64,000 nucleotides of DNA from a bacterium (GTDB lineage Bacteria > Armatimonadota > UBA5829). How positions within the stretch are numbered: the first letter of the stretch is position 1; the number at the start of each line of letters is the position of its first letter. A model generated the notes under the pieces. It made no database searches. It worked only from the letters and a program-made list of their open reading frames with translations, and was not told the origin of the DNA. Position numbers and translations under genes: made by a program. Positions 1 through 64,000 of this stretch are shown here, in pieces. The stretch spans positions 27,109 through 91,108 of the forward strand of contig JAJFTD010000027.1 in NCBI GenBank assembly GCA_021373255.1. Reading direction: 5' to 3'.

Positions 1-1068
1 TCGATGAAATCGTCTATATCACCGTCCATCACACGGGCCACATCGCCGGTTTCATGGCTTGTCCTATGATCTTTGACCATAGTGTAGGGTTGGAACACAT
101 ATGAGCGTATCTGGCTGCCCCATTCTATGGCTCGCAGATCACCTCTGAGTTCCGCGACCCTCTGCTCGTTCTCTTCCTGCGCGAGTTCTGCCAGCTTGGC
201 CGAAAGCACCTTCATAGCAAAATCACGATTCTTGTGCTGTGAACGCTCGTTTTGACAGGTTACCACTATTCCCGTAGGAATATGCGTGATTCTCACCGCA
301 GAATCAGTTTTATTTACATGCTGCCCACCAGCGCCGCTAGCCCGGTAAGTATCAATCTTTATTTCATCAGGGTTTATATTTATCTGAACCTCATCATCAA
401 TCTGCGGAATTACATCCACAGCCGCGAACGATGTATGCCTGCGCTTGTTGGCATCAAACGGTGATATTCTCACCAATCTATGCACACCGCGCTCGCTTTT
501 GAGGTATCCATAGGCGTTCCTGCCTTCGACCAGCACGGTAACGTTTTTAGACCCAGCAACATCTCCCGGCACACTATTAACTATCTCGGTCCGATAACCA
601 CGCCGCTCCGCCCATCTGAGATACATTCTCAACAGCATATCCGCCCAGTCGCAGGCCTCAGTCCCACCTGCACCGGCGTTAATCTCTACAATGGCGTTTG
701 CGGAATCATGCTCACCAGAGAGGAGTGTTTGCAGCTCAAACTGCTCGTAGGCGCGCTCAATCGACGCTAATTCTTCGCGGAGTTCATCTGCATCAGACCC
801 GTTATCATCTTCTACCATCTCTGCCAATTCCAGCAGGTCATTCACACGTGACTGCAAATCCAGCAGAGGGTCGATAATGGCCCTGAGTTCGGAGAGGTGT
901 TTTAGTATATTCTGAGCTTCCGAGGCGTCGTCCCAAAAACCAGGTGCCCCAGTCTGCTCCTCAAGTCTTTCTATTTCTTCCCGTATTCTAGGAAGGTCAA
1001 AGATGCCCTCCCAGCTCTTCGAGGTCTCGCCGTATTACGGCGGCTTTTTCAGTTTCGTAGTTCAGCAT
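1..1068 (-). CDS. prfB: Peptide chain release factor 2, with a programmed +1 frameshift. The gene is 3'-truncated by the window edge. Frame-0 ORF runs 1068..1000, with an in-frame TGA at 999..997, then continues in the +1 frame.
   Basis: Minus-strand translation from the ATG at 1068 gives MLNYETEKAAVIRRDLEELGGHL, then CTT TGA C (plus-strand TCAAAG at 997-1002), preceded by an internal SD-like GGGAGG. The +1 frame continues LDLPRIREEIERLEE... and contains SPF and the SGAGGQHVNKTDSAVRITHIPTG (GGQ) motif. The gene is immediately downstream of secA. Confidence 0.85.
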
Positions 1069-1160
1069 AATTACTCCAAAATAGGTGCTACGAATAACTC
1101 TTATTCATTGATAGCTTTGGGGCTGAATTCGGAAATCCAGCCCCAGCATGTCTATGAATT

Positions 1161-4100
1161 TTAATTGCCCAGCTTACCCAGGCAGCATTTCTTGAACTTC
1201 TTGCCGCTTCCGCACGGGCACGGGTCGTTGCGTCCGATTTTGCCTGTCATATGTGCAGTGCCTGTGGCTCTGGCAGTCATCTGTGGTTGGCCGTCGCCCA
1301 TTCCCTGCGGACCCTCGGCGGAAAGCTCCACTGCGTTCTCGTAAGTCAAACGCCTGCGTCTTGGAGGCTCCTGGGTCTGGACTCGATACATTATATGGGC
1401 CATATCTTCCTGGATGCTATCCAGCATTCCCTGGAACAGGTCGTAGGCTTCTTTTTTGTATTCGACCAACGGGTCGCGCTGAGCGTAACCGCGCAGACCG
1501 ATTCCCTCACGCAGGAAATCCATCGCGTCCAGGTGATCGATCCACTTGCGGTTGATCAAGTCCAGAGTTACATGACGCTCGATCTCACGCATCAGCTCAA
1601 CGCCGATCTCCTGTTCCTTGGCTGCATAGCTGTGATCCACGACCTCAGCCAGCATATCCTCAAGCTCATCGCGTCTCTTGCCCTTGAGAGCGTCGGGCTT
1701 TACGTAAAGCTCCAGCGGAAGGATCTCATTTACGTTATGGAACAGCCCATTGGTATCCCACTCGCTCGGGGCAACTCCTTCGGAACAGTAGTTGTTAATA
1801 GCCGCTACCATCGCCTGGTGCAGGTATTCGACCACCGTAGCCCTCAGGTCTGCGCCTTCGAGTATCATCCTGCGCTGGCCATAAATGGTCTCGCGCTGGA
1901 CGTTCATAACGTCATCGTACTCCAACACGTGCTTTCTCATGTCGAAGTGGTGCAATTCGACTTTCTTCTGCGCACGCTCAATAGCTTTAGAGAGCACCTT
2001 ACCCAGGCTGCCCTCGTGCTCGATAGCCTCGTGCTCCTGCCAGCTCTGGAACATCCACGAGTTGGTTTTGTCTCCAAACAGCCGCATGAGTTCGTCTTCA
2101 AATGAGACGAAGAACTTGGACATACCCGGGTCGCCCTGGCGTCCAGAACGTCCTCTGAGCTGGTTATCGATTCGCCTGCTCTCGTGTCGCTCCGTACCTA
2201 TAATGTAAAGCCCACCCCTGAGGACGACATCAAGTGTCCTGGGGTTGGCAGCCGCATCGGCGTATTTGTCCGGGTTGTGCATCTTCCATGAGTCGAAGTC
2301 CCATGTGAGGTCGGCCATATCGAACTCAGGCCCCTCGGGCTCCTCCTCGCCATCTGGAAGCGGAGCGCCGCCCGGGATGATGTCAACACCACGACCGGCC
2401 ATGTTGGTCGCGATTGTAACAGCCCCACGGCGTCCGGCTTGAGATATGATCTCAGCTTCCATCTCGTGATACTTGGCGTTGAGAACGCTGTGGACGATGC
2501 CTTCCTTGAGCGCCTCATACAACTTTTGTTTACCGCTTGGCCTTATGCCGAGCAGCGTCGCAAGCTCGTCGAGGTTCTTCTCGTTAAGCATATTAAGCTC
2601 AACACCGAGCTTCTTAGCCAGCTTGCCAAAGTTGTTAATCCCCAATGTGCTGAACTTTGCATTCAGCAGGTCATAGGACTCCTGCTTCTCTTCTTTGGAA
2701 ATATCATCTGCCGCTTCCAGGCGGGAACGCAGTAGCACCGTGGCCGCCAGCAGTTGCAGCCGCTCGGAGAGCAGCAGTTCGCTTATACGCTCAGATACTT
2801 CAATAGACCTGGTTCCGACCAGCACCGGCTGTTCGCGAGTATAAGCCTTGAGCACTTCGAGCATTATGCCTCTGAACTTGGCCTCTTCGGTCTTGAAAAT
2901 TACATCAGAGACATCCTTGCGTATTACAAGCCTGTTAGTTGGAATCTCGGCGACGTCCAGCGCATAGATCTTACGGAACTCTTCCTCTTCAGTCTTAGCC
3001 GTACCAGTCATACCTGATAATTTGTTGTAAAGCCTGAAGTAGTTCTGGTAGGTGATGGTTGCCAGAGTCTGGTTTTCCTCTTCGACCCGGCATCCTTCCT
3101 TTGCTTCAACAGCCTGGTGAAGCCCGTCGCTCCATCTTCGGCCGAACATCAGACGCCCGGTGAACTCGTCAACGATGGTAACCTGACCGTCCTTCACCAC
3201 ATAGTCGATGTCCTTCTTAAATACCGCGTGGGCTTTAAGGGCGGCGTTGACATACTGGTTAGTTTCCAGGTTTTCAGGGTCGCTGAGGTTTCCGCATCCG
3301 GTGATCTCTTCAACCTTGTGCGTGCCCTCTTCAGTGAGCATCGCAGTCTTGGCTTTCTCGTCGACGGTAAAATCGCGGTCCTTCGACAGCCTGCGCACAA
3401 CCTTGTCCATCTTATAATACATATCACTAGAGCGGTTGCCAGGCCCGGATATGATAAGTGGAGTTCTCGCCTCGTCAACGAGAATGGAGTCCACCTCGTC
3501 GACTATCGCGTAGTTAAGCTCCCTCTGGACCAGGTCTTCGGCTCTGAACGCCATGTTGTCGCGCAGGTAGTCGAACCCAAACTCGTGGTTGGTTCCGTAA
3601 GTGATATCGCAAGCATATGCTTCTCTGCGGCTCACCGGCCTCAGTCTATCCCAACCGTTTGGATCGTCCGCCACGTAGTCCGGATCGAATATGAACGAAT
3701 TGCTGGATTCCCTGCTCTCGGCGCTTTGGCCGTGGATCGATCCGACCGTGAGGCCCAGCATGTGATAAACAGGCCCGTTCCACCGCGCGTCGCGCTTGGA
3801 TAGGTAGTCGTTCACAGTAACCAGGTGAGCGCCCTTACCTGATAATGCGTTCAAATACAGAGGCAGCGTTGCGACAAGGGTCTTACCCTCACCGGTTCTC
3901 ATCTCGGAGATTCGCCCCTGGTGCAGCACCATACCACCGATCATCTGCACGTCAAAGTGCCGGAGACCAAGTACACGCATAGCGGCCTCACGCACCACCG
4001 CGAACGCCTCTACCAGTAGGTCGTCCAGGATCGCACCGTCAGCAAGCCGTTTGCGGAACTCGTCCGTCTTACCTCTAAGCTGTTCATCGCTCAGGGCCTT

Positions 4101-4199
4101 TAACGATGGTTCCTGAGCATTGATTTGCTCAGCTACTTTTCGGAATTTTTTTATCTCACGCTCATTTGCGTTGAAGAGTTTCAGAATACTCATTTCCAC
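1161..4199 (-). CDS. secA: Preprotein translocase ATPase SecA (1012 aa, with a C-terminal zinc-binding tail)
   Basis: The N-terminus reads MLKLFNANEREIKKF...DVQMIGGMVLHQGRISEMRTGEGKTLVATLP (Walker A / DEAD-like motor). The C-terminus has the CPCGSGKKFKKCC zinc motif. Length and domain order fit SecA. Confidence 0.95.
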   Translation of the reverse strand: MEMSILKLFNANEREIKKFRKVAEQINAQEPSLKALSDEQLRGKTDEFRKRLADGAILDDLLVEAFAVVREAAMRVLGLRHFDVQMIGGMVLHQGRISEMRTGEGKTLVATLPLYLNALSGKGAHLVTVNDYLSKRDARWNGPVYHMLGLTVGSIHGQSAESRESSNSFIFDPDYVADDPNGWDRLRPVSRREAYACDITYGTNHEFGFDYLRDNMAFRAEDLVQRELNYAIVDEVDSILVDEARTPLIISGPGNRSSDMYYKMDKVVRRLSKDRDFTVDEKAKTAMLTEEGTHKVEEITGCGNLSDPENLETNQYVNAALKAHAVFKKDIDYVVKDGQVTIVDEFTGRLMFGRRWSDGLHQAVEAKEGCRVEEENQTLATITYQNYFRLYNKLSGMTGTAKTEEEEFRKIYALDVAEIPTNRLVIRKDVSDVIFKTEEAKFRGIMLEVLKAYTREQPVLVGTRSIEVSERISELLLSERLQLLAATVLLRSRLEAADDISKEEKQESYDLLNAKFSTLGINNFGKLAKKLGVELNMLNEKNLDELATLLGIRPSGKQKLYEALKEGIVHSVLNAKYHEMEAEIISQAGRRGAVTIATNMAGRGVDIIPGGAPLPDGEEEPEGPEFDMADLTWDFDSWKMHNPDKYADAAANPRTLDVVLRGGLYIIGTERHESRRIDNQLRGRSGRQGDPGMSKFFVSFEDELMRLFGDKTNSWMFQSWQEHEAIEHEGSLGKVLSKAIERAQKKVELHHFDMRKHVLEYDDVMNVQRETIYGQRRMILEGADLRATVVEYLHQAMVAAINNYCSEGVAPSEWDTNGLFHNVNEILPLELYVKPDALKGKRRDELEDMLAEVVDHSYAAKEQEIGVELMREIERHVTLDLINRKWIDHLDAMDFLREGIGLRGYAQRDPLVEYKKEAYDLFQGMLDSIQEDMAHIMYRVQTQEPPRRRRLTYENAVELSAEGPQGMGDGQPQMTARATGTAHMTGKIGRNDPCPCGSGKKFKKCCLGKLGN

Positions 4200-4389
4200 C
4201 AGCCGAATGTATAATATACGAGGAAAAAGGGAAACGTCGGGCTTATCCCGCAGCTTCCCCAGTGGGTCAAAATCTGACTAAATCTTGATTGTACGATATC
4301 ATAAATGCCCCCTACTGTCAATTAAGCAGGCGAAGAAGCTGGGCAGGATAATTGTGCCCTGATGCGAAACATGTCAAGCGTAAGGTGAT

Positions 4390-4412
4390 GGCTTCGGCTG
4401 CGTGCCGAAGCG
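4390..4412. repeat. GC-rich hairpin GGCTTCGG-CTGCGTG-CCGAAGC. It is a short member of the dispersed GCTTCGG...CCGAAGC hairpin family also seen at 33914, 59909 and 60029.
   Basis: Perfect 8-bp inverted repeat read directly from the sequence. The stem sequence is shared with the other loci. Confidence 0.4.
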
Positions 4413-4545
4413 GAGTGTGCTGTATTGATTACAAAAAGCAACAAACCGAATAACATTGCCAGGCGTCTTCTTGCAGGATGCCTGCTATTCTTTATACTGC
4501 TTTTTATGGCATTTTCGTTCGATGTTTCTTACGGAGAGAAAAAAA

Positions 4546-5486
4546 TGCCGCTGGGGAGCGTAATACGTGTGGTCTGTTCGCACGTGCCGGTGCTGGGTTA
4601 CGGCCTTGCGCAGGATGTGCCGGAACTGGATCGCGCGGTAGTGTGGGGTATCCGTGTCCCCAGAGCTGTACTTGCTCTGTTAGTCGGGGCTCTGCTGGCA
4701 ATGGCTGGGGCAGCTCTCCAGGGACTGCTCTTAAACCCGCTGGCTGACCCGTATACTGTCGGTGTCTCGTCGGGAGCGGCGCTTGGGGCAGGGGTTGCCA
4801 CTATGCTCGGCCTTGCCGGTGTTGCCGGCGGATATGGAGTCCCGCTTGTCGCATTTATCTTTTCAATGGGCGCGATGTTCATTGTATATTCTCTCGCCAG
4901 GTCGGCTGGACGAGTCTCTATACATTCTTTTTTGCTCGCGGGGATTGTTGTCGGTTCATTCCTATGGGCTATGTTGAGTTTTGTGCTCGCGCTCACAGCA
5001 GGTGACCCGGCGCAGGCCCAGGGCAAGATAATGGCATGGTTACTCGGCAGCTTTGATGCGGCTGACCCATGGGGCTATGTTCGCATAGCCGCACCGTTTG
5101 CTATATTCGGCCTTGTCGCGCTCTATGCTTTCGCGCGCGACCTCAATGTTTTCGCAATGGGTGAGGAGACAGCCCGTCATCTTGGCATCGAGACTGAAAA
5201 CCTGAAGATCATTATAATTGCCGTCGCTTCCCTTATCACCTCAGCGGCTGTGGCTGTCAGTGGGATTATCGGGTTTGTAGGGCTGGTAGTTCCGCACATC
5301 TGTCGCAAGCTATTCGGTCCTGATCACAGAGTTTTGATCCCCACCGCCGCCCTCGCTGGTGCTACGCTCACCGTTCTTGCAGACCTTGCCTCCCGCGCAG
5401 TAATGCCTCCCAGTGGCCTACCTGTTGGAATTGTTACCGCAATGCTGGGTGCTCCGTTCTTCCTTTACCTGCTCAAAGCCAAGTAA
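4546..5486 (+). CDS. FecCD/BtuC-family ABC transporter permease (iron-siderophore / cobalamin type)
   Basis: Polytopic Gly/Ala-rich membrane protein (RVPRAVLALLVGALLAMAGAALQGLLLNPLADPYTVGVSSGAALGA...) typical of the FecCD family. Start placed at the ATG after GGAGAG (MPLGSVIRVV...). The track ORF begins upstream at 4425. Confidence 0.8.
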
Positions 5487-5597
5487 TATTGCCGGGTAAT
5501 GTTGTCATGATGTTCCATATGTAGTCAATAATCGACCTGCGTAACTTGCCTGGTTCCCTGACATGCTAATAAATGTGACATAAATGGTGTAAAAGTA

Positions 5598-5626
5598 TTG
5601 ACAGCTTCTGCAGGATTTGGCATAAT
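5598..5626 (+). promoter_or_regulatory. Sigma-70-like promoter TTGACA-17-CATAAT upstream of the PEP-CTERM gene
   Basis: TTGACA at 5598-5603 and CATAAT at 5621-5626 with a 17-nt spacer. Confidence 0.45.
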
Positions 5627-5674
5627 AAGATTGTGCTTAGCTGCTATATCTCAACAAGAAAAGAGGTGATATTA

Positions 5675-6355
5675 TTGCTTAAGAAGCTGTTGACAGTTGC
5701 TGTAGTGTGTGGACTTCTGGTCTGTGCTGTTGGTGCGTGGTCCGCTAGCTACACATTCAAACCTGCTGATGCTGATCTTGAGGATTTACCTCACGGCTCG
5801 CTCTATATGTGGGGAGTCTCAGATTGGATTTTACCTAGCAATGAGCAGATCGTCAGTGCAAAGTTGACTATCCACAATATCTACGACAATATCCTCTTCG
5901 ATGATGACCATCTTTATATCCATCTGTTGGATACGGCTGTGGGCCGGAGTGGCATGCCTGATAAAGCAAATTGGCATTCTGCTATCACAAACGGGAAGTC
6001 ATCTAGTTACAAGCGGATAACTAAAGAATATTGCGATTCGAACTGGATTGGTGACAGCAACAGAAATGGAGACAACTTCGCTGGACAGGGTATAGAACTG
6101 GGAACTTGGAGCGATCCTGACGGATGGTTCTGTTCTGATACTATTTCCTTTGACGTACCTATGACCAGTCTTTCATGGCTTTCCGACGGTGACTTCGGCA
6201 TTGGAATTGATCCGGATTGCCATTACAATAACTGTGGAGTCGACTTTACTATAACAACCTCAGTCCAACCGGATGTTCCTGAACCGATGAGTTTTGTGCT
6301 TGCTTCGCTGGGACTCAGCGCCATAGTTGGAACTAAGAGACTTCGCAAAAAATAA
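5675..6355 (+). CDS. Secreted PEP-CTERM sorting-domain protein (predicted exosortase substrate)
   Basis: N-terminal signal peptide (LKKLLTVAVVCGLLVCAVGAWSA). The C-terminus has VPEP, a hydrophobic helix (MSFVLASLGLSAIVG), and a basic tail (TKRLRKK), which is the PEP-CTERM architecture. RBS GAGGTG sits 6 nt before the TTG at 5675. The alternative start is the ATG at 5633. Confidence 0.65.
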   Translation: MLKKLLTVAVVCGLLVCAVGAWSASYTFKPADADLEDLPHGSLYMWGVSDWILPSNEQIVSAKLTIHNIYDNILFDDDHLYIHLLDTAVGRSGMPDKANWHSAITNGKSSSYKRITKEYCDSNWIGDSNRNGDNFAGQGIELGTWSDPDGWFCSDTISFDVPMTSLSWLSDGDFGIGIDPDCHYNNCGVDFTITTSVQPDVPEPMSFVLASLGLSAIVGTKRLRKK

Positions 6356-6387
6356 GCAGGGATGCAGCAATTATACAGGATGTTAAG

Positions 6388-6425
6388 AGGCAGCGAGGTG
6401 CGGATGCCACGCTGCCTTATTCATT
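6388..6425 (+). terminator. Candidate intrinsic terminator after the PEP-CTERM gene
   Basis: 8-bp stem AGGCAGCG/CGCTGCCT (6388-6395 / 6410-6417) followed by TATTCATT. Confidence 0.35.
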
Positions 6426-6502
6426 GTACTGCCCAAGCCTTCTCGTTTTACATCTTATATGATAAAATATTGCTCGCATGCTTGATTTTAGGAGTGGATT
6501 AA

Positions 6503-7057
6503 ATGCATATTCTGACTCAAGTCAAAACACGAACCCTTAGCGGTCGCCGCGCTGTGGTTGCGTCACTTATCGGAGCGGCGTTTACTGCTGTTTGCGCGCA
6601 AGTTGCATTCTATCTGCCCGGCAATCCCGTGCCTGTTACGGCGCAGGTATTTGCGGTTATCTGCTGCGGAATGGTGTTGGGCAGTAAATATGGAGCGCTG
6701 TCACAGATCGAATACCTGGTTGCCGGTCTGATGGGTGCGCCTATTTTTACGGGGTTCAAAGCCGGTCCGATTGTCCTGGCTGGACCTACCGCTGGTTACC
6801 TGATCGGGTTTATCTGTGCGGCTTATGTCGTCGGACGACTTCTCGAATCATCGCCCAGACGCTCATTTGCGCCCGCTGTTATTGGTGGTTTGATGGGCGT
6901 TGGAGTGATCTACGCCTTTGGCGCGGGATGGCTCGCTGTGTGGGGTGGGTCTGCATTTCCCGGGTTTGCTGCATGGATATTTGGTGCTGCGCCGTTTATT
7001 GGAGTGGACGCAGTGAAAGTCGTGCTGGCCGCGATGCTCTGTGTTGGGCGCAAGTAG
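6503..7057 (+). CDS. bioY: BioY-family biotin transporter (ECF S-component)
   Basis: 184-aa polytopic membrane protein. The YLPGNPVPVTAQVFAVICCGMVLGSKYGALSQIEYLVAGLMGAPIFTG region is typical of BioY. Confidence 0.75.
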   Translation: MHILTQVKTRTLSGRRAVVASLIGAAFTAVCAQVAFYLPGNPVPVTAQVFAVICCGMVLGSKYGALSQIEYLVAGLMGAPIFTGFKAGPIVLAGPTAGYLIGFICAAYVVGRLLESSPRRSFAPAVIGGLMGVGVIYAFGAGWLAVWGGSAFPGFAAWIFGAAPFIGVDAVKVVLAAMLCVGRK

Positions 7058-7121
7058 CCTGACTTAAAACAGATGAATGTTAATGGGGTCGGAGGTATCC
7101 GGCCCCATTGTCATATCTATA

Positions 7122-9026
7122 CTATCGAAACACCACTGTTCCGAACCTGTCCGGGCTGTGGAAACTGCCGTATGGAACTGCCCACGTGATATACTCCACA
7201 GTGCCGGTTGTCGTCCTGTTCCTCGTAAGGTTTAGAGCCCACTTCGTCCCCGGAGTTGGCGAGTTTGCCCCCAGCGTCTTAAATGGTATGGCAATCTCTG
7301 TTGTATAACCTTGAGCACTAACCCTGGACATAGTTTGCCAATTGCCGTTCCATCCGGGATTGAATACTTTCTGGTCGAACATCGTTCCCAGCGTGTTGGT
7401 CGACAGATGATAATATGTCCGTCGCTGGTCCGTGGGATCGACGAATACCTCCACTGAATCATCATAAAAAGTCGGTCCGTCCCGCTTGGTTACCGTCGCC
7501 TTGATCTTATCCGCCAACGGCTCTGTGGCATTAAAACCTATATACACATTCGTATCATCATAAGTAAGTAAAGCCGTGGTTCGCACCGGCGCTGGTCCGC
7601 CATTGGGAGTATAGCTCAACTCTATCTGCGCTGCCGACTTCCATCCGGGGTCATCAAGATTCCCGTCTATTGTGATCGGAGACGCTGTCTTTGATATGTC
7701 TACCGCAGGCAGCGGTATTACATTCTCTGGAATATTGAGCGGCGGTTTTGTGGGCGGCATATACGGTGTGTCCTGCTCTCTGTACTGGGCGTAACAGGCC
7801 AGCGCATCAGACTGAGCAGCGAAATGGGTTTCCAGCCTTCGGTCTCCCTCCTTGCGCGCTTGCACAGCCCGGTCGCACAGCAGCATACTCTTCTCCCATG
7901 TATCTCTGAACGGCAGTGATGCCGGTAGTGCATAAGGTCCAGATTTTAGGGCTGATGCCTGTGGTTCTCCGAAGTAGGATGATGCAAACAGCGCCTGCCC
8001 ACTCGTCAGCAGTTCCCGTGTTATTCCGATTTGCTCCACCGTCTGCGCCGGGTTGTCCTTTTGCATGTGCAATCCGATTCCGGGCACGACCAGCGTTTTG
8101 CATTTCACAGCGCACTGCTGTTGAGATACGAGGCGGGTGAAACTCGTGTTGTTGTTCGTATACGCCATCGGGGTCAGGAAGTCTACCCATTTGTTGTCCG
8201 CCCAGTTCACCCAGTTCTGCATCAGGTTCATGCGGGCTTCATCAGGGCTGGAACCGACCGCTGCGGATATCTTCGCTTCCGGCTTGATTGCATGAGTCTG
8301 GAGGGCGATGCGTTGAACAAACGTGTTGACCTGCCGTTCCCTGAACTTGTTCCAAAAGACTTGATCGAGTGTAAGTCTGTCTATGTTTACCGGGTCAATC
8401 CCATACTGCTTATTGAATAGTGATCTAGCCGACTGACCATAGCCATAGGGAATCGGTGATTCAACTTCGTAGCGTATGTAGTCGAGGTGAATACCATCTA
8501 CTTCGTAATTATTAACCAGTTCCGCGAACAGACTCGCTAGAAAATCTCTCGCCTCGGGGATAGTAGGGTCGATCCACAGCCCACCATTCGGCGAAAGCTC
8601 TTCTCCATACTTACTCTGGTTTGCCCAATCCGGGTGAGCCGTTAAAATTGCTCCCCTGTCCTTTGTGTAGCCCACACGGAATACCCACACCCACGGATGC
8701 ACTTCCATTCCCAGCTTGTGGGCCTCGTCGATCATCGGCGGTAGAGGGTCCACTGCTCCCACGAACCTCGGGTCCCTGGCTAACAGCTTGGTGGGGTATG
8801 CGACATACCCGCGTGCTATCACCTCAGGCATGAGCACGTTGATATTGGCCTTATGATATGAGCGCACTAAATCTCGGATGCCGGCATCCGTCTTCGGGAT
8901 GGCGTCGGAATTCACCCACACCGCCCTTACCTCTACCAGTGGGTTCACTTGTTCGTATATAACACCTTCGCTCCCAAACGCCGCGCCTGCAGCAATGGCA
9001 AGCAGAGCAACAATCCATTTCAACAT
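7122..9026 (-). CDS. Secreted glycoside hydrolase-like family 10 (GHL10/DUF187-type) protein with a C-terminal CBM9/DOMON-like carbohydrate-binding domain
   Basis: Signal peptide MLKWIVALLAIAAGAAFG. The VRAVWVNSDAIPKTDAGIRDLVRSYHKANINVLMPEV...HPWVWVFRVGY block is characteristic of the GHL10 TIM-barrel. The C-terminal DGNLDDPGWKSAAQIELSYTPNGG segment resembles CBM9. Start trimmed to the ATG at 9026. Confidence 0.65.
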   Translation of the reverse strand: MLKWIVALLAIAAGAAFGSEGVIYEQVNPLVEVRAVWVNSDAIPKTDAGIRDLVRSYHKANINVLMPEVIARGYVAYPTKLLARDPRFVGAVDPLPPMIDEAHKLGMEVHPWVWVFRVGYTKDRGAILTAHPDWANQSKYGEELSPNGGLWIDPTIPEARDFLASLFAELVNNYEVDGIHLDYIRYEVESPIPYGYGQSARSLFNKQYGIDPVNIDRLTLDQVFWNKFRERQVNTFVQRIALQTHAIKPEAKISAAVGSSPDEARMNLMQNWVNWADNKWVDFLTPMAYTNNNTSFTRLVSQQQCAVKCKTLVVPGIGLHMQKDNPAQTVEQIGITRELLTSGQALFASSYFGEPQASALKSGPYALPASLPFRDTWEKSMLLCDRAVQARKEGDRRLETHFAAQSDALACYAQYREQDTPYMPPTKPPLNIPENVIPLPAVDISKTASPITIDGNLDDPGWKSAAQIELSYTPNGGPAPVRTTALLTYDDTNVYIGFNATEPLADKIKATVTKRDGPTFYDDSVEVFVDPTDQRRTYYHLSTNTLGTMFDQKVFNPGWNGNWQTMSRVSAQGYTTEIAIPFKTLGANSPTPGTKWALNLTRNRTTTGTVEYITWAVPYGSFHSPDRFGTVVFR

Positions 9027-9052
9027 TCTGAGCCCCCAACACGTCAACTGTA

Positions 9053-9082
9053 TTGACGATACGGATTCTTTTACCCTAGAAT
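9053..9082 (+). promoter_or_regulatory. Promoter TTGACG-18-TAGAAT for the Cys-rich ORF/nth operon
   Basis: TTGACG at 9053-9058 and TAGAAT at 9077-9082. Confidence 0.4.
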
Positions 9083-9123
9083 CATGTTGCATTACCGATA
9101 CGCGCAACACAGCGCGTTTCCCC

Positions 9124-9147
9124 GTTTCGGGAACAAGTTCCCGAAAC
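9124..9147. promoter_or_regulatory. 24-bp perfect palindrome GTTTCGGGAAC-AA-GTTCCCGAAAC, a candidate operator. A near-identical copy lies at 35704-35727.
   Basis: Read directly from the sequence. It lies between the -10 element and the RBS of the ORF starting at 9171. Confidence 0.6.
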
Positions 9148-9170
9148 ACCGAAGAAAAAGGAGATCGAAC

Positions 9171-9365
9171 ATGGCCTGTGACAGGACCAATGAAAACAAT
9201 AAGAAATGCACCTGCACTTATTCCGGCTGCTCCAAGCACGGCAAGTGCTGCGAATGCCTGCATTATCACCTGAGTATGGACCAGCTACCTGCATGCTGCT
9301 TCCCCTCTGAGGTCGAAAAGACCTACGACCGCTCGTTTGAAGCATTCATGAGGTGTCATTCATAG
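9171..9365 (+). CDS. Small cysteine-rich protein of 64 aa with 8 Cys, probably metal-binding. It overlaps the nth start.
   Basis: MACDRTNENNKKCTCTYSGCSKHGKCCECLHYHLSMDQLPACCF... RBS AAAGGAGA sits 7 nt upstream of the ATG. The 3' end overlaps nth by 13 nt. Confidence 0.5.
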   Translation: MACDRTNENNKKCTCTYSGCSKHGKCCECLHYHLSMDQLPACCFPSEVEKTYDRSFEAFMRCHS

Positions 9366-10033
9366 TGCCTGAAGAAACTCTCTTACAAAAGCAAGATCGC
9401 CTGTGCAAAATAATCGAGATACTCAGACGTGAATATCCAGACGCCACGTGCACGCTGGACTATACTACTCCGCACCAGCTCATGGTGGCTGCCATCCTGG
9501 CCGCGCAGTGTACTGACGAGCGCGTGAACCAGGTTACACCGGAACTCTTCCGTGAATATCCCGATGTGGAAGCATTTGCCAACGCCGACCAGACCGAGCT
9601 TGAAAACAGAATTCGCTCTACGGGTTTCTTTAAGAACAAGGCCAAGGCTATTATCGCATCAGCCCGTGAGATTATACAGAATTTCGGCGGCCGCGTGCCT
9701 GAAACCATAGAGGAACTGACCAGCCTGAGCGGGGTGGGGCGCAAGACCGCGAACCTGATCATCGGCGACGCCTACAGCAAGCCCGCTGTAATTGTCGACA
9801 CACACGTCAAGCGAATAAGCAAGCGTCTGGGTCTCACCGAAAAAGAAGACCCTACCAAGATCGAGTTCGACCTGCGCGAAATCCTACCCGAGGAGGAGTC
9901 CACTCATTTTAACCATCTTATAGTGGCCCATGGCCGCGCCATCTGCAAAGCGCCCACACCAAAGTGCGAGATTTGCCCATTGGTAGAGCTTTGTCCCACC
10001 GGCAGACAGAGAATGTCGCTAACATTGCAGTAA
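9353..10033 (+). CDS. nth: Endonuclease III (DNA-(apurinic/apyrimidinic site) lyase, HhH-GPD with 4Fe-4S)
   Basis: HhH-GPD core LMVAAILAAQCTDERVNQVTPELF...LTSLSGVGRKTANLI...DTHVKRISKRLGL. C-terminal FCL cluster C-x6-C-x2-C-x5-C (CKAPTPKCEICPLVELC). The start appears to be the GTG at 9353. Confidence 0.9.
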   Translation: MSFIVPEETLLQKQDRLCKIIEILRREYPDATCTLDYTTPHQLMVAAILAAQCTDERVNQVTPELFREYPDVEAFANADQTELENRIRSTGFFKNKAKAIIASAREIIQNFGGRVPETIEELTSLSGVGRKTANLIIGDAYSKPAVIVDTHVKRISKRLGLTEKEDPTKIEFDLREILPEEESTHFNHLIVAHGRAICKAPTPKCEICPLVELCPTGRQRMSLTLQ

Positions 10034-10051
10034 GCGTGGCTTGCTGCAATG

Positions 10052-11473
10052 TTACTCTGAGTCCGTCGACGACTGCGCCTTAGGCAGGTAAAGCACTGCT
10101 GCATAGTTTGTCAGGTACTTTTTGGCGACACGCTGGACATCTGCGGAAGTTACCTTCTCCACTGCGTCCGGGAACCCGGCGTACATTTGATAGCTCGCGC
10201 CCACGGTTTCCAGCCATCCAAGCTCAAAGGCTCTATCCAGCATGTGTTGGTGTGACAGCGTGTAAGAGCCAACAGTATAGCCCTTGGCACGCTCCAGATC
10301 TTTTTCTGAGAGCGGCTTGTCCTTGACCTGCTCCACCTGCTCCAGCATCGCATTCTTTACATCATCGAGCACCAGTTCCGGCCCAATGTCGCCAATAGCA
10401 AACTTAAATGGATCGGTGATGATATACGCCACCAAGTGGCTCTGGTATTGCAGCCTGGGATACATAACTCCAACATCGTAGCCCAACCCGCGCTTCTGCC
10501 GCAGTTCACGGAAGAATATAGAGCCCTTGCCCCCGCCTAATGCGTTTGCGAGCACGGACACTGCCGGGTAGTCTTCTGAGTTCACACTCGGCGCGAGCCA
10601 ACCCATCATCAAGCACGCGGCTCCCAAGTCCACTTCCGAAGCGTGGAACTTGCTGCGGTCCAGTTCCTCATCAGGCATTCCCCGATTTGTTGGAAGCTGA
10701 CTCTTTGGAATTCCTGCAAACGCCTTTTCAGCGCGGTCCACAGCTTGATCTACTGTTACATCACCCGCCACAGCTATCACAATGTTGTTCGGCACATAGT
10801 AAGTGGAATGGAATTTGGTCAAATCCCGCGTGTTTGCCAGCTTGATGGTGCGTGCGAAGCCCAACTCCGGCCGCTTATAGCCGTTATCTTCGTAGAGCTG
10901 TTGCTTCAGGTCAAGATAGGCCTTTTCAAATACATCGTCGCTTTGCGCGTTGATGCGCCGCGTGAGGTCGGTCCTGACTTCCTCAACCCACTTGCCCTCG
11001 AAGTTCGCGTCCGTGATACATTCTCCAATCAGCGACATTGCCCTATTGAACATAACTGATGTGGTGACTGTCCTTATCTCAGCAAAGTCCTGGTGCCATT
11101 GCGCTGCGATGTTGCCTCCGACGCCGTCGGCCACCGCAGCGACTTCCTCGGCGGAACTCATTCGTGTGCTGGCCAATAGAAGCTGCGCCACATAGTTGCC
11201 GATGCCTGCGTTCTGAATACTCTCCTGAGCGGTTCCGGTCTTTATCATTGCAATTACCGCTACTATACCGCTGCCCTTTTCCGGCTTTACGACTAATGTA
11301 AGGCCGTTGTCGAGCACCTTCTTCACGATCTCCTGCTTACCCGTTTGTTGGGCGAGGGAAGGGGAAATTGATATAGCGAGAAAGATAGCTATGATTATTA
11401 ATCGCGAAAACACGAGAGGGCGAAAACGCGAAAATGGATTTCCTATTTGTTGATTTTTAACGCGTCTGGTCAT
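10052..11473 (-). CDS. M16-family peptidase subunit lacking the HxxEH motif (non-catalytic partner). Secreted.
   Basis: Insulinase-like fold (NGLTLVVKPEKGSGIVAVIAMIKTGTAQE...YYVPNNIVIAVAGDV) without the zinc-binding HxxEH. Its start ATG overlaps the upstream gene's TGA (ATGA). Confidence 0.8.
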   Translation of the reverse strand: MTRRVKNQQIGNPFSRFRPLVFSRLIIIAIFLAISISPSLAQQTGKQEIVKKVLDNGLTLVVKPEKGSGIVAVIAMIKTGTAQESIQNAGIGNYVAQLLLASTRMSSAEEVAAVADGVGGNIAAQWHQDFAEIRTVTTSVMFNRAMSLIGECITDANFEGKWVEEVRTDLTRRINAQSDDVFEKAYLDLKQQLYEDNGYKRPELGFARTIKLANTRDLTKFHSTYYVPNNIVIAVAGDVTVDQAVDRAEKAFAGIPKSQLPTNRGMPDEELDRSKFHASEVDLGAACLMMGWLAPSVNSEDYPAVSVLANALGGGKGSIFFRELRQKRGLGYDVGVMYPRLQYQSHLVAYIITDPFKFAIGDIGPELVLDDVKNAMLEQVEQVKDKPLSEKDLERAKGYTVGSYTLSHQHMLDRAFELGWLETVGASYQMYAGFPDAVEKVTSADVQRVAKKYLTNYAAVLYLPKAQSSTDSE

Positions 11474-12807
11474 TTTGTTCCTCCCTGGTTCGGTTGCAAA
11501 ATGACGATTACGGCATGGTTTGGGTCGAGATAGCTCTTAGCGACTCTGATGATGTCGTCATTTGTGATTCCCTGCACGCAGTCGATATATTTCTCGGCGA
11601 ACTCGGGATCTGACACGGCAAAGTAGAACCCATCGGAGTTTGCCCGCCCACCATAGGTCTCGTTCTCGAATGCGAACTGGCCCAGCAGATAACGCTTAGC
11701 CTGTGCGAGGTCAAAGTCGGATATCCCCTGGCTCTTTACCTCGGCAATCTTAGCAAAGATGGTATCCCGCGCCTTATCGACGTTAGCCTCTGACGTCGCT
11801 GCTATGAGCGAGATCATTGCAGGGTCTTTATGAGTCAGAAAATCGGCTGTGGTCTCCGTGGCAAGACCCATTTTCTTTACGAGTTCGTCGGTCATCCAGT
11901 TGGTTTGCCCAAAACCAATGTAAGTGAGCAACAGATCAGTGGCGCATACATCGGTATAATCCGAACCTTTGGGACCAAGAAATGCTATTCCCACATAATT
12001 GTTGTTAAACGGCATTTTCACCGTCTTCACGACTTGCTTCTCAGGCGGCAATACCTGCCGGTTTGCGGTCTGAGGTTGGGCTGTGTTCGGCATCCCCTGA
12101 CACGCCTTGCCGATAGCGTCCATAGCCTGCTGCATGTCTATATCGCCCATCAGCACCACGGCCATGTTTCCGGGAACGTAATACTTGTGATAGTAATCCA
12201 GCACATCCTGCCTGGTGAGTTTATCCACTGATTCGACAGTTCCCTCTATAGGCAGCGCATATGGGTGGTTCCCGTAGAGCTCGTGGGCAAGCAGGTCTTT
12301 GCACACCTCGAACGGTTTTGTCTGCTTCTTGGATATCTCCTGAAGGACAATCGTCCGCTCGCGGTCCATTTCGTCTTCTTTGAACTGCGCGCCCGTAACC
12401 ACATCGAAGAGCACATCCAGCGCCTTGGGAAGATAACGCGACGGCACCGTAGTGCTGAAGTGCGCCCAGTCACGTGACGTATGCGCGTCTAATGTTGCCC
12501 CGAGGCTTTCCATTTCCAGGTCCACGTCGCCCGCTTCCCGCTTCTTGGTCGAGCCGAACGCCAGGTGCTCTATGAGATGGGAGACACCATTGATCGCGTC
12601 GGTCTCGTTGATGGTTCCGGCTTTTACCCACACGTCCACTCCCACCAGTTCCACCGAATGGTCTTCCTGGAGGATGACTGTGAGGCCGTTGCCCATACGG
12701 GTAATCTTCATTGCGGAAGTCTGGGCGGATGCGTGGCAGCCCAGTGAAAAGAGGAGAATTGCGGCTAGGAATATTCTTTGTGCCATAAATGCTCCAGATA
12801 ATAGCAC
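11470..12807 (-). CDS. M16-family zinc peptidase (catalytic subunit, HxxEH). Secreted.
   Basis: GVSHLIEHLAFGSTKKR carries the inverted zincin HxxEH motif. There is a signal peptide. The gene is translationally coupled to the downstream M16 partner. Confidence 0.85.
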   Translation of the reverse strand: MLLSGAFMAQRIFLAAILLFSLGCHASAQTSAMKITRMGNGLTVILQEDHSVELVGVDVWVKAGTINETDAINGVSHLIEHLAFGSTKKREAGDVDLEMESLGATLDAHTSRDWAHFSTTVPSRYLPKALDVLFDVVTGAQFKEDEMDRERTIVLQEISKKQTKPFEVCKDLLAHELYGNHPYALPIEGTVESVDKLTRQDVLDYYHKYYVPGNMAVVLMGDIDMQQAMDAIGKACQGMPNTAQPQTANRQVLPPEKQVVKTVKMPFNNNYVGIAFLGPKGSDYTDVCATDLLLTYIGFGQTNWMTDELVKKMGLATETTADFLTHKDPAMISLIAATSEANVDKARDTIFAKIAEVKSQGISDFDLAQAKRYLLGQFAFENETYGGRANSDGFYFAVSDPEFAEKYIDCVQGITNDDIIRVAKSYLDPNHAVIVILQPNQGGTK

Positions 12808-12975
12808 CAGCCACTACCGATGCTGACTAATCCATATTATAATATGTTGTAGCTCAGATTGCGAGCTTTGTGGCATTACGGGTGATAAATGGGTCTACGG
12901 AGAAGTTTTTCGTGTGACGCGAGACTCCCGGATGCCGAACGCAAGACTAATAAAACGTGAAAAGTGGCTTAATTT

Positions 12976-14103
12976 ATGATTGGTAGCCTTGAAGGAATAG
13001 TTGACCGCAGACATTTTAAGAACCTTGATGTGTCCCTTATAGCTATAACAGCCGCGATTGTTCTGTTTAGCTGTGTTGCAATTTACAGCGCGAGCCGTGG
13101 TGGGGCTGCGGGGACCGGATTTGTAGAACGGCAGGTGATGTGGGCTGTGCTTGGGGCCATTGCCGCTGCCGTGATGGCGTCTATAGACACATCCCTATAC
13201 CACAGATACGCGCGTAAACTCTACATACTCAATATCTTGATGCTTGCGGCAGTTCTGGTCACGGGTCATTCGTCCAAGGGCGCACAGCGTTGGATTGGGT
13301 TTGGCACAATGAAGATCCAGCCTTCGGAGTTCGCGAAGATCATATTAATCATCTGCCTGGCGGTGTTTTTTGTGCAGCGCCGGGATACCCTTCGTACAAT
13401 GAAGACCTTCGTGCACTCACTTGTCTACCTCGGGGTGCCTATGCTCTTTATCTTCAAACAACCTGATCTTGGCACCAGCCTCGTGCTGATCTCTATATGG
13501 ACTGTAATGGTTTTCGTAATGGGCACCGATATCAAGAACCTGCTGATCTTCGGTGGGCTGGGTGTTATGCTCGCACTAACGGCATGGTACGTGCCTGGTG
13601 TAATGAAAGATTACCAGAAGATGAGGATAATCAGCTTCGTAAATCCCGCCGCTGACCCACTTAAGAGCGGTTATCACGTCACACAGTCCCGCATCGCTAT
13701 CGGTTCAGGCAAGATGGCAGGCAAGGGCTTCCTTAAGGGCACGCAGCGTGAATTGCACTTCATACCCGAGCAGCATACCGACTTTATCTTTACCGTGGTT
13801 GGCGAAGAATTGGGATTTGTCGGCGCAGCCGGGCTGGTGCTGCTTTACTTTGGCATGATCTGGCGCGGCTTGTTGATCATGGCCGCTACCGAAGATGCCA
13901 CCGGCCGTGCGATATCAGCCGGTATAGTAGGCATGTTCATCTTCCACATATTTGTTAACATCGGTATGACCCTGGGGATTATGCCCGTAACAGGTGTCCC
14001 CTTGCCAATGTTCAGCTACGGCGGCAGCAGCCTTATGGCAAACTTAATGGCCATCGGCCTGCTGGAGGGAGTAAGCATGCGGCGGCACAAGATTAATTTC
14101 TAG
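12976..14103 (+). CDS. rodA: SEDS-family peptidoglycan glycosyltransferase (RodA/FtsW)
   Basis: 375-aa, 10-TM protein with FtsW/RodA blocks (GFGTMKIQPSEFAKI, QPDLGT, QSRIAIGSG, HTDFIF, PLPMFSYGGSS). Confidence 0.85.
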   Translation: MIGSLEGIVDRRHFKNLDVSLIAITAAIVLFSCVAIYSASRGGAAGTGFVERQVMWAVLGAIAAAVMASIDTSLYHRYARKLYILNILMLAAVLVTGHSSKGAQRWIGFGTMKIQPSEFAKIILIICLAVFFVQRRDTLRTMKTFVHSLVYLGVPMLFIFKQPDLGTSLVLISIWTVMVFVMGTDIKNLLIFGGLGVMLALTAWYVPGVMKDYQKMRIISFVNPAADPLKSGYHVTQSRIAIGSGKMAGKGFLKGTQRELHFIPEQHTDFIFTVVGEELGFVGAAGLVLLYFGMIWRGLLIMAATEDATGRAISAGIVGMFIFHIFVNIGMTLGIMPVTGVPLPMFSYGGSSLMANLMAIGLLEGVSMRRHKINF

Positions 14104-14192
14104 GAAGAGTTGGCGGTTGCCAGTTAGCATAACAACATTCCGCCATCCCTTCCCGACTCCCGGACCCCCGAACATTCGGACTCCCGGACTCT

Positions 14193-15269
14193 TTATATCC
14201 CTATAAACTCTTTCGTTGCCGAGGTCAAAATCTCATAACCGGTATCGGTCACCAACACATCGTCTTCTATCCTGATACCGCCCCAGCCTTCGATGTAAAT
14301 GCCGGGCTCAACAGTGGTCACCATCCCCGGCTCCAGCACTATATCACTACTCTTGGAGAACGCAGGGCCGTCGTGGACTTCTATCCCCAGCGCATGGCCG
14401 AGGCTGTGACCAAAGTTTTCGCCGTAGCCCTTTGAGGTGATGTAGTCGCGTGCGACGGCGTCTATTTCGCGACCGGTCTTTCCTGGGGCGATTGCTTCTA
14501 TGGCTCGTATCTGGGCATCAAGGACGATCTGATAAATCTCGCGCTGTTTGTCATCAGGTTTACCGAGACAAATTGTGCGGGTGATGTCGGCGTTGTAGTG
14601 GTCCAGCGTCGCGCCATAGTCCATCTTTAAAAGATCACCGAACTGCAAAATAGCATTCGTTGGGCTATGGTGAGGGCACGCCGAGTTGGCACCGGTTGCG
14701 GCTATTGTCTCAAAGCCGACTTCGTCCGCTCCCAGTTTGCGCATTGTGAAGTCAATGGTTAGTGCGACATCCTTCTCCCTGAGCCCTGGCCTGATCTCAC
14801 GAGTTATTGTGGTGAACGTGTTGTCCACTATTTCGCATGCTCTGCGTATGAGCTCGATCTCGTGTGAATCCTTAACAGCTCTGAGCCTCTCGACCAGCCC
14901 ACTCGTTGAGCGCAGCTTAATCCGCTCGTCCACAGTCCTCCGAAGCAGCCTGTGTGACGCGACAGTTAAATCACCGGCTTCAAACCCGCATGTAGTCGGC
15001 TTGAGTTCATTAATCAATTTACCAGCGGCTGATATAGTAGGTCCAGATGTGTAATCACGCACCTCTGTGCCCTTACACTCTTCGCGAGCCTGGATCGAAT
15101 AACGCGGGTCCACGAGGATGTATGAACTCTCTTCAGTAACCACCACCGCCGCTGTCGACCCAGTAAACCCGCTGAGGTAGAAGACATTTGGCATGTACGT
15201 GACCAGCACCGCGTCGATTTTTCTTGCCGCCATCTGGCTGCGTAACTTGTTCAACCTGTCGTTATGCAT
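14193..15269 (-). CDS. M24-family Xaa-Pro aminopeptidase / prolidase
   Basis: N-terminal creatinase-like domain plus the pita-bread fold, with metal ligands in [16 protein letters not shown]...[13 protein letters not shown]...[16 protein letters not shown]. Confidence 0.85.
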
Positions 15270-15699
15270 CTTTTGCCAACTCCACCACCGCGCGTAATCC
15301 CAGGAGGTAACTGTTCACTCCAAGCCCTACGATCTGTCCCATAGCCACCGGCGCGATCACGGACTGATGCCGGAACTCCTCGCGCGCGTGAATATTAGAT
15401 AGATGGACTTCCACTGTAGGTATTCTCACAGCCGCGATGGCATCGCGAATGGCGTAGCTGTAGTGGGTGTAGGCTCCTGGGTTGATCACAATCCCTTTTA
15501 CCGTGTTGGTCGCCGCTTGAATCAGGTCGATGATCCCGCCCTCGCTGTTGGATTGATGTATCTCCAGCTCAACCCCCAGCTCATTAGCCAGCGCCGAGCA
15601 CCGCTGATTCACCGACTCCAGCGTCTGCACCCCATAAACCCCGGTCTCCCGCGTCCCCAACAAATTCAAGTTCGGACCGTGTATCAATAATATCTTCAT
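15262..15699 (-). CDS. aroQ: Type II 3-dehydroquinate dehydratase
   Basis: [18 protein letters not shown]...[17 protein letters not shown]...[13 protein letters not shown]. Start trimmed to MKILLI. Confidence 0.9.
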
Positions 15700-15712
15700 C
15701 CCACACCCCAAT

Positions 15713-16441
15713 CTACAATCTACAATCTAAATATGCTTTTACCGTGGCCTGTGTATCTCCGTCGGCTCGGACTTCACCTTTATCGAACCAGATAGTTCTC
15801 GATGCCACCGCGCGTGCTGCTTCCAAGTCGTGGGTTACAAACACGATGGTTTTACCAGCAGCTTTGAATGCGTCTATTCTCTTGTAACACTTTTCCTGAA
15901 ACGCCGCATCTCCTACCGCCAAGACCTCGTCTATGAGCAGGATATCCGGGTCAGTTTCAACCGCTACGGCAAATCCCAGCCGCATCAGCATACCCGCCGA
16001 GTAAGTCTTTACCGGTGTGTCTATGAAATCATTGAGCTCTGAGAAATCTATGATCTGGTCGATTTTGTCGCGAACCTGTGCGGTGCCCAGGCCCATAACG
16101 GCGGCGTTAAAAAATATGTTCTCACGACCTGTCAATTCAGGATGAAACCCTGCGCCCAGGTCCAGCATAGTGGACATCCGCCCATCTACCTCAACACTTC
16201 CGCCAGTGGGCTTGTAGACCCGTCCGATGATCCTCAGCAGCGTGCTCTTTCCCGAGCCGTTTCTGCCGATAATCGCGACAGTTTCACCGTGGTCGATGGT
16301 GAACGATAGCTCTTTGATAGCCACCAGCTTCTGCGGCCGTGCGTGCCTGAACGAGAGAATTGCGGACTTCAATGAGGTCTGCTTCTCCCGTATCATATCG
16401 AAAATCTTGGTTACGCTGTGCAGTTGAATCGCTGGTTTCAT
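15713..16441 (-). CDS. ABC transporter ATP-binding protein of the polysaccharide/teichoic-acid exporter type (Wzt/TagH/KpsT-like)
   Basis: Walker [10 protein letters not shown], signature [11 protein letters not shown], and Walker [13 protein letters not shown]. Its start ATG overlaps the stop of the upstream ABC-2 permease. Confidence 0.85.
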
Positions 16442-16442
16442 C

Positions 16443-17294
16443 TTATACCCGCTCCGCGAACACCCATTTGCGGGCGTTGAAGAAAGCATAACCACCAACA
16501 GCAACCAGCACACATACAATGGCGCATATTGCGAGCATGCCATAGTCCAATGGTAAACTTTGTATCTGCTCGCCCCTCACTCCACCATGAAACGCTGGAA
16601 GCATGGTTTTTCGATAAGCCTCCGTGAGCATGTTCAAAGGGCTAAGTAAATAGAGCTTGAACAGCAGTGTCCTGTGGGCCTCCGGCAGCCGAGTGTAGAC
16701 CAGTTCCGACACATACATAACCGGCGTCAGGTAGAACATCACATTCATCAATACCGTAAGGATATACTTGGTGTCTTCATAGAACACATTCAAAGCCGAC
16801 ACCACAAATGTAAGCCCTACCAGCAGCAGGAACTGCAAGCCCACCAGCACCGGGAGCCAAAGCACCGTCGGTAATATGGGCGAGCCGTGAAGGAATATGT
16901 AGTAGAACAGCAGATATGCGAAAAACACCACCAGCGCCAGGATAAAGTGGATCAGATTTGCAACCACTACCGACAGCGGCAGCAGCTCACGTGGAAAATA
17001 GACCTTCCTGAGCAGGTCGCGGTGAAGCAGTATGACTTGGCTTGAGTCCAGCAGCGCGTATTGAAAGAACATCCACGGCAGATAGCCGCCGAGCAGATAT
17101 GCGGAGTAGTTCGGTATGTCCAACCTCATGACATACTTGACTACCACCGTTATAGTCGCCACTTGCACCAGCGGGTTGGCCAGCGACCAGAAAAAGCCCA
17201 GCGCCGAGTTTTTGTAGCGGACTTTGAGGTCGCGCAGGACCAACTGCATCAGCAAGTTTTTGTATTTAGCAAGCTCTCTTAGTTCATCTATCAT
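16443..17294 (-). CDS. ABC-2 type transporter permease (Wzm/TagG-like)
   Basis: 6-TM protein with the N-terminal LVLRDLKVRYKNSALGFFWSLANPL motif of ABC-2 exporters. It sits directly upstream of the Wzt-like ATPase. Confidence 0.85.
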   Translation of the reverse strand: MIDELRELAKYKNLLMQLVLRDLKVRYKNSALGFFWSLANPLVQVATITVVVKYVMRLDIPNYSAYLLGGYLPWMFFQYALLDSSQVILLHRDLLRKVYFPRELLPLSVVVANLIHFILALVVFFAYLLFYYIFLHGSPILPTVLWLPVLVGLQFLLLVGLTFVVSALNVFYEDTKYILTVLMNVMFYLTPVMYVSELVYTRLPEAHRTLLFKLYLLSPLNMLTEAYRKTMLPAFHGGVRGEQIQSLPLDYGMLAICAIVCVLVAVGGYAFFNARKWVFAERV

Positions 17295-17492
17295 AGGGCT
17301 ATATAATAAGCTCCAGCAAGTTCGAGTATAAGCTGATGAAGAGCAAAAGTCAAACTTGTATCTCTGCCTTATCGAACTTCCTGTAACGCCACATCCGTAT
17401 TCCGTAATAGTAAATCAAGTTTGATATGCCCTGCAGCTCATCAGTGCTCGCATTAGTGATGCGGGCGAGACGGGGAGGTTGATGCGAGGTTA

Positions 17493-19055
17493 ATGCGAGG
17501 AGTATTGCCAGAAGAGAGAGAAACTACACAACGTCATCCCGGATATCCTCCAGAAGACGAAATGTATTACAACAAACCGGTAGAAAAAAACACCGGCAGG
17601 CCGAGCTTTAACAGCTTGGCGAGGAAGCATTGGAAACGCCTTATCCAGTTGGCGGCGCTGTCGGCTGTGGCGCTGACGCTATACGCGCGTGTGAGCGCTC
17701 CTACATCGGTGCATGTTACCACAGTAAAAACTGTTACTACTGCTGAGACCATAGGTGTGGCCGGCAAAGTTCGTGGATCAAGAGTAACGGACCTCGGCTT
17801 GGATGTGGCTGGGGTAATCCAACGGATATATGTGAAAGATGGCGACTCAGTGAGCGCCGGTCAGCTTCTGCTTGCGCTGGGACAGTCCGATTTAGCGGCG
17901 GGCGCCAGGGCTGCTAGGGCTGGTCTCGATAGTGCCGCTGCCGAACTCGATCGCGCCAGCCGTGGGCCGCTTCCTTCCGAGATAAGCGCTGCAAAGGCTG
18001 ATCTCGCGCAGGCGCAGGCTGTGGGCAGGGCGAAGGTAGCCCAAGCTGAGGCAAGGCTCCGCAACACCAGGCGCGGCGCGCGTCCCGACGAACTCGCGGA
18101 GGCGCAATCCGAACTTCAGCGCAGGCAAGAATTGCTGAATAAGTCGCAAATTGACCTCAAGCGAACCGCAAGGCTTGTAGCAGCCGGTGCGCTTGCGCAG
18201 TCCCAGCTTGACGAAGCCAGAACAGCCGTCAGCACCACCCAAGCAACAGTCGATGCTCAAAGGGCACATATTCGCTTGATGAAAGCAGGCGGCAGTGCTG
18301 ATGAGGTCGCAGAGGCAAGAGCAGCGATTGCCGAAGCCAGGGCTAGCTGGACCACCAGCGTTCAAGCCGCTCGCGCGAGGCTCAATACTGTCCTTTCCAA
18401 TCCAAGACCTGAGGAGATCAATGCCGCACGTGCCAGGATGAACCAGGCTCAAGCGGAGTATGAGCGTGCCATCGATGTATCTAACAAGACCGAACTGCGC
18501 GCCCCGTTTAGCGGCATAATTGCTGACATTCCTGTTGAAGACGGCCAGTCGGTTTCTCCGGGCGAAAAATTGATGATCCTCCATGAGATGAGCAGGCCCA
18601 TAATTGAAGTCGAAACCGATGAAGAAAACCTCGGTGTCCTTGCCATAGGCCAGCGCGCGGTGGTGACTGCTGACGCATTCCCGGGCAGGCAATTGGATGC
18701 TGTTGTGACAGACCTCGGTTCCAGAGTGAACTCCGAGCGTGGCACGATTCAAGTTCTTCTTCGACCGGTGCAGTCGGCAAGTTGGCTGCGGCCGGATCTG
18801 ACTGTGGACGTTAATATCATTACTAATAACTCTGCCAGCCGGATCATTCTACCTGCTGATTCGGTCACCAGGCATGGTGGGCGCACGGTGGTGTTGGTTA
18901 TCAGGAATGGCAAGGCTGTTGTTGTTCCGGTCACTGCCGGGGCTGCGGGTGAGAGCGGCGTTGTGGTAACAGGAAATCTCAGAGATGGCGATCAGGTGAT
19001 CAGGAATGCGTCCGGCGTGACTGTCAACAGCGATGTTAGGGCCGCCCGGAGGTAA
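17493..19055 (+). CDS. HlyD/MacA-family periplasmic adaptor (membrane fusion protein)
   Basis: Membrane anchor, biotinyl/lipoyl-like hairpin, long coiled-coil (AEARLRNTRRGARPDELAEAQSEL...), and beta-barrel domains. The true start may be an internal Met such as MYYNKP. Confidence 0.8.
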   Translation: MRGVLPEERETTQRHPGYPPEDEMYYNKPVEKNTGRPSFNSLARKHWKRLIQLAALSAVALTLYARVSAPTSVHVTTVKTVTTAETIGVAGKVRGSRVTDLGLDVAGVIQRIYVKDGDSVSAGQLLLALGQSDLAAGARAARAGLDSAAAELDRASRGPLPSEISAAKADLAQAQAVGRAKVAQAEARLRNTRRGARPDELAEAQSELQRRQELLNKSQIDLKRTARLVAAGALAQSQLDEARTAVSTTQATVDAQRAHIRLMKAGGSADEVAEARAAIAEARASWTTSVQAARARLNTVLSNPRPEEINAARARMNQAQAEYERAIDVSNKTELRAPFSGIIADIPVEDGQSVSPGEKLMILHEMSRPIIEVETDEENLGVLAIGQRAVVTADAFPGRQLDAVVTDLGSRVNSERGTIQVLLRPVQSASWLRPDLTVDVNIITNNSASRIILPADSVTRHGGRTVVLVIRNGKAVVVPVTAGAAGESGVVVTGNLRDGDQVIRNASGVTVNSDVRAARR

Positions 19056-19057
19056 TA

Positions 19058-20311
19058 TTGAGTAAATTTGAATTCAAAGTTGCCTGGCGGCACTTGCTCA
19101 CCAGCCACGGCCAAACTGAACTTACTATGGGTGCGGTAGCTGTTGGTGTGTTATTGGTAGTATTTTTATCGTCGCTTATCAATGGACTTCAGGTCGGACT
19201 TATTGAGGATGTTGTAGGATCTATTCCGCATATCACTGTTGAGGCATCTACGCCTGGGGCAACGCCTTTATGGAAGATTCCAGGCAAAGGTGGGGTAGGC
19301 GGGCTGGTTGTTACCAAGCTCGAAAAGATGTCCACACAAAAGCGCAAAATCCGCCAGTGGCAGCGCGTGTCGGATACTATCTCACAGCTTCCCGGAGTAG
19401 AAGCCGTCGCTCCGACTGTCGAGGGCAGCGGCTTCGTAAGCCGTGGTGTGAAGAACCAGGGCATCATCATAATCGGCATTCTGCCGTCGGAGCAAATGCG
19501 GGTTATGTCGCTTAAGAACCGCGTGCTTGAAGGCGACATCAGCAAGGTAGACCAGCAGAACGCGGCTATCGGGGTGAAGCTCGCTGATGATATCGGCGCT
19601 ACCATAGGCAGCCGAATCAGGCTTACATCTGATGCGGGGATCACGCAGACCTATAAAGTTGCTGCAATCTTCGATATGGGCATTGATCAGGCCAATGACG
19701 CCTGGGTCTATACAGGTCTTCGCTCAGCACAGGCGCTGCTGAACGTCGGTAAAGATGTCACCACAATCAACGTCCGCTCAAAGAGCATATTTACAGCAGA
19801 TAAAGTGGCGGACCAGATCAAGAGCTTCTCGCCACTTCTTGTCACCAGTTGGATGGACTCAAACAAGGCGTTCCTCGATACCCTGCGCTCACAGAACACC
19901 GCTGCCGTGATCATCCAGGCTATGACTCTGCTCGCATCGGCGTTTGGCGTGGCGAGTGTGATGATCGTGTTCGTGGTCCAGAAAGCGCGTGATATAGGAA
20001 TTCTCAAGAGCATGGGGGCCACAGCGCGGCAGATCCAGGGCATATTCGTGCTCGAAGGGCTGGGTGTCGGGATCGGCGGCGCGCTGTTGGGTGCCGGTAT
20101 CGGCACGGGCTTGTGCTTCCTTGTGCAAAATTTGTATCTGCCTGGTGAAACTTTCGGCGGTAAGCCTGCCACTATTATCCCGATGCAATGGGATATCTCC
20201 TATGTGCTTGCGGCATCGGCTGTTGCGATTGCCGTAGGGCTGCTCAGCAGTGTGGTCCCCGCCCGCCGGGCTGCGAAGCTCGACCCTGTGGAGGCAATAA
20301 GACGTGGATAA
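19058..20311 (+). CDS. FtsX-like ABC transporter permease (MacB/LolE family)
   Basis: N-terminal TM helix, large periplasmic domain, and C-terminal 3-TM FtsX domain (ILKSMGATARQIQGIFVLEGLGVG). Confidence 0.85.
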   Translation: MSKFEFKVAWRHLLTSHGQTELTMGAVAVGVLLVVFLSSLINGLQVGLIEDVVGSIPHITVEASTPGATPLWKIPGKGGVGGLVVTKLEKMSTQKRKIRQWQRVSDTISQLPGVEAVAPTVEGSGFVSRGVKNQGIIIIGILPSEQMRVMSLKNRVLEGDISKVDQQNAAIGVKLADDIGATIGSRIRLTSDAGITQTYKVAAIFDMGIDQANDAWVYTGLRSAQALLNVGKDVTTINVRSKSIFTADKVADQIKSFSPLLVTSWMDSNKAFLDTLRSQNTAAVIIQAMTLLASAFGVASVMIVFVVQKARDIGILKSMGATARQIQGIFVLEGLGVGIGGALLGAGIGTGLCFLVQNLYLPGETFGGKPATIIPMQWDISYVLAASAVAIAVGLLSSVVPARRAAKLDPVEAIRRG

Positions 20312-21044
20312 TATTTTAGAACGGCCTGTTGTAGAGACTGTCAAACTCTCGAAGAGATACGGCGATGGCGTGGGCACGTGGGCTCTACGCGGTGTCGACT
20401 TCTGCGCTCGCCCGGGTGAATTTGTGGCGGTGGTCGGTGCATCAGGATCAGGCAAAAGTACCTTGCTCAACATGATAGGGGCGCTCGATCGTCCGACTTC
20501 AGGTTTCGTGAAGATTAATGGACAAGATACCTCCAAGCTCGATGATAATGGCCTTGCGGCTCTGCGTGGCGGGACTCTTGGGTTCATATTCCAGTTTCAT
20601 TACCTTCTAAATGAGTTCAGCGTGCTGGAAAACGCCTTGATGCCGCTCTCGATCTGTAATGGCGGACCGACTTCAGACGATGTGGAGTGGGTGAAGTCAC
20701 TTCTCAAGCGCGTGGGGCTGGCGGACCGAATGAAGCACCGTCCGGGGCAGCTTTCCGGTGGTCAGCAGCAGAGGGCTGCAATCGTGCGTGCCTTGGCAAA
20801 CCGCCCCAAGGTGATCCTCGCTGACGAGCCCACCGGCAACCTGGACAGCCAAAATGGCGCACTGGTTTTTGATCTCCTTAGAGAACTCAACTCGCTGTTT
20901 GGTATAGCGTTCCTGCTGGTGACTCACGATGACCGCCTTGCACAAGAGGCTGAACGAATAGTGATGGTTGAAGACGGTCGCATAGTTGCTGACTATGAAG
21001 TTGCCCGCGTGGAAGAAGAGATAGACGATCGACCAATAGCATAA
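20304..21044 (+). CDS. ABC transporter ATP-binding protein (MacB/LolD-type)
   Basis: Walker [14 protein letters not shown]-loop, signature LSGGQQQRAAIVRAL, and Walker B ILADEPTGNLD. It overlaps the upstream permease by 8 nt. Confidence 0.9.
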   Translation: MDNILERPVVETVKLSKRYGDGVGTWALRGVDFCARPGEFVAVVGASGSGKSTLLNMIGALDRPTSGFVKINGQDTSKLDDNGLAALRGGTLGFIFQFHYLLNEFSVLENALMPLSICNGGPTSDDVEWVKSLLKRVGLADRMKHRPGQLSGGQQQRAAIVRALANRPKVILADEPTGNLDSQNGALVFDLLRELNSLFGIAFLLVTHDDRLAQEAERIVMVEDGRIVADYEVARVEEEIDDRPIA

Positions 21045-21207
21045 TTGTCGGACACTATGCATTATATTTGACATAAGACTGTAACCTGTATGGACGCGAC
21101 TGACATCCAACTGGTCGATGTTTTTGCACGCGGGCTATTTTGTTAATATCTGACCATTGATTGTGGAGTAGAACTACAAAAAAGCGAAACTTTTGTGGCA
21201 ATAGCCC

Positions 21208-21236
21208 TTGACAATTTGCTCTGTGCAGGATATCAT
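21208..21236 (+). promoter_or_regulatory. Sigma-70-like promoter TTGACA-17-TATCAT upstream of the STAS gene
   Basis: TTGACA at 21208-21213 and TATCAT at 21231-21236. Confidence 0.45.
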
Positions 21237-21313
21237 ACACATCACCTGGCACACTGTTACATCACGAACCATAACTACGTACATCTACTACGCAGAGAGC
21301 AGGGCTTGTGTTT

Positions 21314-21685
21314 ATGGACGTTGTTCAAGGAATGACGCTGTCCACAGTGCAGGAGGATGACAGGGTTGCCATCCAACTGGAAGGCGAACTGGATTTCGCA
21401 TCAGCCCAGAGGCTGATTGATGCAATCGAGGATTGCCTTGTGGAGCAAACTAAGGTTTGCTTGATCAATTGCCAGCAAGTGACATTTATTGACACTGAAT
21501 GCCTCAAGTCGATCATCTACATGAAACATAACCTGGCCACCAGGGGCATAGATCTTTGTATTGAACAGTGCAGCACTCAGGTTTCCAGAGTTATAAAGAT
21601 GCTTGGTTTAACAGAGTTCTTCCAAATGCCATTGACATTACAATCCGAGCAGGCTGCCTCATCTACACCCCGTTCATTCATCTGA
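21314..21685 (+). CDS. STAS-domain protein (anti-sigma-factor antagonist, SpoIIAA/RsbV-like)
   Basis: About 120 aa with the STAS pattern (VAIQLEGELDFASAQRLIDAIEDCL...VTFIDTECLKSII). The alternative start is the GTG at 21308. Confidence 0.75.
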   Translation: MDVVQGMTLSTVQEDDRVAIQLEGELDFASAQRLIDAIEDCLVEQTKVCLINCQQVTFIDTECLKSIIYMKHNLATRGIDLCIEQCSTQVSRVIKMLGLTEFFQMPLTLQSEQAASSTPRSFI

Positions 21686-21791
21686 GCTTTTCCACGAAGG
21701 ATATTGACGCGGAAACGCGAATATAGTACAGTCTAAGACTGTTAGCCCGCGATATTTCCACTGTGTTTGCGGTAAGTAAGCGGCTTAGGAA

Positions 21792-22565
21792 GTGAGTTTT
21801 GCCGGAATGAGTCAGGACGCGTCAACATTCGAAGATATAGCCAATGATCTTGTTGCTTATGTGAGTGAGTCAGGTGGGGATGTGCAGCGTCACATTGTCG
21901 CCCCAGCAATGTTGGATATGATTGGGCCGGTTACAGGCAAACAGATCCTTGAGCTATACTGCGGCGCAGGCTATCTTTCCAGAAGGCTGGCTGCCCTTGG
22001 GGCCAATGTTACGGCTGTTGATAGCTCCGAGCGGCTTATTGGGATCGCGGGTGAGATCAAGGAGAGGGAGAGCGACGATATAAATTATGCCGTTGCCGAG
22101 CCCACCGATCTATCCGTGATCGAAGACGCCACTTTCGATGATGTCGTATGTAATATGGGTCTGATGATGACTCGTGACCTGGCAGGTACGGTTGCTGAAT
22201 TAGCGCGGTTGGTAAAGCTGGGTGGGCGGTTTATCTTCTCTGTCCTGCACCCGTGTTTCTCCATGCCGGATGCGTGTTGGGCTAAGGATGAAGACGGCAG
22301 GTTCCTTTACGAAACAGTGGATAACTATTTCACCGAGAGTTGGTGGCCTTCGGAGCTTGCTTCCAGCATCAGGAGTGGGCAGAAGAAGATCAAGCACCGC
22401 ACACTCTCGCGTTACATCAATGCTTTGGGCGCACGCGGGTTTAATGTCCGAAGGGTGATCGAGCCCAGGCCGTCCCCCGAGATATTGGCAGTAAAACCCG
22501 ACCTCGAGATATATGATCGTCTGCCTGTGGTGATGGTCGTTGAAGCCATCTTCCCCTTTATTTGA
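21792..22565 (+). CDS. Class I SAM-dependent methyltransferase
   Basis: Motif I ILELYCGAGYLSRRLAALGANVTAVDSSE and downstream Rossmann-like motifs. Confidence 0.85.
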   Translation: MSFAGMSQDASTFEDIANDLVAYVSESGGDVQRHIVAPAMLDMIGPVTGKQILELYCGAGYLSRRLAALGANVTAVDSSERLIGIAGEIKERESDDINYAVAEPTDLSVIEDATFDDVVCNMGLMMTRDLAGTVAELARLVKLGGRFIFSVLHPCFSMPDACWAKDEDGRFLYETVDNYFTESWWPSELASSIRSGQKKIKHRTLSRYINALGARGFNVRRVIEPRPSPEILAVKPDLEIYDRLPVVMVVEAIFPFI

Positions 22566-22566
22566 T

Positions 22567-22827
22567 ATGAACTCAAATGGCAAGCATACAACAAGTCTCT
22601 CTCCAAAAGAACGCAGGCGCAAGGCCCTGATGTGGTGGCTCATCGTGCTAGTAGCCTGGGCTTTTTATGCTATCACAGATTCCATACCGGAACGTATGCC
22701 ACCGCCTGCCGGAGATGACTCGATCCCATTCATTACCAGCCACCTACGCGCGGAGTCCGGCAATATGTTCACAAGCTCATCCACCACACTCCCCCTTACA
22801 CGCCATGAGGTATCATCTGGTGAATAG
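22567..22827 (+). CDS. Hypothetical small single-pass membrane protein (possible anti-sigma-like partner of the downstream gene)
   Basis: One TM helix (ALMWWLIVLVAWAFYAI) after a basic cytoplasmic segment. It overlaps the downstream ORF by 23 nt. Weak call. Confidence 0.3.
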   Translation: MNSNGKHTTSLSPKERRRKALMWWLIVLVAWAFYAITDSIPERMPPPAGDDSIPFITSHLRAESGNMFTSSSTTLPLTRHEVSSGE

Positions 22828-23575
22828 GCTGAAGATTGCTGCTGTTGTCGCAGGAGTTTTAGCGTTGGGGCTGCTAGTGTGTCCCCGGAATCCTCAGATA
22901 GATGCCAATAAACTTCTCCATAGAGTTATTGCTGCTGACCAGAGGGTGAGCTACACAGCCACACAGGATTACACCTGCCTGTATCGAGGCAAGACCCTAC
23001 GATCAAAAGCCAAGGTTGTCCACAAACCCGGCGACGGCCGTCTGGCCTCACTGGTATGTCGCAATTACATCCCACTCGTGGAAGGACAAGAACGCGTTGC
23101 CGGTAGAGTTGCGTGGGTGCTGCGCCTCAAGCCGAAACAGAAACGTTTCCCGTGGAAGCAGTTGTGGGTTGATAAGCGGACATCAATAGTTCTGGCATCG
23201 CGCGACTGGTCATCCGCCAACACTCTCAAACGCTCGATGAAGACGATAGGCGCCATCCAGTATATATCTAGCTCGACACTCCCAAAAACCGTTCTAACTC
23301 CAATTCATGCTATGCCAGTAACTGCGCCTGAATATATACCCGCAGGTTTTGAACTCGTAAGTGCAGAGCGTTCACACTTGGTCTATTCCGATGGCTTATA
23401 CTCCATAAGCATTTACATCAGCAAGATAGCTGAACAAGGGACCAAGTTCGCTGCTCCGCGTGATTGGGGCCAGGGGCTTATTCTTATCGGTAGAACCAAA
23501 GGCAGAAAAATTGTTGTTACGGCAGACCTTCCACCAAAGGAGATTGAAAGAATCGCTCATTCGATTGGTCGCTAG
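22805..23575 (+). CDS. Secreted LolA-fold protein with MucB/RseB-like N-terminal domain resemblance
   Basis: Signal-like N-terminus (RLKIAAVVAGVLALGLLVC), then VSYTATQDYTCLYRGKTLRSKAKVVHKPGDGRLASLV...WVLRLKP, which resembles RseB/LolA-type proteins. Judged by eye only. Confidence 0.4.
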   Translation: MRYHLVNRLKIAAVVAGVLALGLLVCPRNPQIDANKLLHRVIAADQRVSYTATQDYTCLYRGKTLRSKAKVVHKPGDGRLASLVCRNYIPLVEGQERVAGRVAWVLRLKPKQKRFPWKQLWVDKRTSIVLASRDWSSANTLKRSMKTIGAIQYISSSTLPKTVLTPIHAMPVTAPEYIPAGFELVSAERSHLVYSDGLYSISIYISKIAEQGTKFAAPRDWGQGLILIGRTKGRKIVVTADLPPKEIERIAHSIGR

Positions 23576-23692
23576 GCCTCTATACGGTTTGGCGTAAGGG
23601 CACACAGGGAATCAATCAGGTGTTCCGAGATTCGTTAATGACGAGTTTTGGAGCACCTTTTGTTATGTACATGGTGCCGAGGAGGACTTGCC

Positions 23693-23920
23693 GTGACGAT
23701 TCAGGATGAAGCACTGGCCGGCAGGGTCAGCAATGCAATGACACAGGACAGGCGTATCGGTGGGCAAGCTATCGCCGTTCGAGTTGCTGAGAGCGAGGTA
23801 TTCCTCAAGGGAATTGTGGATACCCAGGAAGAACGGGACCTTGCTGTACTGATTGCGCAAGGGGTTACTGGTGTGCGGCAAGTCAATGCCGACGAACTGC
23901 GGGTCAGGGAGGGATCATAA
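23693..23920 (+). CDS. BON-domain protein
   Basis: About 75 aa: VTIQDEALAGRVSNAMTQDRRIGGQAIAVRVAESEVFLKGIVDTQEERDLAVLIAQGVTGVRQVNADEL. RBS AGGAGG sits 6 nt before the GTG. Confidence 0.6.
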   Translation: MTIQDEALAGRVSNAMTQDRRIGGQAIAVRVAESEVFLKGIVDTQEERDLAVLIAQGVTGVRQVNADELRVREGS

Positions 23921-26349
23921 TGAGCTATGGTCACTTTTCCGATGACGGTAAAGAATATATAGTTACCCGTCCTGATACCCCTCGGCCTTGGATCAACTAT
24001 CTCACCAATGGCCGGTATTGTGCGTTGTGTTCGCAGACGGGTGGGGGGCACTCGTTCTTTGAAACTTCCGGTTACAACCGTGTGACCCGCGAGTATCCGC
24101 AGTTAGTCGTTCTACAGGACAGGCCCGGGCGCTATGTTTTTCTTCGAGATGCCGAAACGGGCGATTACTGGAGCGCCAACTGGCAGCCCGTATGCGATAA
24201 ATTCGATTCATTCGAGGCGCATCATGGTATCGGCTACACATCGATCATGTCATCATCTCACGGCATCGACAGTTGTATTACCTATTATGTACCTCCTAGG
24301 GATGATGTCGAGGTTTGGATGATCAGCCTGAAGAACTCTTCAGATAAGCCGCGAGAGATTCAGGCATTTCCTTATGTGAAGTGGGACCTTGCCAACTTTG
24401 CCTACAGCGCGGTGGAGTCCAGCTTCGCGTCGCTCTTTAACGAGGTGAGCGTCGAGGATCACACCATATTTGTCAGCACTCGCTTTTGGAATATCACCTC
24501 GGGCACGACCGGCAACCCGAACACGCGGTGGGACAAGTGGGCATTTATGACATCCACTGCACCTATTGAGGCTTACGATTGTCTGGACGAAGAGTTTATG
24601 GGGATGTACCGCAGCCTGGCAAACCCAATTGCTATCGAGGAAGGCCAACTCCGAAACAGTTGTGGCAACGGCCGGGAAATTATGGCCTCGTTCCAGCACA
24701 GGTTCAGTCTACAGCCTGGCGAGGAAGTTAAGTTCATAATCCTGGTGGGTGTCGCTTACCGTATGGAAGATGCATTTCATCTTCGCGACCGATACGACGA
24801 CTGGGGTGAAGCCGAGAGGGGTCTTGTGGAACTTGACAGGCATTGGGACAGCTACCTCAGCCGCACTCAGGTTGCAACACCCAGCCGTGAGTTTGACCTC
24901 AGCGTGAACACGTGGAACAAGTATCAGGCGTGGGTGACCTCGCGCTGGAGCCGGATGGATTCATATTACGTCGCCGGTAGCTCGATCATCGGGTTCAGAG
25001 ACAGTTGGCAGGACATGCTTGCCATACTCCCGAACGACGTCGAATGGGCCCGGGAGCGGGTGGTTTATATGCTCGAGCACCAGTTCCCTGACGGAAGCTG
25101 CCTGCACAACTGGGACCCGCTTACCAACATCGGCGTTAAAACCGGCCATTCAGACGACCCTATGTGGCTGGTGCTGGGTGTATTGGAGTATCTCAAAGAA
25201 TCCGGTGATCTGATGTTTCTTGATGAAGCCATACGCTATTATGACGGCGGTTCAGAGACTGTCCGGCAGCATATTGTTCGGGCATTGGATTACACACTCG
25301 CCCACATGAGTGACCGTGGTCTGCCTTTGATCATGGCTGCGGACTGGAATGATGGGCTGGATTATGTGGGCAGGCAGGGTCGTGGTGAGAGCAGCATGGT
25401 TGCTGGTCACCTGGCATGGATGCTTCGTGAAGTAGCTTCCTTGCTTTGGTTCGTGGGCAGTGACGCGCTCGCACAGAAATACGTGGAGGCGCGTGACCAC
25501 CTCGTTCGCAACATAAATCAATATCTTTGGGATGGTGAGTGGTATATCCGAGGCACCCGTGATGATGGTGAAGCATTCGGCTCGTCTCGAAATATAGAGG
25601 GGAGAATCTATATAAACAGCCAATCGTGGATGGTTCTCGGTAGCGCAGCGTCCCGAAATCGTGCGATCCGGTGCATGGACTCTGTAAAGAAGCATCTGGA
25701 TACTCCTTACGGCCCGGCACTTTTTCTGCCCGCTTACCGTGAGCCCGATCCAAAACTCGGTATCATAACCCGCTTTGCGCCCGGCACTAAGGAGAACGGC
25801 ACTATATTCTGCCATCCGACAGCGTGGGTGATTATGGCGGAATGTATACTCGGCCGTGGAGATCAGGCGTGGGAGTATTGGAAGCAGGTATCGTTTGTAC
25901 ACAGGGGGGCTGAGCCTGATGTATATAAGGTCGAACCCTATGTGTATTGTGAATATGTTCACGGGCCCGATTCTGGATACTTCGGCCAGGGCGAGTTCAG
26001 TTGGATGACCGGTACCGCTGCATGGATGTGGAGAGTGTGTATGGATTGGATATTGGGCGTGCGCGCGGAGTTGAGAGGACTGCTGATAGATCCATGCATC
26101 CCATCGGAATGGGACGGGTTCAAGGTTAACCGTCATTTCAGAAAGTGCAATTATGAGATAGAGGTTGAGAACCCTGACCACGTATCACAGGGTGTACGCG
26201 CAATCTTTGTTGACGGAGAGTGTCACACTTCTCACTTACTGCCCCTGTTTCCCCCTGGTGAAACCCATCAGGTAAAAGTAGTAATGGGCGAGCCAACTGG
26301 TGGGGTTGAGGTAGTCGCGGAACTAACTGTGGAGCGGATTAGTACATGA
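23920..26349 (+). CDS. GH94-like glycoside phosphorylase (cellobiose/cellodextrin/chitobiose phosphorylase family)
   Basis: 809 aa. The N-terminus MSYGHFSDDGKEYIVTRPDTPRPWINYLTN and an (alpha/alpha)6 catalytic region match the length and start of cellobiose-phosphorylase-type enzymes. Family assignment is by recollection. Confidence 0.6.
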   Translation: MSYGHFSDDGKEYIVTRPDTPRPWINYLTNGRYCALCSQTGGGHSFFETSGYNRVTREYPQLVVLQDRPGRYVFLRDAETGDYWSANWQPVCDKFDSFEAHHGIGYTSIMSSSHGIDSCITYYVPPRDDVEVWMISLKNSSDKPREIQAFPYVKWDLANFAYSAVESSFASLFNEVSVEDHTIFVSTRFWNITSGTTGNPNTRWDKWAFMTSTAPIEAYDCLDEEFMGMYRSLANPIAIEEGQLRNSCGNGREIMASFQHRFSLQPGEEVKFIILVGVAYRMEDAFHLRDRYDDWGEAERGLVELDRHWDSYLSRTQVATPSREFDLSVNTWNKYQAWVTSRWSRMDSYYVAGSSIIGFRDSWQDMLAILPNDVEWARERVVYMLEHQFPDGSCLHNWDPLTNIGVKTGHSDDPMWLVLGVLEYLKESGDLMFLDEAIRYYDGGSETVRQHIVRALDYTLAHMSDRGLPLIMAADWNDGLDYVGRQGRGESSMVAGHLAWMLREVASLLWFVGSDALAQKYVEARDHLVRNINQYLWDGEWYIRGTRDDGEAFGSSRNIEGRIYINSQSWMVLGSAASRNRAIRCMDSVKKHLDTPYGPALFLPAYREPDPKLGIITRFAPGTKENGTIFCHPTAWVIMAECILGRGDQAWEYWKQVSFVHRGAEPDVYKVEPYVYCEYVHGPDSGYFGQGEFSWMTGTAAWMWRVCMDWILGVRAELRGLLIDPCIPSEWDGFKVNRHFRKCNYEIEVENPDHVSQGVRAIFVDGECHTSHLLPLFPPGETHQVKVVMGEPTGGVEVVAELTVERIST

Positions 26350-26373
26350 TAAGCATTTGCAGCTAACCTGTAG

Positions 26374-26760
26374 GGGCGAAGCACTTGCCCTTCGATTGCC
26401 GTATTTGCTGTAATCTTAAACGCAAGTGCTTCGCCCGCATGTGGCGGGTTTGCTATGCTGCGGGAACTTACCTGGTGGAGAATTCACGCATATGCTGTCA
26501 GCGTCGTTCCCGCAGGATATTAAACCATCAAGCTATCCGAGGGCGAACGCACGAATAAACGTTTGGTGATGGCATTCAAATAGATGACCTGCTTGATGGG
26601 AGGCGATCTCCGAATCGCCTCCCCAAAGCCAATGCCGGATTTCCGAATCCGGCTTCTTCGGCACAGGTTTTGGGGTTCGGAGACCCCATTCTTGGCCTTG
26701 AGGTGGCGATTCGGAGATCGCCACCTATCAGGGTTTCTGCAGGATATCAAACCATCAGGC
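26374..26760. repeat. Highly structured intergenic block made of several nested elements. A 15-bp inverted repeat runs 26374-26388 / 26422-26436. Direct repeats GCAGGATAT(T/C)AAACCATCA(A/G)GC sit at 26512-26533 and 26739-26760. Between them are four related hairpins: P1 26599-26622, P2 26634-26653, P2b 26672-26687, P3 26702-26725.
   Basis: P1 is GGAGGCGATCTCCGAATCGCCTCC. P3 is GGTGGCGATTCGGAGATCGCCACC, which is the reverse-complement core of P1 with a compensatory change. P2 is GCCGGATTTCCGAATCCGGC. P2b is GGGGTTCGGAGACCCC. All were read directly from the sequence. Confidence 0.55.
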
Positions 26761-26786
26761 CATCCAGCCATCAGACCCATAACGTC

Positions 26787-26815
26787 TTGTCAATAGGCTT
26801 CCACCCTGATAGAAT
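26787..26815 (+). promoter_or_regulatory. hsp20 promoter TTGTCA-17-TAGAAT
   Basis: TTGTCA at 26787-26792 and TAGAAT at 26810-26815. Confidence 0.45.
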
Positions 26816-26829
26816 GATGCTCTAGTAGG

Positions 26830-26848
26830 GGCACACATAATATGTGCC
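26830..26848. promoter_or_regulatory. 19-bp near-perfect palindrome GGCACACATAATATGTGCC between the -10 element and the RBS of hsp20 (candidate repressor operator)
   Basis: 18 of 19 positions are self-complementary. It lies about 15 nt downstream of the -10 and 9 nt upstream of the AAGGTGA RBS. Confidence 0.45.
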
Positions 26849-26868
26849 TGGGAAATAAGGTGACTTGC

Positions 26869-27324
26869 ATGATGTTCAAATCTTATGACGAGATGCTTGA
26901 GGAGTTGGAGCGAGAGATGCGTCGTGTGTCTGATGATATGCTGCTCCATATGTTTCGGATATCGAGCACCTCGGGTGATGTGTGGTCGCCCAGAGTCGAT
27001 GTATATGAGACTGCCGATGCTGTGGTTGTGAAAGTATGTGCCGCAGGGCTGGAGCCAGGCCAGATAGAACTGACCCTATCTGGAGACGGCAGGTTTCTCA
27101 CGCTGCGAGGCATGAGAGTCGAGCAGGATGAGGACAAGGGGCAGAGGATTCGCTATCATCAGTTGGAGGTATACTACGGGCCATTCGAACGCGTGGTGTC
27201 CCTGCCAAACGAGATTCCTCTTGAGCGCGACAGCCTTACCGCGAATTACAAAGACGGATTTCTGAAGGTAGTGCTGCCGAAGATTCAGCAGCCGACACCT
27301 ACGAAGATAGACATAGAAGAATAG
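26869..27324 (+). CDS. Hsp20/alpha-crystallin family small heat-shock protein
   Basis: Alpha-crystallin domain (VDVYETADAVVVKVCAAGLEPGQIELTLSGDGRFLTLRGMR...YGPFERVVSLPNEIPLERDSLTANYKDGFLKVVLPK). RBS AAGGTGA. The start is the ATG at 26869 or 26872. Confidence 0.9.
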   Translation: MMFKSYDEMLEELEREMRRVSDDMLLHMFRISSTSGDVWSPRVDVYETADAVVVKVCAAGLEPGQIELTLSGDGRFLTLRGMRVEQDEDKGQRIRYHQLEVYYGPFERVVSLPNEIPLERDSLTANYKDGFLKVVLPKIQQPTPTKIDIEE

Positions 27325-27458
27325 ACCCGGACATGATGCCGGGATTTGGCGCGGTAACTAACTCGGAGCATCGCATCGGATTATACTCTTGGACCGGTGT
27401 GACTTTGCGCCCAGGCACTGTGTTGCCCTGCTCCGAGGTGAAGTGATGGAGGTTATTT

Positions 27459-29918
27459 GTGGATACAAAACTTGAGGAGCACAATGGTGAGGCTATTCTC
27501 CTCGAAGGTGAGGGGCTTGGGGATAGGAATATAGCAATCCCTGATGAGCTGAGTCTGCTCCCTATTAAAGATACTGTACTGTTCCCGATGGTGGTGATGC
27601 CGCTCATTGTCTCACGTGAGAGTTCGATGAAGCTGGTTGACGACGCCGTCGTAAGTGATACACGTATAATCGCACTGTCCACGCTTAAAGACCCAAATGT
27701 GGAAGCCCCGCAGATATCCGACATTTACCCAGTCGGTGTCGCGGCGGCAATTCATACGATGCTTCGGCTCCCTGAGCACCAGAGGCTGATCGTTCAGGGC
27801 CTCAAGCGAATTAGGATAGTCGAGCTTATACAATCCGAGCCATATATCCGTGTGAGGGTAGAAGAGATTCCCGACGTTCGCGACTGGACTGATGACGAGG
27901 ATGTCGAGATAGAGGCGCTGCGGCGCAACGTCGGTCAGGCGTTTCAGAAAGTGGTCACGCTGTCGCAGAATCTGCCCGATGAGCTGCAGAATATTGTCAC
28001 CAGTATCGCCAGACCAGGTGTGCTGGCTGACACCATTGCTCTGCATCTGCCCATAGAAATAGCCGAGAAACAGGATTTGCTGGAGACTGAGGGGACACGC
28101 GCGCGCCTGCGCAAGTTGCTCACCATCCTCCTTCGCGAAGTCGAAGTCCTGGAACTGGGCAGCAAGATCCAATCGCAGGTCCATTCAGAGATGGGCAAAA
28201 TGCAGAGGGAGTATTATCTTCGCGAGCAAATGAAAGCCATCCAACGCGAGCTTGGTGAGGGTGATGAACGAACTGCGGAAGTGGAAGAACTGCGCGGCAA
28301 GATCACTGAGTCCAAGATGCCCGAAGAGGCTGAGAAAGAGGCTTTGCGAGAACTGGACCGGCTGAGCCACATGTCGCCCGCTGCGCCTGAATACACAGTC
28401 GCCAGGACGTATATAGACTGGCTCATAAGCCTGCCTTGGGAAACGTACACCATAGACAATCTGGACATCCCCGTGGTCCACAGAATCCTGGATGATGACC
28501 ATTTCGGGCTCGATAAAGTCAAAGACAGGATTTTAGAATACCTATCTGTTCGGAAGTTCAAAGCTGAGGGGGAGATGCGTCACCCGATCCTTTGTTTTGC
28601 AGGACCTCCTGGAGTTGGTAAGACATCACTGGGCAAGTCTATCGCCAGTGCATTGGGGCGGAAGTTTGTGAGGATGAGTCTTGGTGGAATCCGCGACGAA
28701 GCCGAGATCAGAGGCCACAGGCGGACCTACATAGGCGCGCTTCCGGGCCAGATCATCCAGAGTATCAGGCGCTCCGGTTCCCACAACCCCGTGTTTATGC
28801 TCGATGAGATCGACAAGGTCGGTGCGGACTTCCGTGGTGATCCGTCTTCGGCACTGCTTGAGGTGTTGGACCCGGAACAGAACTCGACATTCAGGGATCA
28901 CTATCTTGAGGTGACATTCGATCTTTCCAAGGTCTTATTCATAACGACGGCTAACGTGCTCGACACCATTCTGCCGCCGTTGAGAGACCGAATGGAGATA
29001 CTTGAGATCGCCGGTTATACTGAAGAGGAAAAGCTGGAGATCGCCAAGCGCCACCTGATTCCCAAGCAGCTCAATGAGCACGGCCTTATGAAGACCAAGC
29101 ACATCACGTTTACCAAAGACGGCATCGTTGAGCTGATTCGTGGCTACACGCGTGAGGCCGGAGTGCGAAACCTTGAGCGACAGATCGCTTCGATCTGCCG
29201 TAAGGCCGCGCGCGAGTTTGCTGAGGGGCGTGAGAAACCGGTGAAGGCCAATGCCGCGCAGGTGCATGCATATCTTGGTGTACCCAGATATACTTATGAA
29301 GAGCTGGCGGATAGGACCGACGAGCCGGGTGTTGCCGTAGGGTTGGCGTGGACTCCCACGGGAGGCGATGTGCTGTTTATTGAAGCTACCAGAATGGAGG
29401 GTGGCAAGCAGCTTACCATTACCGGTCAACTTGGCGACGTAATGAAAGAATCTGCCCAAGCGGCTCTCAGTTATGTGCGAAGCCATGCGGATGAACTCGG
29501 CATTGCTGCCGATTTCTACAAGTCATCTGACCTGCATCTGCATGTGCCCGCCGGTGCGATACCCAAGGATGGCCCGTCAGCTGGTGTTACGATGGCCACC
29601 GCGCTTGCATCGTTATTGAGTGGCCGGAAAGTGAAGCCGAGGTTGGCGATGACCGGCGAAATCACTCTTCGCGGGAAAGTATTGCCTGTGGGAGGTCTCA
29701 AAGAAAAGATTCTGGCTGCGCGCAGGGCAGGGGTCGAAACAGTGATCGTGCCCAAGGAAAACCGTAAGGATGTGGAAGAAGATGTGCCGCAGGATGTTCG
29801 GAAAGATTTGAAGATCATCTATGTGGACGATGTCTCTCAGGTTCTCTCAGAAGCTCTTGAACCAAATGGAGCCAGGAAGCATTCCACTCGAAAACATAAG
29901 GCTGCAGCCAGTGTTTGA
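27459..29918 (+). CDS. lon: ATP-dependent Lon protease (LonA)
   Basis: Lon N-domain (LSLLPIKDTVLFPMVVMPLIVSRE). AAA+ Walker A GPPGVGKTSLGKSIA and Walker B VFMLDEID. Protease domain with DGPSAGVTMATALASL and the catalytic Ser/Lys region. The start is a GTG with RBS GATGGAGG. Confidence 0.95.
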   Translation: MDTKLEEHNGEAILLEGEGLGDRNIAIPDELSLLPIKDTVLFPMVVMPLIVSRESSMKLVDDAVVSDTRIIALSTLKDPNVEAPQISDIYPVGVAAAIHTMLRLPEHQRLIVQGLKRIRIVELIQSEPYIRVRVEEIPDVRDWTDDEDVEIEALRRNVGQAFQKVVTLSQNLPDELQNIVTSIARPGVLADTIALHLPIEIAEKQDLLETEGTRARLRKLLTILLREVEVLELGSKIQSQVHSEMGKMQREYYLREQMKAIQRELGEGDERTAEVEELRGKITESKMPEEAEKEALRELDRLSHMSPAAPEYTVARTYIDWLISLPWETYTIDNLDIPVVHRILDDDHFGLDKVKDRILEYLSVRKFKAEGEMRHPILCFAGPPGVGKTSLGKSIASALGRKFVRMSLGGIRDEAEIRGHRRTYIGALPGQIIQSIRRSGSHNPVFMLDEIDKVGADFRGDPSSALLEVLDPEQNSTFRDHYLEVTFDLSKVLFITTANVLDTILPPLRDRMEILEIAGYTEEEKLEIAKRHLIPKQLNEHGLMKTKHITFTKDGIVELIRGYTREAGVRNLERQIASICRKAAREFAEGREKPVKANAAQVHAYLGVPRYTYEELADRTDEPGVAVGLAWTPTGGDVLFIEATRMEGGKQLTITGQLGDVMKESAQAALSYVRSHADELGIAADFYKSSDLHLHVPAGAIPKDGPSAGVTMATALASLLSGRKVKPRLAMTGEITLRGKVLPVGGLKEKILAARRAGVETVIVPKENRKDVEEDVPQDVRKDLKIIYVDDVSQVLSEALEPNGARKHSTRKHKAAASV

Positions 29919-29936
29919 TAAACAATGAATAAAATA

Positions 29937-29963
29937 GCCCGGAGATCACTCTCCGGGCTTTTT
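29937..29963. terminator. Bidirectional intrinsic terminator between lon (+) and the PRTase gene (-)
   Basis: GCCCGGAGA-TCAC-TCTCCGGGC stem followed by TTTTT. It is A-rich on the other side. Confidence 0.7.
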
Positions 29964-30611
29964 CTATCTCCGGTCCTCTGCCTTGAGCAAAGCCAGCACA
30001 TCATCGTCTGTCAGATCACGCCATTGCAAATAAAAATCCGCCACTGCGAATGGCACTGAACTGCTCACTATCTCAAACACACATTCATCGGCTGCCTGCT
30101 CGATTATTGCCGCTGCTGATCTGGATGCTACTGGGGACGCGACAATTACTTTGGAGGCCATCTTTGAACGTGCTGACTTAATCGCTGCCAGCATTGTGTA
30201 ACCGCTGGCGAGCCCGTCGTCAAGTATTATCACTACTCGTCCGGCAAGATCGCTGGGTGGCTTGCCGGACGCGTATAGTTCAGCCCTGCGGATTGCTTCT
30301 TGCTTTTGTTCTTCGATTACCCTGTCTATCTGGGCTTTGGTCAGGCGTAAGCCGTGGAGAATTGCATCGTTGAGTATCACCGACCCATCAGGCGTTACTG
30401 CCCCAAACCCGGCCTCGGGATTTGAGGGGATGGGAAGTTTCCTCACGACCGTGACATTCCACTCCAAATTCAGTTGCTTGGCGATCATTGAGGCAACCGG
30501 CACTCCGCCGCGCGGGATCGCCAGTATGATTGCGCCGCTGTTGTTGTAGTTCGTGAGCTTTTTTGCGAGCCTGCGTCCGGCGTCGATCCTGTCCTCGAAT
30601 ATGGTATTCAT
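29964..30611 (-). CDS. Predicted phosphoribosyltransferase (COG1926-like PRTase domain protein), paralog 1
   Basis: PRTase signature VIILDDGLASGYTML (PRPP-binding loop) and the N-terminal AIPRGGVPVASMIAKQL motif. Confidence 0.75.
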   Translation of the reverse strand: MNTIFEDRIDAGRRLAKKLTNYNNSGAIILAIPRGGVPVASMIAKQLNLEWNVTVVRKLPIPSNPEAGFGAVTPDGSVILNDAILHGLRLTKAQIDRVIEEQKQEAIRRAELYASGKPPSDLAGRVVIILDDGLASGYTMLAAIKSARSKMASKVIVASPVASRSAAAIIEQAADECVFEIVSSSVPFAVADFYLQWRDLTDDDVLALLKAEDRR

Positions 30612-30612
30612 A

Positions 30613-31281
30613 TCACTCCAATTCTCGTTCCCGCGCTTTGTGCAGCAGGTTTATGACCTCATCATCAGAAACCTGCTCAAAGTCGCGATACCAGTATCCG
30701 ACGGCAATAAATGAGGTTGGAGTTTTGAGGCAGACGATTTCGTCAACATATGGCTGCAGAGATTCCAGAGAATCGGGAGGAGCCACCGGGACTGCTAATA
30801 TGATGTGCTGAGCTGCAAGATTTCTTACTGCTATTGCTGCAGCCCGCATTGTATACCCCGTGGCGATCCCGTCATCTACCAGCATAGCCACTCTTCCTGC
30901 CACGCTAGGCGGCTCCGTAGTGCCTCGATACGCCAGCAGCCGCCTATTGATTTCCGTTAGCTGTGTCTCAGCTTCGCGATCCACATATTCCTGGCTTACG
31001 CCCAGCAGCCTTATCGTGCGCTCGTCCAGCATCCGCTCATGATCTCCCCAACTGGCAACCGCCCCGATTGCGAGTTCCGGCTGCATGGGTGCCCGCAGCT
31101 TGCGGGGAACTATCACATCAAGGTCAAACCCCAATCTGTCAGCTATTTCGGAGGCGACAACAACCCCGCCGCGAGGAATAGCGAGCACTATGCAGTCGGA
31201 GTCTTTGTAGCTCTCCAGTGCCCTGGCAAGCTCCTCGCCTGCTTGGCGTCTATTAAAATAAGGCTCGGCTTGTCTGTGCAT
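30613..31281 (-). CDS. Predicted phosphoribosyltransferase (COG1926-like), paralog 2, immediately upstream of paralog 1
   Basis: AIPRGGVVVASEIADRL and VAMLVDDGIATGYTMRAA. Same architecture as its neighbour, with about 35-40% identity by eye. There is a 1-nt gap between the genes. Confidence 0.75.
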   Translation of the reverse strand: MHRQAEPYFNRRQAGEELARALESYKDSDCIVLAIPRGGVVVASEIADRLGFDLDVIVPRKLRAPMQPELAIGAVASWGDHERMLDERTIRLLGVSQEYVDREAETQLTEINRRLLAYRGTTEPPSVAGRVAMLVDDGIATGYTMRAAAIAVRNLAAQHIILAVPVAPPDSLESLQPYVDEIVCLKTPTSFIAVGYWYRDFEQVSDDEVINLLHKARERELE

Positions 31282-31380
31282 GGTGTATCAGGTATACCCC
31301 CATAAGTTGCAAATGATGCTCGTTTTGAATCACAGACATTACCATAATATCTTATCAAAACTAATTGAGACTAATATGAG

Positions 31381-31487
31381 TTAATGTGTGTTCATTATTG
31401 TACCATTATAGCGGGTTGTCAAGAGATAACAGTTGAACTATAATGTGCGTGAATATGTGGTCGCTGTGCCTACTGTTAATGTGCGTT
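31381..31487. promoter_or_regulatory. Three direct repeats of TAATGTG(T/C)G in the AT-rich leader of the histidine kinase gene (candidate regulator binding sites)
   Basis: TTAATGTGTG at 31381, ATAATGTGCG at 31440, and TTAATGTGCG at 31477. A degenerate copy AATATGTGG follows at 31451. Confidence 0.35.
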
Positions 31488-31518
31488 CGACGACGAAATG
31501 CCATTAGGGAGTCTACCC

Positions 31519-33873
31519 ATGACGGCCTTCACTTCATCCAAAACAGTGATAGTTGCGGGTGTCGATCTGAGGATTGTTCGAGTCAACGATAGACTTGTTG
31601 ATGACCCACAATCCAAGGATACTCACGTCTACTCTCTAAAGGGCGTGTCTTTGCTCGATTATATTACTGAACTAGATAGACATGAAGTGGAGCAGATATG
31701 TGCACGCATTCTTGCAGGCGAAATGTTTCCCGGAGGCGCCAGAGTTTGCAGGAGAATTGTTGATAGTCCTGCGTGCTCCTCGGGAAAAGCCGTGATATTG
31801 TTAGGCCCGCATACTGATAGTGAAGGCGCTGTAGATGGAGTCATATTTGCACGATTTTGCCTTGATGAACGCGTTGAGACACCAATGCATGGCCCCGATC
31901 CGGAAACACTATATGATTATGTAGTCAACAACTCCAACGATATGGTGTTTATACTGGACAGCGATGGTACTTTGGAATTTGTGAATCGTCGTGCAGAAGA
32001 ACATCGAGGAGTGCCGTATAGTGATATTGTTGGCCGGCACTTTAGTGAGATATGCTACCCGGACGATATATCCGCCCTTCAACGGATACTGGATAACATT
32101 CAGATTTCGCGAGAGCCTGTGCATAACCTCCGCTTTCGCGTGGTGCTTCCCGATGGTTCGATCAGGCGATTAGTGGCCAATGGCGGGACGGTGAGTGTTA
32201 ATGGTAACGAGAAGTACCTGTGCATTGCCAGAGATATTACTGAGTATATCGAGCTTCGCGAAAAGCTGACGGTCCGCAATAAGGCGCTGGCCGCACTTAC
32301 TGATGTAATCATTTCCCTATCAGATGCAGGACATTCGGATAAAGCGCTGCGACTCGGTTTGAGCAAGATTTTAGATCTATTGGGTTTGCAGCAGGGCGCG
32401 GTCCTCCTTAGCAACACGCGTGGAGTGATGAAACTGAACACACACTGTGGATTCAATGAAATGGCGCTCAGTAATCCTGCGAAAAGGTATTTAATTGAGC
32501 TGGCAAGCTTATGTGCGTCGACAGGAGAGATGATCTTTGTTGATGACACGCTGTGTAATGATCATGGAACCCCGGAACTCCGTCAGGAAGCGTATCGCTT
32601 TGGTATTAGGGCATCGGTTTATGTGCCTTTGAAGCGTGGCGAGACTGTGAATGCGGTCCTTGCTCTGGGGGTGCCGCCATCCACTGAGCTGAGCGTTGAG
32701 CAGATGGAGTTTGTGAGGCTCGCGGTGGGTGTGCTTGGGCCTGCTGTCGAAAATGCTCGGCTCCACGTTGACCTCACCCATCAAGTTCAAGACTTGGCGA
32801 TGCTGGATGAGCTCATGAAATCCGTTAACGCGAGAAAAGACGTTCGCAGCATACTGGAGTCTTGCGTTAAGCAATTATCCGATGTGATAGAGGATGGTGT
32901 CGCAGTTATTGTGCTGTTCGGGGTTGATGGTAGTGTAGATGTGTTCCAATACCCGAAAGTCTGTCCGATGGCACACATTGACCTTGCAAGGCTGTCACTT
33001 GGGGTGATGGAACGCTTTATGGCAATGGCCAGCCCGCACATTGTTGACGACTACTCTGAGATGCCTATGAACCATCCTTTAAGTGATCAAATGGTTGCCA
33101 ATGGTTCAGGTGTGGTTTTGCCGCTCAAGTGTCTTGAAGGGCTGCGTGGGACACTTATGGTCTGGTCACCCGAAACCGGCAGGTTCGGCAAGCGGGAATC
33201 TCAGGTTTTGGAGTCGGTGGCGGAGCATGTGGTAATCGCGTTAACCAACGCTCGGCTTCATGAAGCTGAGAGAGCTCGGTCTCTGGAGATGGAAGCGATC
33301 GCGAAAGAGGCCCATCATCGCATCAAAAATAATCTCCAAGCCATTTTAGGCCTGCTTGCAATTGGTGAGATGGAAGGAGAATCAGCAATTGCAAGATGCA
33401 GGCGCCAGTTGAAGGCGGTTGCAGCAGTGCATGATATGCTGGTAGTAAAAGAATGCGGATCAGCAGATATATCATTAAGCGAATGCCTTGCAAAGGTGGC
33501 AGAACAGGCGCTTCTGGCTACGGGGTGGGGGAACACTGTGGAACTGACTGTCGAAAGTGACGGCCTAACCATTCGTCCTGACGCTGCAACAGCCGTAGGT
33601 ATTATCGTAAATGAGTTTGTATGCAATGCAGTGGAGCACGGGCTAGGTGAATGTGTTGTGAATGGTAAAATAGCTATTCGCGCATATCGTGAGGGCTCCA
33701 AGATATTGATAGAGGTTGTGGACAACGGAGTTGGATTCCCGCCAGGATTTGAAGTGCCGGAGAGGGCGGACAGCGGACTTGGGCTCGCAGCTTCACTGGC
33801 AACGTACGGACTTGGTGGTCGCCTGGAGCTTGAACGTGTCGACGATAAGACAATCGCCCGCATTACGTTTTAG
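31519..33873 (+). CDS. Multi-sensor signal-transduction histidine kinase (PAS plus two GAF domains, HisKA_2/HWE-type kinase core)
   Basis: PAS region (VNNSNDMVFILDSDGTLEFVNRRAEEH...). GAF-like regions. H-box EAHHRIKNNLQAIL (HisKA_2 type). HATPase_c with G-boxes (VVDNGVGFP...SGLGL). RBS AGGGAG sits 7 nt before the ATG at 31519. Confidence 0.85.
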   Translation: MTAFTSSKTVIVAGVDLRIVRVNDRLVDDPQSKDTHVYSLKGVSLLDYITELDRHEVEQICARILAGEMFPGGARVCRRIVDSPACSSGKAVILLGPHTDSEGAVDGVIFARFCLDERVETPMHGPDPETLYDYVVNNSNDMVFILDSDGTLEFVNRRAEEHRGVPYSDIVGRHFSEICYPDDISALQRILDNIQISREPVHNLRFRVVLPDGSIRRLVANGGTVSVNGNEKYLCIARDITEYIELREKLTVRNKALAALTDVIISLSDAGHSDKALRLGLSKILDLLGLQQGAVLLSNTRGVMKLNTHCGFNEMALSNPAKRYLIELASLCASTGEMIFVDDTLCNDHGTPELRQEAYRFGIRASVYVPLKRGETVNAVLALGVPPSTELSVEQMEFVRLAVGVLGPAVENARLHVDLTHQVQDLAMLDELMKSVNARKDVRSILESCVKQLSDVIEDGVAVIVLFGVDGSVDVFQYPKVCPMAHIDLARLSLGVMERFMAMASPHIVDDYSEMPMNHPLSDQMVANGSGVVLPLKCLEGLRGTLMVWSPETGRFGKRESQVLESVAEHVVIALTNARLHEAERARSLEMEAIAKEAHHRIKNNLQAILGLLAIGEMEGESAIARCRRQLKAVAAVHDMLVVKECGSADISLSECLAKVAEQALLATGWGNTVELTVESDGLTIRPDAATAVGIIVNEFVCNAVEHGLGECVVNGKIAIRAYREGSKILIEVVDNGVGFPPGFEVPERADSGLGLAASLATYGLGGRLELERVDDKTIARITF

Positions 33874-33913
33874 AACAAGCGAGAGATCTTTTAATCGCAA
33901 AAAGGACAAAGAG

Positions 33914-33946
33914 ATAACGCATGTTGCTTCGGACTGCGGAGCTGCC
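33914..33946. repeat. REP-like element copy TTGCTTCGGACTGCGGAGCTGCCGAAGCC, followed by a second GC-rich mini-hairpin
   Basis: Nearly identical (1 mismatch) to 59909-59941. Its inverted copy is at 60029-60063. Confidence 0.5.
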
Positions 33947-34039
33947 GAAGCCGCCGGGCGCGCCATCATCTCAACGATTCAATTGTATAGAATCACAGCA
34001 GTTAATAACGCGTACCAAAAATAGGGAGCGTGGGTCAAT

Positions 34040-34654
34040 TTGGGTTACAGAGTCCTAGTAGTAGAAGACGATCCGGTAGTGGCAGTTGGTATTGTGTCGA
34101 TTCTCCAGGAGGCTGGTCATGAAGTTACTGGTGTGGCGAGAAGTGGCGAAGAGGCTTTGGAGATATCGGCGAGCAATTCTCCAGAGATAGCGCTGGTTGA
34201 TGTGAAGCTGCCTGGTATGGACGGCATCAAGACTACGCGGAAGTTGGTCGAGCAGGGCAGCCCGGCGGTCATTATGCTGACTGCATATGCCGACAAGAAT
34301 TTGGTCGAGGGTGCGGCTCAGGCAGGAGCGTTTACTTATCTGCTCAAACCTGCTGATAAAGAGACGTTACTCGCCAATCTGGAGATTGCTACAGCCAGGT
34401 GGTCGGAGTTTGCTGAACTGCGAAAGGAAGCAGAAGACACCCGGACGGCGTTAGAGACGAGAAAGCTGTCGGAACGTGCAAAGCACGTAATGATGGAGCG
34501 GTTGTCCTGGAGTGAAGAGACCGCATTTGCACACATGCGCCATAAGTGCAGGAATCAGAACAAGACAATGCATCAGGTGGCTGAAGAGATTATCGCTGCT
34601 GATGAAGCCTTTATGGGGGTTATAGACAAAGACCCTCCAAAGAAAGATAAATAG
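34040..34654 (+). CDS. ANTAR-domain response regulator (REC + ANTAR, AmiR/NasT-type antiterminator)
   Basis: REC domain with the phospho-acceptor motif (VLVVEDD...IALVDVKLPGMDG). The C-terminal ANTAR motif is LETRKLSERAKHVMMERLSWSEETAFAHMRHKCRNQNKTMHQVAEEII. TTG start with RBS AGGGAG. Confidence 0.85.
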   Translation: MGYRVLVVEDDPVVAVGIVSILQEAGHEVTGVARSGEEALEISASNSPEIALVDVKLPGMDGIKTTRKLVEQGSPAVIMLTAYADKNLVEGAAQAGAFTYLLKPADKETLLANLEIATARWSEFAELRKEAEDTRTALETRKLSERAKHVMMERLSWSEETAFAHMRHKCRNQNKTMHQVAEEIIAADEAFMGVIDKDPPKKDK

Positions 34655-34658
34655 GATT

Positions 34659-34698
34659 GCGCCGCATTCCGGGAGAGACGGAATGCGGCGCTTTTGTT
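34659..34698. terminator. Intrinsic terminator after the ANTAR regulator gene (bidirectional context)
   Basis: 13-bp stem GCGCCGCATTCCG/CGGAATGCGGCGC with loop GGAGAGA, then TTTTGTT. Confidence 0.75.
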
Positions 34699-34747
34699 GG
34701 GAGAGGACAGAAACCGATTCACCCGAAACCTCATTATTAATACGGGT

Positions 34748-34975
34748 TTACTCGGTTGCATTTGCCAGTTTTGCTGGCGATAGTACGCGGCGCAGGTGTT
34801 CTTTGTATGCCTGCGGCTGTGTTGCCAGGCCGGCATCTACCGTTCTGGGATAGCTGATTTGGCCGCACACCTGGCAGTAGTAAGATCGTGCCCCGCTTGC
34901 TTCCGGCACGAGCTTTGCGAATTCCCTGCAATGAGGGTTTTCGCAGCTAACCACGTCAACTAAAGTGATCAGCAT
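34748..34975 (-). CDS. Small zinc-ribbon-like protein of about 75 aa with CxxxxC...CxxC
   Basis: MLITLVDVVSCENPHCREFAKLVPEASGARSYYCQVCGQISYPRTV. RBS GAGGAG sits 9 nt upstream. No recognisable family. Confidence 0.35.
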   Translation of the reverse strand: MLITLVDVVSCENPHCREFAKLVPEASGARSYYCQVCGQISYPRTVDAGLATQPQAYKEHLRRVLSPAKLANATE

Positions 34976-35139
34976 GATAACCAACTCCTCATTTTAGTTG
35001 TTCCGCAGGAGGCAGGGTGGGGATGCTGTGAGACCTACCGGTTTCACGGAATTTTCCATTGACATAGCAGGCGTGCTCTGTTAAACTACAAGTCCACAGT
35101 TGTGGTGAATAGTTCAGCCCAGGAGGTAGGAAGACCAGG

Positions 35140-35577
35140 ATGTCTATCGGAGTTGATTCCATAACCACAGTCTCTGTCAAGAGTTGCCCGGACTACCTTT
35201 CTCACCTCAGGCTCATTATGTCCTGTGTGGCCGACAGTGTCGGGATGGACCAGCAGGAGGCTGATGAAGCAAGGCTGGCTGTTACCGAAGCCTGCGTTAA
35301 TGCAATCAAGCATGGATCACCTCGCGGTTCAGATGATGTTGTAATGATCACCCTCAAAACCTCGGAAGGCACTATCACCGTGGATGTTACAGATAACGGC
35401 TGCCTGGATGAAGACCAGGTGGAAAAGAGCCGGGGTCTTGGTGTGGGGCTTATGAAGAAGCTGGCTGATAGTGTGCAGTTTGTCAAGCACAAGACCGGGC
35501 TTACAGTCAGGTTGACCAAGCGTGCTAAAAATGCTGACCGGGTGGTGGCCTCGCCGTCACAAATGAGCCGCAATTAG
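35140..35577 (+). CDS. Anti-sigma regulatory factor (Ser/Thr protein kinase, RsbW/SpoIIAB-like GHKL ATPase)
   Basis: N-box AVTEACVNAIKHG and G-boxes VTDNGCLD...GLGVGLMKKLADSV. About 145 aa, which is typical for this family. Confidence 0.75.
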   Translation: MSIGVDSITTVSVKSCPDYLSHLRLIMSCVADSVGMDQQEADEARLAVTEACVNAIKHGSPRGSDDVVMITLKTSEGTITVDVTDNGCLDEDQVEKSRGLGVGLMKKLADSVQFVKHKTGLTVRLTKRAKNADRVVASPSQMSRN

Positions 35578-35663
35578 ATTTTGGTTATAATGTATTTCCT
35601 CCTCTGAGCACGGCAGTGCGTCCCCTGTTTTCGGAATAAGTTTACGAAACGCTTCATATACTG

Positions 35664-35692
35664 TTGACTTGCTGAGCATGGGTCACTAGAAT
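35664..35692 (+). promoter_or_regulatory. Promoter TTGACT-17-TAGAAT for the TPR protein gene
   Basis: TTGACT at 35664-35669 and TAGAAT at 35687-35692. Confidence 0.45.
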
Positions 35693-35703
35693 TCTAATAA
35701 GGC

Positions 35704-35727
35704 GTTTCGGGAACTTGTTCCCGAAAC
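35704..35727. promoter_or_regulatory. 24-bp perfect palindrome GTTTCGGGAAC-TT-GTTCCCGAAAC (second copy of the 9124-9147 operator-like element)
   Basis: Identical 11-bp arms with only the central dinucleotide differing (TT versus AA). It lies between the -10 element and the RBS of the downstream gene. Confidence 0.6.
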
Positions 35728-35777
35728 AGAGAACGCGCTATCTCGCTTAAATGATCAGTTTCAACAGGAGTGTCGCT

Positions 35778-38351
35778 GTGTACAGACGTACTCGTGTATT
35801 AATTCTCATTGCATTGGTTGCTTCTTTTTTGCTCGGTTCGATAGCATTTGCTGCGCAGCCGCCTCAAGCTGCCCAAAAACATTTCCAGGCTGCTATGGAT
35901 TATCAGAAAGCTGGAAAGTTTAACAAGGCACTTGATGAATATCGGGCTCTGCAGAAGATTGTCCCCAATTCACCTATTCCGCTGAACAATATGGGCATCA
36001 TCTACATGCGCATGAATCAGTTCAGCAATGCCGAATCTGCATTCAGGAAAGCTCTCGGGCTTGATCCGAAGAACGATTTTGCGCTCGATCAGCTGACCCG
36101 AGTGCTTGTTAGTAGGAACAAGAATCGAGAGGCACTTACTTATGCCAGAAAACTCCTGGGTAAGAAGCCGAAGGATTCCAGCGTGCGTTTCCTGTTTGGG
36201 GTAGTTAATCTCAGATTGAAGAATTATGACGCTGCGGTGGACAGTTTTAAGACCACTTTGCATATGAGCCCTAATAACCCTGAGGCTCTCTACAATCTCG
36301 GCCTCTGCTATGTGCAGATGAAAAAGTGGGGCGATGTGATCGAGACTATGGAGCGCCTTTCAAAGCTGACTCCCGGCATTGGCCAACCGGCTATGATGGC
36401 TGCTTATGCTGCTGAGCAGATTGGCGATAAGGACCGTGCGATTGGGTTCTATGAGTCTGCAGCCAACTCCAAAGACGCCGCTCTTCCAGCGCTGATGAAT
36501 CTTTCTCGCATCTATTCCAAGACCAACAAGGAAGATAAACTCGCTGGAGTACTGACAAAAGTAATCAAGCTATCGCCGAACGATTATAATGCGAACCTTC
36601 AGCTTGGAGCTATTTATTACCAAAAGAACAAGCTAAAAGAAGCTGAGCAGCGATTCCTTGCGGCTCGCAAGTCCAATCCCAAGGATGCTGCGATCAATGT
36701 TCGGCTGGCGTTGACTCAAGTTCGCTTAAACAAGCAGAAAGAAGCTCTTGCCAGTGCAAACGCCGCCCTGAAAGGCGACCCAAAGAGCAAGCCTGCAATG
36801 GAAGTTTACGGTTTCGTGCAGGAGAACAATCGTAAGGCAAACGAAGCAGTGACGATGTATAAGAAGTGGGAGCAGTATTATCCCACTGATCCGCTTCCGA
36901 ACCGTAAATTAGCTGCAGTTTATTGTTACCAGGGCAAGAGTGCTGATGGATACGCTCAGTATGAAAAGGCTATAAAAAAGGCTCCAAAGGATGTGGACAT
37001 TGTTCTGGACTATGCATCTGCGTTGGAGCAATCCCAAGCATTTGACAAAGCCACTGCGCAGTATAACAAAGCCCTGGAGCTTAAGCCCGACTCCGCAGAT
37101 GTTATGATGAAGACTGCGAATTGCCTGCGAAGGCAGTCTAAGAATGATGATGCTATCGCGATGCTCGAAAAGGCTATTAAAGCTGAACCTAAAAACGAGC
37201 AAGTCTACATAAATCTGGCCGGTATCTACCGGACGAATAATAATATAGACAAGACTGCTGAGCAGTATAAAAAGATACTGGAGTTCTCGCCGAAATCGGT
37301 GCAGGCTCTGAACGCGCTTGCAGGCGTATACGATGAGCAGAAGAACTATGACGGCGAGATCGAGATATATCGCAAACTTCAGGAGATCGATCCCAAGAAC
37401 CTTGACTATCTCTCCCGCGTTCCTGCAGTGTATGACCAGGCTGGGAAGTTGGATCTGGCTATAGAAGAATCCAGGAAGATTGTCCAATTTCAGCCCAAAG
37501 AACTGAGTTTCCGCGCTACGCTGGGGAGATACCTTGAGAAGAAAGAAGATTACGCTGGCGCTCTCGAGCAGTATACGGAGATATCGAAGAACGAGCAGCC
37601 TGATCCCAAGGCGTGGGGATTCGAGCACGCTGGTGCAATGCTTGAGAAGTTAAACAAGCCTGATGAGGCTATTGCATCCTATAAAAATGCCGTCACCACC
37701 AAACCTAACTTCGGTGGTTCTCTGCAGGCTCTGAAGAAACTTTACGATGCTCAGAAGAAGACTGATGAGTTCCAAGCTTACCTCGGCACTCTCGTCGAAA
37801 CCGGCAAGCCCGATGCGCCGTATCGTTTTTACTACGACCAGTTCAAAGCTGCCGGTAAGTCTGACGAAGCAACGAAGACACTTGCCGCCCTCGCTCAGAA
37901 GCACGCCGACAACTTCAATCTGCACGGCGTCCTTGCCTCTGCCTACGCTGACAGTGGTCTCAATGACAAAGCTGTGGACGAATACAAGGCGATCATTGCA
38001 AAGAACCCGAATGACGTAAGGTCGAATCGGGAGCTCGGCGCTCTCTACAAGTCGATGGGTAAGGATACGGAAGCGGTGGCTTGCTATGAAGCTGTAAAAG
38101 GATCGGTCTATGGCGATACCAAATTCACCCTGGAGCTTGCCCAGCTTTACGAAAAATTGGGCAGGACTTCAGACGCGATCAAGGCATATAGAGACTACAT
38201 CGCAATTGATCCTGCCAATCAGGAGATTAAGATAAAGGTAAAGCAGTTAGAAAGCGGCAACACCAACCCCGCACCTGCGGCACCTGCCCCCACGATTGAG
38301 GCAATACCTGGACCCATAGTTGCACCTGCACCCCAAACTCCAGCTCCTTAA
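35778..38351 (+). CDS. Large secreted TPR-repeat protein (at least 15 TPR units) with a C-terminal Pro/Ala-rich tail
   Basis: Signal peptide, then reiterated TPR consensus (W-LG-Y...A...F...A-P). The C-terminus is NPAPAAPAPTIEAIPGPIVAPAPQTPAP. GTG start with RBS AGGAG. The alternative start is the ATG at 35751. Confidence 0.8.
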   Translation: MYRRTRVLILIALVASFLLGSIAFAAQPPQAAQKHFQAAMDYQKAGKFNKALDEYRALQKIVPNSPIPLNNMGIIYMRMNQFSNAESAFRKALGLDPKNDFALDQLTRVLVSRNKNREALTYARKLLGKKPKDSSVRFLFGVVNLRLKNYDAAVDSFKTTLHMSPNNPEALYNLGLCYVQMKKWGDVIETMERLSKLTPGIGQPAMMAAYAAEQIGDKDRAIGFYESAANSKDAALPALMNLSRIYSKTNKEDKLAGVLTKVIKLSPNDYNANLQLGAIYYQKNKLKEAEQRFLAARKSNPKDAAINVRLALTQVRLNKQKEALASANAALKGDPKSKPAMEVYGFVQENNRKANEAVTMYKKWEQYYPTDPLPNRKLAAVYCYQGKSADGYAQYEKAIKKAPKDVDIVLDYASALEQSQAFDKATAQYNKALELKPDSADVMMKTANCLRRQSKNDDAIAMLEKAIKAEPKNEQVYINLAGIYRTNNNIDKTAEQYKKILEFSPKSVQALNALAGVYDEQKNYDGEIEIYRKLQEIDPKNLDYLSRVPAVYDQAGKLDLAIEESRKIVQFQPKELSFRATLGRYLEKKEDYAGALEQYTEISKNEQPDPKAWGFEHAGAMLEKLNKPDEAIASYKNAVTTKPNFGGSLQALKKLYDAQKKTDEFQAYLGTLVETGKPDAPYRFYYDQFKAAGKSDEATKTLAALAQKHADNFNLHGVLASAYADSGLNDKAVDEYKAIIAKNPNDVRSNRELGALYKSMGKDTEAVACYEAVKGSVYGDTKFTLELAQLYEKLGRTSDAIKAYRDYIAIDPANQEIKIKVKQLESGNTNPAPAAPAPTIEAIPGPIVAPAPQTPAP

Positions 38352-38385
38352 GAGCAGGGGAAGTAACTATAAACTACGCGCAAAT

Positions 38386-38422
38386 AAAAACGGCCCACCA
38401 ATTGGTGGGCCGTTAGTTTTTC
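38386..38422. terminator. Bidirectional intrinsic terminator between the TPR gene (+) and rpoD (-)
   Basis: AAAAACGGCCCACC-AATT-GGTGGGCCGTTAGTTTTT. Confidence 0.75.
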
Positions 38423-38440
38423 TATATAAGAACTCAAAGC

Positions 38441-39556
38441 TTACTCAAGATAATCTCTGAGCTTTTTGCTTCTGCTCGGGTGTCGCAGCTTCTTCAGCGC
38501 CTTGGCCTCTATCTGGCGGATTCTCTCCCTTGTCACTTTGAAGTGTCTTCCGACCTCTTCAAGGGTGCGGGAGTAACCGTCGTCCAGGCCAAACCGCATC
38601 TTCAGCACGTCACGCTCGCGTGGTGTCAGCTTGTTAAGCGACTCCTCGATCTTCTCACGCAGAATCAGGTTGCTCGCTGCCTCCGCAGGAGATATAGCTT
38701 CCTGATCTTCGATGAAGTCCGCCAGGTGGCTGTCTTCCTCTTCGCCGATAGGGGTCTCGAGGGACAGCGGCTCCGGTGCAATTCGGATGATCTCACTCAC
38801 CCTGTCCGGCGGAACGCCCATCTCACGCGCGATCTCATCCAGCGAAGGTTCTCTCCCGAGATCCTGCAGCAATTGGCTGGATGTCTTAATGTATCTGTTT
38901 ATTGTTTCGACCATGTGCACCGGTATTCGGATTGTCCGGCCCTGGTCGGCAATAGCGCGCGTGATCGCTTGCCTGATCCACCACGTGGCATACGTGCTAA
39001 ACTTATAACCTTTGCGATAATCGAACTTCTCAACCGCACGGATAAGGCCGATGTTGCCTTCCTGGATGAGGTCCGGGAAGCTCATTCCGCGCCCGGAATA
39101 TCTTTTGGCGATGCTTACCACCAACCTCAAGTTGGCTTCGGTCAGCACAGCCTTGGCTTCCTCGTCACCCGCCTCAATTCTTTTTGCGAGATGAATCTCT
39201 TCATCCATGGTTAGCAGCGGTGTTTTACCAATCTCCCGCAGCCACATTCTAACCGAGTCATCCAGCGGCATTCCTTCCATTTCGGCAAGGTCTACCTCTG
39301 CATGCTCAGCCTCTTTAGTGCCATGGTCCTCTTCTTCAAGCTCGTCAAAACCAGCGGGCTCTTTTACTTTTTCAACTACTCGAATCCCTTCATCCGCGAA
39401 GGTTTGCAATATATCATCAACCTGCTCCGCGTTGAGATCTTCATGGCTGAGGGTGTCGTTGATCTGATCATAAGTCAGAACGCCACTGCGTTTCCCTTCT
39501 TCAATTAGCTTCTGCAGCCTATCGCTGCCTTTTAACTCAACAGCCACTTCAGTCAT
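38441..39556 (-). CDS. rpoD: Primary RNA polymerase sigma factor (sigma-70 family, regions 1.2-4.2)
   Basis: Region 2 ([43 protein letters not shown]) and region 4.2 ([33 protein letters not shown]). The gene is downstream of dnaG (MMS-operon arrangement). Confidence 0.95.
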
Positions 39557-39641
39557 CTCCCTTCAACTGGCGGAGCTCGATCAAGCACTCAATTACTAGA
39601 TGTATGCTCATAACGTCAGTTTAACTCAATATATCAGCCTT

Positions 39642-41468
39642 TTAGCGGCGCCATGGACCAGAAGTCTCCCGGACCAGCCGGGCCCATTCTTCATACTCCG
39701 GGTCCCCTCGCTTTATGGATCCTTCCTGGATCTTTTGAGCGAGTGCGCGCGCTCTTTGGCGCTGTTCATTCTTTCTATGGTCTAATATAACTTCTATCAG
39801 TTCGTCAACTGGATAGTTGAACGCTGATTCATCTATTCCTACCAGCAGGCCTGTAAGAAGCCTGTCTGCAGGAGTGTTTGCGACCTCAGATCGCAATGCC
39901 TCCTGATCTATTTTTCCCGTCTCGGAGTATACTCTACTCACTGCTTCCGCGAGCAGGCGCGTAGATTCACCACTAAACTCCTTCGGCGGAAGGGCATCAA
40001 ATACCTTGCCCGCATCAAGGTTTCGAAGAATAATTATACCCAAAAGGAGTCGCTCCGAACGCTCCACCAAACTAATTTTTACGCGAGGTTTTTGCGACGT
40101 CTGCGGTGACCCGCCTCGCTGTTGCCCAATTGCCGATGGCGAAGCGTTTCTGGATGCTCGAATCCTGATCCGGTTTATTTCACCACGTAAATGATCTTCT
40201 GCAAGAGTCGTGCCTGTGCTGAAGTTTGGATGATATTTTGCCAAATACCTGATCAGCCTCTCGCGTTCCACTGCACTTTCAACTTCAGCAAGAATGCCGA
40301 TAACTTCGTTTAAGGCGCTGACTTTTCCTTCATCATTATTTAAGTCATATTTTGCCAGCGCCAAACCCACGCGATAATCGGGTATCGGCTGCGCCCCTTC
40401 TATCAGCGACGCAAACCGCGAAGTGTCTCCGCCCCGCAGCATACTATCCGGGTCTTCGCCTTTGGGCATACTTAGAATACGTGTAATAAACCCCGCGCGT
40501 TCAAAAATCGGCGAACTTCTTAGGGCGGCGGCCATTCCGGCCGAGTCCGCATCAAACGACAGCACCACATTCTTTGTGAATCGTGCTATTAGATTTACGT
40601 GTTCCTCGGTGAGGGCCGTTCCCATCGTAGCCACTGTATTGGCAAACCCCGCCTCTTGTGCGGCAATGGCATCCATGTAGCCCTCGACAACAAGCAGCCG
40701 ATCCTGAGAAACCGCCTCTCGCCGTGCAAAGTTCAACCCATATAGGGTCTTGTTCTTAATGAACAGCGCGGTTTCCGGTGAGTTCAGGTATTTCGGTTCA
40801 CCTTCACCGATTATTCGCCCACCGAAGGCAATTATCCTCTCTGATGTATCCAAAATCGGGAAGATCAGCCGGTCGCGAAAACGGTCGTAGAACCCCTGCG
40901 AGTTCTCTCTTGGCACGATCAGCCCCGCCTTCACTGCGTCTGCAGGGCTTACTCGCTGCTGCCTGAGATGATTGGTAAGCGCATCCCATTCAGAGGGAGC
41001 ATATCCAAGGCGATACTTGTCTACTGTTGTGTCTGTGAGCCCACGCTTCGCCAGATACTGTTTTACCTTTGAAGACCGCGCTAACATGGACCTAAAGAAC
41101 GAGCACGCGATGTTGTTCGCCCTGATTATGCAATCTCTCTCACTGAGTTCTTTTGCAATTTTTTCAGAGTGCTCAATTTCGATCCCAACTTTGCGTGCGA
41201 GCAGTTCCGCGGCTTCGGAAAACGTCAGGCTATCTATCTTCTGAACAAAAGAAAAGACGTCTCCTCCTTCGCCACACCCGAAGCATTTCCACAACTGGCG
41301 TTCCGGGTCCACGTGAAAGGAGGGCGTCTTCTCATTGTGAAAAGGGCACAGCCCTTTGAATGTCCTGCCGGTTTTCCGTAGTGCGACGTGGGCAGAGATG
41401 ATCTCCACCAGGTCGCACCGTTCGCGGATTTCCTCCACGGGGTAACGGAAGGAGTTCAACTTCATCAC
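39642..41468 (-). CDS. dnaG: DNA primase
   Basis: Zinc-binding domain (CPFHNEKTPSFHVDPERQLWKCFGCGEGGD). TOPRIM region (LLVVEGYMDAIA...FDADSAG). C-terminal helicase-interaction domain. Confidence 0.9.
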   Translation of the reverse strand: MMKLNSFRYPVEEIRERCDLVEIISAHVALRKTGRTFKGLCPFHNEKTPSFHVDPERQLWKCFGCGEGGDVFSFVQKIDSLTFSEAAELLARKVGIEIEHSEKIAKELSERDCIIRANNIACSFFRSMLARSSKVKQYLAKRGLTDTTVDKYRLGYAPSEWDALTNHLRQQRVSPADAVKAGLIVPRENSQGFYDRFRDRLIFPILDTSERIIAFGGRIIGEGEPKYLNSPETALFIKNKTLYGLNFARREAVSQDRLLVVEGYMDAIAAQEAGFANTVATMGTALTEEHVNLIARFTKNVVLSFDADSAGMAAALRSSPIFERAGFITRILSMPKGEDPDSMLRGGDTSRFASLIEGAQPIPDYRVGLALAKYDLNNDEGKVSALNEVIGILAEVESAVERERLIRYLAKYHPNFSTGTTLAEDHLRGEINRIRIRASRNASPSAIGQQRGGSPQTSQKPRVKISLVERSERLLLGIIILRNLDAGKVFDALPPKEFSGESTRLLAEAVSRVYSETGKIDQEALRSEVANTPADRLLTGLLVGIDESAFNYPVDELIEVILDHRKNEQRQRARALAQKIQEGSIKRGDPEYEEWARLVRETSGPWRR

Positions 41469-41520
41469 CTGCCGGTGTTGATTAATATACAGCCACCTAA
41501 GGATAGCCGCAGTAAGAAAG

Positions 41521-42342
41521 CTACTTTTGTGTAATTTCTGTGGGAACCATCGCGACGGTTACACCAACAAGTTTATTATTGAGGAACGTGAACAGCGCCC
41601 GATTTTTATTGACGTAGCTCACCCTCAGGAACCGCCCGACATATGTCTGAGATTCGGGATAACCGCATACCCAAAGCACCAGCTTATAGGTATCACCCAA
41701 CTGCAGGCCGGTCCTGGTCTTGGAAAGACCCCAAGGTCCGCGACCGCCGGTGGTTATCTGTGTAACGAGACCGTCGGTAACAATAAACTCCAGCGTAATT
41801 CCGCTTGGGAGGTCATATGTCCACGTCACTTCTTCTTCGCCAAGCGCGGCACTTGTGCTGCCACTGGACTGCTGTGTGGGCGCTGAGGGCATCCCCGGCA
41901 TTCCAGGCATCCCTGGCATACCAGGTATTCCGGGAGCAGACATCCCCGGCAGGCCAGGCAGGCCTCCACCAAGTGAAGACGGCGCCATTCCAAGCAGATT
42001 AGCCGCACTAGCAAGACCCGGCATTGGTGCTGCGGGTGTTTGAGTATCAGCCCCCTGGGCCTCAACTGAACTAGTTCCTACGGTAATCCTGCTCGGGTTG
42101 CCCCATTTAGACAGGACTTCCTTAGCCGGTCGACCCAGCTTGATACCGGCAAGCGTGGATTCGGGCAGATTGCTGCTGTGGAACGAGCGTCCCGATGCTA
42201 TTGCAGAGCCCTTCACTATCTTTGCCGGCACATAAAGTTTGCCATAACTAGCTTTCTTTGCGGCAAAAGATGTGCCTGAAGCTACCATCAATACAAATAC
42301 GGCTGCCGCAACACCGGCAGACGCCTTTCGAAGCAAGTACAT
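41521..42342 (-). CDS. Hypothetical secreted protein with an internal (G-M/I-P) low-complexity tandem repeat
   Basis: Signal peptide MYLLRKASAGVAAAVFVLMVASGTSFAA, and the repeat GLPGLPGMSAPGIPGMPGMPGMPGMP encoded by roughly 9-nt periodic DNA repeats at 41890-41950. RBS GGGAG. Confidence 0.45.
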   Translation of the reverse strand: MYLLRKASAGVAAAVFVLMVASGTSFAAKKASYGKLYVPAKIVKGSAIASGRSFHSSNLPESTLAGIKLGRPAKEVLSKWGNPSRITVGTSSVEAQGADTQTPAAPMPGLASAANLLGMAPSSLGGGLPGLPGMSAPGIPGMPGMPGMPGMPSAPTQQSSGSTSAALGEEEVTWTYDLPSGITLEFIVTDGLVTQITTGGRGPWGLSKTRTGLQLGDTYKLVLWVCGYPESQTYVGRFLRVSYVNKNRALFTFLNNKLVGVTVAMVPTEITQK

Positions 42343-42510
42343 TGAACCTAACTCCCTAGAGAAAAGCTGTGTTATCTTTGATTCATTTGCTTTTGAAACA
42401 ACACGCACTCTATATGCTCTTATACTCCGCATCAACAATCTCCTTCGTGGCTGGCCCGATTTTTGATCTGTGTATTTTATTTAATCGTGAACACTGCAGA
42501 CGAAGCCACT

Positions 42511-44295
42511 TTATTTAGCAATGCGCACCATATCGGCTATAGTAACAAACTCATAGCCCCTTTTTCTAAGTGCATCAATAATCCCCGGCAATGCTTGAAA
42601 GGTGACCCCTTCAAAGTTATGCATAAGTATTATGCCGCCGGGTCTTGCAGTTGCGACCACATAATTCTGCATTTTTTGTCGATTAGTGCCTTCTTCACCG
42701 GCACAATTTGTGCTCCAATAGACCGCCTGCATTCCAAACTGCTTCATAACTGCCGGCAGCTTCTTACCCGCATGTGCCCCTGGGGGCCGCAGGAAGCTCG
42801 TTCCATGCCCGGTAATCGAGCGCACCATCACCGCACACGCAGCCACTTCCCGTTGGATTTCCTCGGTTGACAGATACTCCAAAGCACGATGATTATATGT
42901 ATGATTCTGAATATCATGCCCCTCGGCTGACATTCGCTTCAGCACGTCTGGGAAAGCCGCCACCTGCTTACCCACCACAAAGAACGTCGCCTTGACGCCT
43001 TTCGCCTTGAGCACGTCCAATAGCTTGGCGGTATCTTTCTTTGGTCCATCATCAAACGACAGCGCTATCAGTTTTTTGCTCGTTTGCACTTCAAACAGCT
43101 TCGCCTCTGTGCCCGACGATGCTTTTAGGCGCGAAAGCTGGTCCACAGAGTCAAGATACTCTGGATCAGCGGCTATTGCGCGTTCCAGTGCAGCCAGCGA
43201 GATGTCTTCTTTGCGGATTTTCATTGCACACTGGGCCAGGTTGTAGTTAATTGCAGCCCGGGATGGCTTGAGCACCATCATACCCCATAACCTGTCCCAA
43301 AGTTTTGCCGATTCTGCCGGATCGATATTCTTCGGCTCGGGCGATGCCACGATGTTCTTTACAGCAACGCCCATTGTCTTTTCGCTCACGATTGAGCCTA
43401 CATCATCCATCCCCTGGATTTTCACTGTATGCGTGCCGTTTGCCACATCAGTGGTATCCCACGAATACGTAAAGGGTGGGTTGTTCGTAATCCCCACCAG
43501 CCTGTCATCCACAAAGAACGAAACCATAATCACGCTGCGAGCTTTTCTCAAGTCAGCCCTCAGCGAGATAATACCGGAGACTGTCGGCAGGTTGCTCACC
43601 CCCACCGGCGCCGACGCCTGATGCAACTCAGCCGGTTTGATCGGCCAGTTCGGCGTCGCAACGGGCCCACTGCGCAGAAATGTCATCGAACACCCGAGTC
43701 GCTCGCCAAACGGGCTTCCTGTTACCTTAGACTGTAGATCGCTCCAAACTGCCAGCGCATCGGAATGCCGCCCCTGGCTCATCAGCCATATCGCATTCAT
43801 CGCTTGTGCCGCCTGGTCCTCGGTATCAGGAGTGTTGCTGTAAGAGCCCGATACTATCGATTTTACATAAGCAATTGCGCCAGAAGCGTTGATCTCAGAA
43901 TTCTTGGTCTGAGCGTCGGCAAAGCATGCCGCCGCTTTGCTGAACTGCCGTTTGCTCAGATATACCAGCCCTTTACCGTATATGGCCTGAGCGCACTTTT
44001 TATCCATTCCCTGCGCGATTCCGAACTCGGCTGCTGCGTCGTCGAGGCGATTTCCGCACATCAGTGCGAATCCCATCGCCACGTGCGCCAGCGGATCGTT
44101 CGCGTTGACTCCCAGGGCCTTCTTTAGACCAATTACAGCTTCCTGTGACCCACCGGTCTGAAGTGCGTCCAACGCACCTGACACGCGCTCCAAATACTCC
44201 TCAGGCGCACCAAAACCCGCACTGCTACTAATTGAGAGCAGCGCTATGATTATCCACAACAAATAAGTGTATTTCAACACATCCAAAATATGCAA
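42511..44295 (-). CDS. Secreted multidomain protein with N-terminal TPR repeats, an Ig-like domain, and a C-terminal CE4 (NodB-type) polysaccharide deacetylase
   Basis: The C-terminus has LSFDDGPKKDT...HTYNHRAL... (the NodB homology motifs). TPR-like helices are in the N-terminal half. Confidence 0.75.
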   Translation of the reverse strand: MHILDVLKYTYLLWIIIALLSISSSAGFGAPEEYLERVSGALDALQTGGSQEAVIGLKKALGVNANDPLAHVAMGFALMCGNRLDDAAAEFGIAQGMDKKCAQAIYGKGLVYLSKRQFSKAAACFADAQTKNSEINASGAIAYVKSIVSGSYSNTPDTEDQAAQAMNAIWLMSQGRHSDALAVWSDLQSKVTGSPFGERLGCSMTFLRSGPVATPNWPIKPAELHQASAPVGVSNLPTVSGIISLRADLRKARSVIMVSFFVDDRLVGITNNPPFTYSWDTTDVANGTHTVKIQGMDDVGSIVSEKTMGVAVKNIVASPEPKNIDPAESAKLWDRLWGMMVLKPSRAAINYNLAQCAMKIRKEDISLAALERAIAADPEYLDSVDQLSRLKASSGTEAKLFEVQTSKKLIALSFDDGPKKDTAKLLDVLKAKGVKATFFVVGKQVAAFPDVLKRMSAEGHDIQNHTYNHRALEYLSTEEIQREVAACAVMVRSITGHGTSFLRPPGAHAGKKLPAVMKQFGMQAVYWSTNCAGEEGTNRQKMQNYVVATARPGGIILMHNFEGVTFQALPGIIDALRKRGYEFVTIADMVRIAK

Positions 44296-44585
44296 ACCGG
44301 AGATAATCCGGCGTTATTCTCCTTGCCAGTAGTATGACGACACAAGGCACCGAATAGTTCGGCAATTCTTCTGCGGCTCTGGGGGATACAAAGCCTTAAA
44401 CCTTACGAAACATTCAGGAAACAATTTCTAGAGATAATAGTTGCAAAGTTTACCGGTCCGGTGCTATAAATTGTAGCATGGATATGCAAGGGCGCATCTC
44501 ATACTGGCTATGTGAGCCTGGACTCTAACCCGTGCTATTAATGATAATGCGGGCTAACACAGTAGCGAGAGAGGAACAGCAGCAA

Positions 44586-46700
44586 ATGAGTAATGGAATC
44601 GAAAGCGAGTCGGTCAGCAATGTATACGGCTCCAATGTCTTTAACGAAGCGATCATGCACGAGCGACTGCCAAAGGATGTATACAAGTCTCTGAAGCGCA
44701 CGATCGACGAGGGCGCGCCCCTTGATCCCTGCATTGCCAATGTAGTGGCCAGTGTAATGAAGGATTGGGCCATCGAAAAGGGTGCAACGCACTTTTGTCA
44801 CTGGTTCCAACCGATGACTGGAGTTACCGCCGAGAAGCATGATGCTTTTATTTCCCCAACGGTTGATGGACGCACCATTCTTGAATTCAGCGGCAAAGAG
44901 CTGGTTAAGGGCGAACCTGATGCCTCTTCATTCCCGTCAGGCGGGCTTAGGGCCACTTTCGAGGCTCGCGGCTATACAGCATGGGATTGCACTTCTCCGG
45001 TCTTTGTAAAAGAGAACGGCGCAAATATATCCCTTTACATCCCGAGCGCGTTCTGTTCATATACCAGCGAGGCACTCGATAAGAAAACCCCTCTGCTGCG
45101 CTCTATGGATGCCCTCAACAAGCAGTCTATGCGTGTGCTGCGCGCCCTTGGCAACACAACTTCCCATCGCGTGGCTGCGACACTCGGCCCGGAACAGGAA
45201 TACTTCCTTGTAGATGCCGAGTTCGCCAAGGACCGCCTGGACCTGACCCTCACCGGCCGCACTCTGTTTGGAGCGCCTTCGCCCAAGGGCCAGGAGATGG
45301 AAGACCACTACTTCGGCGCTATCCATGAGCGCATCGGTTCGTATATGCGCGAATTGAACCAGGAACTGTGGATGCTGGGTGTAGCTGCCAAGACGCAGCA
45401 TAATGAAGTCGCCCCGGCTCAGTATGAGTTGGCCCCGATTTTCGCGACTGTAAATGTCGCCACCGATCACAACCAGCTTACCATGGAGACTATGCAGAAG
45501 GTGGCTATCCGCCACGGTTTTGTCTGCTTGCTTCACGAGAAGCCGTTCGCCGGTGTGAATGGAAGTGGCAAGCATAACAACTGGAGTGCTGTTACTGATG
45601 ACGGTATCAACCTGCTTGAGCCAGGTAGCTCACCGCACGACAACGAGCAGTTCCTGATCTTCCTGATGGCTGTTATCCGCGCGGTTGATAAGAATGCCAA
45701 AATGCTGCGCGCAAGCGTCGCCACCTCGGGTAACGACCATCGTCTCGGCGCGAATGAAGCTCCGCCTGCGATCGTATCGATTTTCCTTGGCGACCAGCTC
45801 ACTGACATCTTCAAGCAGCTCGAAGTTGGTGGAGCCACCAGTTCCAAGGCCGGTGGCGAGTTGAAGCTGGGTGTAAGCACCCTGCCCAAACTCCATAAGG
45901 ACTGCACCGACCGCAACCGCACTTCGCCGTTTGCGTTCACAGGCAACAAGTTCGAGTTCAGAATGGCTGGCTCCTCACAGTCAACCGCCGGCCCGAACTT
46001 TGTATTGAACACGATCATCGCCGATGTTCTCTGCGAGATCGCTGATGAGTTGGAGAAGGCTTCCGATGTAAGCGTCAAGGCTCAGGAAATTCTTCAGAGA
46101 TTTGCCAATGAGCACAAGAAGATCATCTTTAATGGCGACAACTACACCAAGGAATGGGAAAAAGAAGCCGAGAAGCGCGGTCTTCCAAACATTCGCAACT
46201 CCGTAGACAGCCTTGAAGCGATGATCGACCCTGAAGTAGCCAGGCTGTTCGAGACTCACGGTGTTCTCACCAATGGCGAACTGCATGCCCGTTATGAGAT
46301 TCTCCTTGAGAGATATGTTAAGGAGATCAACATCGAGGGCCTTACCGCTGTGCATATTGCCAAGAGGCAGATCATGCCCGCAGCGATTGAATATTCAGGT
46401 ATGGTAGCTAATGCTCTGAACGCGACCAAGGCCGCCGGTGTTACATCCAAGGCTCAAGCCAAGCAGCTCAGTGATGTGGCAGCATTGATCGATGAACTCC
46501 AGGTCGGTATAGTGAGCCTGGAAGAGGCTGTTGAGAAGGCTTCTGATGTTGATGGCGTGAAGAAGCAGGCCATTGCCTACCGCGATCTGGTCATCCCCGC
46601 AATGAGCACCCTACGCGCGGTTGTAGACCAACTCGAGACAATGGTCGATGCGTCCATCTGGCCGCTGCCGACTTATGCTCAGATGCTTTTCGTGCGCTGA
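44586..46700 (+). CDS. glnN: Type III glutamine synthetase
   Basis: About 705 aa. The N-terminus MSNGIESESVSNVYGSNVFNEAIMHERLPKDVYKSLKRTIDEG matches the GSIII N-terminal domain, and there is a GS catalytic core. Start trimmed to the ATG after GAGGAA. Confidence 0.85.
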   Translation: MSNGIESESVSNVYGSNVFNEAIMHERLPKDVYKSLKRTIDEGAPLDPCIANVVASVMKDWAIEKGATHFCHWFQPMTGVTAEKHDAFISPTVDGRTILEFSGKELVKGEPDASSFPSGGLRATFEARGYTAWDCTSPVFVKENGANISLYIPSAFCSYTSEALDKKTPLLRSMDALNKQSMRVLRALGNTTSHRVAATLGPEQEYFLVDAEFAKDRLDLTLTGRTLFGAPSPKGQEMEDHYFGAIHERIGSYMRELNQELWMLGVAAKTQHNEVAPAQYELAPIFATVNVATDHNQLTMETMQKVAIRHGFVCLLHEKPFAGVNGSGKHNNWSAVTDDGINLLEPGSSPHDNEQFLIFLMAVIRAVDKNAKMLRASVATSGNDHRLGANEAPPAIVSIFLGDQLTDIFKQLEVGGATSSKAGGELKLGVSTLPKLHKDCTDRNRTSPFAFTGNKFEFRMAGSSQSTAGPNFVLNTIIADVLCEIADELEKASDVSVKAQEILQRFANEHKKIIFNGDNYTKEWEKEAEKRGLPNIRNSVDSLEAMIDPEVARLFETHGVLTNGELHARYEILLERYVKEINIEGLTAVHIAKRQIMPAAIEYSGMVANALNATKAAGVTSKAQAKQLSDVAALIDELQVGIVSLEEAVEKASDVDGVKKQAIAYRDLVIPAMSTLRAVVDQLETMVDASIWPLPTYAQMLFVR

Positions 46701-46729
46701 TTGTAGAGTTCGTATACACTGAACCAAAT

Positions 46730-46756
46730 AGCCGGGGCATTTGCCCCGGCTATTTG
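46730..46756 (+). terminator. Intrinsic terminator after glnN
   Basis: AGCCGGGGC-ATTT-GCCCCGGCT followed by ATTTG. Confidence 0.6.
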
Positions 46757-46839
46757 CATATCAACCATAAACTGGCTGACAACCATCACCTATTAGGCGT
46801 AGAATAGATATGAAATTTGCAAGAGATATGGAGATATAA

Positions 46840-48273
46840 GTGGAGCAATCATCCAATTCATCAGCCGCCAAGCATGGCCGGGACATGACCCGTGGAAGTA
46901 TACCTAGACACCTGATTATCTTTTCAATACCAATGCTTGCCGGCAACATTATTCAGACCGCCTATAGCATCGTCAACGCTGTATGGGTGGGTAAGGGACT
47001 GGGCAAGGCTGATCTTGCCGCTGTTACGGTCGGGTTTCCGATCATATTCATGCTGCTGGCGATTGCAATCGGCATTACTCAGGGAACCAGCATCCTTGTG
47101 TCACAGTTCGCCGGAGCACGTAACTGGGAACGGCTCAAGAATGTCGTACAGACATCCACTGTTTTACTGTTGGGGCTAAGTTCTGTATTGTTTATTCTCG
47201 GCGAGTTTACCACTCCATGGATTATGCATAAAATGCAGACTCCACCGGATGTGTATGTTCTTGCCGTCGACTATATGCGCATATTCTTGTGCATGATTCC
47301 ATTTAGTTACGGCACGTTTCTCGTGGTTTCGATGCTGCGCGGGATCGGCGATTCCAAGACGCCCCTGTATTTCCAGACCGGGGCGCTGCTTCTGACTGCG
47401 ATTTTTGATCCGATTCTGATGTTCGGTTGGTTGGGCTTCCCGAAAATGGGGTTAAACGGAACCGCTGTGGCAAGCGTAGTGATGCAGGGTATTGGACTGG
47501 TAGCTTTATTCATCTACTTGTATAAGAGAGATCACATAGTAGCGCCGGATTGGCTGCACCTTCGCGTGGATTGGCCCATGTTCTGGCTGATAACAAAGAT
47601 AGGGTTGCCTTCGGTTGTTCAGCAATCCTTGGTATCTATTGGAATGTTGGTTGTCATAGGGTTTGTGAATGCTTTTGGAGAGAATGCGATCGCGGCGTTT
47701 GGTGCTGGTATGCGCATCGATCAGGTCGCATTCCTTCCCGCGATGACTTTTAACGCTGCAGTTGCAACCGTTGTTGGGCAAAATATCGGGGCAAAGAAAA
47801 TAGAGCGCGTGAAGGATGTCTTCGGGTGGGCCGTGCTGCTGTGTGTAGGAATTACGCTATTTGTCTCTGCGATCTCGTTTTTTACGCCAAGGTTCCTGCT
47901 GCACATGTTTGTTGATGATTCTAATGTTATGAATATCGGGGTGAATTATCTCCGCATCGCTGCGATTACTTATATATTTTTCTCGGTTTTGTTTGTGGCG
48001 AATGGAGTCATCAATGGTGCCGGTCACACCCTCATTTCAACGCTTATTTCGCTTATCTCGCTGTGGGTTGCTCGTGTTCCGTTGGCGGCTTATCTGTCGC
48101 ATCGGATGCATAGGGTTGAGGGGATATGGTATGCAATACTTATAAGCTCTGCTATAGCTATGATTGCTGGTCTGATCTGTTATTTCTCCGGAATATGGAA
48201 GCGCCCGGTGGTGAAGCATGACATATTGGATAATGCTGCATCCACCGGGGCAAGTGAAGCTGTGACAGTGTGA
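46840..48273 (+). CDS. MATE-family multidrug/oligosaccharide efflux transporter
   Basis: 12-TM protein with the N-terminal MATE motif (IPMLAGNIIQTAYSIVNAVWVGKGLG) and an internal repeat. GTG start. Confidence 0.85.
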   Translation: MEQSSNSSAAKHGRDMTRGSIPRHLIIFSIPMLAGNIIQTAYSIVNAVWVGKGLGKADLAAVTVGFPIIFMLLAIAIGITQGTSILVSQFAGARNWERLKNVVQTSTVLLLGLSSVLFILGEFTTPWIMHKMQTPPDVYVLAVDYMRIFLCMIPFSYGTFLVVSMLRGIGDSKTPLYFQTGALLLTAIFDPILMFGWLGFPKMGLNGTAVASVVMQGIGLVALFIYLYKRDHIVAPDWLHLRVDWPMFWLITKIGLPSVVQQSLVSIGMLVVIGFVNAFGENAIAAFGAGMRIDQVAFLPAMTFNAAVATVVGQNIGAKKIERVKDVFGWAVLLCVGITLFVSAISFFTPRFLLHMFVDDSNVMNIGVNYLRIAAITYIFFSVLFVANGVINGAGHTLISTLISLISLWVARVPLAAYLSHRMHRVEGIWYAILISSAIAMIAGLICYFSGIWKRPVVKHDILDNAASTGASEAVTV

Positions 48274-48275
48274 TC

Positions 48276-50810
48276 TTACTCAACCATTATTGAGGCAGTA
48301 CTAGCCAGCATTATCGGCGGCGTAATTCGGAGTGAAGCCCATCCATTCGAGTTCGCCGCCGCTGTGCGTACGCCATTGATGCGCACTGCCCGCGCGTTGG
48401 TCTTTAGCTTAATGCTGCCGACTGGACCTCGATACTTGATGTTAGGTCCTCGCTCTTCGAATGACATTTCTATGCATTCTACTGCGTCTGGAGAATCAAT
48501 GAGCAGGTTACCATCCCACATTACCCACGACCCGTGGCATAGAGTTATCGTTACCGGCTCGCCATTGATCAATCGCACTGCGGCTAATTTCGCATCACTC
48601 TGTAAACGCTGGTTTGAGTTATCACCTGCGTCTTGCAGGTATACATAATCTTCTATTTCTTCGACACAGCATCTCAACATGCTGCCTTGCAGGGAGACAT
48701 CAATCTTTTTCTCATCTCGTGCTGGTGCCAGCACCGCGAGGAAACTTGCCTGCTTGCCACGTTGATGACATCGGACCAGCGGCACTGTGCGGTTCATTGT
48801 TTCGGCAAAGCATTCTCCAATTGACACTGCGCCTCCGCCATCACAATGCCACATAGTAAATGATAGCACCCCATTGCCGGACTTCCAGTCGATTCTGCAC
48901 GATTCGTCTAGCCTCAGCGCCATCTCCGTTTTTACAGAATGTAAATCCGGCATGACTGCATCTGCCTGACTATACTTGCCGATTATCTCCGGTTTCCCTT
49001 CGCATCGCATCAGCCAGTCATAATCATGATCCTGCTCGCTGGATAATTGATCCCTTACGATACAAGCGTCACCAAGTAATATAATTGTACGTGTATGAGT
49101 CACTCCAGGATAACAATCAACCGCAGCGCACTCCACAGCCTGCAGGAACGAATTCCCGCAATGTCCAACCAATGCACAGTTCTCTGTGGGCTCCTGTGAG
49201 TTTCCATCCACCAGTACTGTATTATGGCACGCCGTGCTTCTGCACCAATCGGATAATTTCTGCCCTTGCTCAGGTGCTCCATAGTCGGGCACCATCACTT
49301 CGTCGTTAGCATACAGTGTGAACCCGAGTTTGCCCAGATGGTTGCTTGTGTGGCAGGAGCCATAGTCTATGGTTACCGCCGCGCCTCCGAGGCTCTTCAG
49401 GCAGCACACCCCGATATCACTGAAGTTCCTGCTCTTGAACATTGGTGTCGCAATTCTGCCTGGCAGGTCTCTGCCAAACAGAAATGCATAGAAACCAGCC
49501 CGCATGAACCTAACTGAGTGCTCCATATGGTCTTCATTAGCAGGTGATTCTCTATATTTGTAGCCCTTTTTCAGGACCCAGGCAAACAGCATCTCGTTCC
49601 AGCGTCTGTATGCGACCTCGTATAAATCCAGTGGCAGGAATGAATCGAAACAGCCATCATCAATAATCGGCAACCGGAACGATGGATACATATAATGCAG
49701 CGGTGAAACGAACATGCATTTCAACGATTTGCCTGTTGGATGCTCCGGCGAGTATACATCGATTCCGCAGCGGTACAACCCCTCGGCAAAATGGATAAGA
49801 GCTTCAATTGCTTTGAAGTGAGACCCATTTGCTGATTCTGCCCACAGGCCAGCAGGGCTGATATGATTGCTGATCCATTCGCGAAACAGCGCGAGTGCCT
49901 TATGGATCAGTTGTGCGTCCTTTAGCGTCAGCCCAATCACGCCTGCTGCAGCTAAATGCCATGCCGCAGGTATGCCATCAGCATCAAGTTGGGCTAAAGA
50001 TATCCCAATCGGCTTGAGTAACTGCTGCTCCACGCTCGCTCGTTCTTCTTCAGTCAGGCTTCGGGCATAATACACGAGGTCATAAGCCTGAGCCAAGGCA
50101 ATCGCCCATTCAGCTTCGGCTTGCGAGTTGTGAAGTATTAATGTGGAGAGGGGATCATTACTCGATTCAGAATACAATCGAGCATACGCAACTAATATCT
50201 CTGCAGCTTTATCCGCATATGCACGCTCTTTTTCTATACCATAGGTCAAAGCCAGCGTCAGAGCCGCACCGGCTAGCCGCATGTGCTGCATATGCCGAAC
50301 AGCGCCATCGTAAACTTCGCCGGAAACAGTCCTTGAGCACACCGAGCAGGTATAAGATGCAGATATTTGAAGATCATCAGGTGGGCACAGAGGGGCTCCG
50401 CACTCGCACACGAACATTCCGGCGTCACCGCCGCGTTCTGGGATTACAATCTCCCTTTCAAGCCACTGGTTAGCAACAGAAAGTATACCGGCGCTGACAT
50501 ACAAGCCGTGTTTCATATTAGCGGGTTGAAGATATAAGGCCCGCTTCCATCCATCCTTGGTTAGCCCGCGGCGCAGAACGCTTAGTTCTCTCTCATTCAC
50601 GAGCACGAACGGCCTCGGACTAGACTTCACAGCCCGTTCCAGTTGTGCAGGGTTGGCAGAACTATCTGCGGTAAGCACCAGCGGCGAGGGTTTAGTTGCC
50701 GCCCTCGTGTTCCACTCGATCATGTAATCTTGCTCCAAACTTGCAATCACCAGTTCCCGCTTTTGTTCACCAGAGACAGATATAAGAAAGACAAACCATG
50801 TACGTGCCAA
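48276..50810 (-). CDS. Heparinase II/III-like / alginate-lyase-like polysaccharide lyase family protein
   Basis: 844 aa. The N-terminal (alpha/alpha) toroid region and C-terminal beta-sandwich resemble heparinase II/III-family (PL12/PL17/PL21-like) proteins. Family assignment is by eye only. Confidence 0.5.
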   Translation of the reverse strand: MARTWFVFLISVSGEQKRELVIASLEQDYMIEWNTRAATKPSPLVLTADSSANPAQLERAVKSSPRPFVLVNERELSVLRRGLTKDGWKRALYLQPANMKHGLYVSAGILSVANQWLEREIVIPERGGDAGMFVCECGAPLCPPDDLQISASYTCSVCSRTVSGEVYDGAVRHMQHMRLAGAALTLALTYGIEKERAYADKAAEILVAYARLYSESSNDPLSTLILHNSQAEAEWAIALAQAYDLVYYARSLTEEERASVEQQLLKPIGISLAQLDADGIPAAWHLAAAGVIGLTLKDAQLIHKALALFREWISNHISPAGLWAESANGSHFKAIEALIHFAEGLYRCGIDVYSPEHPTGKSLKCMFVSPLHYMYPSFRLPIIDDGCFDSFLPLDLYEVAYRRWNEMLFAWVLKKGYKYRESPANEDHMEHSVRFMRAGFYAFLFGRDLPGRIATPMFKSRNFSDIGVCCLKSLGGAAVTIDYGSCHTSNHLGKLGFTLYANDEVMVPDYGAPEQGQKLSDWCRSTACHNTVLVDGNSQEPTENCALVGHCGNSFLQAVECAAVDCYPGVTHTRTIILLGDACIVRDQLSSEQDHDYDWLMRCEGKPEIIGKYSQADAVMPDLHSVKTEMALRLDESCRIDWKSGNGVLSFTMWHCDGGGAVSIGECFAETMNRTVPLVRCHQRGKQASFLAVLAPARDEKKIDVSLQGSMLRCCVEEIEDYVYLQDAGDNSNQRLQSDAKLAAVRLINGEPVTITLCHGSWVMWDGNLLIDSPDAVECIEMSFEERGPNIKYRGPVGSIKLKTNARAVRINGVRTAAANSNGWASLRITPPIMLASTASIMVE

Positions 50811-51193
50811 TGCACTGTGGTATCTTATTTGTCCTCAAACAATGCGGGGGTAACTGCGCGTCATGCCAGCGCTCACTATCGGCCGCAGCGCCCGTCAACT
50901 GCCAGGAACGGGCGATCCCACCGAGACGGTGTCTATAAGCTTGAACGCTACGACTTCATAATACTTCTCCCGCACTCTCGTGAAATCCTGCACGAAATTG
51001 ACTATTAACTATCGATATCAAAATAAAACTCAGCGGATAACAATGCAAGGGTGTTGACGTGCTCGGGTCATTCTTCTTGTATCTGACGTCTACCATGGGT
51101 AACGAATCACGAGTTGGCCTTACTTGTACGACGATATTGAAGACGGTGGCTTAAGGAAGCGGAGTGCAAGGAGCGAGTACAGGGGTGGGGGAA

Positions 51194-51994
51194 TCAACTG
51201 TTGTGCTTGCGCATTTCGTGAGTGAATGCCTCGAAATACGCTTCAAATGTGCCTATGTCGCGCCGGGTTTCTCCGTCACCCAGAGCAACGCACCATATCG
51301 GGTTGCCGGAGTTAAGCATCAAGCCAATGGAGTCAGTAATCTGATACTCTCCCTTGGCTCCTGTGGGTGTCTGTTCAATGTAGCGGAAGATACTGGGGTC
51401 AAACGCATATCTGCCGGCTATGGCATACCGGCTTGGTGCTGCCTCTGGGGTTGGTTTCTCTACCAAGCCATCAATTTGAAACAGCGGCGCCACGCCGTTC
51501 ATTGGTTTCACTATGCCATATCGTGAGACTTCTTCGAGTGGGGCCTCTTCCACAGCAATGACACACGCCGCATCCGTATCTCTGTAAGCATCAATCAGCC
51601 GAGTATATGGCGACACAACCTGGTTGGTCTCTATTGTGGAGTCACCGAGCACTACTGTAAAAGGTTCGTCGCCAACCCATTCCCTGGCGCAGTAGATGGC
51701 GTCAGCAAGACCTTTCTGCTCGTCCTGAAAGACATAGTCGAATTTAATACCGTTCAGGGACTCTCCAAAGTGGGTGCGGATGGCTGTCTTTTCTTCTGAG
51801 ATCACGAACAACACTTCCGTAATTCCAGCTTCGGCAATCTCATCGATAATGTGCTCGAGGACAGGCTTTTTTCCGAGGGGCATTAATTCTTTGGGGACGG
51901 CTTTTGTGAGCGGCATCAGCCTGGTGCCTTTGCCAGCCGCAGGAACGACTGCTTTGGTAATGCTCTTAAGTTTGTTGTTCGAGCAGTTCACCAT
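51194..51994 (-). CDS. galU: UTP--glucose-1-phosphate uridylyltransferase
   Basis: AVVPAAGKGTRLMPLTKAVPKELMPL...(GalU N-terminal signature) and VLGDSTIE. It lies immediately downstream of the tRNA operon. Confidence 0.85.
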   Translation of the reverse strand: MVNCSNNKLKSITKAVVPAAGKGTRLMPLTKAVPKELMPLGKKPVLEHIIDEIAEAGITEVLFVISEEKTAIRTHFGESLNGIKFDYVFQDEQKGLADAIYCAREWVGDEPFTVVLGDSTIETNQVVSPYTRLIDAYRDTDAACVIAVEEAPLEEVSRYGIVKPMNGVAPLFQIDGLVEKPTPEAAPSRYAIAGRYAFDPSIFRYIEQTPTGAKGEYQITDSIGLMLNSGNPIWCVALGDGETRRDIGTFEAYFEAFTHEMRKHNS

Positions 51995-52028
51995 GTGCCT
52001 CTAGATTGACTTGCTGATACGGGGAAAA

Positions 52029-52104
52029 TGGAGCCGACGGAGGGATTCGAACCCACGGCCTGAGCTTTACGAAAGCCCTGCTCTACCTCTGAGCTACGTC
52101 GGCC
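52029..52104 (-). tRNA. tRNA-Thr (anticodon CGT), with encoded CCA
   Basis: Manual fold: acceptor GCCGACG/CGTCGGC, D-arm GCTC...GAGC, anticodon loop TTCGTAA, T-arm GTGGG-TTCGAAT-CCCTC, discriminator T, then CCA. Confidence 0.8.
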
Positions 52105-52113
52105 TAAAATGGG

Positions 52114-52189
<76 letters not shown>

Positions 52190-52319
52190 ACGTCGTTCGA
52201 TTCATGTCGAAGTCGGAGGCTCAAAGCCCACATTATTCCTGATTGCATTGCGGCTACGTCATTATTACTTGCCGTATCCGCGTTTTGTGAATAATGTGGT
52301 TTAGGACCTCCGACCAATG

Positions 52320-52396
52320 TGGCGGGGATGACGAGACTCGAACTCGCGACCTCCTACGTGACAGGCAGGCGCTCTAACCAACTGAGCTACACCCCC
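52320..52396 (-). tRNA. tRNA-Asp (anticodon GTC), with encoded CCA
   Basis: Manual fold: acceptor GGGGGTG/CATCCCC, D-arm GCTC-AGTTGGTTA-GAGC, anticodon loop CTGTCAC, T-arm GCGAG-TTCGAGT-CTCGT, then GCCA. Confidence 0.85.
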
Positions 52397-52404
52397 ACAT
52401 TTAC

Positions 52405-52480
52405 TGGTGGGCGAAGAGGGGCTCGAACCCCCGACATCTTCCTTGTAAGGGAAGCGCTCTCCCAACTGAGCTATTCGCCC
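52405..52480 (-). tRNA. tRNA-Val (anticodon TAC), with encoded CCA
   Basis: Manual fold: acceptor GGGCGAA/TTCGCCC, D-arm GCTC-AGTTGGGA-GAGC, anticodon stem CTTCC/GGAAG with loop CTTACAA, T-arm GGGGG-TTCGAGC-CCCTC, then ACCA. Confidence 0.85.
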
Positions 52481-52526
52481 AGACTATCCAGGATCGCCCT
52501 TTGCTCCGCGCCCATGCGCGAAACTA

Positions 52527-52555
52527 AGTATACCAAAAACAGCTAGGGCTGTCAA
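52527..52555 (-). promoter_or_regulatory. Promoter TTGACA-17-TATACT driving the tRNA operon (minus strand)
   Basis: The minus strand reads TTGACAGCCCTAGCTGTTTTTGGTATACT, about 45 nt upstream of the tRNA-Val 5' end. Confidence 0.5.
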
Positions 52556-52844
52556 TTACTGACCGGATAAAAAAGCAGGCGCCACCTTGCGCACCCGCTC
52601 ATCCGCCCAATTTATACCCTACGGCGAATCCACGAAAAGTATATCATTTCAAACTTATGGCTGTCAACAGAAAAAGCCCTGCTACTACAAATTATCGGAA
52701 CTACATACGCCAGGGATACGTAATGTAATTGTAAATCGCTTGCGACTTCCTTTCTCCTTCCCGTAATTGCCTGCATGGTCAGGCAAATGAAACAAGGCCC
52801 ACCGGCTTCCCCTCAGCCGATGGGCCCTTTCATTTATACCTAAT

Positions 52845-53234
52845 CTATACCCATCGCTCGAAAATCTCTTCAAATTCCTCTTTGCTGGCTTCTCTTACCG
52901 GTGAAAACGAGATGATTGTCACAGTTTCCAGCGGGGTCACCACACGGTCGTATATGCGGGTCAGCAGGGTCATTACGTCCTCAGCACTCCGAAATTCCAA
53001 ATTTTCTTTCTCGACTTCCATCATGCTGAGGTTGCCAACGTTTTTCACTATGACATCGTCAATGACCGCCGTAAACAACTTCTGCCGAACCTGATACCTG
53101 CGCCCAACAGTGATCCACACAATCTGGCCACTCTTATACTTATCAGACTTGTCACCAAGCCTTATAGTCGCGCTCTTGCGCCCCCGCATCAGGGCGTCCG
53201 CGTATAATTCAGGGTAAAAATTCAATGCAAACAT
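52845..53234 (-). CDS. ASCH-domain (PUA-like fold) protein
   Basis: 129 aa. The N-terminus (ELYADALMRGRKSATIRLGDKSDKYKSGQIVWITVG) fits the ASCH beta-barrel pattern. Judged by eye. Confidence 0.5.
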   Translation of the reverse strand: MFALNFYPELYADALMRGRKSATIRLGDKSDKYKSGQIVWITVGRRYQVRQKLFTAVIDDVIVKNVGNLSMMEVEKENLEFRSAEDVMTLLTRIYDRVVTPLETVTIISFSPVREASKEEFEEIFERWV

Positions 53235-53295
53235 TTCCGTACTCCAATACCATACAAAGTAGCATTATAAAACGCGAGGGCTATAGTGTCAATAT

Positions 53296-53648
53296 TGCGC
53301 GTTGCCTCACGGGAGATGTCATCGAAATCGATTCGTTGCCTCACATAAGAATGTTACCGAAACGTCGCTTGTGTGTTGTCGCGATAGAGGAGATAACACC
53401 TTGCTTTCCCTTTTCCATCCTTGGTATCGACTCAGATAATGGTGGTGAGTTCATCAATGCTCATCTGATGCGCTACTGCACGCGTAACACCATCACATTC
53501 ACGCGCGGACGACCTCCAACTCAACCCGGCAGCGCTACTGCGTGACATTAACGCACTCGTAGGAGAGCTATATCAAGCACTCACTGAGTGACATCTCTCG
53601 TGAGGCAACGATAAGCATTACGGTAACATTTTCTCGTGAGGCAATACG
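53296..53648. mobile_element. Degenerate miniature IS (about 350 bp) with paired subterminal inverted repeats enclosing a transposase fragment
   Basis: Left end: CGTTGCCTCACGGGAGATGTCA at 53301-53322 and CGTTGCCTCACATAAGAATGTTACCG at 53335-53360. Right end carries inverted copies: TGACATCTCTCGTGAGGCAACG at 53588-53610 (21 of 22 match) and CGGTAACATTTTCTCGTGAGGCAATACG at 53621-53648. It lies directly beside the tRNA cluster. Confidence 0.55.
53395..53545 (+). pseudogene. Transposase/integrase catalytic-core remnant (DDE rve-type, IS481/IS3-like), lacking N- and C-terminal parts
   Basis: GIDSDNGGEFINAHLMRYCTRNTITFTRGRPPTQ corresponds to the DNGxEF...LTRPYHPQTNG block around the third catalytic residue of DDE integrases. 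The surrounding ORF has no other integrase domains. Confidence 0.5.
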
Positions 53649-53673
53649 GGAATCCGCAGAGTGGGATTGGGGA

Positions 53674-54159
53674 TTAGGGGATAGGGGGTGGCGAAGGTAA
53701 GTTAAGAGTAAGGCGCTGGTTTATTGCCTGGACCCAGGCATCTCGTTTTTTAGAGAGGAAGCAGACCCTCTTTCCGCCCTTCAAATCGAGGAAAAAGTGA
53801 GGAATGGCGTTCATATATGAGATGAATGGTCGGTTGTCAGTTGAAACAGATATAATCATATCTATAGGAAACACGACTGTTTTTTCATTGATAACGTTCT
53901 TGAAGATTATCTGCTGGCCAATAAACATAGCAACACCGCAGCCGTTGTGCCAGTTCCAAAAACCTCCCTCATTATACAATACTTTGTCAGGACCTAATAT
54001 AATGTTTTCGTGGTTGAGAGCAGCCGAAGTGCGCATGTTATCAGCAAACCGTGATAAGTTTAGCCATACTAGAATTATCCAACAACCGCCGATTAGTATG
54101 CCACTTAGCAGAGAGACTATAATTATATTTCTTAATATATCTGAAGACATATTAGCCAT
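53674..54159 (-). CDS. Hypothetical membrane-anchored protein in an AT-rich islet
   Basis: N-terminal TM helix (IIIVSLLSGILIGGCWIILVWL) followed by a roughly 120-aa domain with no recognisable motifs. Local GC is clearly below the window average (53800-54240). Confidence 0.35.
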   Translation of the reverse strand: MANMSSDILRNIIIVSLLSGILIGGCWIILVWLNLSRFADNMRTSAALNHENIILGPDKVLYNEGGFWNWHNGCGVAMFIGQQIIFKNVINEKTVVFPIDMIISVSTDNRPFISYMNAIPHFFLDLKGGKRVCFLSKKRDAWVQAINQRLTLNLPSPPPIP

Positions 54160-54236
54160 TCTCCATAAATCTAGGATATCTCAATAACACCTTGGATCTA
54201 TTTATAATGATATCTGATGTCAACCTTAGGATGGAT

Positions 54237-55076
54237 CTAGAATATTGGCTCCAATCCCACCGCGGCCTGCTTTAGCCGCTCTATCTCATCCTGCTCTATG
54301 GGTTTGAACTTCTCAGCTACATCCAATGCCATCTCAAACAATTCCACATGCCCGGGAGGCATTGCCACATTGATGTCCTGGGACAGCGTAAACCTCAGCG
54401 CCAGCGCGGCCAACTCAGGGTCGTCGTTGGGCATATACCAGCACTTGTTCCACTTGTGCTCTTCGTGTTCCGGCCACGGTTGCAGCGCCATCGATTTCAT
54501 CGCTGCCCTGCCCATACCCTTCCGGGCTGCCTCCTCAAGCACCTGAAGACCAACACCTTTGTTATACCAATAGGAAAAGTTTATCGGGAATAGAATGCTG
54601 TCGAAGTCGAACCTGTTCATCGCGTCCAACGCGACTTCAGGAGTATGGGTCGTGATACCGATGTTTCTGATCAAGCCTTCTTCTCTGGCTTTGATAAAGG
54701 TCTTCATTGCACCGTCTGCGCCGAAGATCACATCCAGTGTTGCGCAATCAGGCACACCGTGGAATTGGAAAATATCAAAGTGGTCAGTACGCAAACGCTT
54801 GAGAGACCTGTGGAGCGACTCCTCCGCTGCCTCGCTGGTGCGCTCAGCCGTCTTGCATGCCAAGACCACGCCATCACGTAGTCCATCAAGCGCGGGCCCT
54901 AAGCGTTCCTCAGCGTCACCGTAACCCGGTGCCACGTCAAAATAATTGACTCCACGATCTATCGCCATTGCCACAGCGCGATTGGCGTCTTCTTGCGTCG
55001 CGCTCATAACCACGATTCCACCGAAACCAATAATCGAGACATCAAGCCCCGTTTTGCCAAATCTGCGATATTCCAT
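54237..55076 (-). CDS. Aldo/keto reductase family oxidoreductase
   Basis: MEYRRFGKTGLDVSIIGFGG...NYFDVAPGYGDAEE...HGVPD... is canonical for AKRs. The track ORF extends upstream to 55550, but MEYRRFG is the family-typical start. Confidence 0.85.
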   Translation of the reverse strand: MEYRRFGKTGLDVSIIGFGGIVVMSATQEDANRAVAMAIDRGVNYFDVAPGYGDAEERLGPALDGLRDGVVLACKTAERTSEAAEESLHRSLKRLRTDHFDIFQFHGVPDCATLDVIFGADGAMKTFIKAREEGLIRNIGITTHTPEVALDAMNRFDFDSILFPINFSYWYNKGVGLQVLEEAARKGMGRAAMKSMALQPWPEHEEHKWNKCWYMPNDDPELAALALRFTLSQDINVAMPPGHVELFEMALDVAEKFKPIEQDEIERLKQAAVGLEPIF

Positions 55077-55274
55077 AACAAGATAATATAACTGACAGCC
55101 GGGCTTTTCAAGTGTTACACAACGTGAACAAGACCAACTAACGCACAACGCACAACGCGCCAACGCATAACCGTCCCGTTGCCATTGCCAAATTTGCAAT
55201 TCCTTTCTAAAATATACTGGCAGCGTTTGTATGTGAATGCAGGGCTCGCTGCCTACCGAGCTAGGAGGAATCGA

Positions 55275-56321
55275 ATGAAACTGGATGGCACCTGGACAGC
55301 TATTGTCACGCCTATGAATGCTGATTTCAGCGTAAACTGGGAGGGGCTGGAGAAATGCGTTGAGTTCCAGATATCTCAGGGTATCACGGGCGTGGTGCCC
55401 GTCGGAACCACTGGTGAGTCTCCCACGTTGACTTGGGAAGAGCACACTCAAGTGGTAGATCGCGTATTGGCCCAGTGCAAAGGCAAGTGCGGCGTGTTGG
55501 CAGGCGCGGGAAGTAACTCTACCTCCGAAGCTATTGTGAGTGCCGGTCACGCGGTGTCATCAGGAGCCGAGGCTGTGCTGGTTGTGGACTGCTATTATAA
55601 TGGTCCTTCCTCTCGCGAACTGCGTGATGAATATTATGCGGTGCTTGCACGAGAGTTTCCTAATACCTCAATTGTACCTTACATAATCCCCGGCAGGTCA
55701 GGCACTGCGCTTGCTTGCGAGGACCTTGCCCTGCTTGCAGCTCAGTATCCGAATATTGCTACTGTCAAGGAAGCAACGGGTGACCTAGAGCGAATGGCGA
55801 AGACACGCTCACTCATCGGTGATGGCTTCTCAATAATGAGTGGAGATGACGACCTCACTTTCAAGATGATGTCTGACACTAGAATCCGGGCTAATGGCGT
55901 AATATCAGTTGTATCAAACGTTGCGCCGGCGGCTTTGCAGAAGATGGTGAAGTTGGCTTCAAGTGGCGACCTCGAGGGCGCCGGAAAGATGAGCGAAGCC
56001 CTTGCCCCGCTTCTGGGTATAGTCACTGTAAAGGTGAACAACGAGCGTGTGCTGCATTCCGGCGATAAAGTTACTGTTTCGGATAAATACAGGAACCCTG
56101 TCGCAATCAAGACACTTATGTCAGGGCTTGGATTACCGTCGGGCCCGGGACGCAGGCCATTGGGCAAAATGTCGAGTGCCGGTGTTAAGGTCGTAAGGGA
56201 TGCTGTGAAGCAGGTCTGGGATAATAACCCCGAGGTCCTGCAGCCGGCGAGCGACTTTTTTGGCATAAACATAGCCGCAAGATTAGCCGACGACTCCGTG
56301 TGGGAAGCCTTGGCGCTGTAG
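55275..56321 (+). CDS. DapA-family class I aldolase (dihydrodipicolinate synthase / N-acetylneuraminate lyase family) with a C-terminal extension of about 55 aa
   Basis: GVVPVGTTGESPTLTWEEH, and the Schiff-base lysine region ATVKEATGD. RBS AGGAGG sits 7 nt before the ATG. It is about 348 aa, against roughly 290 aa for canonical DapA. Confidence 0.7.
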   Translation: MKLDGTWTAIVTPMNADFSVNWEGLEKCVEFQISQGITGVVPVGTTGESPTLTWEEHTQVVDRVLAQCKGKCGVLAGAGSNSTSEAIVSAGHAVSSGAEAVLVVDCYYNGPSSRELRDEYYAVLAREFPNTSIVPYIIPGRSGTALACEDLALLAAQYPNIATVKEATGDLERMAKTRSLIGDGFSIMSGDDDLTFKMMSDTRIRANGVISVVSNVAPAALQKMVKLASSGDLEGAGKMSEALAPLLGIVTVKVNNERVLHSGDKVTVSDKYRNPVAIKTLMSGLGLPSGPGRRPLGKMSSAGVKVVRDAVKQVWDNNPEVLQPASDFFGINIAARLADDSVWEALAL

Positions 56322-56346
56322 GGTTCCTTTCTGAGGAGGGGCCTAT

Positions 56347-56778
56347 ATGTTAATCAGAGCCTTGATCTTTATTATAGGTTTGCTCATTACTGCATTAGGC
56401 GTAACCCAGATTTTCTTTACGTCGATGTGGATGCGCTACTTGCCGTCGTTGGTTTCTGTTCCGATGATTCGGAACTGGGGTATCGCTGCCCTGGTTGCTG
56501 GGGCACTACTGCTGATAGGCGCAATCGCGAATCTGGTCAGGCTACGGTGGTTTGTATTGTTCTTGGGAGCGCTGACGCTGGCCGGTGGCATTTTAATGGT
56601 AGTAAGGCCTGGCCTCTCGCATCATTTCATAGAGCAGTTCTTGCTGGACCGTTCACCGTCAGTGCAGCGTACGATATTGCGCGGCAGTGGAGTGCTGCGG
56701 GTTGTCATAGGAATTGCACTTATGTATGCCGCGGCAGCATTACCGCCGAGGCGCAACGGCGGGCGAATCTGGTCGTAA
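56347..56778 (+). CDS. Hypothetical small 4-TM membrane protein
   Basis: Hydrophobic segments only. No family recognised. Confidence 0.35.
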   Translation: MLIRALIFIIGLLITALGVTQIFFTSMWMRYLPSLVSVPMIRNWGIAALVAGALLLIGAIANLVRLRWFVLFLGALTLAGGILMVVRPGLSHHFIEQFLLDRSPSVQRTILRGSGVLRVVIGIALMYAAAALPPRRNGGRIWS

Positions 56779-56869
56779 CCCAGCCGGAACGGTTGAGCCG
56801 TTAGTGGCGTATGAATTACATGTCAGCTCATCATCCGTAAAACGGATTATCACTGGACGGGTCAGGTTT

Positions 56870-58645
56870 ATGAATCTTTACCGTATACTTCCCACAGCAC
56901 TACTGGCCGTATTGCTGCTTAGCTCACATCCTGTGCTTGCCGATACAGACAAGACATCAATTGCCACTGTTAAGGACGCGCGTCTGGACCAGAAACTCGA
57001 TTTTTCAGCCGATGGACAGCGTATCTCTGAAGTGTTTGCGCGCATCAGCCAGTCCACTGGTGTCACGCTGGCCGCCGGGCTCGATGCCAACGACTGGATG
57101 GTGCGAGACCGAAAGGTTATCCTGTATGTAAAAGCGATGCCCCTGCGTGACCTGATGCGAGAGGTTTCATCCTTGTTGCATTTCGAGTGGCGCGTGATGG
57201 GCGATGGTGACAAGCGTACCTACGGTTTGTGGCAGGATGATGCAAGCTATGCCGAGGAGCAATCCCTGCGCACCAGTGCGGAAGATGCGAAGACCAAGCA
57301 GTTCCGCGAGAAGCGTGAAGGCGTGCTCTCAGACATGGCGAGTGTGGTCGCTCTGAGCAAAGCTGATTCTGCTAAATTGGCTTCTAGCGACCCCTGGCGT
57401 TATGTGCTTGCCACCGATGCTCTTGGTAAGGATGTTGTCGCGTTTTTCAAGTCTTTTCCTGATGCCAGGAAAGGATTTGTCGATGGCAGTGAGGTAAGTT
57501 TCTCCGTTGCCACTCTTTCACCGGAGTTGCAAGGAGTGGTAAAGAGTATTGCTGAATCTTATGAATCTCTTTCGCGCCGCATCGGGGAGCAGGGGGATCA
57601 TTCGGAACTGCTTAGCAAGTTCGATAAACTTCAGATCATCATTAACCGCCACACCCTTAAAGATACCGCTGCGATGACCTCCGGGAGTATGCTTGGTGGG
57701 ATTAGTATCAGCAACGGTCAGGATACGCTGTTCGTCCCAATTTTCGATCCATCCAGTTCGATGGCTAAGGCATTAGGCCGGGCTATTGTGAACCTGCAGA
57801 CGGGGCTGTCCAAGGATGAAGTCGCCAATCGTCTTCAAAAAGACCTTGCGGAGGCTTCCACTGCTCCTTCCGCTGCGGCAAAAGACCCCGCGAGCACGAG
57901 CACAGACCCGGCAATAGCTACGCAGATAGCCCTGTTCAATACTGATACCATCGCGCCCCTGCCAACCGTCCTCAAGTCGCTTGCCGCAAAGACCGGCATG
58001 AACGTGATATCAGATTACTTCCCCAGCAAGCCCGCGACAATCACAGGCGGCGTAAAATCGTTGGGTAAACAGTTGGAGGTAATCCGTTCAGCATACGGGT
58101 CGACTTGTGAGAAGACAGGCAGGATTTTGAAGTTTAGGGACAAAGAATGGTTCAGCAAGCGCGCGTGGGAAATTCCACAGGTGTGGCTCGATTACTGGGC
58201 TGTCAGCGCCAAGCAGAACAATGGCCTGCCCATAAGTGACCTTGTGCAGATCGCAAAGCTCAGGGATGCGCAACTGGACAATGCCATAGCTACTAACCCT
58301 GTCCTTGTAGGAGCCGGAGCGGGTGAAGCTGTGAGAAATCGCGAGATACTGCGTTTCTACGGTTCTTTGACTTTCGATCAACAGAAACAAGCTGCCACAC
58401 AGCGCCTGTCTGTAAGTTCGCTTACGGATGACCAGTGGAAAGCACTCCAAAAAGCATTATCTACTAAGGGTGCGGCGTATGCTGCGGCTGAGAAGGGCAA
58501 TCAATTCATCCAGTATACGCAATCGGGCACGGATATGGTGGAGAACCACTTCGCCTACTATCCCGCTGATAACGAACCTGCTGTGGAGTTTAAAGTGAGC
58601 ACGGGCGGGGTCTACGGTCTTGCCGATATGAACACCAATAAGTAA
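56870..58645 (+). CDS. Hypothetical secreted protein (591 aa) with N-terminal secretin-N/STN-like repeats
   Basis: Signal peptide [24 protein letters not shown]. The segments [41 protein letters not shown] and [21 protein letters not shown] resemble STN/secretin-N type domains. Weak call. Confidence 0.4.
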
Positions 58646-58656
58646 CAGGCGCGCAG

Positions 58657-59847
58657 TTGCCTGAGCGGAGGGTGAAGGTGATCAATCGCGGGGTTTTAAT
58701 AGTGCTGGACTCCGTGGGCGCGGGTGCGCTGCCGGACGCTGACGAATATGGCGATGCCGGTTCAAACACGCTTTCGCACGTTGCAGATTCGGTTGGCGGT
58801 CTTCATCTACCCAATCTGGAGCAAATGGGCCTTGGCAACATCATCCAGATAGCCGGTGTGCCGCCGGCTGATCATCCAACTGCCTGTTACGGCAGAATGG
58901 CAGAAGTATCCAAAGGCAAAGACACCACCACTGGGCACTGGGAGATGATGGGCATCATAACCGAACACCCATTTCCCGTCTATCCGCACGGCTTTCCCGA
59001 TAATGTGATGGAGAAGTTCGAGTCCACCATCGGTCGCAAGACTCTGGGTAACAAAGCCGCATCCGGCACAGAGATTATCAAGGAACTCGGTGAAGAACAC
59101 ATTCGCACGGGATACCCTATAGTCTATACCAGCGCCGACAGCGTCTTCCAGATTGCGTGCCATGAAGATGTGATCCCCATTGACGAACTCTACCGCATGT
59201 GCCAAATCGCCCGCGAGATGCTGGTCCCCCCGCACAACGTCCAACGGGTCATTGCCCGGCCATTCACAGGCAGCCCCGGCAATTTCACTCGCACTGAACG
59301 CCGTCGCGACTTCGCACTTGAGCCCCCGGTCGAAACTCTGCTAGACACCATAGCTGTATGCTGCGGTGAGGTCATCGGCATCGGCAAGATTGAAGATGTA
59401 TACGCGGGCCGAGGAATCACATCAGCAATACACACAGGCAACAATAAAGAGGGCATCGCCGCCACTATTGCAGCGATCATTGGCGACGAGGGTAACCTGA
59501 TTTTCACTAACCTGGTGGATTTCGACATGCTCTACGGCCACAGAAACGACTCCCATGGTTACGCGGCTGCCCTGGAAGAGTTCGATGTAGCCCTGCCGGT
59601 GATACTGGATGTTCTTAAAAAGGAAGATTTACTAATTATTACTGCTGATCACGGCTGCGACCCCACTACCCAGAGTACCGACCATTCCCGCGAGTACGTG
59701 CCGCTGTTGGTCTACGGTAAAGATATATCTCAGGGAATTAATCTGGGCGTTCGCTCATGTTTTTGTGACATCGCTGCTACCCTCGCCCAAATCCTTGGCT
59801 ATTCCTACTCATTACCCGGCCATAGCTTCGCTGCAGACATTTCATGA
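58657..59847 (+). CDS. deoB: Phosphopentomutase
   Basis: [27 protein letters not shown]...TTGHWEMMG...DHGCDPTT. The possible true start is the GTG at 58678, which follows GGAGGG. Confidence 0.9.
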
Positions 59848-59885
59848 TGGTTTCAGGTCTGTGACCCAAGTCCCACCTATTGCGA

Positions 59886-60107
59886 ATCTGCGATCCAATG
59901 TGACATAGTTGCTTCGGACTGCGAAGCTGCCGAAGCCGGCCTCGCAGAGGCCGAGAAGACCACGTTTCGTATAATTCACAGGCTTGGTTTATAACCGGTA
60001 CATTGTTTCGCCGCCTTCGGCGGCGGCTTCGGCAGCTCCGCTACGCTCCGCAGTCCGAAGCAACCTCAGTTTGTTCGCTAGCTTTCGACAACACTGATCT
60101 GCGATCC
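59886..60107. repeat. REP/MITE-like composite: two inverted copies of the roughly 33-nt element (59909-59941 and 60029-60063) flanked by 11-bp direct repeats ATCTGCGATCC (59886-59896 and 60097-60107)
   Basis: Left arm: TTGCTTCGGACTGCGAAGCTGCCGAAGCC. Right arm reverse complement: TTGCTTCGGACTGCGGAGCGTAGCGGAGCTGCCGAAGCC (carries a 10-nt internal duplication). Each arm is followed by a second GC-rich mini-hairpin. The direct repeats were read directly. Confidence 0.55.
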
Positions 60108-60342
60108 GCTCCCTTACACCTCCCCCTCTGTATACTTAGTGCTAGCTTGTCGACAGTATGGGCGCTTGGTTGACAAACCAGGGCTTGCATGTACGGTCGA
60201 CGTTATATTTTGTGCACCATGGGGTAAGCCCTCTAGGAACGTTTCCAAGTGAGATATTCGGAAATGGTCATCACCTGCATCACAGAGATACAGCGCACCT
60301 AACTATTGCAACGATGCAGCAATCGGGGGCGTAAGAGGCCAC

Positions 60343-62304
60343 ATGAAGAACAATGTTATAGGTATCCTCGCTAATATCAGGGCACGATTGTGCGTACCTG
60401 TGTTGATGACTGCAGACGCGGCAGCGTTGCTCGCGTCCATTGCACTGGTTCACATCTTGCGATTTGATAATATGCCGTGGGAAGCAATCTATAGACAATA
60501 CCTGCAGCCACACGCTCTGAGCGTGCCTGTTGTGGCAATTCTCTATATAACAATCTCAGCATCGTTCCGCCTCTACAGGTGCGCTTGGCGGTTTGCGAGC
60601 ATTGAGATGTTATGGGGTGTGGTGTGGGCCAACACAGTGGGCTTATTCGGGCTTATTGCAGTGCAAGTTTTGATGGATGGCTATGCGTTTCCATGGTCGG
60701 TGCTGGTGATGCTATGGTCTATTAACATTGTACTCGCCGGCGGCGTGAGGGTGTTCCTCAGGGTGCTCAGTATCGCGCAAAAGAGCGGGTGGGGGTCAAT
60801 CGTCTCCCTCGGAACAAAAGACAATGCCAAACGTGCCGTTATAATGGGCACGGGTATGGACGCTGTGCGCACGCTCAGAACTCTTCGTGAGGACCCCATG
60901 CTGAATTATGATGTCGTAGGTTTCCTCGATGATGATCCTAGAAAGAACGGAATGTATATCAGCAATGTGCAGGTGCTGGGGCCGCTGGACAAAGTAAAGC
61001 AGATGGTGGCTGATAAGTGCGTGGATGAGGTAATTGTTGCGCTTCCAGAGGTGGACCGCAGTGAGGTGCGCGAGTCTATTATGGCTTGCAGAAAGCACAA
61101 GGTTCCGGTTAAGTCTGTCCCTATTCTACGTGATGTACTCAGCAAGGCATCTACTACGCAGTTGGAGGAGTTTTCGGTGGAAGACCTGCTGCGTCGCGCG
61201 CCTGTGGATACTTCTGTAGCAGATATTGGCGGTTACATTACCAACAGCCGGGTTCTCATTACGGGTGCGGGAGGCTCTATTGGCTCTGAAATATGCAGGC
61301 AGGTCGCCTCACTCAATCCTGCGTCACTAATCTTGCTTGGCCACGGTGAGAACTCAATCCATTCAATATACCATGAGCTCTTGCGCACGTTCCCGCAGAT
61401 AGCGGACAAGATTCATTACGTCATAGCCACAACCGCGAACCAGCGCAGGATTAAGCAGGTGTTCAGGTATTACCGGCCTCAGGTGGTCTTCCATGCCGCC
61501 GCGCATAAGCACGTTCCGATGATGGAAACCAACGAGCAGGAAGCAGTCCTTAACAACGTGCTGGGGACATATAACGTGGCTGCAGCGAGTGGTGAGCACG
61601 GGGTAGAGCGGATCGTATTGATATCTACCGACAAGGCCGCCGACCCCTGCTGTGTAATGGGTGCAACTAAATGGCTTTGCGAAGAAGTATTCCGTGCAGC
61701 GGCAGTTGTGTGGAACAGCACAGCTTTTGTGACAGTCAGGTTCGGTAACGTGCTGGGGAGCAGAGGCAGCGTGGTGCCGTTGTTCAAGGAGCAGATCAGG
61801 CACGGAGGACCGGTTAAGGTCACGCACCCGGAGATGACGCGATTTTTCATGACGATACCGGAAGCCGTAAGACTTGTGCTTGAAGCCGGAGCGGTTGGCC
61901 GAACTGGTGAGCTTTACCTGTTGGATATGGGCAAGCCGGTTAAGATTCTGGACCTTGCACGAGATATGATCCGCCTGTGCGGGCTGGAACCTGATATAGA
62001 TATCGGCATTGAGTTCACAGGCGTGCGACCAGGCGAGAAGCTGCACGAGCGCCTGACATCATCACGTGAACAGATTGAGGCGAGCCCGTGGAAGGGCCTA
62101 TCCATAGTCCACAGACCTAACAATTTCTCGCCGGATCAGATACTGAACACCGTAAGCACCCTCGAAGAAGCAGTATCCTTCGGTAGTGATGCAAAGGTGC
62201 GCAGGCTGTTGGACGAGTTAACCCCGTCTGATGAGAAGCAAGCCCAAGTCTCTAGTCCCAGAGACTTGGAGAATGTGGAGACAGCATCCCGACAGGCGAT
62301 GTAG
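60343..62304 (+). CDS. Membrane-anchored CapD/WbpM/PglF-type nucleotide-sugar 4,6-dehydratase/epimerase (polysaccharide biosynthesis protein)
   Basis: N-terminal 4-TM domain, then a Rossmann motif VLITGAGGSIGSEICRQ, catalytic region HAAAHKHVPMME, and STDKA (the YxxxK-family SDR core). The length of 653 aa fits CapD. Confidence 0.85.
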   Translation: MKNNVIGILANIRARLCVPVLMTADAAALLASIALVHILRFDNMPWEAIYRQYLQPHALSVPVVAILYITISASFRLYRCAWRFASIEMLWGVVWANTVGLFGLIAVQVLMDGYAFPWSVLVMLWSINIVLAGGVRVFLRVLSIAQKSGWGSIVSLGTKDNAKRAVIMGTGMDAVRTLRTLREDPMLNYDVVGFLDDDPRKNGMYISNVQVLGPLDKVKQMVADKCVDEVIVALPEVDRSEVRESIMACRKHKVPVKSVPILRDVLSKASTTQLEEFSVEDLLRRAPVDTSVADIGGYITNSRVLITGAGGSIGSEICRQVASLNPASLILLGHGENSIHSIYHELLRTFPQIADKIHYVIATTANQRRIKQVFRYYRPQVVFHAAAHKHVPMMETNEQEAVLNNVLGTYNVAAASGEHGVERIVLISTDKAADPCCVMGATKWLCEEVFRAAAVVWNSTAFVTVRFGNVLGSRGSVVPLFKEQIRHGGPVKVTHPEMTRFFMTIPEAVRLVLEAGAVGRTGELYLLDMGKPVKILDLARDMIRLCGLEPDIDIGIEFTGVRPGEKLHERLTSSREQIEASPWKGLSIVHRPNNFSPDQILNTVSTLEEAVSFGSDAKVRRLLDELTPSDEKQAQVSSPRDLENVETASRQAM

Positions 62305-62518
62305 TGCCAAAGTGTGGGATTTATTGTTGAAAGATGCTTTTGCTAGTCGGAAAAAGTAAATAGTATGATGGAGTTCTAGTAACTACTGGTTTCATCCGCA
62401 CTCGACACAGGAGACGCATGACGCCCGACGCCTGACGCAAGACGCATGACACTCCCTTCCCCCAAGCGACATAGATCGTTATAATAGGGGTAGTTCGATC
62501 AATGAAGGTGTTATCATC

Positions 62519-63223
62519 ATGCGCAAGTGTGTAGCTGCTCTACCTGTTCTTATACTGGCAATTATCTACACTGTAGGTTGTGGAGGCGTTGAGCATCGCG
62601 CCGAAAACAAGATTGCAGAGGGCCTCAAGAATCGTATTGGACCGGCGAAGTCATACAAGGTTGATATATCCTCATCTCCGCTCAAACTGCTCAAGGGCAA
62701 GATGGACGCTCTGAACATCGTTGGGCAAGATGTACAACTAAAGAGTGGCATCCAAATTGCCAAGCTCAATGTCTCAATCAAGGATCTTAGATTCGATCCT
62801 GATACACAGCAGATCAAAAGTGCGTCTTCATGCACCTATTCGGCCAAAATCAACGAGGCTGAGCTGAACAAATATCTCACAAAGACCTACAACGACATTC
62901 CCAATTTGCAAGTGGCGCTTAATGATGGGTATGCTACAGTTACCGGCAAGCCGACCATTACCGGGCTGGGAGTGAACATAAAAGCCGACGCGGGTTTGAG
63001 CGTGCGCAATGGGAGCAAGGTAGTCCTTGAACTCAGGAGCATTTCAGCGGCAGGAGTTCCAGCGCCGGGGTTTGCACGGGAGTATATAGAATCTAAAGTA
63101 AATCCGGTTTTTGATGCCACCAGCCTCGGCTTCGATGCAACTATCGATGATATCGCTGTACGGCATAACAATGTGACCATCACAGGCATGCTGGATGTGG
63201 CAAAGGTAGGAGCTGGAGGCTAG
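62519..63223 (+). CDS. Lipoprotein, DUF2993/LmeA-like (putative lipid-binding)
   Basis: Lipobox ...IIYTVGC at the end of the signal peptide, followed by a beta-rich domain of about 210 aa. Family assignment is tentative. Confidence 0.4.
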   Translation: MRKCVAALPVLILAIIYTVGCGGVEHRAENKIAEGLKNRIGPAKSYKVDISSSPLKLLKGKMDALNIVGQDVQLKSGIQIAKLNVSIKDLRFDPDTQQIKSASSCTYSAKINEAELNKYLTKTYNDIPNLQVALNDGYATVTGKPTITGLGVNIKADAGLSVRNGSKVVLELRSISAAGVPAPGFAREYIESKVNPVFDATSLGFDATIDDIAVRHNNVTITGMLDVAKVGAGG

Positions 63224-63963
63224 CGGGTATGCTTAGCGGTTAGCTTCCTAAGGTAATTTGCGTCGCGCTTCAAGGACTCCAGCATAGAGCATTCGCAGAG
63301 ATGTTCACCTTTAAGGAATTCCGCTTCCACATAGCCGTCAAAGCTGTGTTGACTCAGCAGGGATAGCAGGTGATCGTAGTCCACCAGGCCGTCCTCAATC
63401 CAACACGTCTCCAGCTTGCCCGGCTGCACCGATGAGGGCTTGTAGTTTTGAGCGTGTACGTTTACTACATAATCACCAAGCATGCCGATGTAGCGATCTA
63501 GATCAGGCTCCAGGAAGTTCACAACCTGGAAGTTTACTTTAATGTTGGGCACGTTTGCTTGCTCTATAAGTCGCAGGACTCCTTCAGGAATCGAACACAG
63601 CGTGCCCGCGTGCATCTCCACTGCCAGGCTCATTCCCGCATACTCCGCCCTCAAAGCGAACTCGCGAATGCTCTTCACCACGAGGTCTCTAAACTCCGGG
63701 CTAGCTTCATAAGGCTCGCGGTTACCAGCCCATATCCGTATAACACGTGCACCGAGTATCTTCGCGATTTTGATCGCATCCGCAGACTTTTGCTCAAAAT
63801 CCGGCAAGCAAGGGCGAGCATATGAGCCCACCATTGGCACGGCAAGGTGATTGGAGCAAAGGCGCTCCCGGACCAGTTTGGTGTGGTATTCATCGAACTC
63901 ATCAGGCATATGAGGAGGCCTGGCAGATATCTCCACACCCATAAAACCAGTCTCAGCAGCCAA
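63220..63963 (-). CDS. Sugar phosphate isomerase/epimerase (xylose-isomerase-like TIM barrel). The N-terminus may extend beyond the window.
   Basis: VIRIWAGNREP...EYAGMSLAVEMHAGT...NFQVVNFLEPD are typical AP-endonuclease-2/xylose-isomerase-like TIM-barrel motifs. Confidence 0.65.
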   Translation of the reverse strand: MAAETGFMGVEISARPPHMPDEFDEYHTKLVRERLCSNHLAVPMVGSYARPCLPDFEQKSADAIKIAKILGARVIRIWAGNREPYEASPEFRDLVVKSIREFALRAEYAGMSLAVEMHAGTLCSIPEGVLRLIEQANVPNIKVNFQVVNFLEPDLDRYIGMLGDYVVNVHAQNYKPSSVQPGKLETCWIEDGLVDYDHLLSLLSQHSFDGYVEAEFLKGEHLCECSMLESLKRDANYLRKLTAKHTR

Positions 63964-64000
63964 GTCAAGCGCGTGGAAGATGTCGTATTTCCTGAGAGAG

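Follow-up and report, generated by a model that had tools for sequence, protein, structure and literature searches.

The gene for endonuclease III (nth) in this 64,000-nucleotide stretch of DNA (the whole of which is called the window here) is preceded by a short, cysteine-rich open reading frame. This raises the question of what such a small protein does and whether it serves the enzyme encoded directly behind it. The frame, read from ATG 9171 to TAG 9363–9365, gives MACDRTNENNKKCTCTYSGCSKHGKCCECLHYHLSMDQLPACCFPSEVEKTYDRSFEAFMRCHS, 64 amino acids, and a preliminary description had presented it as a conserved-looking protein with a strong ribosome-binding site. Both statements were borne out. 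The Shine–Dalgarno sequence AAAGGAGA (9157–9164) places its GGAG (9160–9163) 7 nt 5' of the ATG, and the product scored 34.6 bits on the Pfam model PF20095 (DUF6485), above its gathering score of 24 (E = 2.7e-8, residues 8–61). ATG 9171 was taken as the start, rather than ATG 9084, because homologues begin M-x-C; the 93-amino-acid in-frame ORF from the latter codon was rejected on this ground and on the ground that its extension would cross the 5' UTR and the palindrome within it. The protein is indeed rich in cysteine, but ten residues were counted (C3, C13, C15, C20, C26, C27, C29, C42, C43, and C61) instead of the eight first reported, C3 having been missed. The spacing is C-x-C-x4-C-x5-CC-x-C-x12-CC, with x4 where C-x-C-x5-C had been given. 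Feature coordinates are collected in Table 1.

Table 1. Features of the DUF6485–nth locus and further copies of its upstream palindrome; positions are those of the window.
Feature	Positions	Strand	Basis or remark
Sigma-70-type promoter TTGACG-N18-TAGAAT of DUF6485–nth	9053..9082	+	Consensus scan, 10/12 matches
REP-like oriented hairpin repeat, GTTTCGGGAAC-AA-GTTCCCGAAAC plus conserved ACC tail	9124..9150	+	5' UTR
Shine–Dalgarno sequence AAAGGAGA of DUF6485	9157..9164	+	Read directly from the sequence
DUF6485-family gene	9171..9365	+	64 aa; PF20095 match, homologues, dN/dS, AF2 pLDDT 94
GAGGTG, probable nth Shine–Dalgarno sequence in the last DUF6485 codons	9350..9355	+	Read from the sequence; putative function
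nth (endonuclease III), second cistron	9365..10033	+	TIGR01083, HhH-GPD
Degenerate third palindrome copy GTTTTCGGAATAAGTTTACGAAAC	35627..35650	+	5 mismatches
Second exact 24-bp palindrome copy, same AA-centered orientation	35704..35727	-	Window search

Homologues with conserved cysteine spacing, set beforehand as a test of the frame, were abundant. A search of 5.8 billion proteins returned 650 homologous 90%-identity clusters, all with PF20095 (best E = 4e-31). The top matches, from Armatimonadota MAGs, were 73–83% identical to the 64-amino-acid protein, and identity to members named DUF6485 by NCBI was 55–83%. When one genome per GTDB species was scanned, at least 596 species held a relative, archaea included. 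These species span Armatimonadota, Planctomycetota, Verrucomicrobiota, Thermotogae, Aquificales, Desulfobacterota-type lineages, and candidate phyla, and 11 of the 80 loci kept were archaeal (Methanocaldococcus, Thermoplasmatota, Woesearchaeota, Methanosarcinales, and Helarchaeota among them). An HMM search of 1.84 billion representatives gave 446 clusters at 50% identity; the best 150 of these were all 47–132 amino acids long and showed no fusion of DUF6485 to another domain, the sole multi-domain case among the representatives examined being a tandem DUF6485 duplicate (P0121). The PF20095 model matched 120 of 121 diverse relatives, and mean column identity was ~60% across 30 members drawn from many bacterial phyla and archaea.

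The protein of the window has the length, all nine conserved ligand positions, and the (E)xTYDRSF motif of this family and, by sequence, is an additional member of the catalogued, uncharacterized family DUF6485. The exact 64-amino-acid protein was not on record in the assembly collection searched, and NCBIfam, PHROGs, and PADLOC gave no match to it. Small proteins of this kind had been said to be usually unannotated, but NCBI calls the relatives "DUF6485 family protein" or "cytosolic protein". A literature search for DUF6485, PF20095, and the conserved peptides returned no paper or experiment on the family. Compared with its four closest relatives, the frame had a pN of 0.09–0.14 and a pS of 0.73–0.81, with dN/dS of ~0.05 where computable and synonymous sites saturated. 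Strong purifying selection evidently acts on the frame, and the Pfam match, the homologous clusters, and this ratio confirm from comparative data that 9171–9365 is a real gene, far beyond chance.

Residues conserved in at least 90% of 121 members were C3, N9, C13, C15, C20, G24, C26, C27, C29, H33, P40, C42, F44, E49, R54, and S55. T51, Y52, D53, and F56 were invariant in the closer 30 members, which defines the conserved motif E49-x-TYDRSF56. In 281 aligned matches, eight cysteines and H33 were virtually always found together, and they make up the candidate ligands (C3, C13, C15, C20, C26, C27, C29, H33, and C42). Co-loss of cysteines was examined in the same 281 matches as a means of assigning metal sites, and the nine were nearly always present together. 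The remaining two cysteines behave differently: C43 varies across the family (C, Y, F, A, V, L, M), being common among close relatives, and C61 is clade-specific, not family-conserved. AlphaFold2 with the 121-sequence alignment gave a model with a pLDDT of 94 and a pTM of 0.76, superseding an earlier 30-sequence run (pLDDT 71). Four short helices were predicted at residues 6–12, 26–34, 46–49, and 56–63. A zinc ribbon or Fe–S knuckle had been named as what such modeling should look for; the model is helical, and the fold search returned no structural match to any PDB chain. The PDB profile search yielded nothing significant, only insignificant matches to eL37 and psalmotoxin. Going by the model, the fold is apparently without a solved analogue. 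The net charge of the protein is near neutral, so composition makes no case for nucleic-acid binding.

Nine invariant soft ligands thus fall within 40 residues as CxC, CC, and CCxC, with no CxxC in the 64-amino-acid sequence, an arrangement that favors a metal–thiolate center. We consider it fairly probable that DUF6485 is a stand-alone small metal–thiolate protein with a general, not Nth-specific, function. The protein, ~65 residues long, would fold around a metal–thiolate center with the eight near-invariant cysteines and the one histidine as ligands. Its site would hold clustered Zn, as Zn3(Cys8His) or as two tetrahedral sites, and the ligand count (8 Cys + 1 His) appears compatible with a nine-ligand, three-Zn site. 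The Zn would stabilize the tiny helical fold, and the invariant E-x-TYDRSF surface would contact a conserved putative partner. Metal binding is suggested by the pattern of conservation, Zn is a putative assignment, and the partner is presumed to exist. The metal-related role suggested in the preliminary description is thus the natural reading of eight invariant cysteines and one histidine, but the specific partnership with Nth that accompanied it was not supported, as discussed below.

An Fe–S cluster is the main rival because the distribution of the family is anaerobe-rich. DUF6485 could be an Fe–S protein, for example with a [4Fe-4S] cluster on four cysteines and a second site on the rest, serving as a small redox carrier or an oxygen or redox sensor. 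The nine invariant ligands within 40 residues are consistent with such a protein, and members abound in anaerobes and thermophiles (Methanocaldococcus, Thermotogae, Sedimentisphaerales, Omnitrophota, WOR-3, Natranaerobius), a distribution that would suit an oxygen-sensitive cluster no less than Zn. One locus has a radical SAM gene as its adjacent same-strand neighbor, and one has an aconitase-family gene there. However, the sequence has no classical CxxCxxC...CP or other known Fe–S motif, and no ferredoxin-like or HiPIP-like fold was matched. Known zinc-cluster and Fe–S Pfam families were absent at E <= 5 for the 121 members, so that no Fe–S family appeared even among weak matches. CxC and CC spacings are also seen more often in zinc- or copper-thiolate clusters; the sites of GAL4, CXC/pre-SET, and metallothioneins use them for clusters with bridging thiolates. 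We regard an Fe–S protein as a possible but rather unlikely alternative to the metal–thiolate protein proposed above.

Upstream of the gene, hexamers of the form TTGAC(G/T/C)-N17/18-TA(G/A)AAT were found in L001–L004, L081, and L083 as in the window, and no such promoter stands before nth in these relatives. This combination points to a bicistronic operon. DUF6485–nth would be transcribed from the sigma-70-type promoter at 9053–9082 through a ~80-nt 5' UTR with an acquired REP-like hairpin, and DUF6485 would be translated from its strong Shine–Dalgarno sequence. The 5' UTR is predicted to fold at −27.6 kcal/mol (z = −3.2). An Rfam search matched no RNA family in the 5' UTR, its sole matches in the window being four tRNAs outside this region, and no intrinsic terminator was detected from 8950 to 10150.

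The 24-bp palindrome reported upstream of the frame is a perfect 11+2+11 inverted repeat at 9124–9147, predicted to form a 10-bp stem, ending 9 nt before the Shine–Dalgarno sequence, with a 4-nt loop. Its perfect dyad symmetry and 2-nt spacer are what an operator of a dimeric transcription factor would have, one specific to DUF6485–nth and to a TPR-protein gene (35751–38351) elsewhere in the window. The second exact copy begins 10 nt after a promoter-like site, TTGACT-N17-TAGAAT, upstream of that gene, and so each exact copy stands between a promoter-like site and a gene. The wider distribution argues against a dedicated regulatory site. The palindrome was absent upstream of DUF6485 in all relatives examined, and the pattern GTTTCGGGAAC-NN-GTTCCCGAAAC was found in 82 metagenome contigs with no recurrent neighbor (no flanking protein cluster in more than three contigs). 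The metagenome unit is oriented, with an (A/G)A center and an ACC tail, and the orientation of this tail relative to genes is random (13 vs. 13). It is mostly intergenic, lies just after gene 3' ends more often than before 5' ends (33 vs. 14), and, in 29 intergenic cases flanked by ORFs on both sides, never stood between divergent genes. Related hairpins are often found next to it, or it forms part of a tandem array; some contigs have 4–6 related copies, and 41 of 80 variant stem positions were compensated on the other arm. Judged from these occurrences, the palindrome is a REP-like dispersed hairpin repeat, not a private operator, and we consider the operator improbable. LexA, CIRCE, and ANTAR-type sites were considered and rejected because none fits the spacing or loop size of the palindrome, and the distribution favors a dispersed repeat. 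An effect of the hairpin on mRNA stability or translation is conjecture.

The downstream gene was confirmed as the 4Fe-4S enzyme Nth that it had been said to be: the product scored 249 bits against TIGR01083 (cut-off 211.7), had a Pfam match to HhH-GPD, and carries the cluster motif C-x6-C-x2-C-x5-C in its translation. The two genes had been described as overlapping by 13 nt. This assumes the longest nth ORF, from the alternative start GTG 9353 inside GAGGTG, but relatives point to a 1-nt overlap, TAGTG. Stop–start overlaps of DUF6485 and nth were TAATG in L081 and L083, ATGA in L002, L003, L004, and L008, and TAGTG in L001, and in relatives gene callers have nth begin at the final base of the DUF6485 stop. 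AAGGTG occupies the position equivalent to GAGGTG in L081 and L083, 9–10 nt before the overlapping ATG. Read from GTG 9365, the Nth of the window was 76% identical to that of L083, with residue 5 aligned to residue 2. Because the closest relatives and the gene callers place the start at the overlap, nth most likely begins at GTG 9365, sharing its G with the TAG of DUF6485.

The translational overlap itself therefore stands as a stop–start architecture conserved in relatives. Ribosomes ending at TAG 9363–9365 would reinitiate at the overlapping GTG 9365, aided by the embedded GAGGTG, and Nth synthesis would thereby be tied to DUF6485 translation; such coupling in vivo is suggested by the gene arrangement. 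Neither GAGGTG nor the 5' hairpin need matter for expression. Shared gene order (DUF6485, nth, two M16 peptidases, and FtsW/RodA) and 65–76% protein identity assign the window to an Armatimonadota lineage that has GCA_039679645.1 as a relative.

Consistent linkage to nth across genomes had been proposed as the check on a partnership between the two proteins. We searched 80 representative species loci (±6 kb) by tblastn with the Nth of the window. The gene was found within 6 kb of DUF6485 in six, each time immediately downstream (Armatimonadota L001, L002, L003, and L008; the unclassified MAG L004; the Abditibacteriota MAG L009), and the three closest metagenomic relatives also pair DUF6485 with nth. 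It was absent within 6 kb at the Armatimonadota loci L023, L048, and L076 and in all other phyla among the 80 loci. The linkage was thus missing in 74 of 80 species. By sequence comparison the DUF6485–nth operon has been passed down within an Armatimonadota/Abditibacteriota clade and does not characterize the family as a whole; in this clade DUF6485 has become a leader cistron for nth.

Elsewhere the neighbors are unrelated. The 133 flanking ORFs fell into 119 different Pfam families, the commonest being HhH-GPD (5), arabinofuranosidase (4), and RuvB (3). Clustering revealed no family-wide neighbor, the largest cluster (7 of 80 loci) being a GH51-like arabinofuranosidase in Phycisphaerae. Tightly linked same-strand neighbors included AspRS, a radical SAM protein, a YbaK-type editing domain, PrmA, prephenate dehydrogenase, aIF2-alpha, an aconitase-family protein, PolX, a U32 peptidase, YmdB, and GH38. 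Four further DUF6485 contexts that we sampled differed again and held no repair gene. Since the nth pairing is clade-restricted, the function of DUF6485 is probably general, not Nth-specific, and the high cross-domain conservation, the lack of fusions, and the idiosyncratic neighborhoods lead to the same conclusion.

This bears on the proposal that the protein is an Nth-specific metal or Fe–S chaperone or, more broadly, a dedicated accessory of Nth and Fe–S DNA-repair enzymes that delivers, protects, or redox-tunes the [4Fe-4S] cluster. The stop–start overlap with nth is kept in ~10 genomes of one clade, and DNA-repair genes stand beside DUF6485 in three other lineages: PolX 3 nt downstream in a Thermotogae MAG (L056), XPD-like helicases divergently upstream in two Thermoplasmatota MAGs (L005 and L032), and RuvB convergently downstream in Phycisphaerae. 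With the same-strand nth of Armatimonadota/Abditibacteriota, this is a soft pattern of about four independent events, inseparable from chance, that leaves some tie to DNA repair conceivable. No repair neighbor extends beyond a single lineage, neither RuvB nor PolX is an Fe–S enzyme, and nth also rides at the end of unrelated operons, such as E. coli rsxABCDGE-nth. Together with the 74 species that lack nth nearby and the absence of repair genes from the additional contexts, these points make a dedicated accessory role very unlikely.

A bolder variant is, in our judgment, a long shot: DUF6485 might be an unseen fold on a trinuclear or mixed metal–thiolate cluster that acts as a redox or cluster-handling partner of DNA-repair enzymes, with Nth output in this Armatimonadota clade stoichiometrically tied to it by the stop–start coupling. 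If true, it would explain why four unrelated lineages have DUF6485 next to Nth, PolX, an XPD-like helicase, or RuvB. Finally, that 9171–9365 is a chance frame, or a leader or untranslated part of an nth with its real start upstream, is suggested only by the shortness of the ORF and its overlap by the longer nth ORF from GTG 9353, and comparative data have already refuted it: the protein matches PF20095 and has homologues at 55–83% identity in two domains of life, synonymous change is saturated against ~10% nonsynonymous change, the ORF has its own Shine–Dalgarno sequence and promoter, the longest nth ORF matches the nth profile only from its residue 17 onward, and in relatives nth begins at the overlap.

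As a discovery the gene is ordinary, the family being already in Pfam and its orthologues named by NCBI. The remaining interest is in the function of DUF6485 and its apparently unsolved fold. With nine invariant metal-ligand candidates, this unusually conserved small protein makes a well-defined and inexpensive subject for metal analysis and for solving a structure. For the Armatimonadota lineage, annotation should place the nth start at the 1-nt overlap, and the REP-like hairpin family, widespread in metagenomes, may deserve its own description.

Compared with other PF20095 members, the protein of the window shares their length, eight-Cys/one-His pattern, and TYDRSF motif, and departs from them in no essential way; it differs in its two extra non-family cysteines (C43 and C61) and, from most members, in that its gene apparently shares an operon with nth. 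Zinc–thiolate domains (Zn3Cys9 in CXC/tesmin and pre-SET, Zn2Cys6 in GAL4, and SmtA) are likewise short and built on CxC, CC, or CCxC with nine ligands, whereas the predicted fold of DUF6485 is helical and one of its ligands is a histidine. The C-x-C-x4-C...C-x-C string resembles a CXC domain, which we take as a lead only; CXC (PF03638) and pre-SET (PF05033) identities were rejected, as neither gave a Pfam match at E <= 5 in 121 members or a fold match. A 2x[4Fe-4S] ferredoxin or other classical Fe–S identity was rejected on the lack of CxxC, of any Fe–S Pfam match at E <= 5, and of a fold match. Similarity to the eL37 zinc ribbon (PF01907) was weak but recurrent over residues 23–60, with a PDB profile E of 0.03–0.05 and matches in 3 of 121 members (best E = 0.0047), and the two share YHL, C-x-(F/Y)-P, and Y-x-x-S strings. 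It was also rejected, as the aligned stretch is helical in the model and neither a fold match nor a significant profile match was obtained.

The archaeal C(P)XCG micro-proteins HVO_2753 and HVO_0758 are, like DUF6485, stand-alone, cysteine-rich, free of any further domain, and shorter than 70 amino acids, and their roles, too, are difficult to read from context (PMC11241148, PMC10716476). The title of one report states that most predicted zinc-finger proteins bind zinc and that several do not (PMC11241148). HVO_2753 and HVO_0758 use CPxCG knuckles, which are absent from DUF6485, and have no sequence or fold relation to it. The palindrome resembles REP/BIME elements in being a short, GC-rich, dispersed intergenic hairpin found preferentially after gene ends, often clustered or in tandem, with compensated stems; in contrast to them, the two exact copies in the window occupy 5' leaders, not sites after 3' ends.

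A parallel to the gene order is offered by E. coli, in which the rsx genes upstream of nth are annotated as the SoxR [2Fe-2S] reducing system, a redox system. Unlike the 64-residue soluble DUF6485 protein, the Rsx proteins are unrelated membrane and flavo/Fe–S proteins, and the rsx–nth arrangement is generally seen as co-transcription on which Nth has no known functional dependence. As in the window, nth of E. coli K-12 is promoter-distal and overlaps by 1 nt the stop codon of the gene before it, rsxE.

The last codons of DUF6485, the 64-aa cysteine-rich protein gene that precedes nth (endonuclease III), probably also carry the nth ribosome-binding site, judging from the sequence. At window positions 9350-9362, the C-terminal residues R60-C61 are encoded by AGG TGT, which coincides with a GAGGTG motif. 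Both residues are clade-specific, and C61 is not one of the family cysteines. Because its codon overlaps the signal, C61 may be a by-product of the embedded GAGGTG and not a ligand. One homologue representative (P0121, 128 aa) contains two tandem DUF6485 domains, a hint at possible dimer formation by the protein with a single domain.

The palindrome upstream of DUF6485 belongs to a REP-like hairpin repeat whose oriented unit reads GTTTCGGGAAC-(A/G)A-GTTCCCGAAAC-ACC. The window has three copies, 82 metagenome contigs carry the repeat, and loci L084-L163 are examples outside the window. The repeat is frequently tandem or clustered, as in the 92-nt two-hairpin unit of L129 and the six related copies of L109, and its stem variants are compensated (e.g., GTATCGGGAAT/ATTCCCGATAC). 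Degenerate and exact copies bracket a promoter-like site of the TPR gene, which lies in series with genes for an ANTAR-type response regulator and a HATPase_c_2 protein.

Coordinates of features in the window and in loci carrying DUF6485 homologues
Feature	Position	Orientation or placement	Lineage or source
REP-like hairpin repeat copies	window 9124-9150, 35704-35727, 35627-35650		
ANTAR-type response regulator gene	window 34040-34654		
HATPase_c_2 (anti-sigma-factor-like kinase) gene	window 35140-35577		
TPR protein gene, 866 aa	window 35751-38351		
Four-tRNA gene cluster	window 52032-52480	minus strand	Rfam
PolX	L056:1749-3455	3 nt downstream of DUF6485	Thermotogae MAG
XPD-like helicases	L005:925-2850, L032:430-2334	divergent to DUF6485	Thermoplasmatota
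RuvB	downstream ORFs of L014, L021, L030	convergent to DUF6485	Phycisphaerae

DNA-repair genes other than nth adjoin DUF6485 in separate lineages (see table), with too few independent events for enrichment to be called. Downstream of nth, the two closest relatives both carry an inserted MNT-HepT (nucleotidyltransferase/HepT-like) toxin-antitoxin pair before the M16 peptidase genes (L081:1048-1684 and L083:1181-1817). The window has no such pair after nth, which ends at 10033, the M16 gene ending at 10052.

The DUF6485-nth junction varies among relatives. In an Abditibacteriota MAG (L009), the genes do not overlap, and a 50-nt spacer (L009:6196-6245) holds an 8-bp hairpin (ACGGCACC...GGTGCCGT) with a 3' arm that overlaps the GGAGG preceding nth, possibly an alternative form of translational control. 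The downstream nth appears frameshifted at L003:6186-6843, where tblastn matches it as two segments that differ in frame, and appears to have a shortened N-terminus at L082:5362-5895 (177 aa called, 164-nt gap), reflecting either assembly errors or nth decay in some relatives. In E. coli K-12 (L173; NC_000913.3, 1711523), nth starts on the final base of rsxE, so that stop and start overlap by 1 nt, just as we infer for DUF6485 and nth in the window.

What the first reader, a model, noticed from the sequence alone, without database searches (positions are those of the whole stretch)
26374..26760. Dense array of related hairpins and direct repeats filling the 500-nt gap upstream of the hsp20-lon heat-shock locus
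Between the GH94 gene and hsp20 there is no coding capacity but a great deal of structure. A 15-bp perfect inverted repeat with a 33-nt spacer runs 26374-26436. A 22-nt direct repeat GCAGGATAT(T/C)AAACCATCA(A/G)GC sits at 26512 and 26739 and brackets about 205 nt. Inside that bracket are four hairpins built on one 12-mer core used in both orientations: P1 GGAGGC[GATCTCCGAATC]GCCTCC, P2 GCCGGATT[TCCGAATC]CGGC, P2b GGGGT[TCGGAG]ACCCC, and P3 GGTGGC[GATTCGGAGATC]GCCACC. P3 is the reverse complement of P1 with a compensatory base-pair change, which is the signature of selection on structure. The outer direct repeat also pairs with GCTTGATGG just before P1. This could be a structured ncRNA, for example a thermosensor or sRNA feeding into the heat-shock genes. 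It could be a multi-site protein-binding array. It could also be a small non-autonomous insertion bounded by the 22-nt direct repeats. I know of no family that matches this.
Basis: seen in the sequence. Interest (0 to 1): 0.75.

Follow-up and report, generated by a model that had tools for sequence, protein, structure and literature searches.

The report
REP/REPIN-type palindromic repeat upstream of hsp20
The hairpin cluster upstream of the hsp20-lon genes is a copy of a small palindromic repeat (REP/REPIN type) that is scattered through Armatimonadota and Verrucomicrobiota genomes and is missing at this site in close relatives, so it is an ordinary inserted repeat and not a dedicated heat-shock regulator.

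Summary
The four hairpins form one 141-nt unit, 26592-26732. P1 and P3 are its 39-nt inverted arms, and P2 and P2b form an inner inverted pair.

- The P1/P3 core GGCGAT-CTCCGA-ATCGCC gave at least 118 stretches in the species-representative genomes (about 17 expected by chance). About 100 of them carry lineage-specific conserved flanks in Armatimonadota and Verrucomicrobiota.
- The whole unit recurs at 80-82% identity at unrelated loci of a related MAG.
- In two Verrucomicrobiota genomes, inverted copies of the hairpin flank a REP-associated tyrosine transposase (RAYT) gene.
- The closest relatives keep GH94-hsp20-lon with an intergenic region of only about 180 nt (terminator hairpin, conserved promoter, 5'UTR). 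About 340 nt of the window's gap is therefore lineage-specific and lies upstream of the conserved promoter.
- The stem base pair next to the invariant core covaries through all four Watson-Crick types, so the selection on structure is family-wide and not local.

The 33-nt direct repeats lie outside the mobile unit, and their origin remains unexplained. No RAYT was found for the Armatimonadota lineage, and copy number in the source genome could not be tested.

Verdict: a new member of a known kind; low interest.

The parts
26592..26732 (.). 141-nt REPIN-like composite element. Its two 39-nt inverted arms carry P1 and P3. An inner inverted pair, P2 and P2b, lies between them.
   Evidence: It aligns over its full length at 82% with L060:7523-7662 and at 80% with L002:4767-4904. 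Truncated copies occur in L112, L065 and L014, and the flanks are unrelated in every case. It folds as one long hairpin.
26594..26625 (+). REP unit P1: tag TGATGGG, stem AGGCGAT/ATCGCCT, loop CTCCGA.
   Evidence: ssDNA -11.6 kcal/mol, z = -5.5. It matches the Armatimonadota REP consensus GAT(A/G)GG(T/C)-GGCGAT-CTCCGA-ATCGCC (nhmmer hit at 26593+).
26634..26653 (+). P2: a REP variant with the same loop and closing motif (GAT-TTCCGA-ATC) on a different stem, GCCGGAT/ATCCGGC.
   Evidence: -9.3 kcal/mol. Conserved in L060, L002, L112 and L065.
26671..26688 (-). P2b: a REP variant in inverted orientation (stem GGGGT/ACCCC, loop CTCCGA on the - strand).
   Evidence: Invariant in all six aligned copies.
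26699..26730 (-). REP unit P3 in inverted orientation. The - strand reads TGATAGGT-GGCGAT-CTCCGA-ATCGCC-ACCTCA, which is the family consensus.
   Evidence: (nhmmer hit at 26694-, score 44).
26506..26538 (+). Left 33-nt direct repeat. It lies outside the mobile unit and contains a REP-tag-like hexamer (CCATCA on the + strand, the complement of TGATGG) plus an arm complementary to 26447-26467.
   Evidence: (D1, I2). It is not a dispersed repeat.
26733..26765 (+). Right 33-nt direct repeat (85% identical to the left copy). It starts exactly where the mobile unit ends.
   Evidence: (D1, I3).
26447..26467 (-). Third, inverted copy of the direct-repeat arm. It forms a hairpin with 26506-26526 (21-nt arms, 86% complementary, 38-nt loop).
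   Evidence: I2, I3; ssDNA -18.3 kcal/mol, z = -3.6.
26374..26448 (+). Stem-loops at the 3' end of the GH94 gene. They comprise the perfect 15-bp inverted repeat with its 33-nt loop and a short terminator-like hairpin (26430-26448) followed by TTTGC. This is context, not part of the repeat element.
   Evidence: (I4). Relatives L126 and L127 carry a different-sequence long-loop hairpin at the same position, right after the GH94 stop.
26787..26815 (+). hsp20 promoter-like site: TTGTCA, 17-nt spacer, TG-n-TAGAAT. It is conserved in relatives and lies downstream of the repeat block.
   Evidence: It aligns with TTGTAA-17-TGCTAGAAT in L120-L123 and L125-L128.

Best explanation
Bases 26592-26732 are one copy of a REP/REPIN-type element.

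**Anatomy**
- The basic unit is a hairpin of about 32 nt: a 5' tag GAT(A/G)GG, a variable stem, and the invariant closing-and-loop motif GAT-CTCCGA-ATC.
- Two units (P1, P2) sit in one orientation and two (P2b, P3) in the other.
- The whole can therefore form either four small hairpins or one long hairpin on single-stranded DNA.

**Mechanism**
- Elements of this kind are non-autonomous. They are copied in trans by a single-copy HUH/Y1 enzyme, the REP-associated tyrosine transposase (RAYT), which recognises the hairpin and its 5' tag on single-stranded DNA.

**What is shown**
- The family is dispersed and multi-copy in related genomes.
- Stems covary around an invariant loop.
- RAYT genes are flanked by this very hairpin in Verrucomicrobiota.
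- The element is missing from the orthologous site in close relatives.

**What is inferred**
- A RAYT also mobilises the element in this Armatimonadota lineage.
- The copy at hsp20 is a passenger that landed in the permissive spacer between the GH94 terminator and the hsp20 promoter. It would have at most side effects there, such as blocking read-through or acting as a recombination hot spot.
- The surrounding extra DNA of about 200 nt, including the 33-nt direct repeats, is probably decayed or rearranged REP-related material. It holds five more copies of the REP tag hexamer.
For: About 17 are expected by chance (my calculation). About 19 hits are chance matches in unrelated taxa. The rest carry conserved flanks: GAT(A/G)GG(T/C) in Armatimonadota-type MAGs (10 stretches from the 3-Mb contig JBMNES010000001.1 alone) and CAAGGAG in Verrucomicrobiota.
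2. **The whole unit recurs.** The 141-nt composite recurs at 80-82% identity with unrelated flanks in MAG MFD01112.bin.2.36. That MAG is syntenic with window 51.2-52.6 kb yet carries a copy there where the window has none.
3. **RAYT link.** L075:4013-4804(-) matches Pfam Y1_Tnp. It passes the NCBIfam REP_Tyr_transpos equivalog cut-off (83.6 against 80). It carries the HUH (NHVHLM) and Tyr (DYFDRLIR) motifs. Inverted copies of the hairpin flank it at 3957+ and 4810-. A 61%-identical homologue in L035 is likewise flanked. Source databases name its homologues 'REP element-mobilizing transposase RayT'.
4. **Empty sites.** L126 and L127 (Hsp20 87% identical) have only 181-185 nt between GH94 and hsp20 and no REP. 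L120 and L121 also lack it.
5. **Covariation.** The base pair next to the invariant core is GC 35, CG 28, UA 24, AU 11. Cells changed on both sides number 65, against 27±4 in shuffles (0 of 500 shuffles reach that).
6. **Doublets elsewhere.** Inverted doublets 48-103 nt apart occur in many genomes.
7. **Tag enrichment.** TGAT(A/G)G occurs 7 times in 26525-26812, against a mean of 0.43 per 320 nt. This is the only such place in the window.
Against: - Within the 64-kb window the family occurs only at this locus. The rest of the source genome could not be read, so multi-copy status in this genome is untested.
- No RAYT gene was found in the window or in about 24 Armatimonadota-type 8-kb loci. The transposase link is therefore shown only for the Verrucomicrobiota subfamily.
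- The family lacks the GTAG or CGTC end tag that PMC3733652 reports for most REPs.
- The 33-nt direct repeats and about 200 nt of extra DNA are not explained by the REPIN model.
- Only 94 of 122 REP-type hits lie outside a stop-to-stop ORF of 200 aa or more. This is a crude test in GC-rich genomes.
Confidence: 0.8

Rival explanations
1. The block is a dedicated cis-regulatory RNA (a thermosensor or sRNA) controlling hsp20-lon.
For: The predicted structure is very stable on both strands (z = -6 to -8). P1 and P3 differ by a compensatory change. The location next to heat-shock genes fits.
Against: The block is absent at the orthologous site in all relatives examined. It lies 55 nt or more upstream of the -35 box of the conserved promoter, so it is not in the hsp20 transcript. 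The same unit sits at unrelated loci in another genome. There is no Rfam match. The covariation is family-wide.
Confidence: 0.03
2. The three copies of the 21-33-nt arm (26447-26467 inverted, 26506-26538, 26733-26765) are operator sites for a DNA-binding regulator of hsp20-lon or of the GH94 gene.
For: There are three copies of a 21-nt motif within 320 nt, two direct and one inverted, found nowhere else in the window. They are not a dispersed repeat in JGI metagenomes.
Against: The motif is absent from the same spacer in close relatives, which keep the promoter. The spacings are 59 and 227 nt. Each copy carries the REP tag hexamer, which links it to the repeat system. No regulator gene is adjacent.
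Confidence: 0.07
3. The 141-nt unit is a classical MITE, mobilised by a DDE transposase through its terminal inverted repeats, and not a RAYT-dependent REPIN.
For: The terminal inverted repeats are long (39 nt), the element is small, copies are dispersed, and truncated variants exist. No RAYT was found in the Armatimonadota loci.
Against: No target-site duplication is visible at any of the three full copies. Each arm is itself a hairpin, and the same hairpin occurs as singlets and as direct tandem arrays, which fits REPs and not MITEs. The same hairpin flanks RAYT genes in Verrucomicrobiota. No recurrent transposase ORF lies next to copies in the Armatimonadota loci.
Confidence: 0.08
4. The REPIN copy has been co-opted locally. 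It might act as a read-through block or 3'-end stabiliser for the GH94 mRNA, or as an insulator that keeps the heat-shock promoter independent. This is compatible with the best explanation.
For: It is a very stable hairpin placed between a weak terminator-like site (26430-26448, poor T-tract) and the hsp20 promoter. From general knowledge, REPs in E. coli stabilise upstream mRNA and attenuate transcription; this was not tested here.
Against: No U-tract follows the hairpin. Relatives manage without it. No expression data exist.
Confidence: 0.15

Closest known systems
REPINs (REP doublets forming hairpins) and their RAYT transposases, described in Pseudomonas fluorescens SBW25 (PMC3116915, PMC3337134)
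   Same: Two REP hairpins in inverted orientation are separated by a spacer and can form one long hairpin. Copies are dispersed, and singlets also occur. In Verrucomicrobiota a Y1/HUH RAYT gene is flanked by the same repeat. The element is absent from orthologous sites in relatives.
   Different: - Each arm carries two hairpins, so the element has four hairpins in 141 nt.
- The end tag is GAT(A/G)GG or CAAGGAG, not GTAG.
- The 18-nt core is identical in two phyla, whereas REPIN-RAYT systems are described as mostly vertically inherited.
- The RAYT has not yet been found in the Armatimonadota lineage.
E. coli REP sequences and BIMEs (bacterial interspersed mosaic elements)
   Same: Both are clusters of short imperfect palindromes in alternating orientation with linker motifs. 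Both sit in extragenic spacers between a terminator and the next promoter. Direct tandem arrays occur in some loci (L109, L086, L036, L073).
   Different: There is no sequence relation. Binding of IHF, gyrase or Pol I, which defines BIME subtypes, was not tested. The host phyla differ.
GTAG- and CGTC-tagged stem-loop repeats surveyed across prokaryotes, including the verrucomicrobium Opitutus terrae (PMC3733652)
   Same: Both are short palindromic stem-loops with a conserved tag at one end. Both are high-copy, are often linked to RAYT genes, and are present in the PVC superphylum.
   Different: The tag here is neither GTAG nor CGTC. Armatimonadota are not mentioned in that survey.
Correia elements (Neisseria MITEs)
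   Same: Both are dispersed elements of about 100-150 nt with long inverted arms. Both are often inserted just upstream of genes, and both fold as long hairpins in RNA.
   Different: Correia elements have a TA target duplication and carry promoter and IHF or RNase III sites. No target duplication is seen here, and the arms are themselves hairpins.

Membership tests
REP / REPIN | Short (about 20-40 nt) imperfect palindrome able to form a stem-loop | tested here: met
   P1 and P3 have 10-bp stems and 6-nt loops, ssDNA -11.6 and -11.4 kcal/mol, z = -5.5 and -5.7.
REP / REPIN | Many dispersed, mostly extragenic copies within a genome | tested here: inconclusive
   Met in related genomes: 10 stretches with exact 18-mer matches from one 3-Mb Armatimonadota contig, 5 from MFD01112.bin.2.36, and many in Verrucomicrobiota MAGs. 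94 of 122 copies lie outside long ORFs. In the source genome only 64 kb could be read, and it holds one locus.
REP / REPIN | Two REPs in inverted orientation with a spacer, forming a long hairpin (the REPIN doublet) | tested here: met
   Arms 26594-26632 and 26692-26730 are 87% complementary. The long-hairpin fold has z = -7.8 to -9. Doublets also occur in L002, L060, L082, L012, L016, L055, L089, L092, L110 and L113.
REP / REPIN | A cognate RAYT (Y1/HUH transposase) gene flanked by the same repeat | tested here: inconclusive
   Met for the Verrucomicrobiota subfamily in L075 and L035. No RAYT was found in the window or in the Armatimonadota-type loci fetched. The source genome could not be searched.
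REP / REPIN | Conserved GTAG (or CGTC) tetranucleotide at one end (PMC3733652) | tested here: not met
   The consensus 5' flank is GAT(A/G)GG(T/C) in Armatimonadota and CAAGGAG in Verrucomicrobiota, with no GTAG or CGTC. A conserved tag exists but is a different one.
REP / REPIN | Presence/absence between related genomes at orthologous sites (mobility) | tested here: met
   Absent upstream of hsp20 in L120, L121, L126 and L127. Present next to the tRNA cluster in L060 but absent from the syntenic window region 52.3-53.1 kb.
MITE (DDE-transposase type) | Terminal inverted repeats plus a short target-site duplication | tested here: not met
   Inverted arms are present, but no duplicated flank is seen at the three full-length copies. 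The 33-nt direct repeats are not adjacent to both ends: the left one ends 53 nt before the element.
Cis-regulatory RNA (e.g. RNA thermometer) of hsp20 | Located in the regulated transcript and conserved, with covariation, at orthologous loci | tested here: not met
   It lies upstream of the conserved promoter and is absent in orthologous spacers. No Rfam family matched.

The most novel reading that the evidence does not exclude
This is an undescribed REP/REPIN family defined by an invariant hairpin loop motif (GAT-CTCCGA-ATC) on freely covarying stems, with a non-GTAG tag and a four-hairpin REPIN form. Its 18-nt core is identical in Armatimonadota and Verrucomicrobiota. That would imply cross-phylum transfer, or very ancient retention, of a RAYT-REPIN system, against the prevailing picture of strictly vertical, lineage-specific REPIN populations. 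A further possibility is that the locus-specific triple arm, which includes the 33-nt direct repeats, records how such elements insert or rearrange.
Probability: 0.35. Interest if true: 0.4.

Novelty: new member of a known kind. Interest (0 to 1): 0.22.

Why it matters
For annotation of this window, the result removes a false lead. The heat-shock locus has an ordinary conserved sigma-70-type promoter and 5'UTR, and the structure upstream of it is inserted repeat DNA.

More generally, it documents a REP/REPIN-type family in two little-studied phyla.
- The family has an unusual tag.
- It has a loop-centred recognition motif.
- It has a four-hairpin doublet form.

Such repeats break metagenome assemblies and mimic structured RNAs in scans. 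Knowing the consensus GAT(A/G)GG-N-GGCGATCTCCGAATCGCC allows them to be masked. The shared core across phyla is a modest but testable question about how RAYT-REPIN systems spread.

Tried and rejected
- **Rfam.** A permissive-threshold scan of 25800-27400 gave only chance-level hits, the best at E = 0.09 and below its gathering score.
- **Direct repeat as a dispersed family.** A JGI metagenome scan with GCAGGATATYAAACCATCA gave 7 hits, all with unrelated flanks, so they are chance matches. There is no other copy in the window.
- **Tandem duplication of the promoter region as the source of the direct repeats.** Beyond the 33 nt, only a weak 18/22 match links 26578-26598 to the RBS/start region 26851-26872 (5 of 500 shuffles score as high). 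This is not convincing.
- **RAYT in the window or the Armatimonadota loci.** tblastn, plus an HMM built from 120 RAYT homologues, found none.
- **Any recurrent gene next to the Armatimonadota copies.** All-against-all blastp found none.
- **Extending the source contig beyond the window, or finding other assemblies with the same Hsp20.** Four look-ups returned 'not on record'.
- **Phage origin.** The viral-contig scan gave a single hit.
- **Literature search for the 12-mer core.** It found only two unrelated papers on human genes.
- **A shared 5'UTR structure among relatives.** RNAalifold found only 4 weak pairs between a GCC stretch and the Shine-Dalgarno region, with no covariation.
- **Retron, integron attC and CRISPR readings.** Considered from general knowledge and dropped. 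No RT, integrase or cas gene lies nearby, and the repeat architecture does not fit.

Full report
**1. The observation**

The hsp20 start is 26869 in the public annotation of the source contig.
- The perfect 15-bp inverted repeat is at 26374-26388 / 26422-26436.
- The 22-mer direct repeat is at 26512 and 26739. It is really 33 nt long, 26506-26538 vs 26733-26765, at 85% identity.
- The four hairpins are P1 (26598-26623), P2 (26634-26653), P2b (26671-26688) and P3 (26701-26726).

These features are not chance. The 12-mer core occurs 3 times against 0.21 expected. The 22-mer occurs twice against 0 expected.

Three things were missed.
- P1 and P3 are the arms of a 39-nt, 87% inverted repeat, so 26585-26735 folds as one long hairpin (RNA -89 kcal/mol, z = -7.8). 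The element 26592-26732 folds as ssDNA at -47 to -49 kcal/mol, z = -8 to -9.
- A third, inverted copy of the direct-repeat arm lies at 26447-26467.
- The loop CTCCGA with its closing A-T pairs is the constant feature of all four hairpins, which use three different stems. In P2 the motif differs at one base (TTCCGA).

**2. Source and context**

The window comes from NCBI MAG GCA_039683435.1, contig JBDKRM010000068.1. The flanking genes are a GH94 glycoside phosphorylase, Hsp20 and Lon. Hsp20 homologues at 72-77% identity are labelled Armatimonadota.

A good sigma-70-type promoter, TTGTCA-17-TGnTAGAAT, lies at 26787-26815, downstream of the whole repeat block. Rfam has nothing here.

**3. The hairpin is a dispersed repeat**

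I scanned one genome per species (596 Gb) for the P1/P3 core GGCGATCTCCGAATCGCC. About 17 are expected by chance, by my calculation. Reading the flanks sorts the hits into three groups.
- About 19 are isolated hits in unrelated taxa, 14 of the 19 inside long ORFs. They match the chance expectation.
- About 75 come from Verrucomicrobiota MAGs (Akkermansiaceae, Luteolibacter and others), with the conserved 5' flank CAAGGAG.
- About 24 come from Armatimonadota-type MAGs. Their consensus is GAT(A/G)GG(T/C)-GGCGAT-CTCCGA-ATCGCC-(A/G)CC(C/T)CA, and the minus strand of P3 matches it exactly. The contributing assemblies are JBMNES010000001.1 (10 stretches), CAZBSI01 (6), CAWGNL01 (5), CAZTAO01 (2) and JBPOHN01 (1).

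Copies occur as singlets, as direct tandem arrays and as inverted doublets 48-103 nt apart.

Across 119 distinct copies, the base pair next to the invariant core is GC 35, CG 28, UA 24, AU 11. Cells changed on both sides number 65, against 27±4 in shuffles (0 of 500).

**4. The whole four-hairpin block is the mobile unit**

BLAST of the intergenic region against the fetched loci aligned 26592-26732 end to end with two loci. L060:7523-7662 matches at 82% and L002:4767-4904 at 80%. Shortened copies lie in L112, L065 and L014. All five loci are from MAG MFD01112.bin.2.36, and similarity stops at the element ends.

The short copies look like deletions between the repeated 12-mer cores. No target-site duplication is visible.

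That MAG is a relative of the source. L060 is syntenic with window 51.2-52.6 kb, a tRNA Thr/Phe/Asp/Val cluster. It carries a copy of the element just beyond the cluster, where the window has none.

The 33-nt direct repeats are not part of the unit. The right repeat begins exactly at its end (26733). The left repeat ends 53 nt before its start.

**5. Link to a transposase**

- In L075 (Verrucomicrobiaceae MAG), inverted copies of the hairpin at 3957+ and 4810- flank a 263-aa ORF.
- That ORF carries the HUH (NHVHLM) and catalytic Tyr (DYFDRLIR) motifs.
- It matches Pfam Y1_Tnp and passes NCBIfam's REP-associated tyrosine transposase equivalog cut-off, 83.6 against 80 bits.
- A 61%-identical homologue in L035 is flanked in the same way and sits next to a three-unit tandem array of the hairpin.
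- Source databases call its 1872 homologues 'REP element-mobilizing transposase RayT' or 'REP-associated tyrosine transposase'.

This is the defining arrangement of REP/REPIN-RAYT systems (PMC3116915, PMC5581495).

I found no RAYT in the window or in the Armatimonadota-type loci, and no other recurrent gene beside the copies. For this lineage the transposase is inferred, not shown.

**6. The orthologous site in relatives**

The closest relatives with data, L126 and L127 (Hsp20 87% identical), keep the order GH94-hsp20 with only 181-185 nt between the genes. That spacer holds three things:
- a long-loop hairpin right after the GH94 stop, analogous in position to the window's 15-bp inverted repeat;
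- the promoter TTGTAA-17-TGCTAGAAT;
- a 5'UTR.

L120 and L121 (81% identical) share the promoter and 5'UTR but nothing upstream of them.

About 340 nt of the window's spacer, roughly 26450-26786, is therefore lineage-specific and lies entirely upstream of the conserved promoter.

**7. What remains unexplained**

Only 141 of the roughly 340 extra nucleotides are the REPIN-like unit. The rest contains the three copies of the 21-33-nt arm.
- The arm is not found elsewhere in the window.
- It is not a dispersed repeat in JGI metagenomes, where all 7 hits are chance.
- It does not come from a clear tandem duplication of the promoter region.

Each direct repeat does contain the REP tag hexamer. TGAT(A/G)G occurs 7 times in 26525-26812, against a mean of 0.43 per 320 nt, and this is the only such cluster in 64 kb. 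My best guess is decayed or rearranged REP-related DNA. An example would be a second palindromic unit whose tagged arm was duplicated when the REPIN arrived. This is inference only.

**8. Mechanism and function**

Most likely this is a non-autonomous REPIN-type element copied in trans by a RAYT acting on single-stranded hairpins. The invariant loop-and-closing motif and the 5' tag would be the recognition features, and the stem would only need to pair. The copy has landed in the permissive spacer between a terminator and a promoter.

A local side role is possible but untested. It could block read-through or stabilise the 3' end of the GH94 mRNA. No U-tract follows the hairpin, and relatives do without it.

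**9. Comparison with known families, and novelty**

The kind is known: REP, BIME and REPIN elements with RAYTs. Four differences stand out.
- The tag is neither GTAG nor CGTC, the tags reported for most REPs, including those of the verrucomicrobium Opitutus terrae (PMC3733652).
- The doublet has two hairpins per arm.
- The 18-nt core is identical in two phyla.
- The 12-mer core appears in no relevant paper in the searchable literature.

I file it as a new member of a known kind. The membership caveats are that the RAYT link is unproven in this lineage and that copy number in the source genome is untested.

**10. Verdict**

The regulatory-RNA and operator readings are rejected. The 'small non-autonomous insertion' reading is right in kind but wrong in its boundaries. 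Interest is low (0.22). The cross-phylum sharing of the REP core and the unexplained direct repeats are the only points that might repay more work.

Noticed in passing
window 26787-26868; L120:246-310, L123:27-91, L126:348-420, L128:90-162: The elements actually conserved upstream of hsp20 are the promoter (TTGT(A/C)A, 17-nt spacer, TG-n-TAGAAT) and the Shine-Dalgarno sequence AAGGTG. Each relative has a hairpin of different sequence in the 5'UTR; in the window it is the near-palindrome GGCACACAT-A-ATATGTGCC at 26830-26848. RNAalifold found only 4 weak pairs between a GCC stretch and the SD. If any thermosensor exists, this is where to look.
   Followed up: partly
L125:~290-440 (JGI metagenome 3300004241): One relative (Hsp20 87% identical) carries a separate insertion of about 200 nt inside the hsp20 5'UTR, between the promoter and the SD. 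It is unrelated to the REP element.
   Followed up: no
L122, L123, L124, L128 (contig ends): Several relatives' contigs end 76-156 nt upstream of hsp20. This would fit assemblies breaking at repeats in this spacer.
   Followed up: no
window 33923-33953 and 59908-59938; window 9111-9150 and 35701-35739 (-): Two other small palindromic repeats each occur twice in the window. They are GTTGCTTCGGACTGCGRAGCTGCCGAAGCC and AGCGCGTT..GTTTCGGGAAC-AA-GTTCCCGAAAC. They may be further REP-like families of this genome.
   Followed up: no
L060:7100-7170; L018, L028, L036, L067, L074 flanks: Armatimonadota-type genomes carry short heptamer-style tandem repeats next to REP copies, for example TTGGAAATTGGAAGTTGGAG, GTCCGAT repeats and GGTTGTC repeats. 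In L060 a 69-nt hairpin of this kind is inserted between tRNA-Asp and tRNA-Val, where the window has none.
   Followed up: no
L003, L010, L018, L067, L074, L094 flanks: Two more recurrent palindromic repeats sit beside the REP copies in Armatimonadota-type MAGs: GTCATCCTGCGCG(A/C)AGTCGCAGGATCAC and CCCGTCATTTCGAGCGCAGCGAGAAATC. The first resembles the CGCAGGAT part of the window's direct-repeat arm.
   Followed up: no
L136:1040-1100 (IMG/VR UViG 3300032397_002336): The only viral-collection hit carries an Armatimonadota-type REP (GATGGGT-GGCGATCTCCGAATCGCC-ACCCCAAGGCCAAT) preceded by a P2-like hairpin. It may be a provirus or a misclassified host fragment.
   Followed up: no
L035:2033-2150: Three REP units form a perfect 50-nt tandem array directly beside the RAYT gene of a Verrucomicrobiota MAG.
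   Followed up: no
window 26370-26377 and 26825-26832: GTAGGGGC occurs twice, each time immediately before a palindrome: the GH94 3' hairpin and the hsp20 5'UTR hairpin. GTAG is the classical REP tag, but an 8-mer repeated within 600 nt is within chance, and relatives lack it.
   Followed up: partly

Follow-up and report, generated by a model that had tools for sequence, protein, structure and literature searches.

In the hsp20-lon operon of an uncultured Armatimonadota bacterium, the palindrome that lies between promoter and ribosome-binding site probably reflects, at the DNA level, a stem-loop formed by the 5' untranslated leader of the operon's mRNA, where it would serve as a constitutive stabilizer or insulator of the transcript. 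The hairpin is conserved and covaries among related leaders, and it has neither operator-like nor thermometer-like properties. Promoter geometry predicts that it is transcribed, and analogy with known leader hairpins suggests its stabilizing or insulating role. The element is most likely a small, clade-restricted leader hairpin of an ordinary and familiar kind. Here, the window refers to the whole stretch of DNA that was analyzed (64 kb), and positions are counted from its first nucleotide.

The hsp20-lon Operon and Its Promoter

The Hsp20 protein encoded in the window has 209 homologs, and the best and the named ones are Hsp20 proteins of Armatimonadota. The gene is followed by lon (Table 1), which by its Pfam domain content encodes a full-length protease, and lon is found directly 3' of hsp20 in 89 fetched loci. 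The adjacency of hsp20 and lon, which was pointed out in a preliminary description of this DNA, is confirmed, and judged from these comparisons hsp20-lon is a genuine and widely conserved gene pair. No dnaK, groEL, clpB, grpE, hrcA, or hspR gene was detected in the 64-kb window or in the Armatimonadota flanks by ORF annotation and tblastn. Rfam models at gathering thresholds identified only four tRNAs in the whole window, and at permissive thresholds no leader match was obtained in 26300-27600. An N-terminal extension of Hsp20 from the ATG at 26842, which lies within the 3' arm of the stem, was rejected, as this codon has no Shine-Dalgarno (SD) sequence and is not kept in relatives.

Table 1. 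Features of the hsp20-lon promoter, leader and genes in the window.
Feature	Position	Strand	Remarks
-35 hexamer TTGTCA	26787..26792	+	Consensus scan; promoter scores 10/12, 17-nt spacer
Extended -10 element TGATAGAAT	26807..26815	+	TG at 26807-26808, TAGAAT at 26810-26815
Whole hsp20 leader, match to covariance model R1	26816..26871	+	55.8 bits, E = 6e-10; sole match in the 64-kb window
RNA stem-loop (predicted)	26829..26849	+	7 bp GGGCACA/UGUGCCU, loop CAUAAUA; contains the 19-nt palindrome
19-nt palindrome GGCACACATAATATGTGCC	26830-26848	+	14 nt past the -10 element; ends 8 nt before the SD sequence
SD sequence AAGGTGA	26857..26863	+	7 nt past the stem, 5 nt before ATG 26869; read from the sequence
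hsp20 CDS	26869..27324	+	151 aa, alpha-crystallin domain, Pfam PF00011 E = 8.5e-9
lon (ATP-dependent protease La), second gene of the operon	27459..29918	+	Pfam LON_substr_bdg + AAA + Lon_lid + Lon_C; start codon uncertain

To judge from its sequence, the hsp20-lon promoter is a strong sigma-70-type promoter with an extended -10 element. Based on promoter geometry, transcription is predicted to start near 26822 (+/-2), ~7 nt past the -10 element, which would place the palindrome at about +8 to +27 and leave an unpaired 5' tail of about 5-7 nt before the hairpin in the window, and of 0-7 nt across the clade of close relatives defined below, with the full 7 nt in the window. In orthologs, the promoter takes the form of cTTGTAAA or cTTGyCAA followed after ~15 nt by TGnTAGAAT or TGnTACAAT, and dozens of orthologous loci keep the equivalent of the -35 element ahead of hsp20. 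The strict TTGTAAA form was matched in 22 of 154 loci, once in each, and 21 of these 22 matches lie upstream of hsp20; the single match elsewhere belongs to an Aquificota locus (L055) and has the opposite, minus-strand orientation. The AAGGTG of the SD sequence is invariant in the alignment of the close relatives. Two other promoter assignments were rejected by inspection. A sigma-54 promoter would need GG and GC elements 10 nt apart, a spacing that the GG and GC of GGCAC...TGC have neither in the palindrome nor in GGCACTGTGTTGCC, which lies upstream of lon; a second promoter with the conserved TAATAT as its -10 element would have no usable -35 element in the window, and its spacing would differ from one relative to the next.

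The Palindrome as a DNA Site

The palindrome is present where the preliminary description had placed it, between the TAGAAT -10 hexamer and the ribosome-binding site, and the reported GCAC-N9-GTGC spacing was found again, in a single occurrence. The symmetry, given there as 18/19, has to be corrected: 8 of the 9 arm pairs match around a central A, with one C/A mismatch, and as RNA only 7 pairs can form, closing a 7-nt loop. Palindromes of the same class (9-nt arms, at least 8 matches, 1-nt gap) number 4 in the window vs. 8.1 +/- 2.0 in shuffles, and those with gaps of 0-5 nt number 56 vs. 46 +/- 8 expected. The palindrome as such is not more than chance, and its significance derives only from where it lies and from the comparison with relatives.

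It had been proposed that the palindrome is the operator of a lineage-specific repressor, that is, a double-stranded DNA site at which a dimeric heat-shock repressor would block RNA polymerase just past the start site. Repressor operators, CIRCE included, typically occupy positions such as the predicted +8 to +27, the arms form a 9-1-9 inverted repeat in which one pair is mismatched, and the downstream gene is a heat-shock gene. However, the comparison with relatives makes this proposal very unlikely. The left half-site is conserved in no ortholog, including those that keep the promoter and the SD sequence, and the palindrome sequence itself is kept in none of the orthologous loci. Even when 3 mismatches were allowed, the palindrome had no further copy in the 64-kb window, including the region upstream of lon, or in 154 related loci (~0.9 Mb); the window and the Armatimonadota flanks contain no chaperone gene other than hsp20 at which such a copy might lie. 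The spacing between the arms ranges from 6 to about 25 nt; in one relative (L067/L075) an insertion of ~270 nt lies inside the loop with both arms kept, so that the arms of L067 are ~290 nt apart. A dimeric DNA-binding protein requires a fixed spacing of its half-sites, and an RNA stem does not; the variable loop and the insertion thus speak for a stem-loop in transcribed RNA and not for an operator, in which the spacing would be fixed. Moreover, the central symmetric bases in the window (ATAATAT) descend from a GUARUAU motif (GTAATAT in the DNA) whose context in the relatives is non-palindromic, which makes the extended DNA symmetry in the window incidental. Finally, there is no HrcA, MerR/HspR, or CtsR-type gene among the annotated or scanned ORFs of the 64-kb window.

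Consensus scans also agreed with the earlier view that the site is neither CIRCE, HAIR, nor a CtsR box, none of which had a match at hsp20. The CtsR box is a direct repeat, RGTCAAANANRGTCAAA, and the RheA operator is an inverted repeat, TGTCATC-N5-GATGACA; with these consensus sequences no match was found near hsp20, and the counts were at or below chance. CIRCE, the operator of HrcA, consists of TTAGCACTC-N9-GAGTGCTAA, with arms of 9 bp and a spacer of exactly 9 bp (PMC7464140). The window palindrome resembles it in being an inverted repeat with GCAC...GTGC close to the point where transcription of a heat-shock operon begins, but these tetranucleotides are 13 nt apart in CIRCE and 9 nt apart in the palindrome, and CIRCE is constant in sequence and spacing across phyla whereas the window element is variable even within a clade. 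No CIRCE match was present in the window at up to 3 mismatches, and GCACTC-N9-GAGTGC was absent from the 154 loci. HAIR, the operator of HspR, is CTTGAGT-N7-ACTCAAG and controls hsp and lon genes in other bacteria (PMC7464140). It is absent from the hsp20 promoter and leader of the window, where the only matches (2-3 mismatches), at 50013 and 55432, are at chance level; unlike HAIR-bearing promoters, the window's clade retains only a CTTGTCA or CTTGTAA -35 element. Six more distant Armatimonadota orthologs (L022, L025, L107, L111, L115, and L116) do carry a HAIR-like TTGACA-N7-ACTCAAG over the hsp20 promoter, and the leaders of these orthologs are short and unstructured.

Conservation of the Stem in Related Leaders

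The orthologous hsp20 loci compared here include 65 from species-representative genomes and 80 from metagenomes, plus contigs encoding the closest proteins. The near clade is composed of the window, L066/L068, L003, L071, L069, L073, L001/L072, L155, and L083. Its leaders are alignable, and a homologous stem in the same register as the palindrome is found in 9 relatives; the 5' and 3' arms are as follows: GGGCACA and UGUGCCU in the window, AGUGGCG and CGCCGCU in L083, GCGGCG and UGCCGC in L071, GCGGCA and UGCCGU in L003, GCGGU and GCCGC in L073 and L069, GGCGGU and GCCGCC in L066, and GCGCGAA and UUCGCGC in L001. The loop measures 6 nt in L083, 7 nt in the window, 14-17 nt in L003, L073, and L001, and ~25 nt in L071 and L066. 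At the four-fold degenerate sites of hsp20, the identity between the window and the near clade is only 23-40%, i.e., these sites are saturated; the GGC/GCC core of the stem, the promoter, and the SD sequence, all of which are retained, are therefore under selection.

Covariation was assessed with a covariance model (R1) that was built from the near-clade leaders and then used to align natural sequences; one alignment (A3) had hand-trimmed loops and another (A6) was fitted to R1. In the R1-aligned natural sequences, 92.6% of the pairing cells are paired, vs. 27-72% when the partners were slid. Both sides have changed in 4 of the 6 stem pairs, and none of 500 shuffles reaches the observed covariation score. 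Since the core pairs are conserved in sequence, the covariation rests on about 4 compensated cells, in a homologous-stem clade that is small (about 10 leaders). Over ~0.5 Mb scanned, matches to R1 were confined to hsp20 leaders, and the window and the 154 loci likewise gave no copy of the leader motif elsewhere. Based on these alignments, the stem is a clade-specific RNA feature under selection.

In the wider family, the tendency toward a hairpin just ahead of the SD sequence is modest. In 27 leaders, the hairpin ending 1-10 nt before the SD sequence exceeded its shuffled counterparts in strength (mean z -0.63, Fisher p = 0.018), and in all 51 orthologous leaders folding was slightly better than in shuffled sequence (mean z -0.37), with no difference from the regions upstream of the promoter (p = 0.26). 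Several orthologs have short, unstructured leaders, and many have no significant hairpin. A leader hairpin universal to all orthologs was rejected as weakly supported by these mean z values.

The element might have no function of its own: the leader evolves fast and is rich in G+C, the inverted repeat could have arisen in it by chance, and residual homology would then account for the apparent conservation. Palindromes of this quality are no commoner than expected, G+C-rich leaders fold well at random, many orthologs have no significant hairpin, and the covariation events are few. Such a history is nevertheless improbable: although the four-fold sites of hsp20 have saturated, 9-10 leaders share an invariant stem core in one register, 92.6% of cells are paired vs. 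27-72% in the slid controls, and both arms have outlasted a 270-nt insertion in the loop.

Part of the element is also conserved in sequence, namely the 3' side of the loop (GUARUAU) and the 3' arm (GUGCC), as seen in the window (ATAATATGTGCC), L071 (GTAATATCGTGCC), L003 (GCAATACTGTGCC), L073 (GTAGTATTTGTGCC), and L155 (GCAGTATTTGTGCC). This conservation, despite saturated synonymous sites, could point to a specific recognition element, either one in which an RNA-binding protein or a small RNA reads GUARUAU-(N)-GUGCC, or one in which the non-template TAATAT acts as a sigma-70-dependent promoter-proximal pause signal. The HAIR-like operator of the distant orthologs is missing in the window's clade, and control may have moved. 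We regard this explanation as unlikely, because no candidate binding protein or small RNA is known, and leaders beyond the small clade do not have the motif. The pause signal fits poorly, as the distance of the motif from the promoter shifts with loop length from about +17 to about +40.

RNA Folding and Temperature

RNA thermometers pair with the SD sequence and/or the start codon at low temperature (PMC2887971, PMC4914106). The preliminary description had offered a short, RNA thermometer-like hairpin as a second possibility, and of this the hairpin has held up, as an RNA feature under selection, while the thermometer has not. The local hairpin folds with a dG of -9.6 kcal/mol and z = -2.29, a value that is suggestive of RNA structure but not decisive. 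Its computed dG rises from -9.6 at 37 C to -6.2 at 55 C and -2.5 kcal/mol at 75 C, and at 75 C its pairs are still predicted with a probability >0.9. The hairpin leaves both the SD sequence and the start codon outside. No match to the Rfam ROSE, fourU, or Hsp17 families was obtained in the leader up to E = 10, and by inspection no U(U/C)GCU anti-SD sequence is present 5' of the SD sequence. RNAalifold on 8 near-clade sequences gave a consensus of -4.6 kcal/mol with 0 compensated pairs and no conserved helix masking the SD sequence or the AUG. Therefore, with the SD sequence and AUG unmasked, the stem predicted to be folded at 75 C, and no conserved masking helix, the hairpin is not itself a thermometer.

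The hairpin could still be the stable first module of a two-part thermometer, scaffolding a heat-labile helix in which the SD sequence and AUG pair with hsp20 codons 4-10, so that translation rises with temperature. The minimum free energy structure of the window does pair the AGGU of the SD sequence with GCUU and the AUG-containing CUUGCAUGA with UCUUAUGACGAG; this helix is weak and rich in A-U and G-U pairs, and the predicted probability that the AUG is unpaired increases from 0.05 at 37 C to 0.23 at 55 C. The leaders of small heat-shock proteins are a classical home of thermometers, and ibpA of Pseudomonas combines a stable hairpin I with a labile hairpin II (PMC3669281). However, the leader and the early coding region together fold no better than shuffles (z = -0.93), the masking helix is missing from the RNAalifold consensus of the near clade, and the accessibility of the SD sequence and AUG is patternless in 27 orthologs, the AUG being 0.02 to 0.96 unpaired. 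The lack of the anti-SD sequence and of any match to the known thermometer families likewise counts against it, and a two-part thermometer is unlikely. A thermometer helix formed with the coding region was rejected as not conserved, in view of the RNAalifold result and the erratic accessibility.

A cluster of hairpins with the loops UCGGAG and YUCCGA was also observed upstream. It was considered as an ANTAR dual-hexaloop motif and rejected, for these loops do not have the required A at position 1 (PMC3369931).

The Leader Stem-Loop as a Probable Stabilizer or Insulator

The stem-loop that we favor, as a constitutive element of the mRNA, would work as follows. Transcription would begin ~7 nt past the extended -10 element, as promoter geometry suggests, and the RNA would fold into about 5-7 unpaired nucleotides and a 7-bp G+C-rich hairpin, with the SD sequence following 7 nt on. 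Within the clade, the GGC/GCC core and the position of the hairpin are retained, the outer pairs change with compensation, and the loop is free in length and sequence. The hairpin may shield the heat-shock transcript against decay that depends on its 5' end; alternatively or additionally, it may hold the leader in a fixed fold in which the SD sequence is kept available. As the hairpin is thermostable and leaves the SD sequence and AUG free, its action at the mRNA level would be constitutive. The stem-loop structure, rather than the loop sequence, is the object of selection, as in 5'-UTR stem-loops that stabilize or insulate an mRNA.

One of the closest known analogs is found in another small heat-shock gene. 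Hairpin I of the Pseudomonas ibpA leader is G+C-rich and conserved and does not melt, and it was proposed to aid folding or to protect and stabilize the mRNA (PMC3669281). The window element is likewise a G+C-rich, 5'-proximal hairpin in the leader of a small heat-shock protein gene, upstream of an SD sequence that it does not include. The two hairpins are unrelated in sequence, and the window leader gave no Rfam ROSE match; the thermosensing hairpin II of ibpA, with its U(U/C)GCU anti-SD sequence, is missing from the window leader and has no conserved substitute there.

Stem-loops that stabilize mRNA from the 5' end are known from the ompA and papA leaders of Escherichia coli and the aprE leader of Bacillus subtilis (PMC3997798). 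The window leader is similar to them in having a stable 5' stem-loop followed by a strong ribosome-binding site, with the structure conserved, and a constitutive action would match. The ompA, papA, and aprE hairpins lie within a few nucleotides of the 5' end, whereas the window hairpin follows its predicted unpaired tail; unlike them, the window element is also sequence-conserved in part of its loop and in its 3' arm. Two observations count against parts of this picture. The predicted single-stranded tail of 5-7 nt is longer than a classical 5'-terminal stabilizer tolerates, which counts against a stabilizer, and the conserved GUARUAU and GUGCC sequences are not needed for structure alone, which counts against a purely structural role.

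Heat-Shock Control in Armatimonadota

A literature search returned nothing on heat-shock control in Armatimonadota. The comparison made here shows that one conserved hsp20-lon operon carries at least two different arrangements of control elements among Armatimonadota: a HAIR-like operator that overlaps the promoter in some lineages, and a strong extended -10 promoter with a leader stem-loop under selection in others. It is conceivable, if improbable, that the HspR/HAIR operator of the sister clades was lost here and that control moved to the leader, in which case the stem and GUARUAU-GUGCC would form the site of a putative post-transcriptional heat-shock regulator, either a protein or a small RNA. 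If true, this would be a cis-regulatory RNA of a new type, acting on an operon that encodes a chaperone and a protease, and the stem would be a new RNA element if it is regulatory rather than merely protective. The analysis also corrects an appealing false lead, in that a palindrome just past a heat-shock promoter need not be an operator.

The hsp20 promoter and HAIR-like sites

The promoter pattern TTGTAAA-N12-17-TGnTAnAAT was matched in 22 loci, once per locus, and 21 of these matches precede hsp20; the exception, in an Aquificota locus (L055), is on the minus strand. The -35 upstream of hsp20 is regularly cTTGTAAA or cTTGyCAA, not TTGACA, and it could be either a relic of the left arm of HAIR, the HspR operator (CTTGAGT-N7-ACTCAAG), or the mark of a particular sigma factor. 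At six more distant Armatimonadota orthologues (50-57% amino acid identity), a HAIR-like inverted repeat, TTGACA-N7-ACTCAAG, overlaps the hsp20 promoter at its -35 and spacer, which implies HspR-type control of hsp20 in these six loci. No such repeat was found at hsp20 in the window's clade.

Coordinates of features in the window and in orthologous hsp20 loci (L-numbers)
Feature	Locus	Position
hsp20 promoter	window	26787-26815
HAIR-like repeat	L022	5927-5946
HAIR-like repeat	L025	5930-5949
HAIR-like repeat	L107	444-463
HAIR-like repeat	L111	1425-1444
HAIR-like repeat	L115	257-276
HAIR-like repeat	L116	1338-1357
Hairpin element	window	26592-26732
Its sub-hairpins	window	26598-26623, 26634-26653, 26671-26688, 26701-26726
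Related cluster	L095	51-267
Related cluster	L083	178-243
Single related hairpin	L027	5669-5696
33-nt direct repeat	window	26506-26538, 26733-26765
Leader-stem insertion	L067 / L075	about 150-440
Comparison for insertion	L068	352-417
hsp20-lon pair	window	26869-29918
hsp20-lon spacer	window	27325-27458
Spacer hairpin CCCGGACATGATGCCGGG	window	27326-27343
Spacer sequence GGCACTGTGTTGCC	window	27414-27427
Palindrome GAAGATGCATTTCATCTTC	window	24766-24784
Sensor kinase gene	window	31498-33873
Receiver-ANTAR regulator gene	window	34040-34654

Repeats and hairpins upstream of the promoter

The 140-nt element situated ~55 nt 5' of the hsp20 -35 is predicted to fold as one long hairpin of very high stability (-88.7 kcal/mol, z = -7.9). 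Within it are four small hairpins, two per strand, with the loops YUCCGA / UCGGAG; hairpin 4 corresponds to hairpin 1 in reverse complement, apart from a compensated A/T change. Related clusters are present 5' of hsp20 in L095, with six hairpins, and, in degenerate form, in L083; a single hairpin of this type was detected in L027, and no further occurrence was found in the rest of the 64-kb window. Two copies of a 33-nt direct repeat (consensus GTTyCyGCAGGATATyAAACCATCArGCyATCC, 85% identical) flank the element asymmetrically, short CCATCAG-like repeats extend as far as the -35, and similar A/C-rich short repeats lie 5' of hsp20 in L106, L019, L091 and L116. The element could be REP/MITE-like or a structured RNA, or it could serve the upstream GH94 gene as a terminator or insulator. 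Identity with the ANTAR dual-hexaloop target (PMC3369931) was rejected, because loop position 1 is not A.

Within the GH94 coding sequence itself, another 8/9-arm palindrome was observed, which is probably due to chance, since palindromes of this class occur at or below the expected count.

Insertion in the leader-stem loop

In one metagenomic relative (L067 / L075), the loop of the leader stem, the RNA stem-loop of the hsp20 leader, carries a ~270-nt insertion between GGCGG and CCGCC. A small mobile element is one possible identity for this insertion.

The hsp20-lon gene pair

The hsp20-lon spacer of the window is ~70-120 nt longer than those of its nearest relatives, opens with a hairpin without a T-run, and matches neither R1, the covariance model of near-clade leaders, nor the 19-nt leader palindrome. 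Genes for a sensor kinase of the PAS/GAF HisKA_2 type and for a response regulator of the receiver-ANTAR (RNA-binding antiterminator) type are located 4-7 kb 3' of lon. The pair itself, seen in the window and in 89 fetched loci, is kept across the Armatimonadota orthologues; loci with the labels Abditibacteriota, Acidobacteriota and Polarisedimenticolia (L030, L031, L034) have it as well. Such wide conservation suggests that the small heat-shock protein and Lon may form a functional partnership, beyond mere adjacency of their genes.

Follow-up and report, generated by a model that had tools for sequence, protein, structure and literature searches.

A deleted rve-type insertion sequence next to a sigma70-type promoter and, separately, a gene for a predicted PH-like membrane protein

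The IS1202 family (ISAjo2 type), as described by Harmer, Pong and Hall (2023, PMC10132070), comprises insertion sequences (IS) of 1.3-1.75 kb, whose transposases are rve/TnsB-like, 394-507 aa long and 25-56% identical to TnpAjo2. At each end, a terminal repeat is accompanied by another copy of the binding site further inside. According to the same account (PMC10132070), these elements insert in a single orientation at a distance of 5 bp from a site bound by protein, with a 5-bp target duplication. In the 64-kb stretch of bacterial DNA analyzed in the current study (the window), we find that the region 53298-53648 is very probably what internal deletions have left of an rve-type IS, now dead, which was placed by the geometry of a promoter, and that the adjacent 161-aa gene is a separate unit with a predicted PH-like product.

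The remnant spans 351 bp and is placed on the plus strand according to the reading direction of its transposase, with its termini lying 4 nt beyond the outer cores of its end sites. An earlier note on this DNA had described an element of about 350 bp with two related sites on the left and their inverted counterparts on the right, and both the cores and the arms are as it claimed. The 9-mer core TTGCCTCAC occurs exactly 4 times in the window, at 53302 and 53336 on the plus strand and at 53600 and 53636 on the minus strand, i.e. always within 53302-53644, and this count was reached in 0 of 100 shuffles. The arms 53300-53321 and 53589-53610 are complementary at 95% across 22 nt, and those at 53336-53362 and 53618-53644 at 81% across 27 nt. 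The order of the sites (A B ... A' B') corresponds to two direct copies per end that are inverted between the ends, and excludes a nested hairpin. The left outer site (53298-53323, plus strand) has the form CGCG-TTGCCTCAC-GGGAGATGTCATC and is separated by 34 nt, core to core, from the left inner site (53332-53362, plus strand), which has the form TTCG-TTGCCTCAC-ATAAGAATGTTACCGAAA. The inverted right inner (53589-53612, minus strand) and right outer (53618-53648, minus strand) sites are 36 nt apart by the same measure. These spacings fit those of relatives that have a transposase (33-35 nt on the left and 36-37 nt on the right), and the four sites are candidate transposase-binding sites.

The placement of the termini derives from near-identical copies of the IS elsewhere, which part company 4-5 nt beyond the outer core, and the termini of the family read inward as CGCG, CGAA, CGAG, CCTG or CGTA. 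In two copies, L001 and L049, the termini are directly abutted by a 5-bp target duplication (GGGCA and CCGGC, respectively); L121 has 4/5 nt of such a duplication, and it is absent in L003, L011 and L068. The remnant itself is without a target-site duplication (TATTG on the left versus GGAAT on the right), and hence its flanks may have been rearranged.

The interior had earlier been read as that of a decayed IS with a DDE (rve) remnant, a reading upheld by the paired end sites and by a 50-codon rve match at 53366-53515 (plus strand). This fragment corresponds to residues ~236-289 of the 544-aa transposase of L121, shows 74% identity over 50 aa to the rve transposase fragment P0001 (E 1e-25) and recovers 33 database matches to rve transposase fragments, down to 1e-15. 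It retains the second catalytic Asp (in DSDNG), while the first Asp and the Glu are gone, as is the N-terminal region. The estimate that only about 45 codons of the integrase core were left is right in that the fragment is real; it overlooked a C-terminal piece at 53520-53573, where LNPAALLRDINALVGELY aligns with LDPAQLLRYIQSLVSELY (E 5e-5). This piece belongs to a C-terminal tail with its stop codon (53520-53591, plus strand), read in a frame different from that of the preceding fragment, and this TGA stop falls within the right inner site. The resulting map shows two internal losses, of ~235 N-terminal and ~100 central codons, with junctions around 53363-53366 and 53515-53520. Given that the regions equivalent to D203 and E300 have been deleted, leaving the second Asp as the sole residue of the catalytic triad, the remnant cannot move itself, and would be mobilizable in trans at most.

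A scan of the genome collection for the double core recovered at least 120 loci from many phyla, many of them at contig ends. About 50 of these loci have the same transposase beside the sites, with the left end in one orientation and the right end inverted. Full-length relatives are 1.3-1.75 kb long, encode an rve (DDE) transposase of 400-544 aa and possess at each end two copies of a ~24-bp site with the core TTGCCTCAC. The transposase of L121 contains an rve domain detected with E 1.5e-8, and L005 is a 1656-bp contig that consists essentially of one IS. RefSeq proteins 47-50% identical to the L121 transposase bear the label 'ISNCY family transposase' (e.g. WP_095678114.1 from the Sinorhizobium plasmid NZ_CP023065.1), and the alphaproteobacterial members that the scan recovered likewise possess double end sites with TTGCCTCAC. 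The family name used here is taken from these RefSeq/PGAP labels and not from ISfinder; the elements so labelled may be the ISDol1 group of ISfinder. A scan of viral contigs, which serves as a negative control, gave 10 double-core matches that are chance occurrences; none of them shows features of an IS or has TTG at the offset discussed below.

The ISNCY-labelled elements thus share with the family studied here a homologous transposase, the TTGCCTCAC double end sites and the size range given above; the window copy differs from them in that deletions have reduced it to 351 bp and left it no functional transposase. The IS481 family is the best NCBIfam match for both the L121 transposase and the window fragment, with an rve core and DD35E spacing in common; however, against its model (NF033577), which has a cut-off of 224 bits, L121 scores 39.6 bits and the window fragment 15.6 bits, the transposases considered here are longer, and there are two sites at each end. 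The IS1202 family, as described in PMC10132070, shares with the present one the two sites at each end, insertion at 5 bp, here from a -35 hexamer, and the 5-bp duplications seen in L001 and L049. Its outer ends are described there as 5'-TGT/ACA-3', whereas the termini here are of the form C-G..., and it has a Gln at E+7 in place of the Val found here in VEQKNWDVV (P0001) and IEQKNGSVV (L121), a position hand-counted from the motif. Its target is there given as a Xer site, whereas the target here would be a promoter. When 72,556 plasmids were searched by tblastn (E 1e-5) with the L121 transposase, Acinetobacter was absent from the ten commonest genera and from the matches listed, which also included no ISKpn21-type or other enterobacterial IS1202-family match; the enterobacterial matches covered only a short IstA-like C-terminal segment. 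A dif/Xer-like flank of the kind used by the IS1202 family was also considered and rejected, as inspection shows conservation of the two promoter hexamers alone and no palindromic 11-nt arms.

The -35 hexamer that lies 5 bp from the left terminus of the remnant belongs to a sigma70-type promoter of the form TTGACA-N17-TATAAT (53264-53292, minus strand), which matches the consensus at 12/12 positions and reads into the neighboring ASCH-domain gene; the transposase remnant is read in the direction away from it. A TTG at the same offset is found in unrelated genomes at 15 of 44 left-type ends as against 0 of 45 right-type ends, and in those 15 loci the -35 hexamer is fixed at 9 nt from the outer core. 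A -10-like hexamer follows in 13 of the 15 TTG-bearing flanks at a spacing of 16-18 nt (counted by inspection), the chance of which is ~5% per flank by a hand estimate made without a tool. The genes downstream vary by locus, being tRNA-Leu, tRNA-Met, tRNA-Val, an rpsU-like ORF and, in L001, nusA. The remnant sits at the recurrent site of this subfamily, with its left end 5 bp upstream of a sigma70-type -35, and its position is very probably due to this promoter geometry and not to the tRNA operon located nearby. The recurrent and oriented geometry suggests promoter-targeted insertion. In its general form, namely that the IS subfamily integrates one-way and exactly 5 bp upstream of sigma70-type -35 hexamers, including those of tRNA, rpsU and nusA operons, from Actinomycetota to Armatimonadota, we regard the rule as evenly poised between true and false. 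As far as our searches show, such an oriented rule of insertion 5 bp upstream of promoters is undescribed for bacterial IS; nothing relevant to the ends of the family or to promoter targeting was found in the literature, with ISfinder and TnPedia lying outside the coverage of the search, so that its novelty is unproven.

The most serious alternative is that the association with promoters reflects survival rather than targeting. Under this explanation the IS would merely prefer a short motif (GTCAA 5 bp from its end), and only insertions at non-disruptive intergenic positions would persist, where a copy of this motif is in most cases a -35 box. Insertions within genes should indeed be removed by purifying selection, and the pattern is present in only the 15 of 44 left-type ends noted above. 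Furthermore, three additional copies were sampled independently via protein matches; the one with a readable left end, L222, has no promoter there, and the other two are without recognizable left sites. However, a short-motif preference sits poorly with the -10-like hexamers that accompany the motif in most of its flanks, and with the invariant orientation across left and right ends, on account of which we consider survival a rather unlikely explanation.

It might also be proposed that the promoter is borne by the IS, either as an outward-facing promoter or as a hybrid one whose -35 comes from the IS end and not from the target DNA. Both kinds are well known for other IS, and the fixed 9-nt offset between the -35 and the outer core across 15 loci is what such an arrangement would produce. 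This proposal is nevertheless improbable, because copies with almost the same interior differ completely in the 5 nt that separate the terminus from the -35, in the spacer and in the sequence past it, with identities of 0.28-0.38 past the 4-nt terminus against 0.86-0.96 within. Likewise, in L001 and L049 the 5 nt beside the -35 are one copy of the target duplication, and in three loci a chromosomal tRNA gene begins 13-26 nt past the -10. The GTCAA motif 14 nt outside the core had also been entertained as the IS end, and was discarded when the near-identical copies showed this flank to be the -35 box.

The remnant adjoins, on its right, a gene for a membrane-anchored PH-like protein of 161 aa (53674-54159, minus strand), or of 158 aa if translated from the ATG at 54150, the form in which it is annotated as ABFD54_17980 in GCA_039683435.1; this 158-aa form (P0034) is on record on the source contig only. 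Both the ORF and the G-tract reported earlier at 53661-53690 (plus strand) are present, and the tract corresponds on the minus strand to the last five codons (PPPIP) and stop of the ORF with 13 nt of its 3' flank, being one of two G-quadruplex-type motifs on the plus strand of the window. The earlier claim that no domain could be recognized holds at the sequence level, but structure prediction gives a PH-like fold: a single-pass N-terminal transmembrane helix followed by a seven-stranded beta-sandwich with a C-terminal helix cap. This model, of medium confidence, was built from a 5-sequence alignment and replaced a single-sequence AF2 model that was discarded (pLDDT 50.7). The predicted fold is shared with the bacterial PH-like domains bPH_2 (PF03703) and bPH_11 (PF25362) and with GRAM (PF02893), and a membrane helix ahead of the domain is common in bPH proteins. 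It differs from bPH_2 and bPH_11 in that no member of the family reaches the Pfam gathering threshold; 1 of 19 members matches bPH_2 (E 0.0012) and one bPH_11 (E 0.0062), and the window protein itself matches neither. The protein is a member of a rare, uncharacterized bacterial family, and its gene is unrelated to the IS. The protein probably acts as a membrane-tethered ligand- or partner-binding module rather than as a toxin or immunity protein. The suggestion that it might be an orphan immunity or abortive-infection gene found no backing, with 0 families matched by PADLOC and four homologues lying in unrelated housekeeping-type neighborhoods that have no conserved partner, no IS and no defense genes.

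The compositional deviation noted earlier beside the IS was borne out when checked: the GC content of the 161-aa ORF is 0.412 as against a mean of 0.519 for genes of the window (z -3.8), its GC3 has a z of -2.5, and its codon-usage score (z -3.2) is the lowest of 44 ORFs. The low GC and atypical codon use, a matter of composition across 161 codons, make a foreign origin of this gene plausible. These features, along with its adjacency to the IS remnant, could be taken to support a single acquired islet at a tRNA locus, comprising the ASCH gene, the IS scar and the 161-aa gene, with the membrane protein as an immunity or Abi factor; the missing target duplication could then stem from a rearrangement, mediated by the IS, in which foreign DNA became attached to the right end. 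Against this, the ASCH-domain gene (52845-53234, minus strand; 129 aa) shows typical values both of GC3 (z +0.6) and of codon usage (z 0.0), is served by a consensus promoter of its own and is followed by a terminator-like hairpin at 52794-52828, which places it outside any acquired unit and not in the islet to which it had been assigned. It was also considered as a passenger gene of the IS and rejected as such, there being no ASCH homologue beside any other copy. Nor does the tRNA locus serve as the sign of acquisition for which it had been taken. The Val-Asp-Phe-Thr operon (52029-52480, minus strand) has its own promoter-like sites at 52667-52638 and 52555-52527, and the segment with the IS and the 161-aa gene lies on its 5' (promoter) side, beyond the 5' end of tRNA-Val, rather than abutting a tRNA 3' end, with the ASCH gene and its terminator standing in between. 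There is no integrase ORF between 52480 and 54240, and no tRNA-fragment repeat in 52600-56500, where the longest match of 11 nt is at the chance level. An Rfam scan of 52400-54400 matched tRNA alone and gave no RNA-family match for the element or for the spacers. The best metagenome relatives of the flanking AKR gene are 48-53% identical, high in GC and without a common context. A single islet is very unlikely in view of the features of the ASCH gene, the position of the segment relative to the tRNA operon, the lack of an integrase and of a tRNA-derived repeat, and the defense-library and homologue-neighborhood results above.

We also give little credence to the 351-bp element being an active, multi-copy MITE-like element mobilized in trans by an intact copy elsewhere, as, despite complete ends with all four 9-mer cores exact in the face of two internal deletions, it is present as a single copy in the 64-kb window, still contains recognizable transposase remnants between its intact terminal repeats, lacks a target-site duplication and has no short derivative with the same deletion junctions among the fetched loci.

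Thus, in the preferred reading of a dead IS copy beside a separate gene, the locus provides evidence for neither a tRNA-linked island nor a defense gene, and an IS copy beside a rare hypothetical gene is an ordinary occurrence that needs no special explanation. Pairs of TTGCCTCAC sites spaced at 34/36 nt offer a compact signature by which ends as well as remnants can be annotated in an IS family that is poorly classified and spread across many phyla. In yeast, the retrotransposons Ty3 and Ty1 are directed by their integrase to positions upstream of tRNA genes that Pol III transcribes. By analogy only, they share with the present IS an rve-type enzyme and a fixed short distance upstream of the point where transcription begins, in many cases that of a tRNA gene; however, they are eukaryotic, move via an RNA intermediate and depend on TFIIIB or Pol III for their tethering. 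If the promoter rule is true, the rve transposase would read the promoter itself or a promoter-bound protein, such as sigma region 4 or RNA polymerase. It would then be a bacterial counterpart of Ty3-type targeting, and promoters would be a new class of target beside those of the Xer-site and res-site 'hunters'. Such a rule, if it holds, would be relevant to genome plasticity near promoters and to the question of how IS keep from killing their hosts.

The 9-mer TTGCCTCAC, the core of the end repeats, occurs four times in the 64 kb, all within 53302-53644 and two per strand, a count reached in 0 of 100 shuffles; the repeats that the earlier note had claimed at the ends of a small element are thus real and non-random. 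The segment 53300-53321 pairs with 53589-53610 (95%) and 53336-53362 with 53618-53644 (81%), and all four arms are variants of a single ~24-bp site, present as two direct copies spaced by 34 nt at the left end and two inverted copies spaced by 36 nt at the right (ends named by the reading direction of the transposase). We placed the termini at 53298 and 53648, 4 nt beyond each outer core, because near-identical copies elsewhere diverge there and 5-bp target duplications abut that point at two related loci, L001 (GGGCA) and L049 (CCGGC); the window copy has no such duplication (TATTG versus GGAAT). The left sites (53298-53362) and right sites (53589-53648) accompany a plus-strand transposase fragment of 50 codons (53366-53515), equivalent to residues 236-289 of the full-length relative L121, and a transposase tail in another frame (53520-53591), comprising the last 18 codons that match the homologous transposase P0001, followed by five codons and a stop. 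The catalytic triad of L121 is D203, D264 and E300, and the window copy retains the second Asp only. Two deletions, of ~235 N-terminal and ~100 central codons, killed the element and left both ends intact. Public annotation calls no gene here; with paired end sites and a transposase remnant, the claim of a decayed IS is borne out.

Searches with the ORF remnant recovered 33 matches, down to E 1e-15, which are fragments of a single type of transposase that carries the motif ...LGIDSDNGGEFINAHL..ITFTRGRPYKKND..VEQKN. A scan for two cores separated by 20-32 nt, with each species represented by one genome, yielded at least 120 loci spread over many phyla; many lie at contig ends, a position expected of a repeated element. 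In about 50 of them the sites adjoin a gene for this same transposase, and the double site is found either upstream of the gene and oriented like it (spacing 33-35) or downstream in inverted form (spacing 36-37), an asymmetry kept exactly in the window copy. Full-length examples are L121 (~1.65 kb), whose 544-aa transposase has a Pfam rve domain (E 1.5e-8), and L005, a contig of 1656 bp consisting essentially of a single IS. The transposase core weakly resembles retroviral integrase cores (PFV integrase, E 3e-4) and scores far below the cut-off of the IS481 model (39.6 against 224 bits); plasmid relatives (47-50% identity) are annotated as 'ISNCY family transposase' or 'DDE-type integrase/transposase/recombinase'. 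Among known systems the nearest parallel is the IS1202 family, for which PMC10132070 describes a terminal repeat and a second internal site at each end. The doubled site is common to both; however, the present family is without the defining IS1202 features that were tested (TGT/ACA ends and Gln at E+7), and among the matches listed a plasmid search detected no similarity to Acinetobacter or enterobacterial IS1202 members, so that it 'works like' an IS1202 element rather than being a member of that family.

End architecture is variable within the family, as Dehalococcoidia members (left ends of L013, L094, L101 and L116; both ends of L121 and L031) carry, beyond the double site, a third, outer site (TTGCCTCAA) or an added outer inverted repeat (CGTCAAC...TTTGCCGG). 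In L001, the window element's closest relative, the right end (6565-6750) holds four copies of the site and the left end two, with the variant core TTGCATCA. L105 (2219-3600) has a pair of right-type double sites, equally oriented and separated by 1327 bp, which suggests tandem or adjacent IS copies. In the long (500+ aa) transposases the C-terminal extension (residues ~450-514 in L121) has a short segment in common with IS21-family IstA (NCBIfam IS21, E 2.9e-5; plasmid hits H46-H54); matches came from 61 Escherichia plasmid records, and among the rows listed those of E. coli span only residues 451-510.

On the minus strand, five variable bases past the left terminus, lies TTGACA-N17-TATAAT, a 12/12 promoter match, followed by a GGAG ribosome-binding site and the start codon of the ASCH gene (52845-53234). 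The same geometry, always in one orientation relative to the sigma70-type -35 hexamer, is seen at the left ends of the window copy (53264-53298), L003, L030, L037, L046, L058, L067, L068, L071, L080, L093, L117, L011, L035, L049 and L001 (5292-5332). A TTG exactly 9 nt outward of the outer core is present in 15 of 44 left-type ends with enough flank versus none of 45 right-type ends, a pattern discovered and tested on the same loci except L001 and L222. By our count from the flank listing, 13 of these 15 flanks have a -10-like hexamer 16-18 nt further on, and in 300 shuffles of the left flanks promoter-like flanks (at least 9/12 matches) averaged 0.7 and never numbered more than 3. L037 scores 12/12, and L003 and L046 score 11/12. 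The genes behind these promoters vary between loci and include tRNA-Leu, tRNA-Met and tRNA-Val (51, 54 and 64 nt from the outer core), an rpsU-like ORF, nusA in L001 and ASCH in the window. At L001 the same offset holds TTGCAA-N17-TATACT, ahead of nusA; this locus was not chosen by DNA pattern, since it was found via protein similarity and has a variant core. From the sequence comparison the promoter is flank and not part of the IS: copies 0.86-0.96 identical inside are only 0.28-0.38 identical outside the 4-nt terminus, and in L001 and L049 one copy of the target duplication makes up the five bases adjoining the -35.

This recurrent geometry we read as oriented insertion, in which the IS subfamily would insert 5 bp upstream of -35 hexamers. 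L222, another copy sampled independently, is without a promoter, making the position a subfamily property or a preference rather than a rule. As the main alternative, the IS would favour the short motif GTCAA, and harmless insertions would survive.

The window belongs to contig JBDKRM010000068.1 (139 kb; GCA_039683435.1), from a metagenome-assembled Armatimonadota genome, for which no close relatives were found for synteny comparison. All genes round the element are on the minus strand, in the order AKR (54237-55076, annotated product 279 aa), the 161-aa ORF (53674-54159), ASCH, the tRNA-Val/Asp/Phe/Thr operon (52029-52480) and a UDP-glucose pyrophosphorylase-type gene; the element, with its transposase remnant on the plus strand, separates the 161-aa ORF from ASCH. 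A mechanical minus-strand ORF (54237-55550, 437 aa) over-extends the AKR gene, its upstream extension overlapping the start of a divergent DHDPS-type ORF beginning at 55179.

For the position of the IS, the ASCH promoter is a better explanation than the tRNA locus. Two promoter-like sites with extended -10 elements belong to the tRNA operon itself, and between the operon and the segment, which lies on the operon's 5' side, stand ASCH and a strong terminator-like hairpin. Neither an integrase nor a tRNA-derived repeat was found at the locus; the tRNA locus, which had been taken as a sign of horizontally acquired DNA, thus lends no weight to that view. The two sites upstream of tRNA-Val (minus strand, 52667-52638 and 52555-52527, each 11/12 with extended -10 TG) flank a terminator-like hairpin (52600-52573) and look like a tandem-promoter arrangement.

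The 161-aa ORF is a real gene. An exhaustive phmmer search of 1.84 billion representatives recovered four homologues of similar length, the best being P0035 (37% identity, E 1.6e-23), and a profile search gave 18 clusters, 139-158 aa long and lacking any Pfam domain. Its GC (0.412, z -3.8) and codon-usage score (z -3.2) are the lowest among the window's 44 ORFs, in agreement with the compositional deviation suspected earlier; the composition of ASCH is ordinary. A second compositionally atypical ORF is found at 5633-6355 (plus strand, 240 aa, GC 0.451, z -2.4; GC3 z -2.4). The G-tract flagged beside the IS proved to comprise the 3' end of the 161-aa ORF (PPPIP and stop) and 13 nt of flank, and it matches a G-quadruplex motif that is rare in the window (four in 64 kb, both strands). 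G-run-rich sequence (at least four G3+ runs within 60 nt) adjoins 4 of 43 right ends (window 53649-53690, L022, L054 and L104) versus 1 of 46 left ends, which may be chance. Its predicted PH-like fold suggests that the protein may act as a membrane-tethered ligand- or partner-binding module. The proposed immunity or abortive-infection role finds no PADLOC match, and neither IS nor defence genes occur in the homologue neighbourhoods examined, which are unrelated (beside isocitrate dehydrogenase, a TetR regulator, a DUF2071 gene or SfsA).

In conclusion, the element is an ordinary decayed IS whose neighbour is a rare hypothetical gene, probably of foreign origin; neither the defence reading nor the tRNA-island reading is supported. 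The one result that merits follow-up is the recurrent promoter-adjacent, oriented position of the IS subfamily.
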